Shown piece by piece: positions 1-64,000 of a stretch of DNA of 64,000 nt (position 1 is the stretch's first letter; every line of letters starts with the position of its first letter). The notes below the pieces were generated by a model. The model had not been told where the DNA came from, made no database searches, and saw nothing but the letters and a program-made list of their open reading frames with translations. The position numbers and the translations under genes were made by a program. Origin of the DNA: a virus (lineage: Duplodnaviria > Caudoviricetes); the IMG/VR virus record IMGVR_UViG_3300042013_000067, positions 128,001 through 192,000 of that record; one strand, given 5' to 3'.

Positions 1-481
1 TATCCAAGCCCTTAGACAAGTTAACCTGAATCTCCGGGTAAGACATCCGAGACCCTTTAGACACACCGGTAGCTTGACCGGTGAGTTGGTCAACCACATC
101 ATCGGATTCTGGAACCGACATCTTCGAATCACGGGTCTGTGCTTGACGACGGAATGCCACTTTACCCACCATGTATTTGGCGGGGGTCTTACGCAATACG
201 CCAGTGTCTTGGTCGGTAAGGTACAGGTGCTGGAACAATGGAAAACCCATCTCTTCCCCAACTTCGATATTGCGAGTCAGGTTAAGTTTGGTTTCCTGTA
301 GATTCGCATGGAACAGGGCTAGGATCTCTTCGCCGTTCGCCAAGCGTTCCATCCAGTCATCGAACTGTTCGTCACTGGTGCGTTCCAGCACCTCTTTATA
401 AATCTTGATGTTGTGGCCGTCCGGTAGAATCCGTTCGACAAAGTAGAGCAGTTCTTTTTCCGCGAGTTCACGCATGGACAT
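1..481 (-). CDS. rpoB: Virion RNA polymerase beta-like C-terminal subunit (phiKZ gp149-like), truncated by the window edge
   Basis: Translated by hand: MSMRELAEKELLYF...YMVGKVAFRRQAQTRDSKMSVPESDDVVDQLTGQATGVSKGSRMSYPEIQVNLSKGLD. The LTGQ..G.SKG.R.S.PE segment resembles the beta C-terminal region. GGGG RBS upstream; recalled synteny next to uvsX. Confidence 0.7.
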   Translation of the reverse strand, partial: MSMRELAEKELLYFVERILPDGHNIKIYKEVLERTSDEQFDDWMERLANGEEILALFHANLQETKLNLTRNIEVGEEMGFPLFQHLYLTDQDTGVLRKTPAKYMVGKVAFRRQAQTRDSKMSVPESDDVVDQLTGQATGVSKGSRMSYPEIQVNLSKGLD

Positions 482-545
482 GATAAGCCCCAGTAAAAAA
501 TGGATCAACATACTATTCCTTTTCCAGTTGAAGTTTGCATGAGAC

Positions 546-576
546 GGCATAAAGGAAGGCACCGCAGTACCTTCCT
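546..576 (-). terminator. Hairpin terminator with TTTATGCC tail
   Basis: Minus strand AGGAAGGTAC-TGCG-GTGCCTTCCT-TTATGCC. Confidence 0.7.
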
Positions 577-608
577 CTAAGAGGGGACTTGTGGCCACAG
601 AGAATCCA

Positions 609-965
609 TCAATGTGCTGCTGCAAGGCCAATACCGCGTTTAGCCAGTGTGGTCAAGTCCGTGTAATACGAACTAACACGCAGACTGGTGTTTTGCGGGA
701 AGCGGTTCAGCATGAGGAAGGGGAGGATGTTGACCAAGAAGGACTCTGCCCACACACTGAAGTCAGTCGTATCAACCAGTTGCACACGCATGTTAAACGT
801 GTCTACTGGGTATTGCGCCAGTACCTGGTGAAAGAATGCATTAAGCTCCCGGATTGAACGAACATCACGGGGGCAGCGGTGGTGAAAATCTTCGGCCAAC
901 TCTACGTCACGCGAACGGATCAGGTAGAAGGCTTGGGCGACCATGCTGGTCTTTGGACTTGCCAT
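609..965 (-). CDS. Hypothetical protein
   Basis: ORF in track. Start moved to MASPKT, which has a GAGG RBS. Followed by a terminator at 546-576. Confidence 0.65.
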   Translation of the reverse strand: MASPKTSMVAQAFYLIRSRDVELAEDFHHRCPRDVRSIRELNAFFHQVLAQYPVDTFNMRVQLVDTTDFSVWAESFLVNILPFLMLNRFPQNTSLRVSSYYTDLTTLAKRGIGLAAAH

Positions 966-1037
966 GGGGTATTTCCTCGGATAAATTGCAAACGGGTGCA
1001 TCGTGCCATGCTCAGTCCCTTTTGGTATTGATTATTA

Positions 1038-1391
1038 TTAGCCGATCTCGGCTATGTGCTTGACAGTCGTTATTCGGCCTAGGTAGTCCGCAAGTAAGTG
1101 CCGGTGACAGAACTTACCTCGCGGACAGTAACAACCTACAGCCACTTTTTCTATACGCAGCAGAGCGGCCCAGAACTCCGGGTTCACTCGACGGCTATAG
1201 TCCAGTATGCGATAGTACAGGCGGGTATATTTTTCCTCGGTGATTCTACCCTGCTTAATACCCATCACCATATCCCAAGTGGGGGCGAGTTGGCTGTAGC
1301 CACTCTTGACAGTGGTATCTAAAACAACGATATCACTGCCAAGAGCTTTCACTACACGCCACTTTGCAATCTGGTACGTGTAGAGTTCCAT
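1038..1391 (-). CDS. DUF488-like protein
   Basis: LAPTWDMV...GCYC...FCHRHLLADYL motif pattern; co-oriented directly after uvsX. Confidence 0.65.
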   Translation of the reverse strand: MELYTYQIAKWRVVKALGSDIVVLDTTVKSGYSQLAPTWDMVMGIKQGRITEEKYTRLYYRILDYSRRVNPEFWAALLRIEKVAVGCYCPRGKFCHRHLLADYLGRITTVKHIAEIG

Positions 1392-1394
1392 GCG

Positions 1395-2930
1395 TTAGGC
1401 CGCCAATGGTGTCGAGACAGGAAGGGCTTTCGCACCGGCTTGCAGACGGGCCACGTTGAACTTGAGCGCCGACGCTTTAAGGCGTTCGCGGTCTGCTTCA
1501 GGCAACCAGTATGGCACGTACAGGCCTTTACGCATACGCAGCAAGTCCATGGTGGAGAGGAACTGCTGCGGGTGCAGGTGTTCTTCTTCCCGGAAGACCC
1601 AGAAGCCACGTGTATTCAACAACACGCTCCAATCGTAGCCGATCGCTTTGAGATCGTCATACAATTCCTTAGGCGTGGTGAACACACCCTCAGCATCAGT
1701 GCGGTGGAACTGGATCAGCTGCAACATTTCAGACTGTATCTCAGTCGCCCGGCGCAGGGTTACGCTGTCGTTCAGCTTGGCCCGTACTGTGGTACGCGAC
1801 AGGTTAACGTCAGGCACGAGTGCAAGCTGGTAGTTAACGTTGTTGCCTTCGATACCGAAACCGTTTTCACGGCAGTAGTGGAACTCAGTGAGCGATGGCA
1901 GGTAGCCTTCGGTCTGAGACATGATCATCGGCATACCCATGCCGGTGATGCCACCCTTGCCACGCAGGTTCTGGATTTCTAACAGCTTGAGGTCGGCGTC
2001 GCCTTCCATGGCTGTACGGTTGTCCAGTGGGTACTGCGGCATCTTCTCTTTGTTCACGAGCGGTTTGTTGCTCATGATGTCCCACACGTTGTGCGGCATC
2101 GAGTAGAAGCCTGGACCGACACCTTTGATCACGGTGTCTTTCTTCATGTGGCTGAGGTTACGCTTGTCGGTTGGGTACATCTCCATGTTGATGATGTCGC
2201 CAACGTGCGCAGTCATGATGACGTACGAACCGGTTTGTGCAGCCATGGTTGGCATCTGGTTGAACAGCTGCGTCTTGGCCTTGCCGCTGGTCATGGCGTC
2301 AGTGTTGTTCTTGCTGTCGCCGACCTTGTTCTTGTCGTACATGTCCTGCACTTCTTTGATCTGGAACTTCGAGAAGCTGTCGATCAGCAGGCTAGTAGGC
2401 ATGTACGCTTGACGGTATTCACCGTCGCGGTCAATGAACGGTGTGGTGAAGATGTTCTTCTTCGGATCGCTGGTCTTCTTGTAGACTTCGTCACGGAACA
2501 GTTTCATCAGGATGTCGCCAGTGTAGCGCGACAAGTCGGTGAAGGTGAACTTATCGTCGTTGTCCCAATCGATCGCTGCCAGTTCAGCGAATGCCAAACT
2601 GATGGTTTGGAAACGGACGATAGGGGACAGCGTACCTTCGGTGTCGTAGATCAAACCGTAGGCGTTCTGGAACGCACGACGGATCATGGCTTGCATGAAG
2701 ATCGCGAGTGCGGTCTTGAAGTTGTTGGGTCGGGAAGCGATGCCGGTCAGCGGACCAACACCACCGTTCATAATGGACTCGCCGTGCTTGCCGAATTCAT
2801 AGTGACCTGTAGGAACGTCGTACATCCCACCCACGTTCAGTGAGGGGCGAAACAGGGGTTTCTCAATTACTTTGCCAAACATGCGGTGGTCCTTCGCTGG
2901 AATAAAGTCAAGCCAACATTCAATAAGCAC
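1395..2930 (-). CDS. uvsX: RecA/UvsX-like recombinase (phiKZ gp152-like)
   Basis: Variant Walker A GIASRPNNFKT, YDTEG, Walker B LLIDSFS, GKAKTQL, VIMTAHV, KNRG-like QNLRGKGG. Confidence 0.88.
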   Translation of the reverse strand: MLIECWLDFIPAKDHRMFGKVIEKPLFRPSLNVGGMYDVPTGHYEFGKHGESIMNGGVGPLTGIASRPNNFKTALAIFMQAMIRRAFQNAYGLIYDTEGTLSPIVRFQTISLAFAELAAIDWDNDDKFTFTDLSRYTGDILMKLFRDEVYKKTSDPKKNIFTTPFIDRDGEYRQAYMPTSLLIDSFSKFQIKEVQDMYDKNKVGDSKNNTDAMTSGKAKTQLFNQMPTMAAQTGSYVIMTAHVGDIINMEMYPTDKRNLSHMKKDTVIKGVGPGFYSMPHNVWDIMSNKPLVNKEKMPQYPLDNRTAMEGDADLKLLEIQNLRGKGGITGMGMPMIMSQTEGYLPSLTEFHYCRENGFGIEGNNVNYQLALVPDVNLSRTTVRAKLNDSVTLRRATEIQSEMLQLIQFHRTDAEGVFTTPKELYDDLKAIGYDWSVLLNTRGFWVFREEEHLHPQQFLSTMDLLRMRKGLYVPYWLPEADRERLKASALKFNVARLQAGAKALPVSTPLAA

Positions 2931-2960
2931 GAAGTGTAGAAAGTTCTTGACTCCATTGGA

Positions 2961-2993
2961 TTTGAGAACTATATTGTCTTTGTGAATTAGGAA
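2961..2993 (+). promoter_or_regulatory. Early promoter cassette, copy 1 (TTTGAGAACTATATTGTCTTTGTGAATTAGGAA)
   Basis: Identical over 33 nt to 20039-20071; its TATATT core resembles the phiKZ early motif TATATTAC. Confidence 0.8.
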
Positions 2994-3033
2994 ACTAAAT
3001 CATCTTACTAACCTTTCCTTCTAAGGAAAAACC

Positions 3034-3465
3034 ATGAACGCACGCTTGAAGTATCACGAGTACATGTTGCTTAACGACACCAACGTCGTAGAGCTTAACG
3101 ATAACCTCGATCAGTTGTGGGTTAAGGAGTCCCGTGTGATTCCCGCTGCAACGAAGACAGGTACGCGCAACATGTCCCACTGGCGCAAACACGACCTAGA
3201 CGATCTGGTGGGTGAAGCGCGGTTAGCTTATGATTTCATGCTCGCCGCTGAGTGCAGTGATGCAGCTCCTCTGGTGGAATACGAATTCCAACATGAAGAC
3301 GTATGTCATCGCCTGACCAAGTACTCGGCTCATCTGGTGTACCATGTCACCGCTCCTAAGCTGCAACTGGAACGCGTGGTGGTGGCCAAGGACGCTGATG
3401 CCTTGATCAACCACAGTTACGGCATTGGCGGTCTGTACTACCGACTGGTCACCGACCTGTCGTGA
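3034..3465 (+). CDS. Early hypothetical protein (paralog of 3522-3977)
   Basis: AAGGA RBS; follows an early promoter cassette; aligns by eye with the downstream ORF. Confidence 0.85.
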   Translation: MNARLKYHEYMLLNDTNVVELNDNLDQLWVKESRVIPAATKTGTRNMSHWRKHDLDDLVGEARLAYDFMLAAECSDAAPLVEYEFQHEDVCHRLTKYSAHLVYHVTAPKLQLERVVVAKDADALINHSYGIGGLYYRLVTDLS

Positions 3466-3469
3466 TTAG

Positions 3470-3489
3470 AGGGAGCCTTCGGGCTCCCT
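3470..3489 (+). terminator. UUCG hairpin between the paralogous genes
   Basis: AGGGAGCC-TTCG-GGCTCCCT with a short T tail. Confidence 0.6.
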
Positions 3490-3521
3490 GCTTTACCTAC
3501 CTTCCCTGTTAAGGAAAAGAA

Positions 3522-3977
3522 ATGGCTAAGATTAACCAGTACCAACAGTTCTTCCTGCTCGACAATACATACGTTGTCGAGTTGAACGACGATGCGGAAA
3601 TCCTCTGGGTGAAAGAGACCAAGGTGCTCGACGTGCCGCTTAAAGGTGGTAAGCGCACTGTCAGCAACTGGCGTAAACACGACGTCGAAGAAGTTGCTCT
3701 GCTGAGTGAGGGTGTGCGTGAGACGTACCGCATACTGCTATCGGCAGAGTGCGACACGATCGTGCCTGAAGCTGAGTATGAAGTGAAGTATAAGTTGTGG
3801 GGTGGTTACTACAACCATCGGTTGCAGAAGTACGCCAGTCACTGGGTGTATCATGCACAGGGTTCCATCAGCCATGGCGAACGTGTAGTGATCGCTAGGG
3901 ATGGTGAGACCTTGATCAACCACAGCAAGGGCATCGGGCAACTGTACCATGGTCTGATTGCAAGCCAGGCGGTATAG
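3522..3977 (+). CDS. Early hypothetical protein (paralog of 3034-3465)
   Basis: AAGGA RBS; shares VVELND..LWVKE, WRKHD, LL.AEC, L.KY..H.VYH, ERVV.A.D...LINHS.GIG.LY with the upstream ORF. Confidence 0.85.
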   Translation: MAKINQYQQFFLLDNTYVVELNDDAEILWVKETKVLDVPLKGGKRTVSNWRKHDVEEVALLSEGVRETYRILLSAECDTIVPEAEYEVKYKLWGGYYNHRLQKYASHWVYHAQGSISHGERVVIARDGETLINHSKGIGQLYHGLIASQAV

Positions 3978-3989
3978 TGTTAAGAGAAC

Positions 3990-4022
3990 GGGGGCCTTCG
4001 GGCTCCCTTTCTTTTTTCTTTT
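3990..4022 (+). terminator. Intrinsic terminator
   Basis: GGGGGCC-TTCG-GGCTCCC followed by a long T tract. Confidence 0.85.
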
Positions 4023-4065
4023 GGATCATTCTATGAACTGAGCCACCCCGCCAAGGTATATACCC

Positions 4066-4962
4066 ATGTCGCTACTGACTGAATACGCAAATCCACCGGT
4101 TGAAGACCTACCTGTGGTTGAAGAAGAACAACCTGAGGCCAATGGACTCAGCGACCTGCTCGAACTGTACGAAACCATCTCCCAAGAAGCGTTCACGGTC
4201 GGTGACCTGAACAGCTGGCTGCAGCGTAAAGCCTCGGTGATCTCTGCTGCCGTACGCGATCAGTTCCGTGTGCTGACCACCTGGAACTTCCGTAAACCGG
4301 AAATCATCAACATCCAGCCGTTGCAGCGGTCGCTGAGTACGTACCAGTACACCGATATCGCTGAACTCGAAATCTACGTGCCGGTGGGCTTCCAGCATCA
4401 ACTGCTGTGGTACGCAACGCTGCTGACGAACTTCTCCCAACCCCTCGCGACTGGCGCTCTGGCTGACGTGTTGTTCCCATCGCAGAAATGCTTTGCTTAC
4501 TACATCAACAACCTCAGTGAAGCCAACGAATCGCGTGAACTGATCTGCACCCCGAAAGTGACCGTGCAGGATCTGACCAAAGTGATCGAAGGCGAGGCCG
4601 AGTATTTCATTCAGGGTAACCACCGCACTACGGCGGCCTTGGGCGATGTGTTCGAGAACAAGCAAGCCATCTTGACCACGGCTGACTTGCTGAATAAGGT
4701 TAACCACAGCCTGTGGCAGCTCGTACCACCCCAGAAGGTACAGGAAGAGACCGCTAAACTGGTCAAGCTTTCCACCACGCTGCTGGGTCTGTTGGAAACC
4801 AACGAAGACAAAGTTAACCCAGTGTTCGTTAAGAGCCTGATGGGTCAACTGGTGGAAGTTGGCCGCTACATCGAGTGGTACGCCGGACTCATGACTCGCT
4901 TGGGTGACTTCACCTCGGCGATGAAGATGAACGAGAAGAACCTGCTCGACATCCAGAAGTAA
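4066..4962 (+). CDS. Putative virion (head) protein
   Basis: AAGG RBS, upstream TATG late-promoter-like site at about 4032, acidic N-terminus with a candidate S-X-E protease site (ISQE). Confidence 0.6.
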   Translation: MSLLTEYANPPVEDLPVVEEEQPEANGLSDLLELYETISQEAFTVGDLNSWLQRKASVISAAVRDQFRVLTTWNFRKPEIINIQPLQRSLSTYQYTDIAELEIYVPVGFQHQLLWYATLLTNFSQPLATGALADVLFPSQKCFAYYINNLSEANESRELICTPKVTVQDLTKVIEGEAEYFIQGNHRTTAALGDVFENKQAILTTADLLNKVNHSLWQLVPPQKVQEETAKLVKLSTTLLGLLETNEDKVNPVFVKSLMGQLVEVGRYIEWYAGLMTRLGDFTSAMKMNEKNLLDIQK

Positions 4963-4963
4963 C

Positions 4964-5003
4964 CGACATAGGCCCCTCCCGTGATGGGAGGGGCTTTATG
5001 CCG
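4964..5003. terminator. Terminator between convergent genes (near-identical twin at 58708-58747)
   Basis: GACATAGGCCCCTCCC-GTGAT-GGGAGGGGCTTTATGCCG. Confidence 0.85.
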
Positions 5004-7496
5004 TTAAGCTATCTTGACTGTACGGTTGTAGACAGGTGGTGTAGTGATGTTGGTGGGGTCCAATACAACCGCCTCAGCGTTAATGAATGCGCCGTGGGTT
5101 GCACTGAAGTGAGAGATGTAGATAATCTGCGATACCTGACCCATCTCGATTAGTTTCATCAAGAATGGAATCACGTTCTGACGATGCTGTTCATCGAACG
5201 AGCTGGCGAATTCATCCAAGAACAACGGATAATCTTCCAGCCCCAAGAACTTCATCAGAATCAAACGGAATGCAAAGTTCACCACATCCCGCTGCGACGT
5301 ACTACCCCGTGCGATATCAGGCGCCATCACAGCACCGTTACGCACGTTAATCGGGAAGTTGTAGTCGAGTTCGTCTTTGTCCACCTTAGAAGGCAACACC
5401 TCCATCGGGTAAGTCCAGATTTCCTCGATCACCGCGTTCAACAGTTTGACGATGTTCTGCATGAACCCCATCAGGTAACGACCAATCAACCCGTCAGTGG
5501 GTGACATGGCCTTAGCCAACAACTGCATGTCGGAATACCATTGCTGGGCTTCCTTGTGCTCACGCTCGATATCTTTGAGTGTATGCTCACGCAGTTCAAA
5601 GCGATGTAACGATGCCTGTAGGTCAGACAGCTTCAAACTGGTGTGCTTGATCTCTTCATCATAACCGAGTTTAACCAGATCGACGATTTGCTCATTGACT
5701 TGGCGCATGTAGTGGCTAAGCTCAGCCTCTAACAACTCAGTCGACCGACCATAGGCATCTACAGTACCGACCACCTGACGCAACCGCCGGGCTTCCTGCT
5801 GGTGGATCTGTTGTTGGTCAGCGATGTGGACAATCTTGTTCTCGACTTGTTCCTGACGACGTTTAATGTAGTCAGCCTGACTGCGATCCACGGTGTTGTA
5901 ACGTTCGAGCTTCTCGGCAATGACTTTAACCCGGTTGGCGGCCTCTGTCATCTCGATGTAGGCTGTTTGTGCCGTATGCCAAGCGATGATACTGTTTAGC
6001 TCTCTACGTGGCTCTACGAACATCACACGCCGTGCAATCGCATAATCCCACAACGGCTTATAAAGCTCGTATTGACGAACCAGTTGACGGAAGCGGTTGA
6101 TGAAGGTCAGATAGTCATCGTAAGCCTCGATGTAATCCTTGAGTGTTGTTTGCTCAGCCTCCAGTCCCTCAATGGTCGTACCCAGCTGCAAACAGTTGGC
6201 TTCAGCTAGCTTTACATCCTCTGGCGACTGACCCGGTACAAACTGATGGGTACAATCAGGGCAGATGACGTGCTCACAGCCTCTGAGCTGCGCTAGGCGA
6301 CGCGAGGCCGACGAATGCCGCTCACTCAGCGACTGGATGCGTGTCTTGTTCTCAGAGAAGCGTAGACGCGCATCTGTTCCTTTCTGGTGGTTGAAGTATT
6401 CGTCATGGTTAACTGGAAACTCAGTGACCAATGCCGTCCACGTCTGTACCATCTCATCCAGCATTGCTTTAGAATGCGGGAAGACCTCATGCAGCACCAA
6501 CGGCCATGGCCCCGTGTCGCCTAACGACACCTGACCCCGTTCACGGATACGTGCTTCAAGTACAGCGACCTCTTCGCGAAGTTCAGTGATTTGCTCGGGG
6601 GTACCGATGTCATCCACTGGTATCTTTTGCCGCTCGATATCGTCCAGTTCCTGGGCCAGCTCTTCGATCTGCTGCTTGGCACTGTGTGCGGTGTGGTCAG
6701 CAACGTGGATACGTCCTTCGATATCCGACTTGGACTTGACGCCATAGAGGTCAGGGGAGTTTGGTTGTGCCTCCAGATGCTGACGGGTACGGTTGCGTAG
6801 GTTATCCAGCCGTGAAGTGAAGTCAATCACATTACTGCGCTTAGCCGGCTCATTACCCCGAACACGGTAAAGCATTTGCAGGCGTGCTGTGAGTTCGTCG
6901 ATCTGTGTACGGTAGCCTTGCATCTCTGCATCACTAGGCAGGTCGATGTTTTCGTTGGCCATACGCTTGGCATTGTGGTTAACCACCCCACGGGCATCAC
7001 TGATAAAGCTTTTGATCGCACTGAACTTACTGAACGCAAAGGTCAGATCGATTGGTGACATCCGAGTCAACCACTCACGACGTTTGCTAGTCGCCATACC
7101 GCTAAAGGGCATAAGCCCAATCAACACCTCGTGAATATTGCGATCCATTTTCAGGATACGCATAACGAGTTCTTTCTGTACGGCGAACGTACCGCCGGGG
7201 TTTAGTTCCTCGGAGTCACGCATGAAACTGTGTTTGCCAGTGCCACGACCACTATAAGTAGAAACCAATGCATAGTAGCTGTTGTTGTGCGTACAGTGAA
7301 ACTCTTTAGAGCCACCCGGCTCGAACTGATCGTGGTGTGCAGGGCATGGTGTCATCTCTTCTAATACAGAGGACTTACCCGAACCGTTGCTACCCAATAA
7401 CAGAATGATGTTGCTAAGCGGAGTCCACTCAAAATGGCGGATGTTCGACAGCATCAAACGTTTGTAATTGATAAGGACCAGTTTGGTAATCTTCAT
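5004..7496 (-). CDS. sbcC: SbcC/Rad50-like SMC ATPase
   Basis: Walker A LLGSNGSGKSS, long coiled coil, zinc hook CPDC, variant signature GSTSQ, Walker B LFLDE, H-loop YISH. Start taken at MKITKL. Confidence 0.92.
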   Translation of the reverse strand: MKITKLVLINYKRLMLSNIRHFEWTPLSNIILLLGSNGSGKSSVLEEMTPCPAHHDQFEPGGSKEFHCTHNNSYYALVSTYSGRGTGKHSFMRDSEELNPGGTFAVQKELVMRILKMDRNIHEVLIGLMPFSGMATSKRREWLTRMSPIDLTFAFSKFSAIKSFISDARGVVNHNAKRMANENIDLPSDAEMQGYRTQIDELTARLQMLYRVRGNEPAKRSNVIDFTSRLDNLRNRTRQHLEAQPNSPDLYGVKSKSDIEGRIHVADHTAHSAKQQIEELAQELDDIERQKIPVDDIGTPEQITELREEVAVLEARIRERGQVSLGDTGPWPLVLHEVFPHSKAMLDEMVQTWTALVTEFPVNHDEYFNHQKGTDARLRFSENKTRIQSLSERHSSASRRLAQLRGCEHVICPDCTHQFVPGQSPEDVKLAEANCLQLGTTIEGLEAEQTTLKDYIEAYDDYLTFINRFRQLVRQYELYKPLWDYAIARRVMFVEPRRELNSIIAWHTAQTAYIEMTEAANRVKVIAEKLERYNTVDRSQADYIKRRQEQVENKIVHIADQQQIHQQEARRLRQVVGTVDAYGRSTELLEAELSHYMRQVNEQIVDLVKLGYDEEIKHTSLKLSDLQASLHRFELREHTLKDIEREHKEAQQWYSDMQLLAKAMSPTDGLIGRYLMGFMQNIVKLLNAVIEEIWTYPMEVLPSKVDKDELDYNFPINVRNGAVMAPDIARGSTSQRDVVNFAFRLILMKFLGLEDYPLFLDEFASSFDEQHRQNVIPFLMKLIEMGQVSQIIYISHFSATHGAFINAEAVVLDPTNITTPPVYNRTVKIA

Positions 7497-7561
7497 GGTC
7501 TTTTTGATCCAGCTCAATGGTTATATACAAGATAACACCTGCGTATTTTTAAGAGGTCGTC

Positions 7562-8371
7562 ATGGAGAGTGTGTTCAAGCTTTACAGTATCGGCTATGTG
7601 GGGGAGAACAAACCACGCACTGACCGGTTTGTAAACGTCCTCCCCGTAGAGGACGCTGGTGGTACCGATGGCGAAGTAACCTTCAACCCACAGAAGGAAA
7701 CCCTCAAGGGCACCGACAAAGACGGTAAGCAATACGACGTTACGTCCACCACCGACAGCACCATTAACTGTGAGTGGTTGCCTTCTGGGTCAAACCGCTT
7801 CACCCCACCGGACGTAGTGCGGGGTGAGCTGGTTGAGATCTTTCGTTTGGGCGATACCGATCAATACTACTGGCGCTGTATGGGCCTACGGGACAACCTA
7901 CGCACACTGGAGACGGTTATCTTTGCTTTCAGTGGTTCACCTACCGCGGGCACTGGACCACTCAACCTAGAGCGTTGCTACTTCTTTGAGCTCTCTACCC
8001 ATGAAGGTCTGGTGACGTTCTCGACGGCAATGGCTAACGGTGAGCCATTCCTGTTCACCACTCAGTACAACACCAAAGAAGGCACATTCCTATTAACCGA
8101 CGATATCGCTAATAGCTTCTTCTTGAACTGTAAAGAACGTTGGTGGAAGATGGCCAACGCTGACGGCAGCTTTATGGAGATCAACAAGAAGAAGATCATG
8201 ATGTCAGCGGATGAAGAGATCGTGTTCAAGTGTGGTGGCTCGACGCACACGATGAAACCTGCGGAGATCGCTATGAAATCCACACGGGTGTATGTCGATG
8301 GCGGCGGTACCACGTGGGAGCAGGTGGGTGCTGGTCTTACCGTCAGTGGTCCTAAATACACCTTCGCTTAA
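7562..8371 (+). CDS. Baseplate central spike / tail tip (phiKZ gp164-like)
   Basis: OB-fold-like N-terminus (CEWLP..SNR.TPPDV..GE.V) followed by beta-repeat C-terminus; directly upstream of a PAAR gene. Confidence 0.75.
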   Translation: MESVFKLYSIGYVGENKPRTDRFVNVLPVEDAGGTDGEVTFNPQKETLKGTDKDGKQYDVTSTTDSTINCEWLPSGSNRFTPPDVVRGELVEIFRLGDTDQYYWRCMGLRDNLRTLETVIFAFSGSPTAGTGPLNLERCYFFELSTHEGLVTFSTAMANGEPFLFTTQYNTKEGTFLLTDDIANSFFLNCKERWWKMANADGSFMEINKKKIMMSADEEIVFKCGGSTHTMKPAEIAMKSTRVYVDGGGTTWEQVGAGLTVSGPKYTFA

Positions 8372-8382
8372 AGGAGTTCGGT

Positions 8383-8649
8383 ATGCCCAACGTATCGCTC
8401 GTAGGAGAGTCCGAAGCCGGTGGGGTTATCTCTGGACCAGGTGCTGCCAAGTTCACCGTAGCAGGCCGGCCAGTGTCTCTGGTGGGGGATGACGTCAACA
8501 ACCACGGACCGGGGCTGCATGCTGGGCCTAAAATGGTCTCAGGTTCGGGTAAACTCACCGTCGGTGGTATTGCGGTGGTGATCCAAGGCAGTGCGGCCAG
8601 CTGTGGACATACGGCATCAGGTAACCCCAAGATGGCTGTAGGCAGTTAA
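8383..8649 (+). CDS. PAAR-repeat spike-tip protein
   Basis: TVAGRPVSLVGD...H..., SGSGKLTVGGIAVVIQGSAASCGH pattern; GGAG RBS. Confidence 0.9.
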   Translation: MPNVSLVGESEAGGVISGPGAAKFTVAGRPVSLVGDDVNNHGPGLHAGPKMVSGSGKLTVGGIAVVIQGSAASCGHTASGNPKMAVGS

Positions 8650-8689
8650 CGACATAACACCCGCCCCTTGTGAGGGCGGGTTTATGCCG
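8650..8689. terminator. Terminator between convergent genes
   Basis: ACCCGCCC-CTTGTGA-GGGCGGGT-TTATGCCG. Confidence 0.8.
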
Positions 8690-8697
8690 TGTTGGGC

Positions 8698-9129
8698 CTA
8701 GTGCTGGGATATCGGGCACTGCTCGTTAACGCAATACAACATGAGATGACTGATGTCCTTCTTAAGCACTTCATCATCGTCATACTTCAGCCAGCACGGA
8801 GTATGCTTGAGTACACGTGCAACGTAATACTCGAAGCGTTCCCCGTCGATCCGATGGATCGGCAGAATATGACTCCAAACATACGGGGCCACGAACACAG
8901 AGAACTGTAAGTGACCCACATGACGGGTTAAGCCGAAAGCTTCATTAACTTGCGTAAGACGGTCTTTGTCGTCTTCGTTACACTCCGCAAACCGCGCGTA
9001 GAGCGACGAGAGAAGACTCATCCGTCTGAAGTCAATCGGCGTTCGATTCCACAAAGCAATCCAGCCACGTTCCAGCAGGCCGGGCCGTTTGGTTTGAGTT
9101 TGTATTAGCATGTTGGTTGCCTTCGTCAT
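8698..9129 (-). CDS. Hypothetical protein
   Basis: ATGA overlap with the RNase H stop codon suggests translational coupling. Confidence 0.7.
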   Translation of the reverse strand: MTKATNMLIQTQTKRPGLLERGWIALWNRTPIDFRRMSLLSSLYARFAECNEDDKDRLTQVNEAFGLTRHVGHLQFSVFVAPYVWSHILPIHRIDGERFEYYVARVLKHTPCWLKYDDDEVLKKDISHLMLYCVNEQCPISQH

Positions 9130-10604
9130 TTTTTGAGAATGAACTGTGTATAAGGGCATGTGTAGATCAACACACCATCAGTACAATCCACTACGGTTGT
9201 GAAGGAGTAGCACAGCGGACCACTGGCAACAACTAGGACTGAGACTTTCGGCTCAGACTCAGCAATACGTGCCAAGGTATTACGAACCGGAATATCCAGC
9301 CCCAGTACCAATTTCAGCTTTATTTCAACGCCACTCACAACCGCAGGGATTTCAATGAATGACGTATTATTGGTTATGGTCGCGTGCAGTTTGTTTACGG
9401 GCTTTTTCTTGCCCTCTTGGTGGACGTAGAACAGTTGGTCAGTGATATCAATGACCTGAACTGCTTTACCAACGTTGCCGTTGCAGTAGTCGTCCAGTTG
9501 TTGCTTTAGCACGCTGAAAAGTTTGACGGCTTCATACGCTTGCTTTGGCGGACTCAGAGTCTTGCTCACCAGCGTATCGTCTGGCGCTACTGTCGCCTGG
9601 ATGTTCTTAACCTTGGCGAATCCCGCGTCCCCCATCTCCATGTACCGCTTGCGCAGGTTTGGCGTCAGGACGTTATCCAAACGCAAAATAGCGGGTTGCG
9701 AATACAACGAAACATGGTTCCGCCTGTGGTTGTCCATCAACTCTTCCAGGTAAGGATCACGCTCCGGGGTCTTGAGGATGCAGAATACTGCTTCAGCCAA
9801 GCGGCGCCCTAGGATCAAATCCGTTTTAGCGATCTTCTCCATGGTGCTGTCAGTTTGTTTGTGGCCATACGTGTGTGCACGACCCAATGAGTACATGCAG
9901 TAGTAGTTGCCCTGTTCCAATGGAACAGCAGCAGCTGCATCGAACAACAGCCGTGTCCGTTGCAACAACGGGTTAGCGGCTTCGATCTTGTTGGCCTGTA
10001 CGATCTCGTTATACGTGACCGTAACTTTGTCGGTGCGGTAGGCAGTAGCCAAGAGAGCATTACCATCAGCGCATTCATTGCCGCGATGGCCAGCGTGACC
10101 TTTGATCCACTCGATATCGAGGTTTCGGCCTTCTGCTAGCCACGCGTCTTTGACGGTGACCAGGTGCTCCCAGTACTCACGGTTAGCGACGGGACTACCG
10201 TCGGGTTTAATCCAGTCGTTCTTGACCCACTTGGGTATGCTGCGGAACAGGTTCTTCTGCACATACTCACTGTCGGTGTAGACCAACAACTTCTGGACGT
10301 CTGCTTCTTTGGCTAGACCAAAGGTTTCGATAACGGCTTGCAGCTCGGCGACGTTGTTCGTTACCTTCCGGGCGGGAACGGTGGCGTAAGCATCCACGTA
10401 AGTTACGATAGCGCAACTCTCTGCGAGCGGCACTTCTTGGTAACCTTTAGGGGTGGGTAATTGTTTTTCCCCCTTGGCGTGCTCTAGTGCACCTGCGGTG
10501 TACACGTAAGCATGCACACCCCAACCGGCTAACCCACGACGGAAACTGCCGTCAGCGTAGGCCACCATGCCTACCTTAGTGGGCTCAGTCGATTCAGTGC
10601 TCAT
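9126..10604 (-). CDS. rnhA: Ribonuclease HI with long C-terminal extension (phiKZ gp155-like)
   Basis: YADGSF..GWG, TNNVAELQAV, VYTDSEYV, WIKGHAGHRGNECAD catalytic motifs. Confidence 0.93.
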   Translation of the reverse strand: MSTESTEPTKVGMVAYADGSFRRGLAGWGVHAYVYTAGALEHAKGEKQLPTPKGYQEVPLAESCAIVTYVDAYATVPARKVTNNVAELQAVIETFGLAKEADVQKLLVYTDSEYVQKNLFRSIPKWVKNDWIKPDGSPVANREYWEHLVTVKDAWLAEGRNLDIEWIKGHAGHRGNECADGNALLATAYRTDKVTVTYNEIVQANKIEAANPLLQRTRLLFDAAAAVPLEQGNYYCMYSLGRAHTYGHKQTDSTMEKIAKTDLILGRRLAEAVFCILKTPERDPYLEELMDNHRRNHVSLYSQPAILRLDNVLTPNLRKRYMEMGDAGFAKVKNIQATVAPDDTLVSKTLSPPKQAYEAVKLFSVLKQQLDDYCNGNVGKAVQVIDITDQLFYVHQEGKKKPVNKLHATITNNTSFIEIPAVVSGVEIKLKLVLGLDIPVRNTLARIAESEPKVSVLVVASGPLCYSFTTVVDCTDGVLIYTCPYTQFILKK

Positions 10605-10655
10605 CTTGCGGCATCCTTAAATTGAATAACTACACTATTTCGGGGATGCGTATAA

Positions 10656-11069
10656 CTATCCCTGACACCCGGTCAGATGCGTGCGGTGAGCATCATCAAT
10701 GACTTTACGTTCACGTTTAATCAACATGCGCAGTTCATTGATGTAGCCAGCAATCGCTGTCTCCAGTTCCGTGCCACCGAGGGGCGTGAAGTCAGGTTTT
10801 ACCGGCAACGTCTGACGTGTGGGGATAACAAATGGAATACACCCTGTTCGTATTACGGGCCGTTCCTTCGGAGTTTCCCTAGGGGTAGATGGACGTGACG
10901 CCACCTTGGCTCGCTGCGGTGCTTCCTTCTCCACAGTTTTGGTTTTTACAGTACGGTAAGTTTTAACTTCGGTGGTGTGATGCGTGACATCAGACTGTCG
11001 TGCATCGATCACCACACACCCCGGCAATACACCGAGTAGGAGGCCGACGGCCAGCTTAGCAAGGCGCAT
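10656..11069 (-). CDS. Lipoprotein, candidate o-spanin
   Basis: Basic N-terminus, hydrophobic core and lipobox LPG|C at Cys18; Pro-rich middle region; extra cysteines. Confidence 0.6.
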   Translation of the reverse strand: MRLAKLAVGLLLGVLPGCVVIDARQSDVTHHTTEVKTYRTVKTKTVEKEAPQRAKVASRPSTPRETPKERPVIRTGCIPFVIPTRQTLPVKPDFTPLGGTELETAIAGYINELRMLIKRERKVIDDAHRTHLTGCQG

Positions 11070-11071
11070 AT

Positions 11072-11368
11072 TCAGTCCTTCAGTAGATCATTAAAGCGAT
11101 GGGTTTCGAATGGTGCGACACAGGTACAAGGCACATTCGCCGTTCCAGCCCGATGGGCTGCTTGCTCTTCTTTTAGTTCAGAGAGTCTTATTGTCGAGAT
11201 GACAAGCGACAGCACCAACATGAGAATGATCCCCAGCATGTAGGTGAACAGCAGGTTCTCTCTTATAACTTCGACAACAGTACGATCCTTGAAGATAGCC
11301 GATCGAAGATACGGCCACAAGAGGCGAAGTGCTTTGAAGAGTAATCGACCTAAATTTAAGTACGACAT
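11072..11368 (-). CDS. Membrane protein, candidate i-spanin or holin
   Basis: TM helix LLFTYMLGIILMLVLSLVISTI and a short C-terminal domain with CTC; 2 nt upstream of the lipoprotein gene. Confidence 0.55.
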   Translation of the reverse strand: MSYLNLGRLLFKALRLLWPYLRSAIFKDRTVVEVIRENLLFTYMLGIILMLVLSLVISTIRLSELKEEQAAHRAGTANVPCTCVAPFETHRFNDLLKD

Positions 11369-11568
11369 TTATTGCCTCTATGTTATCAAGCCTTGAGACA
11401 ATACCTACCGTCGACCTCACACAAAAGCCTTCACGATTAGGGTAGGAATCCCATTTTTACTTTTAGTTCATTGGCAGAATATTCAATTATAGTGGTGTCC
11501 CACTTTAGGTGTCAATGGAAAAGTGGTTGATTTTATAGTGGAACCAAATCTACACCACAGCTGAGGAA

Positions 11569-12888
11569 ATGCCGTACATGCACACCTTAAAAGGTTTTTA
11601 CACTTACGACAGTACTAGAAACAACCAGCTGAACCAAACCGCCCTCTTCGGTGAGCTGTCGGCAGATAGCGAAAGCTACGCCAAAGACAAGTTGGTTTAC
11701 ACCAACGGGGTTGTGTCTGGTGAGACGTCACTGGTTGTCTTCTATACCGTTAAGGACGAGGTGCGGGTTGAACTCCCAATCACCGTTTCCAACAACGCTC
11801 TGACTATCGGTGCATGGCTGCTGGCACGTGCTCGTGCTGGCCAAATCCCGACTGACGCTTTTGTATTGCGTCAACAACTCAACGCCGAATTCAGTACAGC
11901 TGCAGCTGACTTCCAAATCGGTGCCCTGCTGTCCGACGGCACTCTGCGTCTGCCTGAGTGGGTCAGCTACACCGACACCACCACAGCAGAACCCACCATT
12001 GCTACCTGGTGGTTGTCGGATACCAGCTTCCGCAACCAATACGACGAGTTCACCATCGAGGTTGTCCCGCCAATCTTGCCGTTGAATGACTTCTTCAAAG
12101 ATCCACTGTTGGTTAAGCAGCTGTTGGCTGCCTATGACCTCGTGGCTAAAACCGAGGAAGTGCAGGCCAAGCGCGGTGAATACCCATTCACCATGATCAA
12201 GACCTTCCGTTACGACTACCACAACCCAGCGAACCAAGCGGATAAAACACCGACGTACTGGATGGTGATCATCTACGGTCAAGCGGGTAACAACCCTGAC
12301 TTGATCCGTGAGGCCATCGTTAAGCAGGTGTTGGACAACTCCACACACACTCAAGAAGAATGGGCGGCAATCCTGCCTGACCTGTTTCGCACCACGGAGT
12401 TCATCTTCACCCCTTTCTGGGATCAGTACTCAATCCCTAACCACGAGTTCCAAGCGGGCATCTACAGTCCGACGGTTGACCCACGTGAACGCCTAGCGCT
12501 GCTTAAGCGTACCGCGCGGGGTGCCGGTTACAACGACCTGTACGTTGAGAACCGTTATGAACTCACTCTCAACATCTACAAGTCTCTGGCGATGGGTGTC
12601 TTGGGCAACCCTGACAACCGCGACGGGATCACGCAGTTCTCGGACAAATGGTCTGAGTACATGGTCGTGACGAACAACACCCCAGATGCCGACCGCATGT
12701 CAGCGGATACGGCTGAGTGGTCTGCCTTGTTCAGCCGCTTGCTTGTGGCTGCTGAAGAAATGACCATGTTCACCAGCGTGCCCGTGGGTCTGTCTCGTAT
12801 CCGTCGTGACGGTATCGTCTACGCCTCGGGCTTCTATAAGAACGTAAACTACCTGGTGGTTGCAAAACCAACCGTGGAATCCCTGTAA
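11569..12888 (+). CDS. Virion structural protein (phiKZ-like conserved)
   Basis: 439-aa ORF with GAGG RBS (the start may be 11578); first gene of a structural block. Confidence 0.65.
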   Translation: MPYMHTLKGFYTYDSTRNNQLNQTALFGELSADSESYAKDKLVYTNGVVSGETSLVVFYTVKDEVRVELPITVSNNALTIGAWLLARARAGQIPTDAFVLRQQLNAEFSTAAADFQIGALLSDGTLRLPEWVSYTDTTTAEPTIATWWLSDTSFRNQYDEFTIEVVPPILPLNDFFKDPLLVKQLLAAYDLVAKTEEVQAKRGEYPFTMIKTFRYDYHNPANQADKTPTYWMVIIYGQAGNNPDLIREAIVKQVLDNSTHTQEEWAAILPDLFRTTEFIFTPFWDQYSIPNHEFQAGIYSPTVDPRERLALLKRTARGAGYNDLYVENRYELTLNIYKSLAMGVLGNPDNRDGITQFSDKWSEYMVVTNNTPDADRMSADTAEWSALFSRLLVAAEEMTMFTSVPVGLSRIRRDGIVYASGFYKNVNYLVVAKPTVESL

Positions 12889-12891
12889 CGT

Positions 12892-12923
12892 CATAAAAGG
12901 GGAGGGTAGCCTCCCCTTTTATG
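12892..12923 (+). terminator. Perfect 14-bp hairpin terminator
   Basis: CATAAAAGGGGAGG-GTAG-CCTCCCCTTTTATG. Confidence 0.85.
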
Positions 12924-12945
12924 TTTGTGTTATGACGAGGCGTTT

Positions 12946-14652
12946 ATGCGAAACTTAACCATACCCTTCACGGCGAACATGCCGGGCACAAACACATACA
13001 CGTTGTTGTTTAACCAAATCCAAGCGCAACACCCGACCTTGGGTATTGATCAAACAACACACTTCGTTAAGACCATCAAACAACTACCTACACGGGTAAG
13101 ACCGTCGCAGTCGATTGCAGTCATTGGCTCTCGTACTGATGCGGCTTACGAGGAGCGGTTTCGTTATGATCGCTGGCCTATTTCTCGCTACTTGACCAAC
13201 CCCCTGTTTAGCGTGGAAGAACTACCCATCGTACAGGGATTGGACGAGATCGGTCTGTTAGCCTACCTCACTACCAAACTGGGTCTTAACTTCAACAACC
13301 TAGACTTCGTGGTTCGTAATGCTGGGATCGTTTATACCGGTGGTGAAGTCCGCCCTAACTGGCGTGTAATCCCTGCGCCTGAATCACCCTTCTGGTATCA
13401 CGATCAGATCCTTTGGCTGCACGGCGGTAGCCCGGTAGACCCAGGCCCGGATCCTGATCCGCTCACTATCGTCTACACCTACGATCCACCGTTTAGCAAT
13501 CCATACACCAACCCAGTCGCTAACGAGACTGTGCTCTACACAGACTACTATATCAAGGCAAAGGGTTTGTTCAGCAACGTACGGGCAGCGATGGACGTAT
13601 GGTTCTCGGGGAACTTCACCGTAGACTACACCCCTACCGCCAACACGGTGTTGATCAATGAGCACATCCCGCATAACCTCACGACGGGATTGGTAGAATA
13701 TGCTGATGATTACAGCAATGACGCCACGTCTCATCAGTTCGACATTCTTAACCAAGGCTTCTACAATGGTTACGCCGGTGTGTTCAATGACACACTCGCT
13801 GGCCACAAAGGGATCTACACCAGCTACTCCACTTGGAACGAAGAAGAACCAGACGTAGTGGGTAGTCCGGCAGAGATCGATGTGGTCGTGCCACAGGTCG
13901 CTGACTTCTATGGCTCCGTGCCGTTTATGGTCAGTCGTCAACCGTACATGATCGAAATCGGTTTCCGTCCTTCTGTAGACACCCCCGTGGGCAGCACGTG
14001 GGTGGACAACATGGGCCTGCCCGGTGTGATCGGTGCTTTCTTTGGGACAGACCAAAAGAACCTGACGTTCGATGGTCCTCTCGCTGGGTTCTCGGGTGTC
14101 GTAAAGCGTGGTGCGTATGGTAAGCACGTCGCTGACCTTCTGGTGGCCGACATTCGTTGTGGTGTGCTGTATCGTGATGGCATGGCTCAAGTTATCGTTA
14201 ACGGTACTCCTGTACTACAGCGAACGATTGCCTTTGGTATCGAGATGTTCATGCAAGTGACTCTTGAGTTCTTTACACTGGGGGCTAACAACGTCACCTA
14301 CCTTGGTGTGGCTGGCCATCAGCAAGCACTGGCTGAGGGGCAGATCCCTAAGCTCTTCTCCAACATTAAAGCCAAATGCACCATGGCTGAAGTGCATATG
14401 GGTGAGGTGGGTACTTACCAAGCCATCTCAGCGGGTAACTTGGGTAACCGTACGCGTACTGTCGCGGGTGGGTCCACCACATTCGCGGCTACTGGGGCTA
14501 GTCCTACCTTCGACTTCAATCTCGCCGACAGTGTATTTTACACCGTCAGTGACTGCGTCTGTACGTCGCCACTGTACGGGATTCGCTCGTGGGTTGACGT
14601 CGCTACGAAGTACGATAAAGAACTCATGACCAGTCGGGTCATCACGCCATAA
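12946..14652 (+). CDS. Putative tail fibre / receptor-binding protein
   Basis: N-terminal ~160 aa resembles the shared phiKZ fibre-type anchor (RFRYDR..., LL..L..K.GL, A.ES.FW), then a PVDPGPDPDP linker and a beta-rich C-terminus; GAGG RBS. Confidence 0.55.
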   Translation: MRNLTIPFTANMPGTNTYTLLFNQIQAQHPTLGIDQTTHFVKTIKQLPTRVRPSQSIAVIGSRTDAAYEERFRYDRWPISRYLTNPLFSVEELPIVQGLDEIGLLAYLTTKLGLNFNNLDFVVRNAGIVYTGGEVRPNWRVIPAPESPFWYHDQILWLHGGSPVDPGPDPDPLTIVYTYDPPFSNPYTNPVANETVLYTDYYIKAKGLFSNVRAAMDVWFSGNFTVDYTPTANTVLINEHIPHNLTTGLVEYADDYSNDATSHQFDILNQGFYNGYAGVFNDTLAGHKGIYTSYSTWNEEEPDVVGSPAEIDVVVPQVADFYGSVPFMVSRQPYMIEIGFRPSVDTPVGSTWVDNMGLPGVIGAFFGTDQKNLTFDGPLAGFSGVVKRGAYGKHVADLLVADIRCGVLYRDGMAQVIVNGTPVLQRTIAFGIEMFMQVTLEFFTLGANNVTYLGVAGHQQALAEGQIPKLFSNIKAKCTMAEVHMGEVGTYQAISAGNLGNRTRTVAGGSTTFAATGASPTFDFNLADSVFYTVSDCVCTSPLYGIRSWVDVATKYDKELMTSRVITP

Positions 14653-14692
14653 TGCTTTAATTCTGTGACAAAACCCTCGGAAGGACTTCCTC

Positions 14693-15307
14693 ATGGCGCT
14701 TAACGTACCGCCGCCGGGTACACGCGGCCTGTACAGCTTGAAAGCACCGTTCACTACCGTGCCTAACCAGCTCTATAGCTGCGGTGCTATCCGCTATTTC
14801 AAAGATATCCAGAACCAGGGTATCGATATCTACGAACATTATTACCAGCCCAAGGGTCTGTTACAATCGGATTACACCCGAGACCTTGCTGCGGATGTGG
14901 TGATCGTCTCCCTGATCAGCGATTCTCAAGCGCCGATCTATGTGCCGAGCTCGTACATTCTCTCGTACCCTGGTCTCACCAGTTTCAATTACCAGTACGT
15001 TGTGCTGAGCCTCGCCTTGGGTGCTTTACCCGACACCTTGGACTTGACATTCCTCAAGAACCAACTGGCCACAGCAGCATCGGCAGTGATCGGTGTTCTA
15101 CCGACGGTCTTTGAGAACGTTGCAGCGTCTACTGGCGTAGTGACACCAGTGCAACATGATGCTCTAGAAGCGGCACGTCAAGCAGCCGTGACCAACAGCA
15201 CTACCGATTACGCGAAGTACATCGAAGAGCGTGCTAAGCGCATTGTTCTCGAAGAAAAACTGGCTGCTTTGGAAGAACTTATTATCAGCCAAGGCATACT
15301 TACCTAA
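14693..15307 (+). CDS. Virion structural protein
   Basis: PPPG.RGLY.LK.PF, YVP.SYI..YP, VL.L.LG.LP pattern recalled from phiKZ-like virion proteins; C-terminal coiled coil. Confidence 0.6.
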   Translation: MALNVPPPGTRGLYSLKAPFTTVPNQLYSCGAIRYFKDIQNQGIDIYEHYYQPKGLLQSDYTRDLAADVVIVSLISDSQAPIYVPSSYILSYPGLTSFNYQYVVLSLALGALPDTLDLTFLKNQLATAASAVIGVLPTVFENVAASTGVVTPVQHDALEAARQAAVTNSTTDYAKYIEERAKRIVLEEKLAALEELIISQGILT

Positions 15308-15345
15308 CAACCATATGTAGTTACCTTCTGCAACTGGAGTACCAA

Positions 15346-17520
15346 ATGAGCGAGAATAACCTGGACTGGCTGTCCCGCGTTTCTCAGGAAGATTCCGAGA
15401 AAGCCAACATCACACCCGAGGGTATCAACCCTAAAGCCGAGACCGAAGCGGTCAACGTCGTCGGTGGTGATGAGAAACTCACCAACGAAGGCAAAGGCAC
15501 CGGCAACCACGAAGTCAATCTGAAAGATGACACCGTGCCGGATGACAACGCTGCCGCTGCCAAAGCTGAGGGCGAGATTGGCGTTAAGGTTTCGAATGAA
15601 TCCGCCAGCGGCCCAGACATCCACATCGATCTGAAACCTTCGACCGAAGACGGTGAAGAAGATGAGCAAGCCAAAGCCGACGCAGAAGCCGCCGCAGCGG
15701 CAGCCGGTACCGAGGGTGAACCTCCAGTTGAACCAGTTGAGCCTATGGGTGAACCGGGCACTGAACCAGTTGAGCCGCCAGTCGTAGTCGACGAGCAGAG
15801 TACAACACCAGTGGGCGAGGTTGTACCTCCTGCTGAACCTACCGAACCGGTAGTGCCGGTGGAACCTGTTGCTGATGACGTACCAGTCGAACCCGCTGCT
15901 GACGATGCCCCTGTTATCCCGGCTGGTACTGAGCCAACTGAACCGGCATTGCCAGTTGAAGGCACCGAAGCCTCAGTGCTGCCAGCCGAAGGCGAGACGG
16001 TTGCTGCGCCTGTTGTCGACGCCCCAGCTGTGCCGGGTGCTAACCCAATGGACAGCGAGCCTGAGCCAAACGTTGTGGTCGGCACTGGCGCGACCGAACC
16101 TATGACCGAACTGGAAACTGGCATCAAGGAAGGCGCTGAGCCTGAAGTTCCTGTGGCCATCGATCCAGTGATCGAAATCAAGGAAGGTACTGACGCGGCT
16201 GTGGCCGATGCTCAAGCCAACCCTGAAGACGGTGGTGCACCTGTACTGCCAGCGGAGCCAACTGACGGCGCCCAACCAGCTGAACCGGTCGAAGGCGTCG
16301 TACCGACTGACCTGGTGCCTGCAGAAGACGAGGAAGAAGTCCCTGCCGAAGAAGACTTCGACGCTCAAGCGGATGAATCGATCTTCACCGAGTTCAACGA
16401 AACTGACGAAGATACCGGTGACCTGACCGCGATGCAAACCGCGCTCGAAGGTTACACCGAAATTCTGAACAGCGTCAGCCGTCGTGGTGATGTGGTTTCG
16501 CCGCAGTTGGCACGGTCGATCCGTATCGGTCTGCAAGCATTCCGTGGTGAAGACCTCGACAAAGGCATTCCTTCGATGGAAGACTTTGAAGATCCAGTTG
16601 GTGCCATGACTGTTTCCAACGAACTGGCGGAAGACATCAAGCACAAAGCCAGTCAGGTCGGTAGTGCTGTGATGGCCGCTATCCGTCGCCTGCTGGAAAC
16701 TCTGGGTGATGCACTGGCGCAAGTCAAGCACAACGTACCAGCACTGGAACAAGCCAACGTAGCACTGGCTGCTCGTGTCGCCAAACTGCAAGGCAGTAAG
16801 GTATCGGGCAAGATCAGCGTGAAAGGTGCTGAGCGTCTGTTCGTCGGTGGTAACTTCGGTGGCGATACGCAACTGAACTACAACTACCTCTCCACGTTCT
16901 CGACCAAGTTCCTGGTTGATTACCCAATCGCAATGGCTGCGGTAATGGCCAAGTTCCAAGCGAGCGAAACCAAAGACGTTGCAGCGTTGGCTGAAGCCAT
17001 CGGTACTGGCTTCCTGCCTAACCAGTGGGGTCTGTTGGGTATCGATGCTGCCAAGGCGCCTGAGCAGTTCAGCAAGTACGACGCGGTGTTCGCCAGCCAG
17101 ACGTTGATCGGTAACGGTCGCATCTACGCCGGTAAGAAAGCGTCAAGCGGCAACTTGTCGAGCATCTCTGATGTCTGGGCGATTGCCTTCATCAAGTCCG
17201 ATGCTGACATCGATCCAGCGGCTACCGAAGTCAACCTGCCTGATGCCACCAACCTGAAACTGATTGTTACTGCATTGGGCAATCTGATCAGCAAGGTTCC
17301 GCAACTGGCTGACATGCAACGTGGTGGCTTCAAGCGTGCTCAAGATGGTATCAGTAAGTCTCTGGGTGCTGAAGGCCTGGGTGACGCTGGTGCGGGCTTG
17401 GTGCGTTCGTTGACTGTACCGACCGGTAATCTGGTGGGTCATGTGGTCAACACCATCAAGGTTGCTCAAGCGTTCGTGTCGCACTGCATCACGCAGCACG
17501 AAAACGGCGGCCAAGCCTAA
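15346..17520 (+). CDS. Internal head (inner body/ejection) protein with long acidic Pro/Glu-rich propeptide (phiKZ gp162-like)
   Basis: GGAG RBS; low-complexity acidic N-terminal half; candidate A/S-X-E cleavage sites TALE, PSME, VSNE; coiled coil. Confidence 0.72.
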   Translation: MSENNLDWLSRVSQEDSEKANITPEGINPKAETEAVNVVGGDEKLTNEGKGTGNHEVNLKDDTVPDDNAAAAKAEGEIGVKVSNESASGPDIHIDLKPSTEDGEEDEQAKADAEAAAAAAGTEGEPPVEPVEPMGEPGTEPVEPPVVVDEQSTTPVGEVVPPAEPTEPVVPVEPVADDVPVEPAADDAPVIPAGTEPTEPALPVEGTEASVLPAEGETVAAPVVDAPAVPGANPMDSEPEPNVVVGTGATEPMTELETGIKEGAEPEVPVAIDPVIEIKEGTDAAVADAQANPEDGGAPVLPAEPTDGAQPAEPVEGVVPTDLVPAEDEEEVPAEEDFDAQADESIFTEFNETDEDTGDLTAMQTALEGYTEILNSVSRRGDVVSPQLARSIRIGLQAFRGEDLDKGIPSMEDFEDPVGAMTVSNELAEDIKHKASQVGSAVMAAIRRLLETLGDALAQVKHNVPALEQANVALAARVAKLQGSKVSGKISVKGAERLFVGGNFGGDTQLNYNYLSTFSTKFLVDYPIAMAAVMAKFQASETKDVAALAEAIGTGFLPNQWGLLGIDAAKAPEQFSKYDAVFASQTLIGNGRIYAGKKASSGNLSSISDVWAIAFIKSDADIDPAATEVNLPDATNLKLIVTALGNLISKVPQLADMQRGGFKRAQDGISKSLGAEGLGDAGAGLVRSLTVPTGNLVGHVVNTIKVAQAFVSHCITQHENGGQA

Positions 17521-17569
17521 ACAGCTCGGGGTGGGTCAGCCCACCCCGGCTATTACATCTGAGGTTGAT

Positions 17570-18766
17570 ATGGTCGCTAGCGCGTTTAAGCAACAAGCCG
17601 GTGATGTCGACCACATGTTCAAACTTACCTGTGCGTTGGAAGCTTACGGAGAAATCCTCAAAGGCGATAAGGTCGATGTGGACAGTGCTCTAGGGCGAAG
17701 CATTCAGCTGGGGCTCGAATCGATCGACCCCAGTATTGACTTGAAAGAAGGTTCCTACATCACTCTACGGATGGTTAAGGAAGGTCTGATCAAGGTAGCC
17801 AAGGCTACCCGCGAGGCCATCCGCATTCTGTTCGAGATCGTGGGTAACCTGTACGTCAAGTTCACAGGTAGTCTTGGCCGTGTGCGCGGTCACCAAAAGT
17901 CTGTCTCCAAGCGGCTCGGTCGTTTGGGCAGTCGGGTCTCTTACAAACAAATGGAAATCTCTGGGATCAATCGACTGTCGGTCAACGGTAGCTTCGTTGG
18001 TGGCGATCCGATGGTGCTGGGTGAAATCCGTAACATCTGCGAGCATCTGCTCAACAAACATCCAGCGACTGTGGTTCGGGTAGCGCGGGTGTGCAGTCGT
18101 CGTTTCATCGATCTGGCCGAGAACAATTCGAACGCCAGTAAGAAAGATGTGGCGGTGGCTGGGATGCAGGTGTTCTTGGAAACCCTCGCTGCGGCTATCC
18201 AGCCGGTGCGTGGTGAGACCTTGGTCAAGGCCGGTGAACTCCCTTCGGGTTTCACCACTGGTCGTTACCTGCGCAGTGCTGTGATGCCAGGCAACTGGGC
18301 GTTGGTCTACACCAACCTGCAAGAAGCATTGAATCAATCCAATGTGCAGGATGTGAACCATTACGCCAACGTTATCAAACAGGCCTTCAAGATTGACTTC
18401 GTGGAACTGACGCTGAACACAGCGGACCGTACGCCACGGACGATGGACGTCCCTTCGATCCAGACGCTTTCACAACTGGTCGACGGGATCTCCAAGATCT
18501 TGGATGTGGCTGAGAAAGCCGAGATGGGTCGTCGTGATTTCGCTTCGGTTAAAACCGTGGTGGATGATGCGATCCGCCAAGTGATGGATGTGAAGTCTGA
18601 ATCCGATGGCACCGTCAACACTGCGGTGATTCAGATGTTGGGTAGTATCTCTGAAGTGCTCGCAGCACCGATGGATAACTTCACCCACTGGGTAGCGGTT
18701 ACTATCAACGTTTACCTGAACTTCATCGATCACTGCATCAAGCACTACGAAGTGGAGGGTGTGTGA
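17570..18766 (+). CDS. Internal head protein paralog (phiKZ gp163-like)
   Basis: GAGG RBS before MVASAF; CALE and GLES sites; shares the I.G..RL.V.G.F.G motif with the upstream gene. Confidence 0.72.
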   Translation: MVASAFKQQAGDVDHMFKLTCALEAYGEILKGDKVDVDSALGRSIQLGLESIDPSIDLKEGSYITLRMVKEGLIKVAKATREAIRILFEIVGNLYVKFTGSLGRVRGHQKSVSKRLGRLGSRVSYKQMEISGINRLSVNGSFVGGDPMVLGEIRNICEHLLNKHPATVVRVARVCSRRFIDLAENNSNASKKDVAVAGMQVFLETLAAAIQPVRGETLVKAGELPSGFTTGRYLRSAVMPGNWALVYTNLQEALNQSNVQDVNHYANVIKQAFKIDFVELTLNTADRTPRTMDVPSIQTLSQLVDGISKILDVAEKAEMGRRDFASVKTVVDDAIRQVMDVKSESDGTVNTAVIQMLGSISEVLAAPMDNFTHWVAVTINVYLNFIDHCIKHYEVEGV

Positions 18767-18837
18767 TGTACAAGTATCCATGGGAACGCCTGACTTGGAC
18801 TCCACCCGGTATGGGTGTGGTTCCGAAGCCTGAGTAA
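18766..18837 (+). CDS. 23-aa small ORF (MYKYPWERLTWTPPGMGVVPKPE)
   Basis: TGATG stop/start overlap, GGAGG RBS, ends just before a terminator. Confidence 0.4.
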   Translation: MYKYPWERLTWTPPGMGVVPKPE

Positions 18838-18840
18838 CGA

Positions 18841-18877
18841 ACATACGGCCCTCCCCTAGCGGGAGGGCTTTATGCCG
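18841..18877 (+). terminator. Terminator
   Basis: GCCCTCCC-CTAGC-GGGAGGGC-TTTATGCCG. Confidence 0.8.
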
Positions 18878-18964
18878 AGAATTACATTGGGTAGTAATCT
18901 AGTGCTGGGCATTCCAGTAGATCCCGCATCGGGACATCACACATACCCCACATAGGGCCGTCAC

Positions 18965-19981
18965 ATGACACCAGTCGTAGATGTATTGAAAGCACAAAAG
19001 TTGTACCTGAAGTTAGTTGAGTGTGCAATGAATCAAACTCACATTCACTTTAACCGAGTGCATGACTTGCTGCACGGTATCGAACACACTGATACCTCGG
19101 AAGAGGAAGTTCAAGAGACCAACAACGTCATCCGGGCCGTTGCTGATTTCTGTGTGTGGCGACAATTGCCATACCTCACCATTCTGATTTCTACCAACGA
19201 TGCAACCGGTCCAGGTCGAGGCTTTTGGAAAACCCTCCCCGGCGATCACACGCTCGATGACGCGAATCGTGGTGCACTCTACTTGGTCTTCCGCGAAGCG
19301 TGCTACACCTACTACAGCCCATTCTGTGGTCACAGCAAAGAACTGAAACAATTCGTATACGAGCGTGTGGATTTCGGCATGCGTATGAATCACCCTGATG
19401 CCGACTTTATCCGTGACGTCGTGCGTGAGAAGGTTGAATACTTCGCACAGGCATCCACCAACCTCGACCAAATCGCTCTGACCGAAGACAACCCATTGCA
19501 CCTGCGTTATGTGCAGTGTGAATTCTTCATCAACATGGCGAAGTGGTTGACTCAAGCGTGCCATTACAACGACCACAACATGATCGTGTGGGACATGGAG
19601 TTTCTCCGCAGCACTCTCAAGACTTTGCGCCGTGAGTTCACACTCACACTACCCATCGGTCCTGAGCATAACTTGTTCAAGCTTACCCTTGCACGTGAAC
19701 TGGCAGAAAATGAGATGTACATGGCCACCATCGATGAGGTGGTGCTCCTGACAGCGTGCTGTATCACTGTGGGTGATCCGGCAATGATCGAACACATCGA
19801 GGTACAGAACGGCATCCTCCACTCACCACCTGAAGGTCGCCGCCAAATGGGTGCTGCTGCAACGGTCGGTGGGATCCCCTTGAACGCCGTTGCTAATGGT
19901 GAGAAGTGCACCTTTGCAGCGCACAGTGATCTTCGTGAGTTCAGCCACGTAACCATCCGCGTATCGTTCCGTTTGGGTTAA
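18965..19981 (+). CDS. Hypothetical protein
   Basis: 338-aa ORF bounded by terminators; no recognised motif. Confidence 0.75.
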   Translation: MTPVVDVLKAQKLYLKLVECAMNQTHIHFNRVHDLLHGIEHTDTSEEEVQETNNVIRAVADFCVWRQLPYLTILISTNDATGPGRGFWKTLPGDHTLDDANRGALYLVFREACYTYYSPFCGHSKELKQFVYERVDFGMRMNHPDADFIRDVVREKVEYFAQASTNLDQIALTEDNPLHLRYVQCEFFINMAKWLTQACHYNDHNMIVWDMEFLRSTLKTLRREFTLTLPIGPEHNLFKLTLARELAENEMYMATIDEVVLLTACCITVGDPAMIEHIEVQNGILHSPPEGRRQMGAAATVGGIPLNAVANGEKCTFAAHSDLREFSHVTIRVSFRLG

Positions 19982-19986
19982 ACCCT

Positions 19987-20017
19987 AGGCCTGTCCTTCG
20001 GGACAGGCTTTATGCCG
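19987..20017 (+). terminator. Terminator
   Basis: GCCTGTCC-TTCG-GGACAGGC-TTTATGCCG. Confidence 0.85.
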
Positions 20018-20038
20018 TCTAGACTTGACTCGAATAAC

Positions 20039-20071
20039 TTTGAGAACTATATTGTCTTTGTGAATTAGGAA
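20039..20071 (+). promoter_or_regulatory. Early promoter cassette, copy 2
   Basis: 33-nt exact repeat upstream of the small membrane gene cluster. Confidence 0.8.
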
Positions 20072-20112
20072 CAATAAGTTCTTAGCACTTCCCCTTTAAG
20101 GTGAAATTGAAA

Positions 20113-20484
20113 ATGAAAGATATCATGAAAGCAGTTATGATTCGTGCCCTGTGTGTAATCACTGCTGCGGCTATCTTCGCCACCTACGCCAGAATCATGG
20201 CCCGCGTACGTGAACGCAATGGTCGCTTGGCTGTTGAAGCACAGAAGGCACAAGCCAAGATGTCAGTGACGGTTATGTCGGGGTTGTTGGATGCGCTGCG
20301 TGACGAGATCGTCAACACCATGCCTAAGTACGAAGCGGCTGATGAGCAAGGCAAGCTGACTATCAAACAGACCCTACTGGATAGCTATGCTTGCCAAGGC
20401 ACCGTAATCAGTAGCAACGTACGCGACATCTATCTGACGTCGGTACGTAGCATGATTGACCGTGCCTTGACCGTCAGGACTTGA
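20113..20484 (+). CDS. Early membrane-anchored hypothetical protein
   Basis: Follows an early promoter cassette; AAGGTG RBS; N-terminal hydrophobic helix. Confidence 0.75.
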   Translation: MKDIMKAVMIRALCVITAAAIFATYARIMARVRERNGRLAVEAQKAQAKMSVTVMSGLLDALRDEIVNTMPKYEAADEQGKLTIKQTLLDSYACQGTVISSNVRDIYLTSVRSMIDRALTVRT

Positions 20485-20498
20485 TTGGAATAAATCTC

Positions 20499-20528
20499 AG
20501 AACTATATCTTGCGGATGAATTGGGAGT
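20499..20528 (+). promoter_or_regulatory. Diverged early promoter (AGAACTATATCTTGCGGATGAATTGGGA)
   Basis: Shares AGAACTATAT and TGAATT.GGA with the cassette. Confidence 0.65.
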
Positions 20529-20568
20529 CCTATGGGTTCCCTACCCCTTATACCGTGGAGCATTTAAC

Positions 20569-20925
20569 ATGTCCGAAGTTAGCCGTGTATTGAAACATGC
20601 AGTGATTGGTGCAGCTGTTGGTTTGCTGTGGGTTGGTAGCTACAAACTGGGTAAGGTTTGTGGTCGTGCGGTCGCTCAAGCCATCGCCCTCGGTAATGCA
20701 GCCAAAGCTACTCGTGATCAGTTCGACGCTATCGTCGAAGGGGCGAAAGCTGAAGCTGGTGAGGACTGGCGGTCACACGCCCAAGTATCCATGACTTCGT
20801 TGTGGTACCACAACTCCGACGGTATCGTCCGGGACAAGAAGTGGACTGCTGTAACCGATGCAATCTACAACCGTTTCCAGGAACACCTGAATGCGGTAAC
20901 CAACATAGCCAAACCACAGGAATAA
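20569..20925 (+). CDS. Early membrane-anchored hypothetical protein
   Basis: GGAG RBS; N-terminal helix AVIGAAVGLLWVG. Confidence 0.75.
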   Translation: MSEVSRVLKHAVIGAAVGLLWVGSYKLGKVCGRAVAQAIALGNAAKATRDQFDAIVEGAKAEAGEDWRSHAQVSMTSLWYHNSDGIVRDKKWTAVTDAIYNRFQEHLNAVTNIAKPQE

Positions 20926-20929
20926 ATCC

Positions 20930-21076
20930 ATGAGCATCAAGATCAAGGCAAAGAAAGCTGCAGCCGATATCGGTGAAGTCGCCAAAGCCAGCATACAGGG
21001 CATGGGTACCGGTGTCAAGATTGCCGCAGGGTTTCTCCCCCTGCTGGTTGTCTTTGCAGTAATCAACCGCATCTAA
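20930..21076 (+). CDS. 48-aa small membrane protein
   Basis: Translated by hand: MSIKIKAKKAAADIGEVAKASIQGMGTGVKIAAGFLPLLVVFAVINRI; AGGA RBS. Confidence 0.7.
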   Translation: MSIKIKAKKAAADIGEVAKASIQGMGTGVKIAAGFLPLLVVFAVINRI

Positions 21077-21099
21077 CACTACTGATCAGGAATACAGAC

Positions 21100-21216
21100 A
21101 TGAGCCGTGATACTAAAGAAGTTGCAAAAGCAGTGGGTTATTTCATTGGTGTATCCGTCGGCATCAGCTTGGTCTGTATTGCCGTGCAGAAAGTGGTAGG
21201 TGCAGTCCTTGACTGA
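21100..21216 (+). CDS. 38-aa small membrane protein
   Basis: Translated by hand: MSRDTKEVAKAVGYFIGVSVGISLVCIAVQKVVGAVLD; AGGA RBS. Confidence 0.7.
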   Translation: MSRDTKEVAKAVGYFIGVSVGISLVCIAVQKVVGAVLD

Positions 21217-21280
21217 TCGCCGTTATACCCCAACTTCTTACACCCATTTCTACAAAACTATTTCACAAGGGAATACCAAC

Positions 21281-21619
21281 ATGCAAACTCCAGAAAACAA
21301 CAAGCCAGTAATCGACGTAACTCCAATTGACGCTCAGGTTAAACTCAGCGATCAAATCAAACAGGCTTCTGAAGAGATCGCTGCCAAAGTGATCGATGAA
21401 AGCAATCTGTTTGCTAAGCCTACTCTGGCCCAGCGCGCTAAGCGCATCGGCGGGGTTGCGCTGAAGGTCGGTCTGTACAGCGCCGGTGCTGCTGCTCTTG
21501 GCGGCATTGCCTGGGTTGGCTACAAAGCGTTGAAAGGCACTCCAGCTGAAGCGGTTGCTGACGCTGTAGGTGATGCTGCCGCTGCTGTTGCAGATGCCGT
21601 CGCTGCCGCCTTGCGCTAA
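21281..21619 (+). CDS. Membrane protein (112 aa)
   Basis: AAGGGA RBS; Gly/Ala-rich TM segment GLYSAGAAALGGIAWVGY. Confidence 0.8.
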   Translation: MQTPENNKPVIDVTPIDAQVKLSDQIKQASEEIAAKVIDESNLFAKPTLAQRAKRIGGVALKVGLYSAGAAALGGIAWVGYKALKGTPAEAVADAVGDAAAAVADAVAAALR

Positions 21620-21686
21620 CGACGACACTACACCGGGGGCGGATGATCGCCCCCAACACTTTCTTACAGAGTACACACACTTGAAA

Positions 21687-21797
21687 ATGCAAAACTTCAC
21701 CGAAGAAGAAAAACGTGGTATCGACGCTTCTCTGGCCTACGTCGAGTTCTTGCTGGCTCGCCGTGTAAAAAAGAAGATGGCGGCGGACAAGCGTTAA
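21687..21797 (+). CDS. 36-aa hypothetical protein
   Basis: MQNFTEEEKRGIDASLAYVEFLLARRVKKKMAADKR; strong codon bias, weak RBS. Confidence 0.55.
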   Translation: MQNFTEEEKRGIDASLAYVEFLLARRVKKKMAADKR

Positions 21798-21898
21798 TGC
21801 AACGTTTGTTAGAAGTATAGAGCCGGCCGGATGGTCGGTCCCTATACTTCTTTTTTCTTTTGTCGGCATAAGCCCCGCCCGTAGGCAGGAGCTTAAGT

Positions 21899-22408
21899 TT
21901 AGTCGACTCGCTTACCACCTGGGTTAATACCCATCCGGCTGAAGAACGATTCACTGGTTTCTTGAACCACACCGATCTCTTGTTCACCGTCCACGATCTC
22001 ATGCTCACCGAGTTTGGATTCATCCAGCTTCGGCAGGAGTGCACGCGGTACATGGTTAGGGTCTACAGACCCGTCAGCAGAACGCAACGAGAACGGGTTG
22101 TCGTTCTTGAGCATCTTAACAGCTTCCACCATCGCCTGAGCGATTTCAGCACTCGATGCACTGGCGGACTCTTCGATGTTGTTCTTACGGTCATTGATTG
22201 CCGTGGTGTCATGATCTTTGAGCGTGGACAACAAGACCTTGATGTCGTCATTATCCCGCGGTACACCACCACGCATTTTACTGGCTACGATCTTACGTCG
22301 AATACCCTGCGAGTAGGCCAGTGCCTGCTCATAAGACATCTCAGGTTGTTCTTCGATGTAGTCGAATTCACCTGCCTCCAATGTATGCGTCTCTTGTGCG
22401 TCAGACAT
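21899..22408 (-). CDS. Conserved hypothetical protein
   Basis: AGGAG RBS before MSDAQE; ends at a terminator. Confidence 0.75.
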   Translation of the reverse strand: MSDAQETHTLEAGEFDYIEEQPEMSYEQALAYSQGIRRKIVASKMRGGVPRDNDDIKVLLSTLKDHDTTAINDRKNNIEESASASSAEIAQAMVEAVKMLKNDNPFSLRSADGSVDPNHVPRALLPKLDESKLGEHEIVDGEQEIGVVQETSESFFSRMGINPGGKRVD

Positions 22409-22491
22409 GTCTTTGCTCCTGGAAAAGTATACCAGTCTACTAGACTGTATATAACGGAATATTTTAGGCACCTATATCATCGTCATGCATA

Positions 22492-23055
22492 ATGCGCATG
22501 ATACTATCGGAGTTACCCCTAATGTTGTTAGGTTCGTTATTTAAACGCGTAGCGTTGTGGCGTCAAACTCGCACGGTTGAAGCACGCAGGTACCGCATAG
22601 AAGAATTACTGGAGATGGAGATCTCTGACAGCACAATGCCACTAGCGATGGCTACGTTCTGGCGAGACACAGGGCATACTGTGTTTACCTCCATCCCCTT
22701 AAACGAACTGATTTGCTACCCGTTGGTACGCAATCACGTAAACCTAGAGGAGATAGCCAACCTCTTGGACAAATCGCTCAGACTGGTCGCGGAGGACGAC
22801 TACGAGCAAATGGCTAGTTACCTGTCTCGTCGCATGACGGATCGGCATGATAACTCTGTTGCTGCCTACCTCACCGACAAAGACGGGTTTCCCCTTGATA
22901 CCGAGGCGGTATTTACTCGGATCAGTACCTTGCTCTTCAGCATGGCTGCTACCCTTGATGGGTTGGAGTCCTTCGAGTATCACCGTCTGATGAATCCGCT
23001 GTATCGGGAACTCATCGTCGTGGTCACTCGACTGTTAGAACTCAAGCAAAGGTAA
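22492..23055 (+). CDS. Hypothetical protein
   Basis: 187-aa ORF following TATATCAT. Confidence 0.7.
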   Translation: MRMILSELPLMLLGSLFKRVALWRQTRTVEARRYRIEELLEMEISDSTMPLAMATFWRDTGHTVFTSIPLNELICYPLVRNHVNLEEIANLLDKSLRLVAEDDYEQMASYLSRRMTDRHDNSVAAYLTDKDGFPLDTEAVFTRISTLLFSMAATLDGLESFEYHRLMNPLYRELIVVVTRLLELKQR

Positions 23056-23102
23056 CCCAAGGAAGGCGTCGCTTTCCCACATCAATCACCGTAGGTGTAT
23101 GA

Positions 23103-23873
23103 ATGGACAACATCAAACAGTTGCTGACGAGTTCCGATAAGGGACGTAGTCGTGCGCAAGGTATCTTGTGCTATATGTTTCGCAACACACTGCTCTGGAA
23201 CAACGTGACGTATCATCGATGGGTCAGAGCCACGAACTTCTACTTTGAGAAGCCACATAACCGCAAGAACCCGGACCGTGGGAATCTCAACAAGGCGTTG
23301 ATTCAGGATGACCTGAGTTGGGCCTCCTTTAAGAAGGGCTTAGACCTACTGAGTCCCTATAAGGCTATCCTCACCATCATACTGACGTGGAAGAGTGGTA
23401 AGACTTCAACCTACAGTGTCACCATTGACTTGGTGGAGGATGAAGACGACATTATCCTGGTGTCTCTCCCACTGCTGCCTGAAACAGACCTCGTTGCCAG
23501 CATGGTTGAACGGCAAAAGAATAAGCCGAAGAACACACTAGCCCGGCTGTATGGGCAGATCCTGCAGGCGGAAAGTGTTGATCACACCCGCTGGCAAGCA
23601 CTACTGGACGAGTACGCCAAGAACCCACTGAATGGCTTTACCGGGACCAAGAAGGAAACGGCCACAACCATCAGTTCCATTCAACGCCAACTGTTTGAAC
23701 CACGTCTGTCGTGGAATAACTTTCGTAAGGGACTGGCTATCCTAGGACCTGTGCAGGAAGACTACATCCTTCGTTTGGAGTGGGCACCAGAAGTAAAGCG
23801 CGTCGAAGACGTCACTGAAACGCACGTTACTATTCGGGACCCTTTCAGCACTGGACGCAACTATGCCAAATAA
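23103..23873 (+). CDS. Hypothetical protein with two internal repeat domains
   Basis: LSWASFKKGL.LL and LSWNNFRKGL.IL occur in the two halves. Confidence 0.75.
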   Translation: MDNIKQLLTSSDKGRSRAQGILCYMFRNTLLWNNVTYHRWVRATNFYFEKPHNRKNPDRGNLNKALIQDDLSWASFKKGLDLLSPYKAILTIILTWKSGKTSTYSVTIDLVEDEDDIILVSLPLLPETDLVASMVERQKNKPKNTLARLYGQILQAESVDHTRWQALLDEYAKNPLNGFTGTKKETATTISSIQRQLFEPRLSWNNFRKGLAILGPVQEDYILRLEWAPEVKRVEDVTETHVTIRDPFSTGRNYAK

Positions 23874-24273
23874 AAGCAACGCTATCGATATCGGTGAAAA
23901 CGCAAGCCTCGATATCCAGAATGTTCTGGGCTATTATGCCCCGTCGAATCGAACCACTGAGAGTGGGCTGATCTTCAAGACGTACTACGGGCTTCGGCAG
24001 TACTACGTCAGTGGCGGCTTTGATAACCGACTGCTGACATTAGAAGACCCTAAGGAAATTCTGGCTACGAGTCGTGAGCGCAAATGGACGCACGTGGGTG
24101 ATTTACGGATGCGGTTGATGGCTGCGCTGTTACACAACGTTCGGTTGAACCACTCGGTAGTGTCGCATGTCAATCCTGAAGACTGCGTGGAATGGCTACG
24201 GCGTTCGCCTAAGCTTAACACACAGGAACAGGCTTGGCTTGAGATAGTGCGTTCTGTGATGGGCTGTCAATAA
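23863..24273 (+). CDS. Hypothetical protein
   Basis: Overlaps the upstream stop; followed by a terminator. Confidence 0.7.
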   Translation: MPNKSNAIDIGENASLDIQNVLGYYAPSNRTTESGLIFKTYYGLRQYYVSGGFDNRLLTLEDPKEILATSRERKWTHVGDLRMRLMAALLHNVRLNHSVVSHVNPEDCVEWLRRSPKLNTQEQAWLEIVRSVMGCQ

Positions 24274-24317
24274 CACATGGCCTGCCCTACGGGGCAGGCT
24301 TATGTCAGGAGTGGGAA

Positions 24318-24569
24318 ATGAAAGTACGTCCGCATCGTCGATTGCTGGATGAAGCAATGGCTGAAGTACAAGAGATTGAGCCGACCATGGACGCGTTGCG
24401 TAAATGGGTAGACGCTTCATTCGGTGTCATGCAACCACCCGATCTCTCGAACCTTGAACTGCAACACTATACTTACGACGCCCGTATTGAGTGGGATACG
24501 TGGATCATCACGTTGCCTGGGTTTGGGGTGTTAGGGTTCACCGACGGTCCATTGCAAGCCTCCCCGTAA
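24318..24569 (+). CDS. Conserved phage hypothetical protein
   Basis: RPHR..L.E.M and YD.RI.WDT.I...GV.GFTDGP pattern; AGGAG RBS. Confidence 0.75.
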   Translation: MKVRPHRRLLDEAMAEVQEIEPTMDALRKWVDASFGVMQPPDLSNLELQHYTYDARIEWDTWIITLPGFGVLGFTDGPLQASP

Positions 24570-24625
24570 GGGGAGGTTCGCCATCTTATGAACTCCCTTT
24601 TTCTTTTGTCTAAAACGAGGCTTCT

Positions 24626-25675
24626 ATGGTTAGTATTGCCCGTCCGGTGTTTGAAACTGGACCCAAGGACAAAGTGGCGATGGTGGATGCGTATAACGCA
24701 GTCACGCCAGAAGTCCGTAACGACCTTACCAGTAAACTGACGTCCTTTGGTAGTACGCTGTCGGCTACCTTCGGTGCTGCTGGACGTACCTTCAGTAACA
24801 TCGGTAACCGCATCACCAAAGGCGAGCTCAATGTCGATGATGCCGCCAAACGCATCAAGAGCGCCTTAGGCGGGTCTCGCAGTGATATCGCAGGCCTAGC
24901 CTCTGGAGTGCAGAATAGCATCTACAGCGAGCTTACAGGCACCGTACCGGGCACAGACTATGTCAAAGGCGCGACCGACCTCTACGATAACGTCCAAGTA
25001 GTGACCGGTCAGGCCACTTACCAGATCAATTCCGATCGTCAATCAGTACAATCGATCCTCGGTTTCGTGGCTGACCTCACCGGCAACAGTGTTTTCAAGA
25101 CCCTCGACATGGGCGCTGAGGCGGCGTTGATTGGTGGACTGATGGGTACCGTGTCTAGCTGGGGTGTACCAGCCCTGATGGACAGCCTGATGGAAGGCAA
25201 GGATGAGAACTTCAGGTATTCGGTATATAGCCGTAACTCGGATCAACTCATCGCTACGTCTAACATCGGAATGATGGAGTACTACGTCGACAACGGCATG
25301 GCCAGTGCGTTGACGAACCGTACGCCTGACTATGGTCCCAGCTATCTGGCTCAGTACGCCTTCCCTGTGGGTACCACGCCAGATCAATACCCGACCCTGC
25401 ACGCGCAACTGGTCAAGGTAATGAACGCATTGGACCCTACGTGGTTGGTGACCTATCGCGGTTCAGTGGAAACGGTAAGTGGTGATGATGTAACCATCAA
25501 GACCCCACTCCCGGTCACTAACCTGGCCGTCGTCGCTAAGGCCAGTCAAGACGCCATTAAACTGTTGGTATCTGATGCATCAACCCGTACCGCTGTATTG
25601 GCTGCTCAGAACTTTCCTTCCAAGGATTTGATTCAAATCGCTAAAGAAATGTATCCAATGATCGGTATCGCCTAA
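24626..25675 (+). CDS. Virion structural protein (phiKZ gp174-like by synteny)
   Basis: GAGG RBS; upstream TATG; convergent with the protease gene. Confidence 0.65.
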   Translation: MVSIARPVFETGPKDKVAMVDAYNAVTPEVRNDLTSKLTSFGSTLSATFGAAGRTFSNIGNRITKGELNVDDAAKRIKSALGGSRSDIAGLASGVQNSIYSELTGTVPGTDYVKGATDLYDNVQVVTGQATYQINSDRQSVQSILGFVADLTGNSVFKTLDMGAEAALIGGLMGTVSSWGVPALMDSLMEGKDENFRYSVYSRNSDQLIATSNIGMMEYYVDNGMASALTNRTPDYGPSYLAQYAFPVGTTPDQYPTLHAQLVKVMNALDPTWLVTYRGSVETVSGDDVTIKTPLPVTNLAVVAKASQDAIKLLVSDASTRTAVLAAQNFPSKDLIQIAKEMYPMIGIA

Positions 25676-25716
25676 CGGCATAAAACCCCTCCCCTGACCG
25701 GGAGGGGCTTATGTCC
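25676..25716. terminator. Bidirectional terminator
   Basis: GGCATAAAACCCCTCCC...GGGAGGGGCTTATGTCC between convergent genes. Confidence 0.8.
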
Positions 25717-25718
25717 GC

Positions 25719-26498
25719 TTACCAGCGCATGAAGCCTGGACGACGAGTAGTAGAAGTTTTCGCAACACGCTGCCAGTTGAGCTCTTGGATCAGCTTATCG
25801 TAATCAGCACCATTGTCTTCCAGACCCAAGCCACGGAGCCGCTTCTGTTCGCGGGCCAAACCATGGAGGATTTCTGGAGTAACTTCCATGCTGTTCTCGA
25901 AGTCTTCGAGAGACGGTGCGTTGTGTTTGCATGCGGTGTAGATACCGCCTTCGCCCACGAAGTCATGCGTGACAACTTCACGGGTGTACTTAATGCGTTC
26001 CAGCATGTCGTCGACTGTAATCGACCGCACGGAGAAGTAGGTGTTCATTGCAGGGTTCTTCAGGGACTCTTCGACGTATTTGCCGTAAGGCCCGAACGGT
26101 TTGACCCAAGCGATTACCAGTGTGATTGGGCGACCGTGTTCGTCTTGGCTGGGGACCAGTTCGTAATCACGAATGTGGTGACTCCAGCGATCAGGGTCGA
26201 TACGACGTACCCGAGCCATATAGGCTTGGTCTGACATACCGGGGGTCTGCACGGGATGTTTGTATTCACCGTACAGAGCGCCTTTCTTTGCCTGACGCAT
26301 CAACTGCGAGCCCGGCTGGAACATGGCCAGACCAGACTTGGAGTCGTAGAGAAAACCACCGCTGTTGTAGGCATCGTAGGCACCTACCGGGCAGGGGTAG
26401 TAGCCTTGGGCGTCTGGTTGCAGGACGCCTTGTTTCTGGGTACCGGCGAGCATGGTAGAACCCACGCGCACCGATTGACGCAGAGCAGATTGCAGCAT
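25719..26498 (-). CDS. Prohead maturation serine protease (phiKZ gp175-like)
   Basis: LYGEYKHP (catalytic His), YFSVRS (catalytic Ser), IVTHD-like VVTHDFV; C-terminal SLE/GLE self-cleavage candidates; synteny. Confidence 0.85.
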   Translation of the reverse strand: MLQSALRQSVRVGSTMLAGTQKQGVLQPDAQGYYPCPVGAYDAYNSGGFLYDSKSGLAMFQPGSQLMRQAKKGALYGEYKHPVQTPGMSDQAYMARVRRIDPDRWSHHIRDYELVPSQDEHGRPITLVIAWVKPFGPYGKYVEESLKNPAMNTYFSVRSITVDDMLERIKYTREVVTHDFVGEGGIYTACKHNAPSLEDFENSMEVTPEILHGLAREQKRLRGLGLEDNGADYDKLIQELNWQRVAKTSTTRRPGFMRW

Positions 26499-26505
26499 AG
26501 AGACC

Positions 26506-27216
26506 TCAGGTTCTCAGGAGCTCCTCGATACCCTCGACGCGGTCACTAGGGTTCACCAACGCCGAGACAATACTGTCAGCGGTGTAGGCACCAATCAGTT
26601 TCGATGTGGTGTCAGAGGTGTTCCAGATCACGTTCCGGAAAGGAATGCTCACGGGTGGGTTGGTCTCGACATCGCTGTGCTTGTTGTAGATGTGGCGGTA
26701 AAGACGCGTCATGTCTTTTGGATCACGACACGTAGTGGAAATGATGAGGCTAAGGATCGCCCGGTTACCCAAGTAAATCCCTGCAAACTCTTCCGCCGTT
26801 TCGAACATGTTAGCTTTGTCGAAATAATTGAAGTACCAAGGGATGTTACCCTTATCCACGTGTTCACTGTACACGTAGTAAGACAGGGTGTCGTTCTTCA
26901 CAGGCTCGGTACCGGCAATGACTGTGTCACCCGGTTCAAACTGGAAGTTAAAATACGTCACGCCATTGATCACCACCTTCTCAGTGGAAGATGGCACAAT
27001 GCGGAACATCGCAATGGTGCGAACCACACCAAAGCGATTACCCATGAGGATACCGTAGAAACCGAGAATGTGAATCTCGGTCCCTATATTGGCCAAGTGC
27101 ACAGAAGCGTAACGCTCAGGCACGAGAATACGACAAGCAGTATCACTGATGATACTGCCGTCGTTTTGCTCATGGAGGTGTTTCTTGATGAAGTCAGGGT
27201 CTCGGACCATCTGCAT
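26506..27216 (-). CDS. Virion RNAP small subunit, beta'-C-terminus-like (phiKZ gp176 / SPN3US gp244-like)
   Basis: Recalled synteny between the protease and gp177-like genes; TSDTTSKLIGAY..SIVSAL resembles the beta' C-terminal region. Confidence 0.6.
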   Translation of the reverse strand: MQMVRDPDFIKKHLHEQNDGSIISDTACRILVPERYASVHLANIGTEIHILGFYGILMGNRFGVVRTIAMFRIVPSSTEKVVINGVTYFNFQFEPGDTVIAGTEPVKNDTLSYYVYSEHVDKGNIPWYFNYFDKANMFETAEEFAGIYLGNRAILSLIISTTCRDPKDMTRLYRHIYNKHSDVETNPPVSIPFRNVIWNTSDTTSKLIGAYTADSIVSALVNPSDRVEGIEELLRT

Positions 27217-27247
27217 CAGAAAGTACCTCAGGTTGGGAACTTACAGC

Positions 27248-29059
27248 TTATTGCTGCGTTTTGCCTTCTTCGGCTTCGTCAGAGAAGTCTGGTTCCACCG
27301 GGGCTTCGCCCTCGGCTGGCTCTGTGCCTGGGAAGCCCTCGGACTGGCCATCATCTGGCAGCTCGCTGGTCTCAGCACCCGCTGGAGCTAACGCAGGATC
27401 TTCACCGAAGGCAGTAGCGCCGTCGTCAGCTGGGGTGATCGGATTACCGTCAGCATCGATTTCACCGTTGGCTTGCGCCTCGGCTACTTCATCGATTGGC
27501 GCTGGTGGTTGTACGTCGCCCAAGTTGTCCGCCGTTTCCTGATTGGCGGTATCGATCTTCACGTTAGCCGCACCATCGTCTTCCTGCGAGACCGCATTAG
27601 GGTCGACGTCAGGGGTGTACTTGACAGTGGTGATCTGCTCAGCCAGCCAGGTCGCTACCAGTTCAATCACGGCTTCGATAGCCAGCTCACGCCCCGAGGC
27701 ACCCGGATGCACTTTGGCGTAGCGTTCCATGGAACGCATGAAGCCGTAGTACAGTGGTTGGTTCGGGTAGTAGATACGGCACACCAGACCGGCGAACAAC
27801 AGGTACGGTTTGTCGTACGCATCGTCTTCGGCAACACGCAGTTCAGCGTCCAGACGATCAGCTGCCACACCTGCGTCAATAGCAGGCAGACCTTCGACCG
27901 CAGGGGTCGAACTGTTCAAGAACACCGAGACCACGTCTTTACGACGATCGCGCAATGCATTGTCCAGGCACGCTTGACGCAGTACTGGGTAGTACTTGGC
28001 CCAACGATCAGCCAGTTCATCAGCTTGAGCATTGACTTGCGGTACGGTACGCAGGTTTGGTTCGTAAACGGCTACGGCCAAGAGCGCTTCGATTTTACCG
28101 CCAGCGGCCAACCAGCCGTTGTAGATGTCACCGTTAGCCAGTACAGTAACCTGACCGGTACGGATAGCTTCTTTGGCATCAGTCGCCAACACCAGACGTT
28201 GGTTCTTGGTGTCTTGGGCGCGGTAGGTATACGCTTTCAGCAACGCACTGCCCAGCAGCTCATGCAGGTTGCCCAGCGCGAGTTGCCACTGCGGCAGGTC
28301 AACGGACTCACCGGTCACTTCCTGTGGCGCTTCATACAGCGCACCAGTCAGGCAGTAAGCCAGCAACAGTTCATCGACCTGGATTGGCCAGTTGTTGGCG
28401 TGCATCCAGGTCGCGGTGGTGAAGTCGAACACCCGCGATTGACCGTAGAGTTTGTTCCAGACTGCATTGATGCGATCTGCGCCCATTTCCAGCAGCCATT
28501 CCACTACTTGCTGTTGCTCCAAGTGTGGGTTGTTCTCGGCCACGAGGCTAACGATGGCTTCAGGCGACATGGCGCCCAACAGGAAAGTACGGTATTGCTG
28601 TTGTGCTTGGACGTCGGTGTACTTGCTCGACACGTGGTTCAGCAGAGACGAAGCACTGTGGACTTCGTGATACTTGAACACGTTAACCGAAACGTTTGGC
28701 TGCACCGAGCTCGACTGTTTGGAGACGAACTGGTTTACCAGACTGTCAATAGTCGGTACGATGACGTTACGCGAGTTGTAGACCATGGCCTGGACGGCAC
28801 GGGTCAGTTGTTCGGTTTGGTCATCTACAGTCGCGGCATCGGCGCCGACGACTACTTCGTTGGCCTCAGAGAACTGATCCTCGGATTCCATGGCCACACG
28901 TTCGCTGAAAGCGAGCAGGGATGGTTTAACGTTGGATTGGTACGCGTTGGCAACTTGGGTAACCGGTGCAAACATCGACTTGAAGGCGACCAGACGGCCG
29001 CCCTCAGTCAGTGTCCGCGCTGCCGGGGAGATGCTTTTAACGGAAGCGGCGATGGACAT
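27248..29059 (-). CDS. Internal head/ejection protein (phiKZ gp177-like)
   Basis: Candidate AME cleavage site near the N-terminus, acidic C-terminal tail, synteny. Confidence 0.65.
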   Translation of the reverse strand: MSIAASVKSISPAARTLTEGGRLVAFKSMFAPVTQVANAYQSNVKPSLLAFSERVAMESEDQFSEANEVVVGADAATVDDQTEQLTRAVQAMVYNSRNVIVPTIDSLVNQFVSKQSSSVQPNVSVNVFKYHEVHSASSLLNHVSSKYTDVQAQQQYRTFLLGAMSPEAIVSLVAENNPHLEQQQVVEWLLEMGADRINAVWNKLYGQSRVFDFTTATWMHANNWPIQVDELLLAYCLTGALYEAPQEVTGESVDLPQWQLALGNLHELLGSALLKAYTYRAQDTKNQRLVLATDAKEAIRTGQVTVLANGDIYNGWLAAGGKIEALLAVAVYEPNLRTVPQVNAQADELADRWAKYYPVLRQACLDNALRDRRKDVVSVFLNSSTPAVEGLPAIDAGVAADRLDAELRVAEDDAYDKPYLLFAGLVCRIYYPNQPLYYGFMRSMERYAKVHPGASGRELAIEAVIELVATWLAEQITTVKYTPDVDPNAVSQEDDGAANVKIDTANQETADNLGDVQPPAPIDEVAEAQANGEIDADGNPITPADDGATAFGEDPALAPAGAETSELPDDGQSEGFPGTEPAEGEAPVEPDFSDEAEEGKTQQ

Positions 29060-29071
29060 GTAAGAACTCCC

Positions 29072-29275
29072 TTAGATGCCGAGTTTCTTGGCCAGACGGG
29101 CGGTCAGTGCTTCGCGGATATCAGAATCCTCGAAGAGCTTACCATTCAGGGTTGCGGAGACCTCCTCGGTACCTAGGCAGTTCCGAATCACTTCGGTGCC
29201 CAGCTCCACGGCGGCTGCTAGCGCTTGGGTGTTGTGCGCATGTGCCACGTTAGGGCTAATGTTTTGCTCTTGCAT
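29072..29275 (-). CDS. 67-aa hypothetical protein
   Basis: GAGG RBS inside the end of the beta gene; fills the gap between two conserved genes. Confidence 0.65.
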   Translation of the reverse strand: MQEQNISPNVAHAHNTQALAAAVELGTEVIRNCLGTEEVSATLNGKLFEDSDIREALTARLAKKLGI

Positions 29276-32200
29276 TTGCAGTTCCTCGGTAAACAGCGGC
29301 GACGTGCTTGGACAGCGCAGCCATGAGCATGTTGGTGGTGGCCAACAGTTTAGGGGAGAGCACCATCCGCTCTTCCACGGACGTGTTGCCGAACTTCAAG
29401 TCCAACGGTTCACCAGTTTCCAGATAGTTCTCGCCAGTAAACACACTGGAGATAATGGTCTTCATCTGGTTGGCCACTACACCTTTGTCACCGGTGCCTG
29501 CGGCCACGTCATGGTCGATGTAGATGCGGATAGCCACGTTATCAGGATCGATCGGCTCCCCTTTGATGCGGAAGCTGAAGTCCACTTCGCCGGTGAATGG
29601 GGTTTCGCCCATTGCTTCAGCGAACTCCTTACGCTCTTTGTCACCCCGTTTAGCAACCGACTGGAGTGAGGCCGACATGTCTTCAAAGTCGCCGTGATAG
29701 TACACTTCGATTTTGGATACGGTACCGACAACACCCGCTTTAGGAGACTTAGCCTCCACACGGCGTAGGGTATCGAGTGCGACATCGTCAAAGATCGGGT
29801 TGTTCGCCTGCTCAGGGTCTTCGATCATACATAGAATTGTTTCCAAGTCCACGTGATCACCTACACGGATCAGGCTATCGACGTTTTGATCAAACCGCAT
29901 TACTACGTTGCGGATCTCCGTCGATTGAGTATTGAACTTCTTGGCGGTTCCTTCAGAGATCTCACAGCCGTCTTCCAGCGTGGTGATCTTTTCCATAAAC
30001 GCTACGGTGCAGAGCACGCCCGCTTTCCAAGAAACTTGGGTTGGGTTGTAGCGATCAGTGGCGAAGAACTTGTCGTTGTAAGATAGCGTGTCGCCAGCTT
30101 TAAACGACTGCCCTAGTTTCAGGTCAGTGACCAGTGGATGGGGATAAGTGTGCCCCGCCGCAATACCGTGACGGATACCCAAAGGTACGATGTCGACTGT
30201 ACCGTCAGCATAACGCACTTGCAACGACCACTTCGTGATCTTCTCCACCACACCGTCTTGATCTGCCGCAGTGGCAAAGATCGAGGTGGTTTCTTGACCG
30301 ACTGTTTGTTCTTTACCGGTACGCAGTGGCTGGACTTCATAGCCATCTGCAAAGATACCCTGCTGATGCTGAACCGACACGAAACCAATTCGCTTCATGT
30401 CATCGTGTTCAACACACGGAGAGAGCAATGCCGAAGACGACAGCAATTTACTCGGACCATCACCCGGTTCTTTAACCCGAGTGTTACCCCGCAAGTCGAT
30501 CATGTTGGCATCAGGGGACATGTAAGCGATAACGCCTACTTCACCGGAGTCTACTGTACCTTCCGATACAGTGCCTTCATCATCCTTGTGGAAGATACGA
30601 GTACGTTCAACCATCGATACAGAGGAACGACCACCATCACCCCGATAAGTAAAGCCTTCTTGCTCACGCAAGTTAGCAACCGGGTTGGCTTCTTCCACAA
30701 TACCGCAAGACGGATCACCGACCAGCTTCTGCCACACGGCGTACGGGTTCATCTCAACGCCAATCTCACCACCCGAAGAACGGTTGTTGAAACTCTTAAC
30801 GGCTTTGGACAATTCACCGTAGATCACACCAGAGAAACGTTCATAGCCCCGGTAGCGCATGTACTTCGGATCGGTCTCTTTCGGGCAGTAGTCGGTTAGC
30901 AACAACTCGACCGCCCGCACCAGCAGTTTACTGAACTCAGTAGGCTCACCCATCTGGAGCAACAAACCTTCAGTGATCGGATCGACCCATGCGGTTTTCA
31001 ATGCATCCAGTTCACGCAGGTAACGCACACCCAAGCCCACGTCTTCCAGCAACCGGTAGTAGACGTCCTTCTTGTCGAAGTCCCACACCGAGAATTTCTT
31101 CATGGCGCGGTGATAGCGATTGAGACCGTTCAGGATCAGCGTCGAGCGGTTATCGGCTTTCGACAGTACGATGACCTCGTCTTGGAACACCAGCTTGTAG
31201 GCATCTTCTGGCAGATCCAACGACTCGCCACGTGGGTGACGGGAGTGTTCTACACCCAACTCTTTCAGCAAGGTAGTCAGGCCGAAGTAGTATGCCAGTG
31301 TAAAGCCCACTGGGATGATCTTGTTCTGCACGGTCATCTCGGCCACTTCATCGGGAGCACGGGATGCGTCCAGTCCGATGATGTCAGTCAAGCTACCGAT
31401 GGCTTCTTGACCGTCTTTGGTGTTGAGGTAGAGGACGTTGTTAGAGTCCACGCAGATCGCTTGTTTGCCGAGGTTACCCAATACCACCTGACCAACGGGT
31501 TCCTCTTGCGCAAGGTCAATACCCAATGCCGCGAAGTGTTCGATGCGTTTCTGGAAGTCGAAGAAGAACTTGTAGTCACCGGATGTGAACGAGGTGATCT
31601 GTTTGGCCATGATCGTGTAGATCCGTGGCAGGTGCAGGTCTTCTACAAAACTGTTACCCAGGTGGATATCGGTGATTGTGGTGTCTTCGGCATTACCGGC
31701 ACGGTCTTTAATCGCACTGATCAACCAACGCTCGAAGTCATCCGTCTTACGCTTAGAGCGATCGACGAAGATCTTGTTGAAGTACGAAGTCAGGGCGACG
31801 CGGAAGTCATTCACCTTACGGATAGGCTTATCCGCACGCTGCCATTTCATGCGGTAAACTACGCCGTTAGAAATGAAGCGACCATCTTTGTCCACCACCG
31901 GAATACGGAAGCGTACAGTAGTCTGACGACCACGGATGGGTTTGATAGTGACGGAGTGGATTTCATAGTGGTTCATGGCATCACGCACCACTTCCACTTT
32001 GTAGTCCTTAACCGCTACGCCTTGCTTCTGAATCGCAATGACCGCATTGAGGATATCTTTGCGCATCAAGTTGTTGACGTAGGACTTGGTCGCATGTTTA
32101 AGCTTCGACGACAGCATAGACTTGTCGATGATGGTCGACTTGTCTGGAAACTGTTTGTTCGGCGGGAGCTGCGTGTCCTCAGGTTTGATCTGCATCGCAT

Positions 32201-33590
32201 CTTCGATGGTGCCGCCACTGCCGTATGGATCTGGCAGTGTCTTAAAGCTCATGGCGTCTTCGATAGAGCGATTCATCTTCGCTTGGGTGATAATCCCTGT
32301 CTCGGACATCTCAAACGCCTTGAGGGCGATTGGAGCCACGTTAGGGTCACCTAACAACTGATCGGCGAAGGTCATGGGTGTTTCGTCGACTTCGTCATCG
32401 GTGATATCAGCCATGGTCTGGCCGATAGGGTCATCGAGATCGTCATCGTCGGTAGGTAGGCTGTCCAGCACTTGAGCGGTCGCTACCGGAGCTACCGGCA
32501 CCTCGAACGTATCGACATCAAGGTCAGAGAACAAGTCAAGGGAGCCAGCGGTATCCGGTGCTTTGGCTTCATCCACCAGTTCACTGGCTTCATCGTCATC
32601 GCCCGATACATCTGCCTTGCCGGTGTCGTCAGTGACGGTCTTCTCTTTGATCGTGGTCTTGGCTGTGGGAGCCTTAGCTTCAGGCTCTTCCAGATTCAAG
32701 AACAGACCTTCGGCGTCTTCGTTGAGTTCAGTGCCGTCGATAACAAACTGATGCAGGCCTTGCAGCAAACGCACAAACCGCAGTTGCATGTCCTTCGGTG
32801 CCAGACCACTGTCGTTCTTGACCGACTCATCCTTACGCCAGCTATCCAGCACGCCGAGGTTCAGGGTGAAGAAGTGAGTGCGCATACGGAACAACAAGTT
32901 GATCGATGCGTACGACTCCTTAGGGAGGCGATTCATCTTCGACAGTGCCCGGTCTTCACCCAGCCACAGGTACAGGTCATGTGCATTCAGGTGCGAAGCT
33001 GTAGGAAACAGTTCTAAGCTAGTTTGGTTAATACCGTTAGTGAGGTTATCCCACTTCGACCGCACCGGTATGGTCGCTGGCAACTCGAACTCGATGTACT
33101 GATTCCAGCGGAACCGTTCGTGTGCTTCGGCTACCTTGGCCCAGAAGGTCTGGGTGGTGTTGGTCCAACGGTAGAACGTCGCCTTATACGAGGCGATGTA
33201 CTTGTAGAGTGGATTGAGCATGTTGTAGTTCATCACCAACATGCTCTTATCGTTGATCAGCAGTGCCTCATCTTTACGCAGCGGACGAAACACCCGGTTA
33301 GCCCGTTTGAAGTCCGACTCCAGCGTGTTAGGGTTAACCACACTGCGACGAGGATTACCGAGGTTGCCTTCGAGTAGTTTAACGTGCTCGATAAACAGAC
33401 GACCGCCTTCAGTGTTGAAGATACGGTCCTGAGGCGATGGGCCAACGATAGCGCCGTTATCTCGGTTGTACTGGTAGATCGAACTGAGGGGCAAGATAAG
33501 CTTGCCCATCGGGGCCATACGGGGCTTGAGCAGCTGTGTATGCTGCCGCAGTCCGTAGAGCAAATAAAACTTCGGCTGTTTATAACGCAT
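29256..33590 (-). CDS. rpoB: Virion RNA polymerase beta-like N-terminal subunit (phiKZ gp178-like)
   Basis: 1444 aa; EGTVDSGEVG, PCVEHDD.KR...Q..Q, LEDGCEIS, GDKG....QMK beta motifs; no intein or intron seen. Confidence 0.92.
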   Translation of the reverse strand: MRYKQPKFYLLYGLRQHTQLLKPRMAPMGKLILPLSSIYQYNRDNGAIVGPSPQDRIFNTEGGRLFIEHVKLLEGNLGNPRRSVVNPNTLESDFKRANRVFRPLRKDEALLINDKSMLVMNYNMLNPLYKYIASYKATFYRWTNTTQTFWAKVAEAHERFRWNQYIEFELPATIPVRSKWDNLTNGINQTSLELFPTASHLNAHDLYLWLGEDRALSKMNRLPKESYASINLLFRMRTHFFTLNLGVLDSWRKDESVKNDSGLAPKDMQLRFVRLLQGLHQFVIDGTELNEDAEGLFLNLEEPEAKAPTAKTTIKEKTVTDDTGKADVSGDDDEASELVDEAKAPDTAGSLDLFSDLDVDTFEVPVAPVATAQVLDSLPTDDDDLDDPIGQTMADITDDEVDETPMTFADQLLGDPNVAPIALKAFEMSETGIITQAKMNRSIEDAMSFKTLPDPYGSGGTIEDAMQIKPEDTQLPPNKQFPDKSTIIDKSMLSSKLKHATKSYVNNLMRKDILNAVIAIQKQGVAVKDYKVEVVRDAMNHYEIHSVTIKPIRGRQTTVRFRIPVVDKDGRFISNGVVYRMKWQRADKPIRKVNDFRVALTSYFNKIFVDRSKRKTDDFERWLISAIKDRAGNAEDTTITDIHLGNSFVEDLHLPRIYTIMAKQITSFTSGDYKFFFDFQKRIEHFAALGIDLAQEEPVGQVVLGNLGKQAICVDSNNVLYLNTKDGQEAIGSLTDIIGLDASRAPDEVAEMTVQNKIIPVGFTLAYYFGLTTLLKELGVEHSRHPRGESLDLPEDAYKLVFQDEVIVLSKADNRSTLILNGLNRYHRAMKKFSVWDFDKKDVYYRLLEDVGLGVRYLRELDALKTAWVDPITEGLLLQMGEPTEFSKLLVRAVELLLTDYCPKETDPKYMRYRGYERFSGVIYGELSKAVKSFNNRSSGGEIGVEMNPYAVWQKLVGDPSCGIVEEANPVANLREQEGFTYRGDGGRSSVSMVERTRIFHKDDEGTVSEGTVDSGEVGVIAYMSPDANMIDLRGNTRVKEPGDGPSKLLSSSALLSPCVEHDDMKRIGFVSVQHQQGIFADGYEVQPLRTGKEQTVGQETTSIFATAADQDGVVEKITKWSLQVRYADGTVDIVPLGIRHGIAAGHTYPHPLVTDLKLGQSFKAGDTLSYNDKFFATDRYNPTQVSWKAGVLCTVAFMEKITTLEDGCEISEGTAKKFNTQSTEIRNVVMRFDQNVDSLIRVGDHVDLETILCMIEDPEQANNPIFDDVALDTLRRVEAKSPKAGVVGTVSKIEVYYHGDFEDMSASLQSVAKRGDKERKEFAEAMGETPFTGEVDFSFRIKGEPIDPDNVAIRIYIDHDVAAGTGDKGVVANQMKTIISSVFTGENYLETGEPLDLKFGNTSVEERMVLSPKLLATTNMLMAALSKHVAAVYRGTANARAKH

Positions 33591-35250
33591 GGGCCACCCG
33601 TGGCTTTGGTTTACCAGTGATGTACAGCAGGGTCAAGTTAACGGTGTGAATGTCAATACCAAAAGACATACCGCCACCGGCTTGGATATACGCACGTCGC
33701 TTGGTGAAGTACTTCTTCGCCTCAGCAATGGCTTCATCCGAGTAGGTAGCGTTATAGCTCATGGTGTCACCGTCGAAGTCGGCACCTTTAGCCGTCAATC
33801 GTGCTGGTGGAATACTGATCGAGTCGTGGTACTGTGGCATCCGGTCAGCCGGTAAGCGTGGGAACTCTTTAGCGACGACACTTTCATCTCGTTGCCATTG
33901 GTCATTGAGCCCATAACGCAGCTCACCAGGCACGGTAGTCTTCACGTATTGCATCACTGGCGAGGAGCTGTTGAAGTTCTCTACCGGGTAACGCGTAACG
34001 AAAGCTGCCGTGTTTTCCCACATATCCAGTCCGACTAGGTAGATCATCTCGACATAAGAGATCGGACGCACAAACTTGCGGTTGAAACCGTCAGGTAGGT
34101 CCTGGATATCACGGAACACTTTAAACGTGCCTTTGTCATCCACGTAGATCAAGGCTACATAGAAGCCTTCGATCTCCACCGGACGATGCCGCTTATCGAT
34201 CACCGAGAGTTCATCGACCACGCCTTCCAAACCCTCTTCCGTGGACCAGCGGTCCATGGTTTCGTTGGTGACGTTGACCCATTCCAACGCTAAGGTTTTC
34301 TTGTTGATCAACTGGACTGCGTTAGATGCCGTCGCAAAGATCGGTTCGAGGAGGTTGGTGCGCAAATGGTAGATGGTCTTCGGTAGCGAGGCCGAGGCTG
34401 CTTGATACAGACCGATGACCGAGTCGTTGAACTTCGGACGGTTCGGTGCATCGAGATCGACCGCGGTGACGTCCAGTGAAGAGATCACGTTACGTGTACC
34501 GTTGAAGACTTTACGCGATGCCCATTTCGCTTGGATCATCCCGCCTTTACCCTTGATCAGGGTTTCGAGGTGTTCATAAATGGCTACGACCGTTTGCTGG
34601 GTAGCGAAACGGGTGCGGTCATAAATCGACAAGTCATCACCACGACTGATCCGTTCAGGGAAGTTACGCCCTTGGATCAAACAGCGTTGGTACAGGTCAT
34701 TGATCTCAGACACTGTCACACGACCTACCGCGTCTACCTCCACGTCACGCAAACCCGCTGGCAATACCAACAGGTGGCTGTACATCGCGTTGTTGCGGTA
34801 ACGCTCGATTAGGTCGATCTGTACGTTACGGGTGGTGGAGTCGCCCTTCTCAAAGCGAAGATCCTGCCAGTGCGACATGAAGAAGGTAAAGCCTGTCCGG
34901 CCGTCGATTTCGTTAGCGCGTTCGAACGTGCCTTTGGCTTGACTGAAGATGGCGTATTCACGGCCCGCCATGACGTCAACGAAAAAGCTGCGCATTTTCG
35001 ACAGCACGCGAAAGATGATGGGGTGTAACACGGGTAGGCGCAAGTCGATATGACCAAAGGTCTTGTCACGCATCGGGTCACCGACACGACCAAAGATCGA
35101 GGTGGAGAACAAACCCTCCTCATCGAAACTACCGCCTGGACCATCCATGATCCCCAGACTCTTGACCTGCGGAACTAGCTTGAGCTGTTCGGCTGTGGGG
35201 ATCAAAAGACTGATGTTCAAGGGTAGCATTTTCTTTTTCACACGGAACAC
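33580..35250 (-). CDS. rpoC: Virion RNA polymerase beta'-like catalytic subunit (phiKZ gp180-like)
   Basis: GLFS..IFG, FGHIDL..PVLHP, LLVLPAGLRD, catalytic ADFDGD. The exact start (35250, 35241 or 35229) is uncertain. Confidence 0.93.
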   Translation of the reverse strand: MFRVKKKMLPLNISLLIPTAEQLKLVPQVKSLGIMDGPGGSFDEEGLFSTSIFGRVGDPMRDKTFGHIDLRLPVLHPIIFRVLSKMRSFFVDVMAGREYAIFSQAKGTFERANEIDGRTGFTFFMSHWQDLRFEKGDSTTRNVQIDLIERYRNNAMYSHLLVLPAGLRDVEVDAVGRVTVSEINDLYQRCLIQGRNFPERISRGDDLSIYDRTRFATQQTVVAIYEHLETLIKGKGGMIQAKWASRKVFNGTRNVISSLDVTAVDLDAPNRPKFNDSVIGLYQAASASLPKTIYHLRTNLLEPIFATASNAVQLINKKTLALEWVNVTNETMDRWSTEEGLEGVVDELSVIDKRHRPVEIEGFYVALIYVDDKGTFKVFRDIQDLPDGFNRKFVRPISYVEMIYLVGLDMWENTAAFVTRYPVENFNSSSPVMQYVKTTVPGELRYGLNDQWQRDESVVAKEFPRLPADRMPQYHDSISIPPARLTAKGADFDGDTMSYNATYSDEAIAEAKKYFTKRRAYIQAGGGMSFGIDIHTVNLTLLYITGKPKPRVAHAL

Positions 35251-35301
35251 CCCTCGGGCAAGACAACAATATGATTGATTTCACTGTACCGGAGACCTTA
35301 A

Positions 35302-38300
35302 ATGGCCGGCAAAAAGAAACTAGGTAACAAGGCTGGCTCGGGTCCAATGCTCTTAGGTGGGCTGGACCTTGATGACGTCGATAGTTTGCTCGACGACGGT
35401 GGTTCCTCGCAGTCCGGTAAACGAACCCCTACAGAGTCTATCCGTAAACTAGCGACCACCGCCTCAAGATCGATGCGTGATCGGGTTAACACCAAGACCG
35501 TTCTCGCTTCCTTTATTCGTACAGCACTGCCTGACGGCTATACACGTTTGCTCGGTCTCTATGACGAAACCAAACAAGGTATCGAATCGGTAGTCGACGG
35601 TGTTGAGGAAACTGAATTCGCTAGCTTAGAGAAACTGGCTGAGCGATTCGAGAATCAACTGCCTAAACTCAAAGGCAAGGTGTCGGATGCGGTTTATGAA
35701 CGCATCAAAGCCAAGATTGAAGACCGCAAGGAAGACTACAAACTACGTCGTCAAATCGACCAAGCACAAACAGCACGTACTCGTGGTGATTACGACGAGA
35801 AAAGTGAGAACCTTTCTGTCGATCAGATGTTCGACGAACTGCAGATGGCTGAGGATCAAAACGAGCTCAGCAAGGCTGCATCCGATGTCGAACACAATAA
35901 ATTAGATTACGATGTCAAGCGTGATGGCATCCGGGCGCGTTTGGACAAAACCCGCTTTGATGTGATGAACCGTCATCTCGGCATGATTGCCGATTCGACT
36001 CAGCGTAGCTCTGCTTACAACGACAGCGTAACCTACCAGTTCCAGAAGAAGTCTTTGGAACTGCAAATGCGTAGCTACTTGGCCATGCGGTCGATGGTTA
36101 AGCTGTCGAGTGAATCGCTGTTGTTGCAAAAGCAGGCTTATACCGCCCTCGTGCATAACACCGGTTTGCCGGAGTTCATGAAGGCTACTGAGGCTGAACG
36201 CACCAAGTGGTTTTTCGCAGAACAAGCGCGTAATCCATTCAGGCAGTTAGTCACTAGAACAGCGAGTGACGCGGTCAGCAACTTCTTACCTGGTCTGTTT
36301 AATAACGTTGGCAAGAAAGCCGCGGGTCTAGTACGCGGTGCGAGTCAGGTCGGTGAGGGTGGTATGGGCATGTTGCTCGCCCGACTGCTACGGGACCCTG
36401 CCGAGAACGGCGGTGCGATGCTGGGTGACGGGTTGGCTTCTCTGCTTCACTCAACTTTTATACCCATGGCTGCACGTAAAGCACGCCCGACTATCAAACG
36501 GGTGTCTGATAAGCTGACAGGTGGCGGCGACAGTCGTATCGCCTATGCCCTCGACAACATGGCCTCAATCTCACAGAACTTCGCAAACGACGCCAGTAAG
36601 TCTACCGGTGTGATGGGTAGACTGCAGGGTCTGGTGAAACTGTTTGCCCCGCAGTTCAGGCAAGATGACCTGATCAAAGACGGCACTTATCAAACCATTA
36701 ACCAGTCTGCCTCGTTCAACCAGATGACGCAGCGTTCTATCGTGGAGATCATTCCGGGTTATCTGTCCCGTATCCTCCAGGAAACCCGCATGATCCGTAC
36801 GGGTGACGACACCATCGGTCGTGAAGTTTACGACATCACCCGTGGACAATTCACTCAAGATAAGAAAGCCCAAGATAACTTGGGTAAACGAATCGTGGGT
36901 GTGGGTGCTCGACGCAGTATCACATGGTCGCTCAACAACACGGTTGAGGAGTTCGGTGCCGGTGATGGACAACTCTCGCCTGAAGCCAAACATGCCTTGG
37001 AAGAACGCTTACTGCGTGACGCCATGGAGGGTAAACACTTCGACCCTGTGGCCTACGTTAAAGCCAGTGGTTATGCACCGGGTACTGATCCTGCGGTACT
37101 GAATGAGCTTGAGAAGTTCTTTAAAAGACAGTTCAAGTTCGGCGAAGACGGTAAGCTGGGTAAGTCGGCTGCGAACTACGCCAAACGTCAGGAGTACTCA
37201 ACCCGCTTCAACGAACTACGTGACACAGTCCGTAGTCCGATCGCTGAGATCGAGCGTCTGTTGTCGTCGGGTAACCATACTGCGTTACGTGACTTGGGTA
37301 TCATCAAAACGGTTGAAGGTGAAGACCGGATCGATTACGGTGTACTGCGAGACATGTACCGTGACTTGGGTGACCCTAACGCTTCGGGTCCACTACCCAC
37401 CCCACCTAGCCCAACCAGTCCGTTGCTGACTAAGCTGCGTCAGCGGTTGCGCGAGGCTAGGGAAAGCGGTCGTAGCGGTATGCGTGCGGCTGGTGAAGGT
37501 GGTCGCACGCGTCTGCGTGAGGCTGGGGATAGGGTACGGGAAGGTGGTCGCCGCGGTATGCGTGGTGCTAGACGCATGCGTGATGCCGGACAGAATCTGG
37601 TTGATTCGGTTGATCTGCCGGACAGCGCTGTGGTACGGGCCGCGGTGAGTGCACAGGCTGATGCAGCCCGTGCCCATGTTGCTGCGGCTAAGGACCGTGT
37701 CCAAGACCTGATGATAGCCGGTCGTGACGGTGTAGTTATTAAAGCCGATGAAATCCTCAATGGTGGGTTGATCGATGCGACTACGCAGAAGGTCATCACT
37801 AAAGTAGAAGACATCAAAGGTGAAGTCATTGACCTCACCGGTCGAGTGCGGTTGACTCGGGCTGATGTAACTCAAGGTCTGGTGATGGCTAACGGCGTCC
37901 GACTGGATCTGCTCAAACACCTACCGACTAAGATCCCACCGAATGTACTCGCGATGCTGAATCAGCAACGCCTGTCGATCGGTAATCTCATCCGTAAAGA
38001 AGATGGGGTCGTGTCGCGGGTTAAAGACCTGTATCTGGAAGGGGCTAACGATCCGGTCATTAAGGCCGCTGGCATTCGTGCTGGTGAATACATCGACATG
38101 GCCAGTCAGAAGGTCATCGAGACGATCGATGACATCAGCGGTGCGGTCGCTCGGGTAGATCGTCCGGATGAGATCTTGTTCACGGCGCAGGAAGCAGCTA
38201 CTAAACTGATCGACAACACCGGCAAACGGTTCAAGTCGTCTAAGTTGCTACGCGGGTTGGCGGCAGCTACCGGTCATGGGTTTGGCGTCGCCGCAGGTCG

Positions 38301-41300
38301 GTTCAAGATCGGTATGGCGCTAATCCGTAAAGGTGGGATGCTCGTCAGTAAGCTGCTGAAAGAGGGCTTGGACGCTTACCTGCCGGGTAATTTGCAGCCG
38401 ATTCTACAGACGATCAAACTCAAACGTGGCGAGTATTACCACAGTGATGGTTCGGTTATCCAATCCTTCGACGACTTACGTGACGGTGTATACGCCGCCG
38501 ACGGGAATCTACTGGTTGACCCGGAAGACATCCCGCACCTGATCAACCGTGACGGCACCCAACACACAACCGCTAAACGCCGTGGCTTTATTCGTAAGCT
38601 GGGTAAGAAGCTGTTGATTGGCGCTCCTACTGCTATGCTCAAGGGCATTGGTAAGGTTTGGTGGAAAGGCACCAAAGCCTACTATAAAGGCATGGGTAAC
38701 ATGTTTGCCAAGAAGTTTGGCAGCACTGTGAAGAAGGCCGATGACTACAACAAAGCCGGGATGACTCCAACCGACGGTATCTTGGGTCAAATCTTGGGGG
38801 TGATCGATCGTCGTATGCCTAAGGAAGAGGCAAAGGACGGTAGCTGGCAGCAGAAGATGCAGGAGGCGGAAGCCAACGCGAAAGCCAAGCGGGAAGGCAA
38901 ACGCGGTAAGCCCCAAGATAAGTCGATGGCTGGTGGTGGTCTACTGGCAGGTCTGTCTAAACTGTTCGGGAAGAAAGGCGAGGAGGACGAGGAGTCCGGT
39001 GGTGACACCAACATCGATTTTGGTGGGGGTGAAGGAGGAGAGGATAAGAAGGGTAAGCGGGTTCGTAAGAAACCACGTGGTCGACTAGGTCGCGGTTGGG
39101 ACCGATTAGCTAAGACCAAGGTTGGACGTGGTGTAGGCCGCATGGGTGGTTCTGCGTTGATGCGTGCAGGTGCCGGTATGGGCGCACGGGTCGGTGGTTC
39201 TGCACTACTCAGCGGTGCTGCGTCCATGTTTGGTGGTTCTGCGTTGAGTGGTCTGGCCACAGGTGCCGCTTCGGTGGCAGGCAGTGGTCTTGCGATGGCG
39301 GGTACTGCGGCAGCCGCTGCGGGTACCGCGATTCTGAGTGTGTTGGCTTCGCCTGTCGTGCTCGGGGCTTTGGCCGTGGGCGGTGTAGCTGCAGGTGGTT
39401 ACTGGTTGTGGAACCGGTCAGGCAAAGTAAGCGGTGATTTCCGTGAGCTGCGTTTGATGCAGTACGGTATCGACTCCACTGGTGACAAACTCAAGATCCT
39501 CGAACTCGAAGCTTATCTGGAACAGTTCTCTGTAAAGGGCACTGAACCTAAACTCAACATCAACGGTACCGATCCGAGGAAAGTCTTCGAGATCCTCGAC
39601 ATCGACCCTAGTGACGCCGATGAAGTTATTCGGATGGCCACGTGGATCGACAAGCGCTTTAAGCCAGTGTTCTTTGCTTGGTTGAAGGCGATGCATCAGC
39701 TCACCCCTCACGGGACGCTGATCAACGAGCTCGACGACAAACTGCCAGATGCGGCGAAGTATGATTTCTTTACTATCGTCAAAACTGTACCGGTTGAAGT
39801 GTACCAGCAACTGGTGCACCCACTGGACTCCGATCCAATCGAAGTAACCCCAGCGGAAATCAATGCCAAAGTCACTGAGCTGATCGACGAATGGCGTGAT
39901 AAGGCTCCAGCTAAAGACGAACGCAAGACCGGTGATACCACTGGCGCGGTTCCTATCAAGACTCGTGGTGGCGAAGAGACTAAGGCGGCTGATGGTTCTA
40001 AACCTGAGGACAAGTCTGGTTTCTACAACGCACTGAAGACAGGTGCCATGGCACTCGTCCCAGGGCTGGCAGCTGGCTCTGCTATTGGTGGTTTGATTGC
40101 CAAGGCGAAAGAGGGTTGGGCTGGCGGTATCCTCAGTACACTGGGCAATGCCGCTAAGTTGGTGGCTACACCTGCGTTGCTGGGTGGTCTGGTGCTGAAG
40201 AGCGCTGTGTCGATGGCGGGTGTGTTTAAGGCTGGCAAGCTGACGACGCTTCAAGCGGTGCGTGTGCGAGCCTATGGCCGCATGCAGCTCGATGAGCGGA
40301 CGATCGCAGGTCTCTTTGATTCAGAAGCCAAAGTCTACGAACAAGTACGGTTCAGTTCCGACGGTCAAGCGTACTACAATGGTAACTTGGATACACTCAT
40401 TGCACAAATGGGTGAGATCTTTGCCGTAGACGTCACCGATCCGAGCAGCCGTAAGGCTCAAGAGTTCACCGCGTGGATTCTGCAACGGTTCATTCCAACT
40501 GCTCTGGCTTACTTTGCTGCGGTTAAGCAACAAGGCCAGTCGATTACTCCAAGTCGTGTAGAAACGGCGCTGAAGGACGACGTCAAGTTGTCTGTAGCGA
40601 ACGCCATCATGACAGCTACCTACGAACTGAATGGAGAGAACGTTTCGATTTGGAAGGCTAACACCTTCTTTAATAACGGAACGGCTGATCTGGGGGCACT
40701 GAAGGCTACGGCTGAACGTGAGATCCTAGTCCTCAAGGCAGCGGCCGATAAAGCTAAACTGTCTTCTCCGGGTACTTCGGTTAAGGAGCAGGAGAATCAA
40801 GAGAAATCCAAAGCCCGTACCACTGCTGAAAAGATTATGGACGGGGCATCGAAACTAGGTGCTTCCCTGAAAGAGTCGTTCTCGAACTTCGCTAGCGGAG
40901 TGAAGGATACGGTCGGTGGGGCTGTCACTAAGGTTAAGGACTTCTTTGGCTTTGGTGGGGGTGACTCTAAGAGCAGCACGGCAGCGCCTGCCAACACGGC
41001 ATACAGTGCGGCATATACTCCAGGTGGTACGCTGGAGCAGAAGGGTAGTACTTACTCGGCGTTTGCGGAAGGGAATGGTGGGGCTTGGAACAGCATCCCA
41101 CTGCCGAAGGCGAACAAGAGTCGTGATGCAGCGATGGAAACACTGCGTGCCATTCAGGCAATGACTGGGGTGGACGCAGAACTGCTGGCGACGTTCGCAT
41201 CGATGGAATCGAATTTCGACTACACCGTCAAAGCTCGCACTTCCTCGGCAACGGGTTGGTTCCAGTTCATCAACTCGACATGGGACGGCATGCTCAAGGC

Positions 41301-42252
41301 TCACGCTGCGAAGTATGGTATCCCACCGGACAATGGCGATCGTTATCTGCGTAAGGACCCTCGGATCAACGGCCTTATGGGTGCGGAGTTCCTTAAAGGT
41401 AACTACCAGATTCTGGCTAAAGCTTTGGGTCGTGCTCCAACAGACACTGATCTGTACTTTGCTCACTTCTTGGGCCCTGTTACAGCAGCTGGTTTCTTGA
41501 TGCGCGACCGTAACGCTATCGCAGCAAGCTTCTACCCAGCCCAAGCGGCAGCCAACCGTTCGATCTTCTACAAAACCACAGGGCAACCTCGTACGATCGG
41601 TGAGGTCTACGAGATCTTTGATGGTAAGGTTCGGTCACACCGTAAAGGCGGTGGTGGCAGTGATGTCGGTAAGTCTCCAATAGGTCAACCTACTGCTCAG
41701 GCGCAAGCCGATGAGAAGGCACAGGCCAGCGCGGTAACTGCTGACATGAAACCACCAGCGGACGCGATCAATGGTGAGGTGGGTACTCCAACCCCTCAAG
41801 GTAACCCCAATGATTCGCTGACGATGACGGCCGACAAAACAGCCGCTCCAATGCGGATGGGTGATCCATCGCAATCGACCAGCACTCCAGCAGCACCGGG
41901 TGGTGGTAGTTCAACGGTCGTAGGTTCCGGTCAGAATACCCCTGAACGGCAGGCTGCTTTGAATGATGCGATGCAGAAAGCCGCAGCGAGTGACAAGGCT
42001 GCTACAGAACAGAACCAACAGAAGCAGGCTCTGGCCTCTTCGTCGGTTAACTATCTGGAACAGCAGTTGAATACTCAGATTGAGATGCGGGATTTGCTGA
42101 AGACCATCGCAGTTCGACTCGGTACGCCAGTCGCTGCTGCGCCTGCCCCACAGGCGGCTCCAGCTCAAACCGGTAATGATATGGGTAAACAACAACCGTC
42201 AACTGAGCGACGTGCAGGCAACGCTCCAACGCCACTCTCGTTCAAGCGATAG
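35302..42252 (+). CDS. Tail tape-measure-like protein with C-terminal lytic transglycosylase (phiKZ gp181-like)
   Basis: 2316 aa; SLT motifs FASMESNF...SSATGWFQFINSTW...LYFAHFLG; Gly/Ala-rich hydrophobic segments. Confidence 0.9.
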   Translation: MAGKKKLGNKAGSGPMLLGGLDLDDVDSLLDDGGSSQSGKRTPTESIRKLATTASRSMRDRVNTKTVLASFIRTALPDGYTRLLGLYDETKQGIESVVDGVEETEFASLEKLAERFENQLPKLKGKVSDAVYERIKAKIEDRKEDYKLRRQIDQAQTARTRGDYDEKSENLSVDQMFDELQMAEDQNELSKAASDVEHNKLDYDVKRDGIRARLDKTRFDVMNRHLGMIADSTQRSSAYNDSVTYQFQKKSLELQMRSYLAMRSMVKLSSESLLLQKQAYTALVHNTGLPEFMKATEAERTKWFFAEQARNPFRQLVTRTASDAVSNFLPGLFNNVGKKAAGLVRGASQVGEGGMGMLLARLLRDPAENGGAMLGDGLASLLHSTFIPMAARKARPTIKRVSDKLTGGGDSRIAYALDNMASISQNFANDASKSTGVMGRLQGLVKLFAPQFRQDDLIKDGTYQTINQSASFNQMTQRSIVEIIPGYLSRILQETRMIRTGDDTIGREVYDITRGQFTQDKKAQDNLGKRIVGVGARRSITWSLNNTVEEFGAGDGQLSPEAKHALEERLLRDAMEGKHFDPVAYVKASGYAPGTDPAVLNELEKFFKRQFKFGEDGKLGKSAANYAKRQEYSTRFNELRDTVRSPIAEIERLLSSGNHTALRDLGIIKTVEGEDRIDYGVLRDMYRDLGDPNASGPLPTPPSPTSPLLTKLRQRLREARESGRSGMRAAGEGGRTRLREAGDRVREGGRRGMRGARRMRDAGQNLVDSVDLPDSAVVRAAVSAQADAARAHVAAAKDRVQDLMIAGRDGVVIKADEILNGGLIDATTQKVITKVEDIKGEVIDLTGRVRLTRADVTQGLVMANGVRLDLLKHLPTKIPPNVLAMLNQQRLSIGNLIRKEDGVVSRVKDLYLEGANDPVIKAAGIRAGEYIDMASQKVIETIDDISGAVARVDRPDEILFTAQEAATKLIDNTGKRFKSSKLLRGLAAATGHGFGVAAGRFKIGMALIRKGGMLVSKLLKEGLDAYLPGNLQPILQTIKLKRGEYYHSDGSVIQSFDDLRDGVYAADGNLLVDPEDIPHLINRDGTQHTTAKRRGFIRKLGKKLLIGAPTAMLKGIGKVWWKGTKAYYKGMGNMFAKKFGSTVKKADDYNKAGMTPTDGILGQILGVIDRRMPKEEAKDGSWQQKMQEAEANAKAKREGKRGKPQDKSMAGGGLLAGLSKLFGKKGEEDEESGGDTNIDFGGGEGGEDKKGKRVRKKPRGRLGRGWDRLAKTKVGRGVGRMGGSALMRAGAGMGARVGGSALLSGAASMFGGSALSGLATGAASVAGSGLAMAGTAAAAAGTAILSVLASPVVLGALAVGGVAAGGYWLWNRSGKVSGDFRELRLMQYGIDSTGDKLKILELEAYLEQFSVKGTEPKLNINGTDPRKVFEILDIDPSDADEVIRMATWIDKRFKPVFFAWLKAMHQLTPHGTLINELDDKLPDAAKYDFFTIVKTVPVEVYQQLVHPLDSDPIEVTPAEINAKVTELIDEWRDKAPAKDERKTGDTTGAVPIKTRGGEETKAADGSKPEDKSGFYNALKTGAMALVPGLAAGSAIGGLIAKAKEGWAGGILSTLGNAAKLVATPALLGGLVLKSAVSMAGVFKAGKLTTLQAVRVRAYGRMQLDERTIAGLFDSEAKVYEQVRFSSDGQAYYNGNLDTLIAQMGEIFAVDVTDPSSRKAQEFTAWILQRFIPTALAYFAAVKQQGQSITPSRVETALKDDVKLSVANAIMTATYELNGENVSIWKANTFFNNGTADLGALKATAEREILVLKAAADKAKLSSPGTSVKEQENQEKSKARTTAEKIMDGASKLGASLKESFSNFASGVKDTVGGAVTKVKDFFGFGGGDSKSSTAAPANTAYSAAYTPGGTLEQKGSTYSAFAEGNGGAWNSIPLPKANKSRDAAMETLRAIQAMTGVDAELLATFASMESNFDYTVKARTSSATGWFQFINSTWDGMLKAHAAKYGIPPDNGDRYLRKDPRINGLMGAEFLKGNYQILAKALGRAPTDTDLYFAHFLGPVTAAGFLMRDRNAIAASFYPAQAAANRSIFYKTTGQPRTIGEVYEIFDGKVRSHRKGGGGSDVGKSPIGQPTAQAQADEKAQASAVTADMKPPADAINGEVGTPTPQGNPNDSLTMTADKTAAPMRMGDPSQSTSTPAAPGGGSSTVVGSGQNTPERQAALNDAMQKAAASDKAATEQNQQKQALASSSVNYLEQQLNTQIEMRDLLKTIAVRLGTPVAAAPAPQAAPAQTGNDMGKQQPSTERRAGNAPTPLSFKR

Positions 42253-42256
42253 TATA

Positions 42257-42290
42257 AAGCCCTCCTCCAGTCGGAGGAGGGTTCTTTTTC
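42257..42290 (+). terminator. Terminator after the gp181-like gene
   Basis: CCCTCCTCC-AGTC-GGAGGAGGG-TTCTTTTT. Confidence 0.8.
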
Positions 42291-42305
42291 GTCCAGAGGT
42301 TTACT

Positions 42306-44276
42306 ATGGCCGCAATCGATCGTGGTGGCATCTGGTTACGCCACGCATTCCTTATTCCGACAGATAGCAGTGCGAAGTCTTATGGCCACGGTACCAAACG
42401 CCGTCACGCCACATCGGCTGCATTCAAGTTTACGAACACCTCGTTGGGTGGCAACTATGTCATCAACAACCCACCACAGTTTACTCGCTTCTGCGACATC
42501 CGACATCCGGGTCGTGGACGTACGAAAGAAAACTCCAAGTACGGTATGGGTCGCTACTACAGTGAAGCGATCGATGATACCAGAGACGAGATCCACGTTA
42601 CCGTTGGGGTACCGCGGTTTTCCAGCTGGACCAGCTTCTTTGCCAACTTCTATGACCGCCATGCAGCCCTGTTAGCAAACACCGGTCGGGCTACCGACGT
42701 ATGGTTCGAACTGGGTAATATTGGTGGCCACCTCGTGACACTGCCGTTCCAACCGATCATCATCGGGGTGACGGGTGTTAATCGGGTGATGAACTTCCTG
42801 AACAAGTCTCAACCTTCTAAGTGGTATTACTTCAAACCGACCATGCATGCTTATTGGTCTGCAGTAAATACCATCGCCAACGAATTCGCAATTGGCTTGG
42901 GGTTGATCCCTCGGGTCTTTGGTGAAGGCCAGAAGGAGATGGAAGATCCGGGTAATCGGGTAACAGAAGCTGACCGGGCGCGTTTCAACATGATGTTCCC
43001 TGACCTATTCCGTAAGGATGGGTCGATTGACATTATGGCCCTGTCGCTGCGAACCCAGCGGATGTCCAACGCGTCTAAAGACGAGCTCAACAAGATCAAT
43101 GCCCGTGCTTCCAGCATCGACCAGCTGCGTGCTGAAGTCGAACGCTACGCACAGAAGGCACCTGAGGATCCTAACCCTGGGGTCGATGCCCGCAAATACT
43201 TCCTTGACTACATCAAGAATGAGAAGCCTGGTAAAGACCTCACTGCTAACGAGTCGTTCAGTTCGTGGTCTGAGCTTAGTAACGTCTATGGCTTCATCCG
43301 TGCTGCACAAAACGACGGTAGTCAGTTCGTAACGTTCCGGGTTAACCATACCGGCACCGTATCGGAATCTTTCAGTAACCAGACTGAACAAGTCGGGGTT
43401 GCGTCTCAACTGAACACCAAGATTAAGGAAGGTCGTTCGGCCAGCTTTGATTACATGGGTGGTAACATCTCTGACGTTGTGGGTTCTGTGTTCACTGGAC
43501 TTAAGTCGGTTGCAGCAGGTGTTTTGAACTCGGTGAACGCCGGTGGTGTAGCAGTACTGACCGGTGCAGCGTTTGTGGATGTCCCTGAGATGTGGGCAGG
43601 TTCGTCGGCTAACCTACCCACGGCAGAATACACGATTCCATTGCCTTGTGCTTATGGTAACGTGATGTCCCGCTTCATCAACATGTACGTACCACTGGCC
43701 ATGATCCTGCCTTTGGGCCTACCGCTCTCAGCAGGCCGTAGTGCGTACACCTCTCCCTTTATCTGTCAGGTCTTCCAGAAAGGCCGTGTGCAGAAGCAAC
43801 TTGCTATGGTCGATACGATCACCATTACTCGCGGTACCGGTAATGTAGGTTGGAACGCTGAGAAGCAGATGCTGGGTTGTGAGGTATCCATCAGCTTTAA
43901 AGATTTGTCCAGCATTATGCACATCCCAATCAAAGGCGGTTTCGCTGATGGTACATGGTTAGACACAGCGGTGAAAGGTACCGCAGTGTTGGTCGGTGAG
44001 ACCATGGGAGGTGACGCTGGGGAAGCTGCTGCACACATGGCTACTAACAGTGCCGTGTGGGACGAGCAGAGCCTGTTTCAAGATTACGTTGCATCATTGA
44101 CATCACAGTCGTTTGCAGACACGTACTACGTAGGCAACAGGCTAAATCTGAATGTGACGCGTGCTATGCAGAGTTTCACCAACTGGCGTAGTCCGTCCAA
44201 CTTCCTGTCGTGGGCACTCGATGGGGAGGTAGCAAGGTCGCTATCTGCATTTGCACAATCCACCGATCGACTGTAA
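42306..44276 (+). CDS. Virion structural / baseplate protein (phiKZ gp182-like)
   Basis: [31 protein letters not shown]; position directly after the gp181-like gene. Confidence 0.75.
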
Positions 44277-44289
44277 TGGAGCATTGATC

Positions 44290-44535
44290 ATGAAACAAGC
44301 AATCCTGAAGTTCCTCCTGCGACAAGCCTTGACCTTGGTCATGACTGAACGCCGTAAAGGTACGTTGGCTATCGGCCTTGCTGAAGCCAGCCGCCAAGAA
44401 GGCGACAAGCCATTCACCCGTCGTGGTCGTGTGTATCGTTTCGTTAAGGAACATGCTCCGACTGACACCCCGAAGTTTTTGTTGGACTTGGGTACCGAGG
44501 CTGCACAAGCCTTGGACGAAATGTCCCGCAAATAA
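44290..44535 (+). CDS. 81-aa basic hypothetical protein
   Basis: GGAG RBS; followed by a terminator. Confidence 0.7.
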   Translation: MKQAILKFLLRQALTLVMTERRKGTLAIGLAEASRQEGDKPFTRRGRVYRFVKEHAPTDTPKFLLDLGTEAAQALDEMSRK

Positions 44536-44603
44536 AAACCCCTGAAGCGGAAGGTATGGGGAAACCCGTACCTCCGCTCTTTATGCCTTAAAAGGAATGT
44601 GTC

Positions 44604-45008
44604 ATGAGTGAACAGCTGCAATGGTTGGAAGAGAATGGACCCACCCTCTTAAAACCCAAGACCCTGAATTGGGATCGTGGACCGATCAACCCGGATTCTA
44701 ACGCAGCTCACACTTACGTGATCAGTGGCTTCGATCCGTCGAACAATCCTGAGGCACCGGCGGATACTCCAGATGAACTCTTCATCTATTTCCAGAACGG
44801 TGTGATGACTGAGGTCGGGTCTAACGGGGTTACCCCTCAGGTATTGCTCGAAGTGTTGATTGATCGTTACGAAGGTTTCCAACAAGGTCCTTTTGCGTGT
44901 GAAGAAAATGACCGGGCGCTTACTGGTATGCGTGAAGCCCTCCAAGCGATCAACGATCGTCAGGCCGAACGAGCTGAGCGTGGTGTGTTGAACACCATGC
45001 AGAAGTAA
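44604..45008 (+). CDS. tad1: Tad1-family anti-Thoeris signal sponge protein
   Basis: AHTYVI, FQNG....GSNGV..LLEVLIDRYEGFQQGPFACEEN.RAL....EAL..INDRQAERAERGV.NT matches the recalled Tad1 sequence pattern over its full length. Confidence 0.85.
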   Translation: MSEQLQWLEENGPTLLKPKTLNWDRGPINPDSNAAHTYVISGFDPSNNPEAPADTPDELFIYFQNGVMTEVGSNGVTPQVLLEVLIDRYEGFQQGPFACEENDRALTGMREALQAINDRQAERAERGVLNTMQK

Positions 45009-45040
45009 CCGTGATTACCTTGGATTCAAAAGAATCTTAG

Positions 45041-45051
45041 GTCTATATCAC
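45041..45051 (+). promoter_or_regulatory. Early-type promoter CTATATCAC
   Basis: One mismatch to TATATTAC; A-rich upstream; intergenic. Confidence 0.65.
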
Positions 45052-45489
45052 GGACATGGTAATCGGTAATGAACCCAGCCGTGACGCTGTCCAAGGGAAA
45101 CAAACTAAACTTTATCCCGCACGGACGAAGCCGGTTGATTGACTCCAGAATCAAGGACTAGACTCAATCTCCTTTGGATAGCCGATCTGTTAGGTTCATC
45201 GCCAATTTACACCGAGGCATTGCACATGCATCTGAAAGCTTTAATTGCTTCTAACACACGACGCTTCTCTTGGGCGGTCTGTATGGACCGTCAGCTTGGT
45301 GACGATGCTCTAGGAGTCGCCATGGATCTGTTCCCTAGCTGGGTACGATTAGAAGACTCTGCGCAGAATGAAGTGCTGCATGGCAACATCGCAATGGCTC
45401 ACTGGTTCGATGAACAGCAAGTCCCGTTAATCGCTGAAGTGTTGACGAACGAACCCCACCTTCTTACTGACCCACAAGGTACTAATGTC

Positions 45490-45915
45490 ATGACTGACAA
45501 GAACTCTGTTGCAAAATCGATTGCCTATGCTGACAAGCACGATCTCTGGGGCAAGATCACTCGAAACGAGAATGGCACCATCGCCGCCACCGAAGACTTT
45601 GTTGAATCGACGGCTGCGCTCGACGCTGGCATAACCATGGACCAAGTGAAGAAATTCCAGAAGGCCGTTGGCGAATTGATTCCAGCGGCTATCTACGTCG
45701 GTGGCCAACTCGCGGGCGAAGGTTTCAAGGCAGATCCAAACCTGACCGAAACCGGTTTCAACTTCAACATCGGCGGCACTCAGAAAGTGTCGGCGCTGTA
45801 TAACCGCGATAGCAAAGACCACGTGGTCGTTGTTGTCGAAACCACACACCGCAGCGCGGAGTTCCAACGTGTGGTCACCAACTTGAATTCGATGTTCGAC
45901 GACATCAATTCTTAA
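45490..45915 (+). CDS. Hypothetical protein (may have an in-frame upstream extension)
   Basis: CAAGGT RBS and strongly biased codons from MTDKNS; the frame stays open upstream to 45139. Confidence 0.75.
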   Translation: MTDKNSVAKSIAYADKHDLWGKITRNENGTIAATEDFVESTAALDAGITMDQVKKFQKAVGELIPAAIYVGGQLAGEGFKADPNLTETGFNFNIGGTQKVSALYNRDSKDHVVVVVETTHRSAEFQRVVTNLNSMFDDINS

Positions 45916-46002
45916 GCTGGTCGTTTTACCGTGGTAGAAGAAGGGACCCGCGGGTCCCTTCTATTATTCTTTTTTCACCAACCCTCACTATAAGGGAATC
46001 GC

Positions 46003-47298
46003 ATGTCTGACGTTAAACTGGGTCACCTGATCGCTATCGAAGGCAACAATGGCGTGGGTAAGTCCACGCAAATCCAGCTGATCGCTGAGCGTCTGCGCGC
46101 TGCTGGTCACGACGTAGTCCTCGTACAGGAACCAGGTAGCTCTGATTTGGGTGTTCACCTGCGCAAGATCCTCAAGGACCAGCGTGAGATCAAACTGAAC
46201 TACACCACTGAACTGCTGCTGTTCGGCGCACAGCGCGACGACATGTACCGCAAGGTCATCCGTCCGGCGCTGGATGCTGGCAAGGTGGTTCTGGCTGACC
46301 GCAGCTACTTCTCTACCTATGCCTTCCAGGTGCATCCATTCATGGAGCAGAACCAACTGGTCCTGCAACTGTTCAACCTGATGACCAGCATCAACGTCAG
46401 TCACTTGGGCAACACACCGGTGATCGTGGTTAACATCGCCATGGAAGAAGCCGCGCGTCTGGAGCGTCTGGCTGGTATGGCGAAGCGTGAAGAAGACGCG
46501 TTCGAAGAACTACCGGCCGAGATTCTGGCCAAGGTCAACGAAGGCTACCAACTGCTGGAACGTCAGCCGGGCGTCACTACGTTCGATGGCACCCTGCCGA
46601 AAGATGACCTGGCCGATATGATCTTCGATCAGATCCAGGTCTGCATGAACCAGCGTGTGCAAGAAGATGCAATCATGCGTGAGCAGGCTGCTGCCGCGGC
46701 GAATGCGCCAGAGCCAGAAGTTGATGCGGAAAACACAGCTGAGCCAGTTGAGCCGGTTATGACCTTGGCTGCTTTGGAAGCTGAGATCCTCGCGGCGACG
46801 CAGCACCACGTCGAGCAACTGACCGGTATGTACGGCGGTAACTTCGATGAACATCGTGCTGAGTTCGATGCCAAGGTCGAACTGCTGCACAAGTGGATCA
46901 AAATGCACATCGCTGAACTGGCGGCCAAGCGTCCTGACGGCATCCCACAAATGGAAGGCCAACAGCGTGCTATGCAAATCACCGGTAACATCGGCACCAT
47001 GCTGGGCGGCGTCATGACCCTGATGAACATCGGTGACATGGTTGCGGCTCAAGAAGCAGGTGAAGGTCAAGCGGCCCCTACCGAAGAAGCTGAATCCGAA
47101 GCGTCGCAAATGGCCAACGAAGCTTCCGGCTATGCTCGCGGTGAAACTCCGGTAATGCAACACGTCGACGAACTGGGTCTGGTTGATGGTGAGTCAGGTC
47201 TGGAAATGCGTGGTGGTTATACTGGCGGTGTGCAGTGCGACGAAGCCGGCTTCAAATCTGAAGGCGTGGAAGGTCGTAACGAAGCACCAGGCCAGTAA
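46003..47298 (+). CDS. tmk: Thymidylate kinase with long C-terminal extension
   Basis: IAIEGNNGVGKST P-loop, EPG, ELLLFGAQR, VLADRSYFSTYAFQ; AAGGGA RBS. Confidence 0.92.
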   Translation: MSDVKLGHLIAIEGNNGVGKSTQIQLIAERLRAAGHDVVLVQEPGSSDLGVHLRKILKDQREIKLNYTTELLLFGAQRDDMYRKVIRPALDAGKVVLADRSYFSTYAFQVHPFMEQNQLVLQLFNLMTSINVSHLGNTPVIVVNIAMEEAARLERLAGMAKREEDAFEELPAEILAKVNEGYQLLERQPGVTTFDGTLPKDDLADMIFDQIQVCMNQRVQEDAIMREQAAAAANAPEPEVDAENTAEPVEPVMTLAALEAEILAATQHHVEQLTGMYGGNFDEHRAEFDAKVELLHKWIKMHIAELAAKRPDGIPQMEGQQRAMQITGNIGTMLGGVMTLMNIGDMVAAQEAGEGQAAPTEEAESEASQMANEASGYARGETPVMQHVDELGLVDGESGLEMRGGYTGGVQCDEAGFKSEGVEGRNEAPGQ

Positions 47299-47315
47299 AC
47301 TGAAAAGAAACTGAG

Positions 47316-47325
47316 ATCTATATCA
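47316..47325 (+). promoter_or_regulatory. Early-type promoter CTATATCAC
   Basis: Same core as 45041; A-rich upstream; intergenic. Confidence 0.65.
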
Positions 47326-47407
47326 CCATGCTGGTGGGTTGTACAACATTCGATGTCCGAATCTGTATATCCACCGTATGGTGATACTCAATAACGAGGA
47401 GCAATGT

Positions 47408-47980
47408 ATGAAATGGTTTTCTGCTGTATTATTGACAGCACTCGCGTTAATGGCTAGTCCAGTATGGGCTGGCTGTGATCTGTCCCAGTCCGGCGTACCG
47501 ATTGCGGTGCGTGGGCAACTGGAGACGCAGTGTCTTCAGGCTGAAGCGAAGCTCAAAGAGCAAGCCCAAGTCACCGATGCACAGAAGCTTTCGGCTTATG
47601 CTGATGTCGCTACCCAACTCGCCAAGGCGGTGGGTATTGCAGCGAATGAGCTGGGCGTAGCTGTGAACGAGTTCATCAAGACCCCGGCGGGTATCCTGAC
47701 CATTGCGGTGATCTTGATTAAAGTGTTCGGTAAGCTGATGGCATTGATCTTCGTGGCTATCATTGTCTGGACTGCTGTGGCCCGTTTGCTGAAACACCTC
47801 TGGTACAAAGAGACTGGCGAGACGATGGAGATCAGTGGTTTCCTCGGTTTCGGCAAGAAAACGGTTCCAGTGCGCAAGCGTGTTACCTACAGCGAGGCTA
47901 CCGAAGGTCAGGTATTCATTACCGCATTATTGGTGCTCGCCGCCATCGGCTCCCTAATCCCAATTCCAATGTCCAGCTAA
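47408..47980 (+). CDS. Exported/membrane protein (signal peptide plus TM helices)
   Basis: GAGGAG RBS; signal peptide MKWFSAVLLTALALMASPVWA, Cys pair, three hydrophobic segments. Confidence 0.8.
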   Translation: MKWFSAVLLTALALMASPVWAGCDLSQSGVPIAVRGQLETQCLQAEAKLKEQAQVTDAQKLSAYADVATQLAKAVGIAANELGVAVNEFIKTPAGILTIAVILIKVFGKLMALIFVAIIVWTAVARLLKHLWYKETGETMEISGFLGFGKKTVPVRKRVTYSEATEGQVFITALLVLAAIGSLIPIPMSS

Positions 47981-48145
47981 AATATACTCAGCTGGTTATT
48001 ATATGTGAAGGTCCAGTGCGTGGTCCTCTATCTTTTGGTTGGAAGCGGAAAAACGTGCACGCACTGCGATCGACATAACCCTCCCCTCCCCCTTCTTGGG
48101 GAGGGTTTTATGCTGCCTTACAAACATCCCTTTGAGGAATACCCC

Positions 48146-48712
48146 ATGCACAATAACCTCCCGATTGTTAATCTGAAGCAACCTGCCCGTGTAGCGACTG
48201 ACGCCGAGATTGAGTTGTTGCTGCAAGACCTGTACGTCAAACCACGTATTAAAATGCGTGAGCACGATGTGGCTACGGTGTTGGCATTCATCGAAAAGAA
48301 CCGTTTGGCTAATGGCATGGTGGTGGTATACGACCACCAAGGTATTTACACCAAGTGGTGCCGTCATGTGCGTAACACGATCGTACCGGACACGAACTCT
48401 AGGTTACACGACCTCCAGATCGATAATGCGTTTGCGGTTGAAGGGCATAATGCAGCAGGCGCTTATCAGCGCGTGGTGTTCCGTCAAACCCGCTTGGGTT
48501 GTGGGCGTATCCTGTATCTGGAACGCATGGGGGCTGAAGAAAACTCCCCATGGCGTTTGGCTGTATCCGACGGCTGGGTGAATCTCCCACGTTTGGCCGA
48601 TAACGAACCCGATCCGAAAGCACACGCCATGCGTGACGGTGTGCATGTCCCTGTGTTCACTGAGCCCGCTGATCAAGCCGTACGTCTGGCCAGCGCTAAC
48701 TCACTTCTGTAA
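48146..48712 (+). CDS. Hypothetical protein
   Basis: GAGGA RBS before MHNNLP. Confidence 0.75.
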   Translation: MHNNLPIVNLKQPARVATDAEIELLLQDLYVKPRIKMREHDVATVLAFIEKNRLANGMVVVYDHQGIYTKWCRHVRNTIVPDTNSRLHDLQIDNAFAVEGHNAAGAYQRVVFRQTRLGCGRILYLERMGAEENSPWRLAVSDGWVNLPRLADNEPDPKAHAMRDGVHVPVFTEPADQAVRLASANSLL

Positions 48713-48722
48713 GGAATGCTTT

Positions 48723-49136
48723 ATGTCAATGCCGGTAAGAGAGCAGTTCAATAACTCGACGTACTACAAACAACCATTACCTGCCGCGATAGCTACCTCC
48801 CGACTGTGGCAGTTGGTCTACGGTGAGTTCCGGGCGCCGATGTATATGGCCGTGTTGCGTGATCGTCTTGAACGTTTCGCTAAGGCTGAGTACGACCATA
48901 CAGAGGCGTTGGTTATCATCCGGCTCCTTTCGGTATGGTCGTGTATCTCCGATAACCGGCGGACTGAATGGCCTGTGGTTCGTCAAATGATCCGTGTGTT
49001 CGTTGATAGATTACTGAGCACCACTGACGGCATCGCTGCAATCGAGCCGTGGACAGTAGTGACTCCAGCGTGGGTTGATGATGACTCACAGTGGTCCGCC
49101 GTAGTTATCGAACCGTATCACGCGTTACAGCGCTGA
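48723..49136 (+). CDS. Hypothetical protein
   Basis: AAGGA RBS before MSMPVR. Confidence 0.7.
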   Translation: MSMPVREQFNNSTYYKQPLPAAIATSRLWQLVYGEFRAPMYMAVLRDRLERFAKAEYDHTEALVIIRLLSVWSCISDNRRTEWPVVRQMIRVFVDRLLSTTDGIAAIEPWTVVTPAWVDDDSQWSAVVIEPYHALQR

Positions 49137-49207
49137 CGGACATAAGCCCTCTCCTACGGGAGAGGGTATCTCTTTCTTTCTATGTACACAACTAGACAGG
49201 AGGTATT

Positions 49208-49375
49208 ATGGTACCCTGCTTTAAACTATCGCCACGTCGCCTAGCGGCACTGGATGAGAAAGTAGATAACCGAGCTAAATCGCTGGCTATGGTTAAACGC
49301 TTCCAGGATGCACAGAAGCAATTAGAAAAGGTCTGTGCCGATAAAGGCATCCCTGTTCCAGTGATGGTCTGCTAA
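49208..49375 (+). CDS. 55-aa hypothetical protein
   Basis: AGGAGG RBS; MVPCFKLSPRRLAALDEKVDNRAKSLAMVKRFQDAQKQLEKVCADKGIPVPVMVC. Confidence 0.75.
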   Translation: MVPCFKLSPRRLAALDEKVDNRAKSLAMVKRFQDAQKQLEKVCADKGIPVPVMVC

Positions 49376-49383
49376 AATATACT
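49371..49383 (+). promoter_or_regulatory. Possible middle promoter GCTAAAATATACT (second copy at 47976-47988)
   Basis: Exact 13-mer occurs twice; resembles the recalled phiKZ middle motif AAnnnTAC. Confidence 0.45.
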
Positions 49384-49394
49384 GGACAGGTAAT

Positions 49395-49700
49395 GGTATA
49401 CGGGGATGGCGGTGATTCGCTATTCCTGTACATTAGCTCTGAGTGTTCCCCCAACCGGGCGCGTAGCCACGCTCATTAGCTTCTTAGCAACACGAAACCG
49501 TAGGGTCTAAACAGTTAGTCTGTTAACTGTGGACGATCTAGGAGGCGCAGCGCCAAACCCTAATAGGGTAGTAAGGGTAAGACAGATACTTATCCAAGCC
49601 GCAGCCCGACACCGAGCCGAAAGCGTACGTAGGCACTTGGCCACTGGGGTAATCAGTGGATACCGCTACTCTAGTTCCCCTGGGGTAGTGGTAAGCGAAA
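49395..49700 (+). ncRNA. Candidate ~300-nt structured ncRNA of unknown class
   Basis: At least five clean hairpins found by hand, no credible ORF, upstream AAAATATAC motif and its own downstream terminator. Confidence 0.6.
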
Positions 49701-49701
49701 A

Positions 49702-49736
49702 GCATAGCCCGCTCTTACGGGAGCGGGCTTTATGCC
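49702..49736 (+). terminator. Terminator closing ncRNA candidate A
   Basis: GCATA-GCCCGCTCT-TACG-GGAGCGGGC-TTTATGCC. Confidence 0.8.
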
Positions 49737-49803
49737 ATGTTTAAATAAAAGAAATACATTTTGTGTAATAGTATACGGTAGTGATTGCCGTTGTTTTGCA
49801 AAT

Positions 49804-49876
49804 TCCATGGTAGCTCAGTTGGTAGAGCAGCGCACTGTTAATGCGCGGGTCCGGTGTTCGAGTCACCGCCGTGGAG
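49804..49876 (+). tRNA. tRNA-Asn (GTT), CCA not encoded
   Basis: Acceptor TCCATGG/CCGTGGA, D arm GCTC-AGTTGGTA-GAGC, anticodon arm GCGCA-CTGTTAA-TGCGC, T arm CGGTG-TTCGAGT-CACCG. Confidence 0.96.
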
Positions 49877-49884
49877 CGATTTTC

Positions 49885-50150
49885 ATCGTTACTGTAAAAG
49901 GTAGCGAGAATTACCCTGATGCTCGGTTGCGTGGTATTACTGTCGTGGTGTACTGGGCAAACCGGAAAGAATCCCGAGAGTCGTGGTTCAGGGTGGACAG
50001 TTGTGGAGTAACTATCCATGGCAAACGAGTCGAGAATTACGCTGGCCAATCTGGTTAAACGTGGCAGCCTTTGAGCGGCCCCGCCTAATAGGGCTTCAAT
50101 GCCTATGGTCAGCACCCTTTAAGATCCTGTGGGCAACCACAGGGTTTTAT
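49885..50150 (+). ncRNA. Candidate ~265-nt structured ncRNA with a duplicated CGAGAATTAC motif
   Basis: Nested helices, two copies of a 10-nt motif, ending in a GCAA-tetraloop hairpin plus T tract. Confidence 0.55.
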
Positions 50151-50159
50151 TCCTTTTAT

Positions 50160-50266
50160 GGCTAGGAGCGGAGTTCGACTCTCCGCGGTGGTGGCCTTGG
50201 GTAGGCGCCGGTCCCGCTGGGATGGGCTTCGGAAACGACACAGAGGTTCGACCCCTCGCCTAGTCT
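50160..50266 (+). ncRNA. tRNA-like RNA with two TTCGA T-loops (pseudo-tRNA or Y-RNA-like)
   Basis: Closing stem GGCTAGG/CCTAGTC, T arms at 50168-50186 and 50243-50257, D-like arm GCC-TTGGGTA-GGC; no canonical anticodon arm. Confidence 0.65.
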
Positions 50267-50339
50267 TCTATTGGAGCATGCAATGCCAATCTACGAAGAG
50301 GTAAGAGTTCGATTGTGACCTTAACTGGAGCAATCGAAT

Positions 50340-50516
50340 ATGGCACGTTCAAGAAAAGAAGGCGGTACCCGGCGCGATGGTCGCGAATACTGGAGCCGTC
50401 GTCCTAACTGCAATGGTGCAGTGGGTAAGTTTGCCAAACGCATTATCCATGGTCAAGAGCGCTGTATCGCTAAAGACCTGACTCGTAGTGAACTGAAAGC
50501 TCATTTCTCGGAGTGA
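50340..50516 (+). CDS. 58-aa Arg/Lys-rich small protein
   Basis: GGAG RBS; MARSRKEGGTRRDGREYWSRRPNCNGAVGKFAKRIIHGQERCIAKDLTRSELKAHFSE. Confidence 0.8.
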   Translation: MARSRKEGGTRRDGREYWSRRPNCNGAVGKFAKRIIHGQERCIAKDLTRSELKAHFSE

Positions 50517-50548
50517 GCATAGAGCCGGGGGCAACCCCGGCATTATGT
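50516..50548 (+). terminator. Terminator (the same 18-nt hairpin recurs near 51869 after rtcB)
   Basis: GCCGGGG-GCAA-CCCCGGC flanks rtcB on both sides. Confidence 0.7.
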
Positions 50549-50579
50549 CTGTCCCCTCTTTCCAACCGTGTGAGGTTTT

Positions 50580-51839
50580 ATGCAACGCAAGACTTATGAA
50601 TTACTGGGTGGTGATACTCAAGCTGGATTCAAGCCAATTAAAGGCTGGACCATGGGTGTGCCAGTAGAGCCCGATGCCGTTAAACAGCTTAAGAATATAG
50701 CCTCGCTGCCCTTCATCCACTCGCATGTGGCGGTAATGCCTGACGTTCACGTCGGTAAAGGTGCGACCATAGGTACGGTCATCGCCACGCTGGGTGCAAT
50801 CATTCCAGCAGCGGTGGGTGTGGATATCGGTTGTGGCATGGCTGCACAACGTACCTCGCTAACCGCTAATGACCTGCCAGATAACCTGTCTGAGCTGCGG
50901 TCCTTCCTTGAGCAGTTGATCCCGCACGGGCGTACTGACAATGGTGGTGCGAACGATCGTGGTGCTTGGGGTTCTCAGGTAGCTCTGGATCACCAGATAG
51001 ACACAGTTCGTCTGGAAGCATCGCGTCTGCAGTTTGCACTGAATATGCTGGTGGCCAAGCATCCGAAGTTACAACGCGCTGCAGGCCGTGCATGGAATCA
51101 TTGCGGTACACTCGGCACGGGTAACCACTTCGTCGAGATCTGTCTGGATGAAGAAGACCGTGTATGGATCGTGCTGCACTCCGGTTCACGGGGCATCGGT
51201 AACGCCATTGGTACTTACTTCATCGATAAGGCCCAAGGTGAAATGCGGACACATCAGATCAACTTGCCTGATCGTGATCTGGCGTATTTGAAAGAAGGTT
51301 CGGTGTTGTATGCGGATTACCTCGATGCGATCAGCTGGGCACAGCGCTTTGCAGCATTGAACCGTACGGTGATGATGCATGCTGCTATTCAGGCACTGCA
51401 CATGTTCATGCAGCGGCCGATTGATTGTGATCTCGAAGCGGTCAACTGCCATCACAACTACGTGTCCCAAGAATACCACTTTGGTAACGATGTGCTGGTG
51501 ACGCGTAAGGGTGCGGTAAATGCACATGAAGGTTCGCTGGGTATTATCCCTGGTTCCATGGGGGCGAAGACCTTTATCGTCCGTGGTAAGGGTAATACCG
51601 AGTCCTTCTGTTCTTGCTCGCATGGTGCTGGTCGTGTGATGTCCCGTAAGGCGGCAGAGCGTACCTTCACCCTCGAAGACCACATTCGTGATACGGCTGG
51701 GATTGAATGCCGTAAAGATGAAGGTGTGCTCGATGAAACACCGAAAGCGTACAAGAACATCGATGACGTAATGTCCGCACAGGCAGAACTGGTCGATATC
51801 GTTCACACACTACGCCAAGTAGTTTGCGTTAAGGGTTAA
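50580..51839 (+). CDS. rtcB: RNA 3'-phosphate ligase RtcB
   Basis: AVMPDVH.G.G..IG, VGVDIGCG, LGTLGTGNHFVE, LHSGSRG.G, NCHHNY, GIIPGSMG, SCSHGAGR, DETPKAYK. Confidence 0.97.
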   Translation: MQRKTYELLGGDTQAGFKPIKGWTMGVPVEPDAVKQLKNIASLPFIHSHVAVMPDVHVGKGATIGTVIATLGAIIPAAVGVDIGCGMAAQRTSLTANDLPDNLSELRSFLEQLIPHGRTDNGGANDRGAWGSQVALDHQIDTVRLEASRLQFALNMLVAKHPKLQRAAGRAWNHCGTLGTGNHFVEICLDEEDRVWIVLHSGSRGIGNAIGTYFIDKAQGEMRTHQINLPDRDLAYLKEGSVLYADYLDAISWAQRFAALNRTVMMHAAIQALHMFMQRPIDCDLEAVNCHHNYVSQEYHFGNDVLVTRKGAVNAHEGSLGIIPGSMGAKTFIVRGKGNTESFCSCSHGAGRVMSRKAAERTFTLEDHIRDTAGIECRKDEGVLDETPKAYKNIDDVMSAQAELVDIVHTLRQVVCVKG

Positions 51840-51931
51840 ACGCCTACTTCTCGGAGTAGGCATAGTGCCGGGGGCAACCCCGGCTCTTATTCCATCTGGA
51901 GTAAAATATGTTAGCGAGTAAGGGATGTAAC

Positions 51932-52234
51932 ATGAACGACAATCCATTTAAAACATACTCTTGCCGGTTTGAGTTTACCCATGACTTTACGGCTTTTATT
52001 ATCGCTGCCGATAAACAAGGGGTGTTGATCAACACCAGTGAACTGCATCACCTTAAGAACGAGGGTGATAAGTACCCTGCTCCTGATGTCTACGTAGAGT
52101 TCAAGGCTGAAGCACCATTGGACATACTGCAAACTATTTTGAGACAGGGCTCTGATCTGCACGTGGGTCTTCAGACGCTTCGGCCAGTGGCCCTCAAAGA
52201 CAATCCTTTGGACCGTGATTACAACCTCATTTGA
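51932..52234 (+). CDS. Hypothetical protein
   Basis: AAGGGA RBS before MNDNPF. Confidence 0.75.
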   Translation: MNDNPFKTYSCRFEFTHDFTAFIIAADKQGVLINTSELHHLKNEGDKYPAPDVYVEFKAEAPLDILQTILRQGSDLHVGLQTLRPVALKDNPLDRDYNLI

Positions 52235-52252
52235 GAAAACTAAGGAATCGCC

Positions 52253-52753
52253 ATGTCACGATTAGCTACGATCCATGCGTCGATGGACGCTACGATGCAA
52301 GCGTTTCTGGAAGTCAGTGAAATCCAGAAGCACCTTATCAACCACTACGGGAAAGCGAGCTGGTTGCGGGATTTCCGCACCATGGGTTTCTACGTACCCC
52401 GGCAGAACGGGGCTACGGCATGGATGCTAAAACAGATCCTCCAAGAACCTGACTCGTTGTTGTTCTCCAAGTACCGGGACCATCTCATACAGAACTTCGA
52501 TGGTGCTGGGGTATGTGACGTAATGAAGCCCAAGACGTCCATGTTGTCTGCTGAAGTACAGGCTCGGATGCATGAGCCGTTTGAGTTGTCCCAGTGGATC
52601 AAGCACCAGAACTACCGTATTAAACCACTTAAGCTACTCGTGATCGAACAGTCCTGCGTGGTGTTCAACAACATCCGTATCAACAAGTTCTACGATTGGT
52701 TGGAGCAATCACCCGGCGTAACCAGTGAAACATTAATACTGCGCATCAACTAG
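52253..52753 (+). CDS. Hypothetical protein with a degenerate P-loop-like motif
   Basis: AAGGA RBS; PRQNGAT and LLVIEQ segments. Confidence 0.7.
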   Translation: MSRLATIHASMDATMQAFLEVSEIQKHLINHYGKASWLRDFRTMGFYVPRQNGATAWMLKQILQEPDSLLFSKYRDHLIQNFDGAGVCDVMKPKTSMLSAEVQARMHEPFELSQWIKHQNYRIKPLKLLVIEQSCVVFNNIRINKFYDWLEQSPGVTSETLILRIN

Positions 52754-52832
52754 ATATGTGTTCTTAGCACAATCACCATTCACGTTTTAAACCAGTCAGC
52801 AAGTGCCCGCTACGTCGAATGAGTCGACTTTT

Positions 52833-52906
52833 TGGCATGTAGCTCAGTTGGGTAGAGCAATCGGCTTTTAACCGATGGGTCGCAGGTTCAATCCCTGCCA
52901 TGCCAC
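52833..52906 (+). tRNA. tRNA-Lys (TTT), CCA not encoded
   Basis: Acceptor TGGCATG/CATGCCA, D arm GCTC-AGTTGGGTA-GAGC, anticodon arm ATCGG-CTTTTAA-CCGAT, T arm GCAGG-TTCAATC-CCTGC. Confidence 0.93.
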
Positions 52907-52927
52907 TACTACTGACAGGTGAAATGA

Positions 52928-53455
52928 ATGTTGAATGAAATCGCTGTACGTACCCTTCCTGCTGCAAATCGTGTGATCCGTTCGATCGAACTGAAAGAGG
53001 TTACCATTAACTCTGAAGGTGAATCGTGGCGGTCTAAGGAACAGCGAGAAGGGTTGGTGATTGTGCTGGAATCCGGATGGTCTTTGGTGCTTGTGGATAT
53101 TTGCGGGCAGTCTTGCTGTGAACATCGTTACATGAGCACCCCGGACGATCTGGAATCTTTGGTGGGTGAAACGCTGGTGGGTATCCGTCACGGCGGTGTA
53201 ACCGATGGGGTCCATCACTATTGCGACAAAGAGGATGGTGCTGTGATCTTGGCGGGGGATGAGGAAGAACAGTGTTACTGCACTGATTCTCAGGAGGCAG
53301 AGTTCGTCCATATCCAAACCGATCGGGACTCTATCTGTATCGGGACTTACAACGAGCACAACGGTTACTACGGTGGCCTGAATCTTGCTGTGACTGTTCT
53401 TGATCCAGAAGGGCATGCGGTTGTCTATCAGAAAAGCTTCACCGAGGAGGATTAA
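52928..53455 (+). CDS. Conserved phage hypothetical protein
   Basis: QSCCE.RY...DDL and YNEHNGYYGG motifs, recalled as a widespread phage family. Confidence 0.75.
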   Translation: MLNEIAVRTLPAANRVIRSIELKEVTINSEGESWRSKEQREGLVIVLESGWSLVLVDICGQSCCEHRYMSTPDDLESLVGETLVGIRHGGVTDGVHHYCDKEDGAVILAGDEEEQCYCTDSQEAEFVHIQTDRDSICIGTYNEHNGYYGGLNLAVTVLDPEGHAVVYQKSFTEED

Positions 53456-53515
53456 GTTGGGGGTCTTCGGACCCCCGGCTATTCCGTCTATCAATTTTAC
53501 AGACAAGGGTACGAC

Positions 53516-54079
53516 ATGAGCACTGTTGATCGTTTCAAAGAGAAACAAATTAAAGACGCTGCTACCAAGGAGCAGTTGGATCACGTCGAGTCCATCAAGA
53601 AGATGATCTCGATCCAACCAGACAACCCAGTCTGGGCTCTGGCGTTGCCAATCCAAGAAGTCTTTGCCCAAGCCGAGTACCGCGATCAACATGGCGCTTA
53701 TGCCGTTACTTTCGCTAAAGGTGAAGATGGTTCGAATGCTGTAGTCTGGAACAGTAAGGTACGTGGTGTTCAGGAACCCTTCCTGTCTGTACAAGCTACG
53801 CCACGTGTTGCACCACGAGCTGCGCAGATAGCACCACCGGATGTCCTCGATGAATTCCTGTACATGATCGAAGACATCAACCAGAACGATAAGGGCGCCA
53901 GTGCTGCATTGATCCGGGCTGCGGTATTGTCATTCAAAGCGCTATTGGTTACCGTGCTGGATGGTGATCCTGCAACGAACCACTATTTCATTCAAGCCTA
54001 TACTCAAGATCGCAAGTACCTGATGGACATTCAGGTCTACTACGACGTAATCCAAGACGACATCGAGCACCAGGGGTAA
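53516..54079 (+). CDS. Hypothetical protein
   Basis: AAGGGT RBS. Confidence 0.75.
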   Translation: MSTVDRFKEKQIKDAATKEQLDHVESIKKMISIQPDNPVWALALPIQEVFAQAEYRDQHGAYAVTFAKGEDGSNAVVWNSKVRGVQEPFLSVQATPRVAPRAAQIAPPDVLDEFLYMIEDINQNDKGASAALIRAAVLSFKALLVTVLDGDPATNHYFIQAYTQDRKYLMDIQVYYDVIQDDIEHQG

Positions 54080-54082
54080 AGC

Positions 54083-54403
54083 ATGACCACGATTCGTGTA
54101 TCTGCGATTCATCTGATCCGGACCAAGAAACTCAAGTCGGGTGTCGTAATCGTCCGGCATCGCAAGACAATCACCGATGCCAAGACCACGACCGTTAAGG
54201 TAGGTGATCAACTCAAACTTACTGCGGTGTTCGATAATAAGTGGGCGGTTGGAAGCATGTCCGGGACGCTCGACATTACGACTGGTAACTTTAGCGCCAC
54301 GGTCGACAGTTGTGAGTTACGGGGTTACCTGCGGGGACGAGGGTTCAAACCATTGGGTTACGGTCTGTCGGCCAACAACACCAATATTCGTCGTCGAGGG
54401 TGA
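54083..54403 (+). CDS. Hypothetical protein
   Basis: Coupled to the upstream gene; GGGG RBS. Confidence 0.65.
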   Translation: MTTIRVSAIHLIRTKKLKSGVVIVRHRKTITDAKTTTVKVGDQLKLTAVFDNKWAVGSMSGTLDITTGNFSATVDSCELRGYLRGRGFKPLGYGLSANNTNIRRRG

Positions 54404-54407
54404 GCTC

Positions 54408-54602
54408 ATGTTCGAAGACCTACTTCGTAAAATCCGTGACGAGATGACCCCAGAGGAAAAGCTACGGGAACTATGTGGCCCTCAGTGGGGTGGTGCTTAT
54501 AAAGGTGAGATGAAGAACGATCACGGCGAGCGAACCAATCGTAAGCTGAAGGACCAGCCCTTCTATCATCGTAGCGGCAACAAGAAGATGCGCCGTTTCT
54601 AA
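54408..54602 (+). CDS. 64-aa basic hypothetical protein
   Basis: GAGGGTGA RBS before MFEDLL; basic C-terminus. Confidence 0.7.
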   Translation: MFEDLLRKIRDEMTPEEKLRELCGPQWGGAYKGEMKNDHGERTNRKLKDQPFYHRSGNKKMRRF

Positions 54603-54618
54603 TTAGACTGGAGGATAC

Positions 54619-55302
54619 ATGGAAGGACTTAACGTTTATAATGAACCACGGGCTCTGGAGGCGGAACGTGAGCTCTGTGAGTTCATTGGTGACTTGTCTG
54701 AAGGGGTGTTGAGCTGTAGCTTCAATGATGACGAGATCTTAGGTCTTGTGCTCAAAGATGGTTTGAACGAACAAGTCGAGTGGGTCTGTAAGCAGGAACG
54801 TGACCGATGCATGGGTGAGATTGGTCGTCACACACCACCTGACGGTGATTGGGATGCTGAGTTAATCCGACGCCTTACGGCTCTACGTGGCTGGCCTGAG
54901 GGGTGGTACGCACCTTTAACCTTGTTGAGTGATCTGCCTGAACACTACCAGCGACTCTTCCGTGGTACTATGCACGAACACCTACTGACTCCGGAGGTGG
55001 GTGATACCATCCACTTGACCGCGTACCGGATCGAGTTCCCGACGATGGCCGATGCTCTGACCTCGGGTCAAAGTGTGTGTTGCCAGCTCGATGAACCCTA
55101 CCTGTTACGTCGCGATGGTAAAGGGCATATGGCCGTGCATTTTACAGTGGACATCGACAACATTCAGTGTGATGTCGTAATCACCCACATGGGCAACGGA
55201 ACCACGTACTCTAGCTGCGTAGTGACGCACGACGTTACCAAGGTGCAGTATCACGCGCGTGTGTTCCCACAACTTAACGTCACGACTCCTGTAGTGGTGT
55301 AA
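54619..55302 (+). CDS. Hypothetical protein
   Basis: GGAGG RBS. Confidence 0.75.
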   Translation: MEGLNVYNEPRALEAERELCEFIGDLSEGVLSCSFNDDEILGLVLKDGLNEQVEWVCKQERDRCMGEIGRHTPPDGDWDAELIRRLTALRGWPEGWYAPLTLLSDLPEHYQRLFRGTMHEHLLTPEVGDTIHLTAYRIEFPTMADALTSGQSVCCQLDEPYLLRRDGKGHMAVHFTVDIDNIQCDVVITHMGNGTTYSSCVVTHDVTKVQYHARVFPQLNVTTPVVV

Positions 55303-55311
55303 GGAGGCTAC

Positions 55312-56136
55312 ATGCAGCATGCCGATCTATTGCTAGAGATCTGCCGTGAGATCATGGCTAAAGACCCTAGGCTGGCTACCATGGATGCGGGTCCTAGTTC
55401 TGATACTTACGGGGTGGCCACGAAGATTCACGTGCCTGAAGGTAACTGGGCTTTCTTTCAATTGAAGGGGCAGGAAGATCGCAAGACCTTTGTCTATCGT
55501 GTCCCTGAAGACATCCCCTATCTGTATCACCGCATTGTGGGTAAATGTCCACCCGGCTATGTACTGGTGGAGATGGATGCTGAAACGCGGTGTATTTACG
55601 CGCAACTCACCGAGGGTCAGACATTCTACTGTCCGGAGACCACGTGGATGGTGCATGACTGGGCCACCAAGCGGGATATCCGTCAAATGACCCATTGGTA
55701 TCGGTGGAGTGAAGCAGAGAAGCACGCCTTTCTTGATAAACGCTATCCCAAAGGAGCTAAGTACATGCCGGTTCATGAAGCCATCCAAGTACACAACCTC
55801 AAAGATGCCGAGGCCCATCGGACACTGCTGAAAGATCTGGAACAGTTGGGTTATACCGACTTTAATCAGGTCATGACCCTGCTCAAGGACAAACGTTCTG
55901 AGGTGCTCCAAGAGCGTGATTTCCAGATCTGGGCAGAAGGATACCAAGCAACGGGTGAGCATGCTCCTGCACGCCTTGTAGGCACGCAGACGGCCTATTC
56001 ATTCCATGATGCCTGTGTCAAGCAGTACGAGGCAGCTGAACACCACTCGAAGACGTATTGGAACTCCGATCGCACTGCTATCTGGGGTTGCCGTCTGTTC
56101 GACAACGAAGCCGATGCACGTAAGTCATTTGGTTAA
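55312..56136 (+). CDS. Hypothetical protein with conserved C-terminal WGCRLFDNE..ARKSFG motif
   Basis: AAGGAGG RBS. Confidence 0.78.
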   Translation: MQHADLLLEICREIMAKDPRLATMDAGPSSDTYGVATKIHVPEGNWAFFQLKGQEDRKTFVYRVPEDIPYLYHRIVGKCPPGYVLVEMDAETRCIYAQLTEGQTFYCPETTWMVHDWATKRDIRQMTHWYRWSEAEKHAFLDKRYPKGAKYMPVHEAIQVHNLKDAEAHRTLLKDLEQLGYTDFNQVMTLLKDKRSEVLQERDFQIWAEGYQATGEHAPARLVGTQTAYSFHDACVKQYEAAEHHSKTYWNSDRTAIWGCRLFDNEADARKSFG

Positions 56137-56280
56137 ATAGAACACATCTACCGCGGTTCTGAAAAGAACTACAGCTCAGTTCCTACTATGCGGGTATAGC
56201 TTTCACCAGTATATCCGCACATTAACGGAATAAAGGACACCGGCCTCATCGCCGGGCTTATGTCCACCAAGGAGGTTTTG

Positions 56281-56484
56281 ATGTCAGCACACAATATCGA
56301 CGACGACGATCAAGTGATTCAAGATCAGTTTAACCGCATACGCAGGCATACCTCGATAGCCTGCATCCTCTGGGTGCCTCCCGAACGGATCACACCAGAG
56401 CGACGATCCAGCGGTATACTGGTTTTGCAACCCCATGTCGTCGACTATCCCAACCTGCTCGAAACACCACTTCGATCTTACTGA
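56281..56484 (+). CDS. 67-aa hypothetical protein
   Basis: AAGGAGG RBS before MSAHNI. Confidence 0.6.
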   Translation: MSAHNIDDDDQVIQDQFNRIRRHTSIACILWVPPERITPERRSSGILVLQPHVVDYPNLLETPLRSY

Positions 56485-56493
56485 GAAACGACC

Positions 56494-56631
56494 ATGTCAA
56501 CCATACCCCGAAGCCACGTGATGCCTAAGAAGCAACGTGAAGTGAGTGCCAATAACCCACTGCTGTTCAAATGCCGTTGGCAGCTAGTGAAATTGGTTTT
56601 CCCCACTAAAAAGGAGAAGACTATACAGTAA
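56494..56631 (+). CDS. 45-aa possible small ORF
   Basis: Fills an intergenic gap; weak GAG RBS. Confidence 0.35.
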   Translation: MSTIPRSHVMPKKQREVSANNPLLFKCRWQLVKLVFPTKKEKTIQ

Positions 56632-56700
56632 CTCCTGGCTAAGGGGGAGACATAGCGAATCTGACCCGGTTCGCTATGTCTTTTGATTCCATTTTGCTTA

Positions 56701-56728
56701 AGAACTATATTGTCTTTGTGAATTAGGA
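56701..56728 (+). promoter_or_regulatory. Early promoter cassette, copy 3
   Basis: 28-nt exact match to copies 1 and 2. Confidence 0.8.
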
Positions 56729-56762
56729 GCAATAAGCTCATCATCCTTTTAAGGAAGAAACA

Positions 56763-57224
56763 ATGTTTAACACCAAAGGCAATCAGTGGGTTATTCCTGA
56801 ACTCGGTCTGTTGGATATCCCAGACCACTTAGTCCGCATGCGGGATGCTTGGGCTATCGAAACAGATGTTGATACTTGGTGGGTATGGCGTGATGTAGAT
56901 CACGGCTGGAACTACATGGAGTCACTGCGTGAAGCGGCGGTATTCGCTATCACCATCGGTAGTCTAGAGACTGAAGAAGCACGTATGTGCAACGACCTGT
57001 ATCGCAAAGATCGTCTGACGGCGACTGGCGTGATCGGCGTGTTCTTTCGCTCTGGTTTAAAGCAAGCGTACCATGTGATTCTAGATGGTGTGGTGACCAT
57101 CTTCCCTTATAACGAAGGGAAGGGCTTCTGTAAGGCCGTAGCGGCTTCTGAGAAGCTAATGAGTGCAACCACCAAGAACTTCATCAAACGCGTCGGAGCC
57201 GACGCTAGGCTACATCTGCCGTAA
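56763..57224 (+). CDS. Early hypothetical protein
   Basis: Follows the third early promoter cassette; AAGGA RBS. Confidence 0.8.
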   Translation: MFNTKGNQWVIPELGLLDIPDHLVRMRDAWAIETDVDTWWVWRDVDHGWNYMESLREAAVFAITIGSLETEEARMCNDLYRKDRLTATGVIGVFFRSGLKQAYHVILDGVVTIFPYNEGKGFCKAVAASEKLMSATTKNFIKRVGADARLHLP

Positions 57225-57286
57225 TCAAACACTAGCCCTCCCAATTGGGAGGGCTATATTCCGACTTGGATAGGGAGTGGTAAAAG

Positions 57287-57442
57287 ATGCGGGTAATTGT
57301 AAACCTGTTTGAATTGTTGGGTGTACTGGCGGTACTGGGTATCTTTGGATGGATGTGGGTCACGCGTAAGTTAGCGGCACGACGTGAACGCAAACTGACT
57401 GAGCGTCTACAGAAAGCTGCGGTCGATATTGCTAAGCAATAA
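57287..57442 (+). CDS. 51-aa single-TM membrane protein
   Basis: AGGGAG RBS; MRVIVNLFELLGVLAVLGIFGWMWVTRKLAARRERKLTERLQKAAVDIAKQ; flanked by terminators. Confidence 0.7.
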   Translation: MRVIVNLFELLGVLAVLGIFGWMWVTRKLAARRERKLTERLQKAAVDIAKQ

Positions 57443-57532
57443 GCATGGGGACCTTCGGGTCCCTTATGCCGTCTTTTATTTTTTACTGGATTCCCTAAGC
57501 TATGTATGTAAACACTTACTCAGGGAACCCAC

Positions 57533-57964
57533 ATGAATTGCTTTATCGATTGCGAGTTCAACGGTGGTCATGGCGAACTGATCTCCATGGCTATTGTTAG
57601 CGAGGATGGTCAACGCGTGTTCTACGAAGTTATCGAACACAAGCAGCCTACGGTCGAGTGGGTTGCTGAGCATGTTATTCCGATACTCGACAAGCCTGCT
57701 TTACCACCAGCTATCTTTAAAGAACGTCTGAAGAAGTTCTTGGATGCTTTGCCGAAGCTGACTTTGATCGCTGACCACGCGGCAGACCTCTTCTACTTCA
57801 CTCAGCAAATCATCGGTGCTGAAGGCTGGATGATGATCGAATACCAACTGGATATGCGTGTAGATCCAGCGGTCTCTGCGAAAAAATCCACACGCAAACA
57901 CAATGCTTTAGAAGACGCTAAAGCAGTGCGCCTCTCCTGGCTCCAAATCAACGGCTACATCTGA
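57533..57964 (+). CDS. DEDD-family 3'-5' exo(ribo)nuclease (Rv2179c/RNase AS-like)
   Basis: FIDCEF, LISMAIV..DG..FY, ADHAAD, HNALEDAK. Confidence 0.8.
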   Translation: MNCFIDCEFNGGHGELISMAIVSEDGQRVFYEVIEHKQPTVEWVAEHVIPILDKPALPPAIFKERLKKFLDALPKLTLIADHAADLFYFTQQIIGAEGWMMIEYQLDMRVDPAVSAKKSTRKHNALEDAKAVRLSWLQINGYI

Positions 57965-57992
57965 CCAACAAACTAAAAGGAATTGTTTCCTC

Positions 57993-58703
57993 ATGGCCCA
58001 AGCTACTAAGAAAAAACCACAGACCGGTAAGAACAAAGCCGCCGCCGTCATCATCAGCGACAACCCAACCCGTCGTTCTCGCGCTGAACGGGCTATGGTA
58101 CAACTGACGACTACCAGCTTCCCTCATTACCTGATCGGCAACATCGTTCATGCCATGTCCGAAGGTAACGAGGCTCAGTCCAAACAAGCACTGGACGTTG
58201 AGAACAAGTTCGGTCTGCTGGACTTCGTGCGCAGCCTGACTATCTCGGCTAACGAAACCGGCATGGAATTCACCGTGGGTTGGTTGACTATCGATGGCGT
58301 CAGTACGCGCATCGACAGCCAGTTGGCTCAAGAGCTGACCTTGGCGAACTTCGCTGGCGATAAAGCGGCCCAAGCCAATCTGGCTAAGGACACGGTGTTG
58401 GCCACTCGTTTGGTTGATGTGTTCCACCGCAGTCAAGTGCGCGGCATGACTCGCGTGCATGATATCAAGACCGGTAACTGGCGTCTGGTAGAGAAGCGTC
58501 TGACTGCAGGCAATGGCATCGGCTTGGCAGCCTTGGGCCGTAGCGAAACTGTTTTCGATCTCTCCAGTACTGATGCGGTCAACCTGGTGGTCGATGCATT
58601 GAGTCAAGAGAAGTTCTCCTTGGCGCTGTCCTCGGAAACTATCACGATCGTTCATGGTGACGTCACCAAAGTGATCACCTACGAAGTACCACCGCGCGCT
58701 TAA
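57993..58703 (+). CDS. Hypothetical protein
   Basis: AAGGA RBS; strongly biased codons suggest high expression. Confidence 0.8.
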   Translation: MAQATKKKPQTGKNKAAAVIISDNPTRRSRAERAMVQLTTTSFPHYLIGNIVHAMSEGNEAQSKQALDVENKFGLLDFVRSLTISANETGMEFTVGWLTIDGVSTRIDSQLAQELTLANFAGDKAAQANLAKDTVLATRLVDVFHRSQVRGMTRVHDIKTGNWRLVEKRLTAGNGIGLAALGRSETVFDLSSTDAVNLVVDALSQEKFSLALSSETITIVHGDVTKVITYEVPPRA

Positions 58704-58707
58704 TGGC

Positions 58708-58747
58708 GGACATAGGCCCCTCCCACGATGGGAGGGGCTTTATGCCG
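58708..58747. terminator. Terminator between convergent genes (twin of 4964-5003)
   Basis: GACATAGGCCCCTCCC-ACGAT-GGGAGGGGCTTTATGCCG. Confidence 0.85.
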
Positions 58748-61192
58748 TCACAGTAGACTTATGGTACCGTTGGTATTCAGCTGGTAACGCTTATTACCTT
58801 CGATAGCATTGACGATCCGAGGAGCACCAAAGATGTCGTGGAGTGTAGGCCCGGTTACCGGCGCCCATGCCCCATTGAAGTAGCGGTAAATCCGGTTGTT
58901 CAATACATCCAAAATCACATCACGTCGATATCCGTCACTGAACGCAATGTCTTTGAATGTAGCCCCTGCCTGGGATAACGCACCAAACCCAATAGGGTGC
59001 GCTCCTTTGAACAACGCTAATTCTGGGTAGTCGTTGAGGTTGATAGACATGCTGTATGCCGCGTTATAAACGAGGCTGTTCCACGGGGTTGCTTGGATGG
59101 TGATTAGATCACCACGGCGCATGACCTTTACTCGTTTGTATGCACCGGACCATCCCGCGGTGTCTTCACCAACAACCGCTTTATATTCCTTATAACGTCC
59201 TGTTTGGGCGGCCCAAGTATTCTTAAACTGAAAGTCCGTAGTGATGAGCTGGTTAGGCCATGTCGTGCGCGTGTCATATCCCTTAGCACAACGACAGATA
59301 GCTAGGTCCAGACTATGGTTCTGACCGGTGTCAGGGTCACGAACAAACCCTAGCACCACCGATATCCAATCATCATCACCGGCGGTTGAGGTCAGCGTGA
59401 CTTCAAGGTCATAGTCGAGTACGTTGTAGTCAGAGATGAACCCCACGTAGTTAGGCGTGTTGTTAGGCTGTACAGCAGTGCCTAGGGCTTCGTCCCAGTA
59501 CCAAGCCGCTGCATCACCGGCTGGGGTTACCCCATTAGGGTACCAGTTATCGGCTTCGAAGCGACCCCATTCGTTGAAGATCTGTTGTGGTGTGGGTGGT
59601 ACTAAACGCGATATCGCATCTAGCACGGCCGCACTGGTGTCGTAGGCATAGGCATTCATATCACTGTGGGGAATCAACCCTTTCGTGTAATTACGTACCT
59701 GATACACGTTCTGAGCATGCGACGTCCCGTACACCATCGGATGGAATACCCCAATATCGGATACTACCTTCTCAATGACGCGGTTACGCAACACACCGCT
59801 AGTATAGGGAAAAACGTTACGCACAATCTTAGCCAAGGCATAGAGATCGTAAATGTCGGCTGGGGTGTTACGGGTGATTGAAATCGTTCGACTGTAGGTG
59901 AAGGGCGACGTGATGTCGACCCGCAGTGTGTCACCGGTAATGACCCGCACTGGTTCACCCGCGTACCAGAACGCTTTCGTGCCACCGGCTTCATCGAAGT
60001 AGACTTCACCGACCTTGGTGGTATTGTGGTAGATAGCTCCAGTCAGTGTACCCATACCAGCGGCCACCAACTCTACCGTGGGTTTAGCACGGTAGTTCCA
60101 ACCACAGGCTACGACAGAGACACTGGTCCCACCACTGTCCTTAAACAAGATCGTCTCACCTGTGGCGATATTGTAGACAAAGGTGTAGGTCTCGACCGAC
60201 TCATCCGCTAGCTTGACCAAGAACCGTACTTGGTTAGTCCCTGGGTTGAGTGTGGTGGTGGGCATGGCCCCTGGTGCTATCAACGTAGCTGACTGCACCA
60301 CGACCTTAGACTCGGAAGCGCCTGCCACTATGGACTCAGCATTATCCATGCCATTGTAGAGTGGGTGGTCACCATACGTGGAACGGATGAATCCTACGTT
60401 TACCGGGGACCTGTTGTAGTTCCCGGTAAAGAACGCACCGAAGTTCACGATGATGCGGTTAGCCGTAGCATAGAAACCTTCACCGGCCACGGTGGTAACT
60501 AGGCCGATGTTAGTTTGTACGTTAGTGCCATGGTCGGTGATGAATATAAGACCGTTACCTTGGGCACGGTAGGTGGTGAAATCCGTTACCGAGGCGGGGG
60601 TGATCAGTACATCGTTACCTACGTCATACTGCGTAGACATAAACACCACACCGCAGTACAAGTCAAGTTCTGACAATGCAATGGTGATCTGTGCTCCGTA
60701 GTCGGCGATGTCTTTGAACGTAGGTACGAAACCTGCAATGGTGCAGATGTTAGTTAGACTGGTGAAGAAGCCTTCGGGGTTGGTGTTCTTAACACAATAG
60801 TTCCCTACTGGATCGCTCTTGTCACCAATCACCAATATCTTGTTATTGCCACCGGCCACCTTGGTCGGGTTCGCAATAAACTTCAGGGCGTTGTATAGGT
60901 ACTTAAAGCTACCGGATAGTTCGGCAAAAGTCGCATCGATGGCGGGTGCTTGACTGTTATAGAACTTGGGAAAGCCACCATCATAAACCACACGCCCAGC
61001 CCCATCTTGCGTTATCGCAATGAAAGGGTTGGGTGGGTCGAGCTGATCGTAGGCGATATATTCGGACAGGGCCGGTGGTAACCCATTCACTGTGTAAGCG
61101 ACTTCAACCACAGTAGGGTCAAACGACCAACTGATCGTTTGAGCGCTGGGGTATGCCCCCGGCGCTACGCTTGGAGTGACTTTGTTAACCAT
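58748..61192 (-). CDS. Putative virion fibre/adhesin with a C-terminal lectin-like domain
   Basis: N-terminal PG.Y.SAQ motif, Ig-like-looking middle, C-terminal LTST..DDDWI..V.GF resembling a thrombospondin-C-type lectin fold. Confidence 0.55.
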   Translation of the reverse strand: MVNKVTPSVAPGAYPSAQTISWSFDPTVVEVAYTVNGLPPALSEYIAYDQLDPPNPFIAITQDGAGRVVYDGGFPKFYNSQAPAIDATFAELSGSFKYLYNALKFIANPTKVAGGNNKILVIGDKSDPVGNYCVKNTNPEGFFTSLTNICTIAGFVPTFKDIADYGAQITIALSELDLYCGVVFMSTQYDVGNDVLITPASVTDFTTYRAQGNGLIFITDHGTNVQTNIGLVTTVAGEGFYATANRIIVNFGAFFTGNYNRSPVNVGFIRSTYGDHPLYNGMDNAESIVAGASESKVVVQSATLIAPGAMPTTTLNPGTNQVRFLVKLADESVETYTFVYNIATGETILFKDSGGTSVSVVACGWNYRAKPTVELVAAGMGTLTGAIYHNTTKVGEVYFDEAGGTKAFWYAGEPVRVITGDTLRVDITSPFTYSRTISITRNTPADIYDLYALAKIVRNVFPYTSGVLRNRVIEKVVSDIGVFHPMVYGTSHAQNVYQVRNYTKGLIPHSDMNAYAYDTSAAVLDAISRLVPPTPQQIFNEWGRFEADNWYPNGVTPAGDAAAWYWDEALGTAVQPNNTPNYVGFISDYNVLDYDLEVTLTSTAGDDDWISVVLGFVRDPDTGQNHSLDLAICRCAKGYDTRTTWPNQLITTDFQFKNTWAAQTGRYKEYKAVVGEDTAGWSGAYKRVKVMRRGDLITIQATPWNSLVYNAAYSMSINLNDYPELALFKGAHPIGFGALSQAGATFKDIAFSDGYRRDVILDVLNNRIYRYFNGAWAPVTGPTLHDIFGAPRIVNAIEGNKRYQLNTNGTISLL

Positions 61193-61201
61193 GACTCACC
61201 T

Positions 61202-61570
61202 TTAAGGGAGTTTCTTGAATGGGCGATCGATGCGGACCAATACCGTAGCCGGGGTAGCCCGATACAAACGAACACGGACAGCACCGTTGTCTTTAATGCC
61301 GCTGGTCACGGTCGATTCAGGATCGATGAAATAACTATTGGTATCGGAACCCGCTTGGTCATCCAACAGTTTGCATGTAACACGGGCCGACGTCAGATCG
61401 TACAAGGCATGATCCGTCATCAGGGTCGTCAGGTTGTAATCCTTGGTACTGTTGGGACCGATGGTGACTTGTTCGAATACGAGTGGTTTACCACCGGCCT
61501 TAGCGAAGTGCAACAGCTTCTGGACCATGGTGGTGAACTTAGAGACGAACAGTGCGGATTTAGTAGTCAT
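61202..61570 (-). CDS. Putative virion / fibre-associated protein
   Basis: Co-oriented directly upstream of the fibre gene; beta-rich. Confidence 0.6.
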   Translation of the reverse strand: MTTKSALFVSKFTTMVQKLLHFAKAGGKPLVFEQVTIGPNSTKDYNLTTLMTDHALYDLTSARVTCKLLDDQAGSDTNSYFIDPESTVTSGIKDNGAVRVRLYRATPATVLVRIDRPFKKLP

Positions 61571-61610
61571 TGCTTAACCTCAAAAAGAAAGGGGCCAGTA
61601 GGCCCCGATG

Positions 61611-63797
61611 TTACCAGCCCATGAAGCTGGCGGATTGTACTGGTTCGGTGGGTAGATCACCCTTCATACCGATGTCGAATTTCTTGAAGTGTGAGGATAT
61701 GGCCATGTTAAAGGCCAACACATCGTCGTACTCACCTTGTTGGGCGATCTCCACTTCAAAGTCTTCTACAGACTCAGTGACTGCGAACGGGGACTTGATC
61801 CCCATTATAGCCTCCACTTGCTCCATCGACCAAGCCAAGATCTCCGAAGAACGCGTGGAGATGTTAGGCTTGTCTCCCGTGTCTAAGAACGCTTGGTATA
61901 CAGTGGTCTGGGTGTCAGCACCAATCCGGTGGATCCGGCTGATCGCCTGTTCTTGGATGTAAGCACGGAACGGGGCGTTGATCATGATCATGGTATCAGC
62001 CATAACCAGAGGCACTGCCGTAGACAGCGAGTTGTAGGTCGCGATCAATGGGTTGAGTTTCTCATCCTTCTCGAACTTACCCACAATAGAAGCGAGTTCA
62101 TTGTTGGTCTTACCGTAAACCACGAGAGGACTCATGCCAGCGCTGGTGCATTGTGCCGCGGCAGCGGTCAGTGCTTCAACGAAGCTGGTGAATACCAGAG
62201 TCTTCTTATCGGTGGTGTCGGCAATAGTCTTGAAGTCAAGGTACTTAACCATCTCGACGTGACATTCAATGCGCTTACGACCCAGCACACGACCCAAGCA
62301 CTCACCCTGAATCTTCAGTTTGGTGTACTTGATGATCGACTTGACGTCACGGAAGTCTTTGATCATTTCCTTAGGCAGCGACGGTTCGAAGTAGCGCTTC
62401 TCGTACATGTTGGTGTACGCGATCTCCTCGCCAATGTAACGCGGGTCAGCGGTGGCGATTACCGTCTTCAGGATTTGACGATACTTCTTGTATTCCATCT
62501 TCTGCGCAGCAGCACGCAGTGTGTCTTCATGGAGTACGAGGCAACGTTCCCAAATACGTTCATCATCCTTACGGTGCTTCTTGTAGAACTCGACGCGTTC
62601 CTGAATGAACCCTTCCATCACCTTACGGATAGCATCCAGTGTGTAGAGGTCGCCCGTAGGCATCTTGATCGGTAACCGCTTCATGATCGGCTTGTCGAGC
62701 TTCAGGGCTGACTTCTCGATCTTGTGGGAAATCATCCCCATGCGGTTCTTCAGGATATCAAGACCTTTGTTACCGTCCTTACCGAAGATCTTCTTGAAAC
62801 GTTCTTGTACGCTGTCAGTGAACAACGGATCGAGTACGGTAAGCAGAGGGATGAGCTCAGCACCCATGGCCTTCACGGGCGTACCCGAGGCAGGGATAAT
62901 GTTCTTGCACTGTGTCTTCTTACACAGGTCAATAAACAGCTGGGTCCGTTGGGACTTGATCTCGTTGAGGTTGTGGGATTCATCCAGTACGATGATCATG
63001 TTCTGGCCACTGATGGCATGGCTGTTAACCATGGACATTAGCTTTTCCAGGTACTCGTAATGGCAGATCACGATCCGTTCTTTGTTGTACGGCTTACCGG
63101 ACTCAGAAGTCCAGTAGGTCTGTTCTTTCTTGTACTCTTCCACCACCGTCTTTTGCCAAACGCGTTGTACGGCGTTCTTCGGACAGATGATCAGAATCAA
63201 GTCAGCATCGATACCTTCAGCGACATACAGCGACGCCATGGTCTTACCAGAACCCGCCGCACCGGCTAGCAGATAACCATTGAGACCGTATTGATCGACC
63301 TTAAGGTTATAGTTCTGGAGGAAACCGATTTGGTGTTCCAGTGGTTGTTTGTTGAACCGCTTAAAGTTCTCAAACTTCAAACGACCGACCTGATCGTCGT
63401 TTTCAATGGTGTTCTTCAACCACGTCCGTTCGTACATCATCATGCGGATATTGTTGAGTACCCGCACTGAAACCGCAGCACGTGTCTGAACGAGTTGCTC
63501 TAACATGTAGATAATGTCGAGAGCGAAGAACTTGTCAAAGCTGAAACCATTACGGCCAAACGTATTAAACATGTGCATGGCGATCTTGGATGTCTTCCAC
63601 ACCCGAGCCATGTCACGCTGCATGACATCGGCAGGGATGCCTTCGACCACGATCTCAGTAGCGGTTTCTTTTACGTTGATAGCACCGAAGGCGCGGCGGA
63701 ATCCAGCGAACATTTCGACACTGGGTTGTTCGATTAGGAATGCCGGGTTGAAGTGTAGCTCCCGACCTAGCTGTGGTTCTGAATACGCTGCGTACAT
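61611..63797 (-). CDS. SF2 (SNF2/DEAD-like) helicase (phiKZ gp203-like)
   Basis: Q motif QPLEHQ, AGAAGSGKT, ICPK, VLDESH, ASGTP, LVFTSF, QAISRIHRIG. Confidence 0.92.
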   Translation of the reverse strand: MYAAYSEPQLGRELHFNPAFLIEQPSVEMFAGFRRAFGAINVKETATEIVVEGIPADVMQRDMARVWKTSKIAMHMFNTFGRNGFSFDKFFALDIIYMLEQLVQTRAAVSVRVLNNIRMMMYERTWLKNTIENDDQVGRLKFENFKRFNKQPLEHQIGFLQNYNLKVDQYGLNGYLLAGAAGSGKTMASLYVAEGIDADLILIICPKNAVQRVWQKTVVEEYKKEQTYWTSESGKPYNKERIVICHYEYLEKLMSMVNSHAISGQNMIIVLDESHNLNEIKSQRTQLFIDLCKKTQCKNIIPASGTPVKAMGAELIPLLTVLDPLFTDSVQERFKKIFGKDGNKGLDILKNRMGMISHKIEKSALKLDKPIMKRLPIKMPTGDLYTLDAIRKVMEGFIQERVEFYKKHRKDDERIWERCLVLHEDTLRAAAQKMEYKKYRQILKTVIATADPRYIGEEIAYTNMYEKRYFEPSLPKEMIKDFRDVKSIIKYTKLKIQGECLGRVLGRKRIECHVEMVKYLDFKTIADTTDKKTLVFTSFVEALTAAAAQCTSAGMSPLVVYGKTNNELASIVGKFEKDEKLNPLIATYNSLSTAVPLVMADTMIMINAPFRAYIQEQAISRIHRIGADTQTTVYQAFLDTGDKPNISTRSSEILAWSMEQVEAIMGIKSPFAVTESVEDFEVEIAQQGEYDDVLAFNMAISSHFKKFDIGMKGDLPTEPVQSASFMGW

Positions 63798-63861
63798 GGC
63801 GCGCCCTATGTTCTAATGTAGTTAGACTATAAAATTAGCTTCTTTTGCCGTGCATGTATTC

Positions 63862-64000
63862 TATGTACGAGGTTACGACAGTAGCCAGGCAGGAGGTGAT
63901 CCAGATCTCGCGGTTGTTTCCGACCCCCGAGCCGCTAATGACAACGCTGCGAAGCCATCGTCGGGCGGCTCATAGGTTCCTTGTACGCCCCAATAGGGTC
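63862..64000 (+). ncRNA. Candidate ncRNA carrying a 14-nt complement to the 16S rRNA 3' end (truncated by the window edge)
   Basis: AGGAGGTGATCCAG at 63891-63904; hairpin GAGCCGC/GCGGCTC; begins at a TATG late-promoter-like site. Confidence 0.45.

Follow-up and report, generated by a model that had tools for sequence, protein, structure and literature searches.

The last nucleotides of the analysed DNA (the window: 64,000 nucleotides from a phage genome of 283,622 bp) raise the question of what a long complement of the 16S rRNA 3' end is doing where no translation start follows it. A sequence-only reading had noticed there a 14-nt complement of the 16S tail and had proposed a non-coding RNA that captures 30S subunits. 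The complement, AGGAGGTGATCCAG, is present at window positions 63891-63904, and when both strands of the whole phage genome were compared with the 16S-tail complement, it proved to be the longest match. The next longest matches in the genome were of 11 nt, and the Shine-Dalgarno (SD) sites before the phage's own start codons matched over 10 nt or fewer. The match to the 16S tail exceeds chance. ATG and GTG are absent 5-10 nt after the GGAGG, as had also been stated, and so is TTG, the sole GTG overlapping the motif itself. The presumed target, the Pseudomonas 16S 3' end ...GCGGCTGGATCACCTCCTTA, was found in many Pseudomonas genomes, and in P. putida the Rfam SSU model ends exactly at the final A of GCGGCTGGATCACCTCCTTA. 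The analyses described below indicate that the locus is a real, uncatalogued folded-RNA gene conserved in phiKZ-type giant Pseudomonas phages; to judge from its sequence, the RNA probably docks on small ribosomal subunits.

A folded RNA gene and its boundaries

The RNA gene is about 163 nt long, lies on the + strand, and extends with its 3' part 27 nt beyond the window end. As shown in Table 1, a TATG start is followed in order by the closing stem P1, the hairpin P2, the single-stranded anti-16S block, P3, P4 and a terminator.

Table 1. Features of the RNA gene, in window coordinates.
Feature	Position	Strand	Remarks
Upstream promoter element AAAATTAGC	63831-63839	+	Resembles the phiKZ middle-promoter motif AAanTTACc; putative function
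TATG late-type promoter core	63862-63865	+	Predicted +1 is G 63865, also the first base of P1
P1 5' strand GUACGA	63865-63870	+	Pairs with 63981-63986
P2 hairpin GGUUAC-GACA-GUAGCC	63871-63886	+	Covariation
Anti-16S block AGGAGGUGAUCCAG	63891-63904	+	P2-P3 junction; complements 16S nt 1527-1540 (E. coli numbering)
Extra small hairpin GGUUG-UUUC-CGACC	63912-63925	+	Noxifer-like subclade only; weakly supported
P3 5' strand GAGCCGC	63929-63935	+	Preceding CC pairs with GG 63975-63976
P4 hairpin GCU-GCGA-AGC	63946-63955	+	GNRA tetraloop in most members
P3 3' strand GCGGCUC	63965-63971	+	Covariation
P1 3' strand UUGUAC	63981-63986	+	Covariation
Terminator hairpin, first part, cut by window end	63992-64000	+	Whole element at window-equivalent 63992-64027

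Folding was strand-specific, with a z of -3.1 for the + strand versus +0.26 for the - strand. When RNAalifold was applied to a plain MAFFT alignment, P1-P4 were recovered and 12/24 pairs were compensatory. In a 24-sequence alignment fitted to the model, which leans toward the structure used for fitting, 96% of cells were paired and both-side changes were found in 17/21 modelled pairs; the covariation score was 0.57, compared with 0.03-0.07 for slid controls, and 0/500 shuffles reached this value. In the same alignment P1 (helix 1) was 100% paired with both-side changes in 4/5 pairs, P2 (helix 2) was 98% paired with 4/5 pairs compensatory, and P4 (helix 5) was 100% paired with 3/3 pairs compensatory. 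In P3 (helix 4), 6/6 pairs were compensatory, and a C-to-T change in Noxifer was matched by G-to-A. The helix formed by GAGCCGC and GCGGCTC and the GCT-GCGA-AGC hairpin, both proposed from the sequence alone, are thus present and covarying. The loops also varied, P2 being closed by UUCG, UCCG or CUCG in relatives and P4 by GCGA, GAGA, GUGA or GGGA. Two shorter segments that had been suggested as additional 16S matches were rejected. GTTACGAC makes up the 5' arm of P2 together with its loop, and changes there are compensated (GGUUUC/GAAACC, GGCUAC/GUGGCC), and TAGGTTCCTTGTACG consists of junction and P1 3' strand (GUACGA/UUGUAC changing to GUGCAA/UUGCAC).

That the region instead encodes a small protein, either in the + frame from TTG 63845 or ATG 63863 or in a - strand frame, is scarcely credible. 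Both frames are open in the phage's own genome, where the + frame closes at window-equivalent 64042 to give 65 aa and the - strand frame runs for 41 codons to the window edge. Against this, indels of 1 nt and 7 nt in Noxifer break the + frame, which is lost in relatives, and no frame is conserved; each of the six frames is closed at most 4-9 codons from the block in some member. Moreover, substitutions track base pairing rather than codon positions, and no start codon stands at SD spacing. The frame from ATG 63863, which the sequence-only reading had named in one of the tests of its proposal, therefore does not encode a conserved protein, and its assignment of a non-coding RNA gene to the + strand holds. 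An ordinary ribosome-binding site or leader-peptide gene was rejected as well, there being neither a start codon 5-10 nt downstream nor a conserved open frame.

Two motifs of the kind used by the phiKZ non-virion RNA polymerase were found at the locus as sequence matches, TATG and AAAATTAGC. In phiKZ, this polymerase starts late transcription at the G of TATG, and the middle-promoter motif AAanTTACc lies about 24 nt upstream (PMC4666361). AAAATTAGC is kept within the phage's own subclade, and PhiPA3 and Phabio have equivalent elements (AAAACTTAC or AATAACTTAC) that precede the start by about 22 nt. The TATG that had been proposed as the start of the RNA is present, and TATGT(A/G)C is unchanged across 24 Noxifer/DT01-type members; the phiKZ subgroup has ATATAG in its place. 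Fragments of the beta and beta' subunits of a multisubunit RNA polymerase are encoded in the same genome. From these matches we infer that transcription would start at the G of TATG.

At the other end, the terminator reads GGGUCCUCUCC-GAAA-GGGGAGGGCC followed by UUAUUCC, which places the predicted 3' end at window-equivalent 64027. A GC hairpin followed by (U)UUAUGCCG recurs dozens of times in the genome, mostly between genes, and the locus terminator is among 60 hairpin-preceded TTATNCC sites, which are likewise mostly intergenic. The unit thus ends in the conserved phage terminator (GC hairpin plus UUUAUGCC). In 201phi2-1, a termination site has been mapped at 229,201 and validated in vivo; in addition, this terminator copy, which came from a set selected for a termination efficiency >99%, was better in vivo than the strong lambda T0 control (PMC11512511). 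Position 229,201 is the second C of UUAUGCC in the 201phi2-1 homologue and coincides with the predicted 3' end. Public sequencing runs yielded only short, low-depth contigs of a relative, covering coding and non-coding parts alike, from libraries that are labelled metatranscriptomic and are probably DNA.

Homologues and the 16S-complementary block

Homologues were collected from Noxifer, pPa_SNUABM_DT01, phiKZ, 201phi2-1, PhiPA3, Phabio and metagenomic jumbo phages, 28 distinct sequences in all. phiKZ and 201phi2-1 were first matched by model R1 at E about 1e-5, and model R2 matched PhiPA3 (54.6 bits) and Phabio (37.3 bits), neither of which had been used to build it. The phiKZ copy sits in the gap between genes 203 and 204, and a gp203-like helicase adjoins the RNA gene in relatives, phiKZ included, as the sequence-only reading had predicted. 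The copies fall, all on the + strand, within 212,850-213,060 of phiKZ (NC_004629), 229,015-229,201 of 201phi2-1 (NC_010821) and 216,215-216,410 of PhiPA3 (NC_028999). Because each subclade has its own, unrelated flanking genes, upstream as well as downstream (hhalign probability 0.1% for the downstream gene families of two subclades), the RNA is the conserved unit. When the upstream and downstream genes of the subclades were compared, no conserved protein partner was found adjoining it. The RNA is retained in at least five genera between which protein identity has fallen to 30-50%, which argues for an important role.

Beyond this group, neither model R2 nor the motif revealed a homologue in Eowyn, Rebecca, MJ359 or Haymo (Enterobacterales), where Rebecca has one exact GGGGGTGATCCA match in a coding-looking context. 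Motif searches gave no match in RP31 (Ralstonia), Yong MS32 (Vibrio) or PS2 (Aeromonas), and model R1 gave none in Lu11 and only weak, doubtful ones in OBP and EL. The sole candidate from a phage with an enterobacterial host is in the E. coli phage Goslar; in this doubtful homologue, undetected by the model, 12 nt are complementary and CCUG stands where CCAA would be expected under the co-variation with host 16S (CTGG versus TTGG) raised in the sequence-only reading.

The block itself was kept in 28/28 distinct homologues, although several scans needed the motif and part of this invariance therefore stems from how members were found. Block-retaining members were also obtained independently of the motif, through helicase synteny, through a pattern of the P1 strands only, and as covariance-model matches outside the training set. 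With the Pseudomonas 16S end, 28/28 members can form at least 14 contiguous pairs, most of them 16-18. The 16S span matched runs from nt 1525/1527 to 1540/1542, pairing starts at the terminal A1542 in 17 of the first 23 members, and complementarity stops before the pre-rRNA trailer. Variants of the block are A/G exchanges opposite U, which preserve pairing, and the surrounding stems vary while the block stays unchanged. A start codon at SD spacing after the block was found in no member. The predicted duplex energy of block and 16S was -28 kcal/mol here and -30 to -35 kcal/mol in relatives, compared with -9 to -16 kcal/mol for real SD sites. These combined data support the 16S-tail complement as the conserved functional core of the RNA.

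Accessibility was assessed by thermodynamic folding. The mean unpaired probability of the block was 0.44 versus 0.35 elsewhere, so that the block is not clearly open, and opening it was predicted to cost 6-11 kcal/mol. A weak local hairpin, GGAGGU/AUCUC, or base-pairing to a conserved CCC run might hide it. On the ribosomal side, pairing beyond nt 1529 would require opening the base of helix 45 in the mature subunit. A search of the whole phage genome for targets complementary to the block gave none longer than 11 nt and none above chance. Nor did 44 matches in viral contigs support a general phenomenon of 16S-primer-like 17-mers; most were rRNA fragments or came from a single family of protein-coding sequences (K-G-G-D-P-A, flanked by synonymous variation).

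Proposed docking on the 30S subunit and competing readings

On the sequence evidence we lean, by a modest measure, toward a stand-alone small-RNA gene whose product pairs with the anti-SD tail of the 30S subunit without starting translation. In this proposal, transcription by the non-virion RNA polymerase would run from the G of TATG to the standard phage terminator, yielding an RNA of about 163 nt with its 5' end locked in P1. P1, P2 and P3/P4 would form a three-way junction presenting a strand of about 20-35 nt that holds the 14-18 nt complement of the free host 16S tail. This strand would pair with the anti-SD tail of free 30S subunits far more stably than any mRNA. As no start codon is available to take over the tightly paired subunit, the RNA would stay on its platform untranslated, and its folded body may serve as a docking or protein-binding module. 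The most likely effect would be that the anti-SD tail is occupied or blocked in a fraction of 30S subunits, presumably in mid or late infection. The RNA might thereby re-program translation, act as a decoy, or shield the 3' end of 16S. A simple global sponge is disfavoured, since most genes of the phage have ordinary SD sites and the phage would hurt itself; 260/306 predicted genes had an SD-like match of 4 nt or more, in a crude gene model whose starts were chosen for SD. We also considered and rejected, on weak evidence, the idea that leaderless late mRNAs begun at TATG are favoured by blocking or removing the anti-SD. Apart from the SD-like sites just mentioned, TATG at start codons was not enriched in the same crude, SD-selected gene model (44/306, about the base-composition expectation).

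It is rather unlikely that the element works in cis, as a STAB-SD-type leader or stabiliser with which the mRNA of the downstream co-oriented gene would begin. A bound 30S or the structure itself would then guard the transcript against decay that depends on its 5' end, or provide a standby site for ribosomes, and the short RNA would be a mere by-product of premature termination. The next downstream gene indeed lies on the same strand in every context seen, and it starts 20-90 nt past the terminator in the DT01-type subclade and PhiPA3. Furthermore, phiKZ and 201phi2-1 yield many '5'UTR-derived' short RNAs via early termination (PMC10914365; PMC11512511), and 30S subunits bind to STAB-SD elements with no initiation following (PMC4113751). 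However, the terminator is of the strongest class, to judge from the 201phi2-1 copy, and in the phage's own subclade and phiKZ a separate early-type promoter (CTATATTAC) lies between terminator and gene. The unrelatedness of the downstream genes between subclades speaks against a leader as well, and a stabiliser needs a short SD only, not 14-18 nt plus four covarying helices. Transcription inside the phage nucleus, if it takes place there, would also preclude co-transcriptional ribosome action.

Two further readings keep a trans-acting RNA and change what the block does. That a partner other than 16S reads it (a phage or host protein, or another RNA), with the SD likeness incidental or a mimicry of mRNA, is unlikely. 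An elaborate conserved fold with a GNRA-capped hairpin does point to a partner, protein or RNA, that recognises it specifically; in addition, the block is predicted to be not fully open, and the Goslar candidate departs from its host 16S at nt 1527-1528. Yet the phage genome holds no complementary target longer than 11 nt, and a run of up to 18 consecutive matches whose end falls precisely on the mature 16S terminus, seen in several separate lineages, would be hard to explain otherwise. Binding of the RsmA/CsrA type is unlikely in particular, as most members have GGGGG and no GGA; a sponge or sequestering RNA of the RsmY/RsmZ type, with several loop GGA, was rejected because there is one candidate site only and its GGA is not conserved. 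Quite improbable is the reading that pairing with the 16S tail alters or protects the rRNA, whether because a double-strand RNase cuts the 16-18 bp duplex and so removes the anti-SD, or because the 16S 3' end, once paired, is out of reach of 3' exonucleases or of an anti-phage rRNA-cleaving toxin. Most members pair from the 3'-terminal nucleotide and not into the precursor trailer, as fits recognition of a mature end, and the duplex comes near the length that double-strand RNases accept. Removal of the anti-SD would nevertheless harm a phage whose genes depend on SD sites and whose leaderless TATG starts are not enriched, and no nuclease partner is linked to the locus.

The preferred reading, pairing with the anti-SD tail, bears on how nucleus-forming jumbo phages take over translation. 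Phage mRNAs are favoured on ribosomes and one phage protein binds them; to our knowledge, no RNA effector of this takeover has been described. Only tentatively would we extend the reading, from sequence, to the claim that Pseudomonas chimalliviruses, phiKZ among them, encode a structured small RNA that clamps the 16S anti-SD tail as an RNA-based ribosome modulator. If true, it would have no known precedent among phage RNAs in targeting rRNA directly. It would then be the functional equivalent of hibernation or anti-association factors, or else a shield of the rRNA end, by which the phage reprograms, parks or protects 30S subunits in mid or late infection. Binding to the 16S tail would moreover represent a new viral way of acting on ribosomes and a natural, very tight 30S-capture module. 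Should 16S not be bound, an uncatalogued, strongly covarying RNA family deserving an Rfam entry would still stand. phiKZ, 201phi2-1 and PhiPA3 carry the RNA, and methods for transcriptomes, gradients and genetic knockdown exist for them, so that the hypothesis is testable at once.

Comparison with known systems

Direct action on host ribosomes by a phiKZ-type phage has a precedent in the phage protein PHIKZ014, which attaches to host ribosomes upon infection (Gerovac et al. 2024, cited in PMC12197685). PHIKZ014 resembles the proposed RNA in this respect and differs in being a protein that reportedly acts early and on the large subunit.

In Rfam, no family matched the locus. Only the CC2171 model (RF01867) responded, at 20.8 bits and E = 0.024, below its gathering threshold of 75 bits, and it gave no match at E <= 1 with five other members of the phage RNA family. 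Its consensus GAAAGGAGGUGAUCCAG aligns to the phage block, and the 16S-tail complement GGAGGUGAUCCAG is thus common to both. CC2171 is a small RNA of Caulobacter and other Alphaproteobacteria whose expression has been confirmed in Methylorubrum (bioRxiv 10.1101/2022.01.24.477521). Like the phage RNA, it has a 16S-tail complement followed by a structured domain and terminator; unlike it, CC2171 is bacterial and carries the block in a 5' single-stranded leader, not in a closed junction. The resemblance is an analogy at best, although anti-SD pairing by the phage RNA, if true, would suggest that CC2171 acts likewise.

Closer in origin are the 5'UTR-derived and intergenic small RNAs of phiKZ and 201phi2-1 known from Grad-seq and ONT-cappable-seq (PMC8545117, PMC10914365, PMC11512511). 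They come from the same phages and share a promoter, a conserved terminator within 250 nt and a co-oriented gene downstream. The papers name 3'UTR_PHIKZ298, 5'UTR_gp40 and sRNA005 upstream of gp182/gp277, and their main texts mention neither this locus nor a 16S complement. A 30S-bound RNA would be missed by the Grad-seq search, because it sought phage RNAs that do not co-sediment with ribosomes. In Haloferax, a Val-tRNA fragment attaches to the small subunit and keeps mRNA from binding (PMC11009984). It too is a non-coding RNA acting on the small subunit and not by mRNA pairing; however, the fragment is a processed tRNA piece acting at the archaeal decoding site, whereas the phage RNA is the product of a dedicated phage gene and is proposed to form a long Watson-Crick duplex with the anti-SD tail.

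The STAB-SD element, a 5' stabiliser of Bacillus thuringiensis cry3A mRNA (Agaisse and Lereclus 1996; reviewed in PMC4113751), is likewise an SD-like 16S complement that serves no start codon and is thought to hold 30S without initiating. By sequence the phage block agrees with it, as a 16S complement with no start codon at initiation spacing. As for a place in a 5'UTR, a co-oriented gene always lies 3' of the phage element, but a strong terminator intervenes, together with a separate promoter in some clades. STAB-SD is a short, unstructured motif of Gram-positive mRNA leaders that blocks RNase J1, whereas the phage RNA, in a Gram-negative host, bears a 14-18 nt complement on a covarying four-helix RNA with its own promoter and a strong terminator.

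Position, fold and predicted transcription signals of the RNA gene

The source record (283,622 bp, with direct terminal repeats), of which the window covers bases 128,001-192,000, has Pseudomonas phage Noxifer as its nearest isolate, encodes RNAP beta and beta′ fragments, and carries one copy of the RNA. Because the gene extends beyond the window end, reading was continued in L001, the extended own locus (window position = L001 position + 62,199). The sequence-only reading had described a TATG, a GAGCCGC/GCGGCTC helix, a GCU-GCGA-AGC hairpin and a 14-nt 16S complement lacking a start codon; each was found where it had been placed, and no ATG, GTG or TTG lies 5-10 nt 3′ of the GGAGG core. When folding was compared with that of shuffled sequence, z was -3.1 for the plus strand and +0.26 for the minus strand.

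Features of the RNA gene and its surroundings, in window coordinates
Feature	Position	Strand	Remark
SNF2/DEAD helicase gene	61611-63797	-
Intergenic gap with RNA gene			~320 bp; between helicase gene and a plus-strand gene
AAAATTAGC element	63831-39	+	first in order
TATG	63862-65	+	sequence read
Stem P1, GUACGA with UUGUAC	63865-70, 63981-86	+	pairing
Hairpin P2, GGUUAC-GACA-GUAGCC	63871-86	+
Single-stranded junction with anti-16S block	block 63891-904	+
Anti-16S 14-mer AGGAGGTGATCCAG	63891-63904	+	sequence read
Small clade-specific hairpin	63912-25	+
CC and stem P3, GAGCCGC/GCGGCUC	63929-35/63965-71	+
Hairpin P4, GCU-GCGA-AGC	63946-55	+	GNRA-capped; nested within P3
GC-rich hairpin GGGUCCUCUCC-GAAA-GGGGAGGGCC, then UUAUUCC	end at window-equivalent 64027	+	3′ of P1 closure

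The late promoters of phiKZ consist of TATG, whose G is +1, and its middle promoters have AAanTTACc ~24 nt upstream (PMC4666361). With G63865 as +1, the 5′ base of the RNA would be the first base of P1. The sequence around this predicted start, CATGTATTCTATGT, occurs identically once more in the genome (10673, minus strand, intergenic, outside the window), where it may mark another promoter of this class.

Judging from its sequence, the 3′ element of the RNA is the phage's own standard terminator. The genome holds 60 hairpin-preceded TTATNCC sites, mostly intergenic, and the typical cassette, GGCCCCTCCC-loop-GGGAGGGGC-TTTATGCCGT, recurs near-identically in dozens of copies (for example at genome positions 54698, 107178, 132996, 186740 and 262296); it appears to be the conserved terminator motif of the phage RNA polymerase. 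Published work describes such a motif for 61 phiKZ terminators, with a counterpart in 201phi2-1; of its four strongest in vivo-validated terminators, one has its termination site at 229,201 (PMC11512511). By the coordinates used here, this position, stated there with no strand, corresponds to the second C of UUAUGCC and lies 7 nt past the hairpin of the 201phi2-1 homologue.

Between the RNA terminator and the downstream gene lies CTATATTAC (L001 1846-1855, window-equivalent 64045-64054, past the window end), which is found only three times in the genome (the others at 218527 and 240512), always between genes. It also follows the phiKZ homologue, with CTATATCAC in relatives, and it looks like the phiKZ early-promoter core.

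Conservation of the family and of its 16S complement

Members were gathered through helicase synteny, pattern scans, BLAST, a scan with the P1 strands only, and model searches. Synteny yielded copies in three more metagenomic jumbo-phage contigs, two pattern scans added further copies in contigs of 250-278 kb, and BLAST identified the isolate pPa_SNUABM_DT01 as a carrier. The scan that used the two P1 strands and not the motif returned 13 loci, three of them new, and the block was present in all 13. A covariance model built from Noxifer/DT01-type sequences only (R1) matched phiKZ (212,852-212,970, plus strand) and 201phi2-1 (229,016-229,142, plus strand) over its full length at E about 1e-5; the phiKZ copy lies between PHIKZ203, a minus-strand helicase gene, and PHIKZ204, the same neighbourhood as in the studied genome and the gp203-like setting that had been predicted. 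A second model, R2, matched PhiPA3 (54.6 bits) and Phabio (37.3 bits), both outside its training set. R1 gave only weak, doubtful matches in OBP and EL and none in Lu11; nothing convincing was found by R2 or motif in the Enterobacterales chimalliviruses Eowyn, Rebecca, MJ359 and Haymo, and a motif search gave no match in Ralstonia phage RP31, Vibrio phage Yong MS32 and Aeromonas phage PS2.

RNAalifold recovered P1-P4 from a plain MAFFT alignment, with 12 of 24 pairs compensatory. In a model-based alignment of 24 distinct sequences, which favours the structure by being fitted to the model, standard pairs filled 96% of pair cells and 17 of 21 pairs changed on both sides. The covariation score was 0.57, compared with 0.03-0.07 when partners were slid by 1-3 columns, and it was reached in none of 500 shuffles. 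The slid controls and the MAFFT-based result agree with covariation, as do changes seen by eye (GUACGA/UUGUAC to GUGCAA/UUGCAC; GAGCCGC/GCGGCUC to GAGCUGC/GCAGCUC; GGAACG/CGUUCC versus GAAACG/CGUUUC). We conclude that this is a genuine, uncatalogued RNA that is widely conserved in jumbo phages.

GG(A/G)GGUGAUCCA is kept in all members, an invariance to be read with the caveat that two of the scans required the anti-16S motif. The Pseudomonas 16S 3′-end string GGTAGCCGTAGGGGAACCTGCGGCTGGATCACCTCCTTA is present in many Pseudomonas genomes; the match to the Rfam SSU model in P. putida stops exactly at the final A, and ATCGACG comes next. Against this tail, UGAGGGGGUGAUCCAGC forms 17 pairs (two of them G-U), UAAGGGGGUGAUCCAGCC 18, AGGAGGUGAUCCAGCC 16, the phiKZ block UAAGGGGGUGAUCCAGUC 18, and the Phabio block GAGGAGGUGAUCCA 14, the shortest pairing, shared with the studied copy. 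Among the first 23 members, pairing begins at the 3′-terminal A1542 in 17, and it never enters the precursor trailer. No match to the 16S-tail complement on either strand of the full phage genome is longer than the 14-mer (runner-up, 11 nt), and true ribosome-binding sites before start codons reach 9-10 nt (e.g., TAAGGAGGT-ttgt-ATG and AGGAGGTGAT-gt-ATG).

A possible diverged homologue lies in the E. coli phage Goslar (MK327938, ~87,152-87,431, minus strand; locus L221), detected confidently by neither model. It consists of a 7-bp hairpin, GUAGGAGGUGAUCCUGAUCUCC, and a terminator plus UUUAUGCCG; over 12 nt, GUAGGAGGUGAUCCUGAUCUCC complements the 16S tail of E. coli, and it can pair with itself as well (GGAGGU/AUCUCC).

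In the DT01-type subclade, a conserved small gene lies 27-205 nt downstream of the RNA terminator (loci L010, L011, L013, L014, L016-L018, L026, L029, L031). It takes two forms, 123-137 aa (MRNxGIxxIxADS...) or 51-53 aa, both ending in the acidic tail EEKDDPYEDLGYRR, and is unrelated to the gene following the RNA in the subclade of the studied phage.

Possible action on the 16S tail and its alternatives

We lean, by a modest degree, towards an RNA that binds the 16S tail. 16S rRNA has only one long single-stranded stretch, and a stable small RNA whose two ends are protected would display a long complement to it without offering a start codon; in the simplest reading the RNA would pair with the anti-SD tail on free 30S subunits and remain bound. 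Initiation led by SD sites might then be blocked on a share of subunits, subunits might be kept in reserve, the 16S end might be shielded, or the platform might be reached by the folded body or by a protein that this body binds. Predicted block/16S duplex energies are -28 to -35 kcal/mol for members versus -9 to -16 at real SD sites, and the predicted cost of opening the block is 6-11 kcal/mol. Folding predictions do not leave the block cleanly single-stranded: it could be masked by a weak GGAGGU/AUCUC hairpin or by pairing with the conserved CCC run. The sequence-only reading, a candidate 30S decoy or sponge RNA, is partly supported: a structured non-coding RNA with a conserved 16S-tail complement and a TATG is borne out, but the use of SD sites by the phage's own genes makes a plain global sponge an unattractive option.

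A cis-acting leader or stabiliser is a less probable reading; the genes flanking the RNA vary from subclade to subclade, and those downstream encode two unrelated protein families, which makes the RNA the conserved unit. That the RNA serves another partner we consider somewhat less probable still, and a guide for processing or protecting the rRNA end is unlikely. The latter also assumes 16S pairing, and its likelihood overlaps that of tail binding, such that these estimates form no strict partition. A small protein is highly improbable: the 65-codon plus-strand frame lacks conservation and is broken in Noxifer by 1-nt and 7-nt indels, the minus-strand frame open at the window edge is likewise not conserved among relatives, and in a 26-sequence set none of the six frames crossing the block stays open throughout, every one being shut within 4-9 codons in at least one member. 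Proposed binding of the 16S tail gives this jumbo-phage RNA a testable ribosome-targeting hypothesis.

Relation to known RNAs and other 16S complements

Surveys of jumbo-phage small RNAs describe units of the same style, with this locus unnamed in their main texts (PMC8545117, PMC10914365, PMC11512511). The phiKZ Grad-seq screen targeted phage RNAs that sediment apart from ribosomes (PMC8545117), and would therefore have missed this one.

The 17-mer AAGGAGGTGATCCAGCC has the sequence of the classic universal 16S reverse primer and recurs in a single family of small viral contigs (L161-L163, L165-L167, L169, L174, L178-L180, L185-L187, L190, L191, L193, L194, L196-L198, L200-L202). In these contigs it belongs to a coding sequence (…Y-K-G-G-D-P-A…) flanked by synonymous changes, and we regard it for this reason as a match by chance that the abundance of one phage group has multiplied. 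A second recurrent context, apparently non-coding, is AGACCAAG-AAGGAGGTGATCCAACC with an enterobacterial-type CCAACC ending (L164, L175, L181); in L175, GACCAAG...CTTGGTC arms flank it and the block would sit in a loop. This context may be a separate instance of complementarity to the 16S tail.

In Rfam, no family fitting the RNA was found. A weak match, CC2171 of Alphaproteobacteria, has no assigned function and carries the same block (GAAAGGAGGUGAUCCAG in its consensus); it is an intriguing analogue rather than a relative. The closest mechanistic precedent is STAB-SD (PMC4113751).
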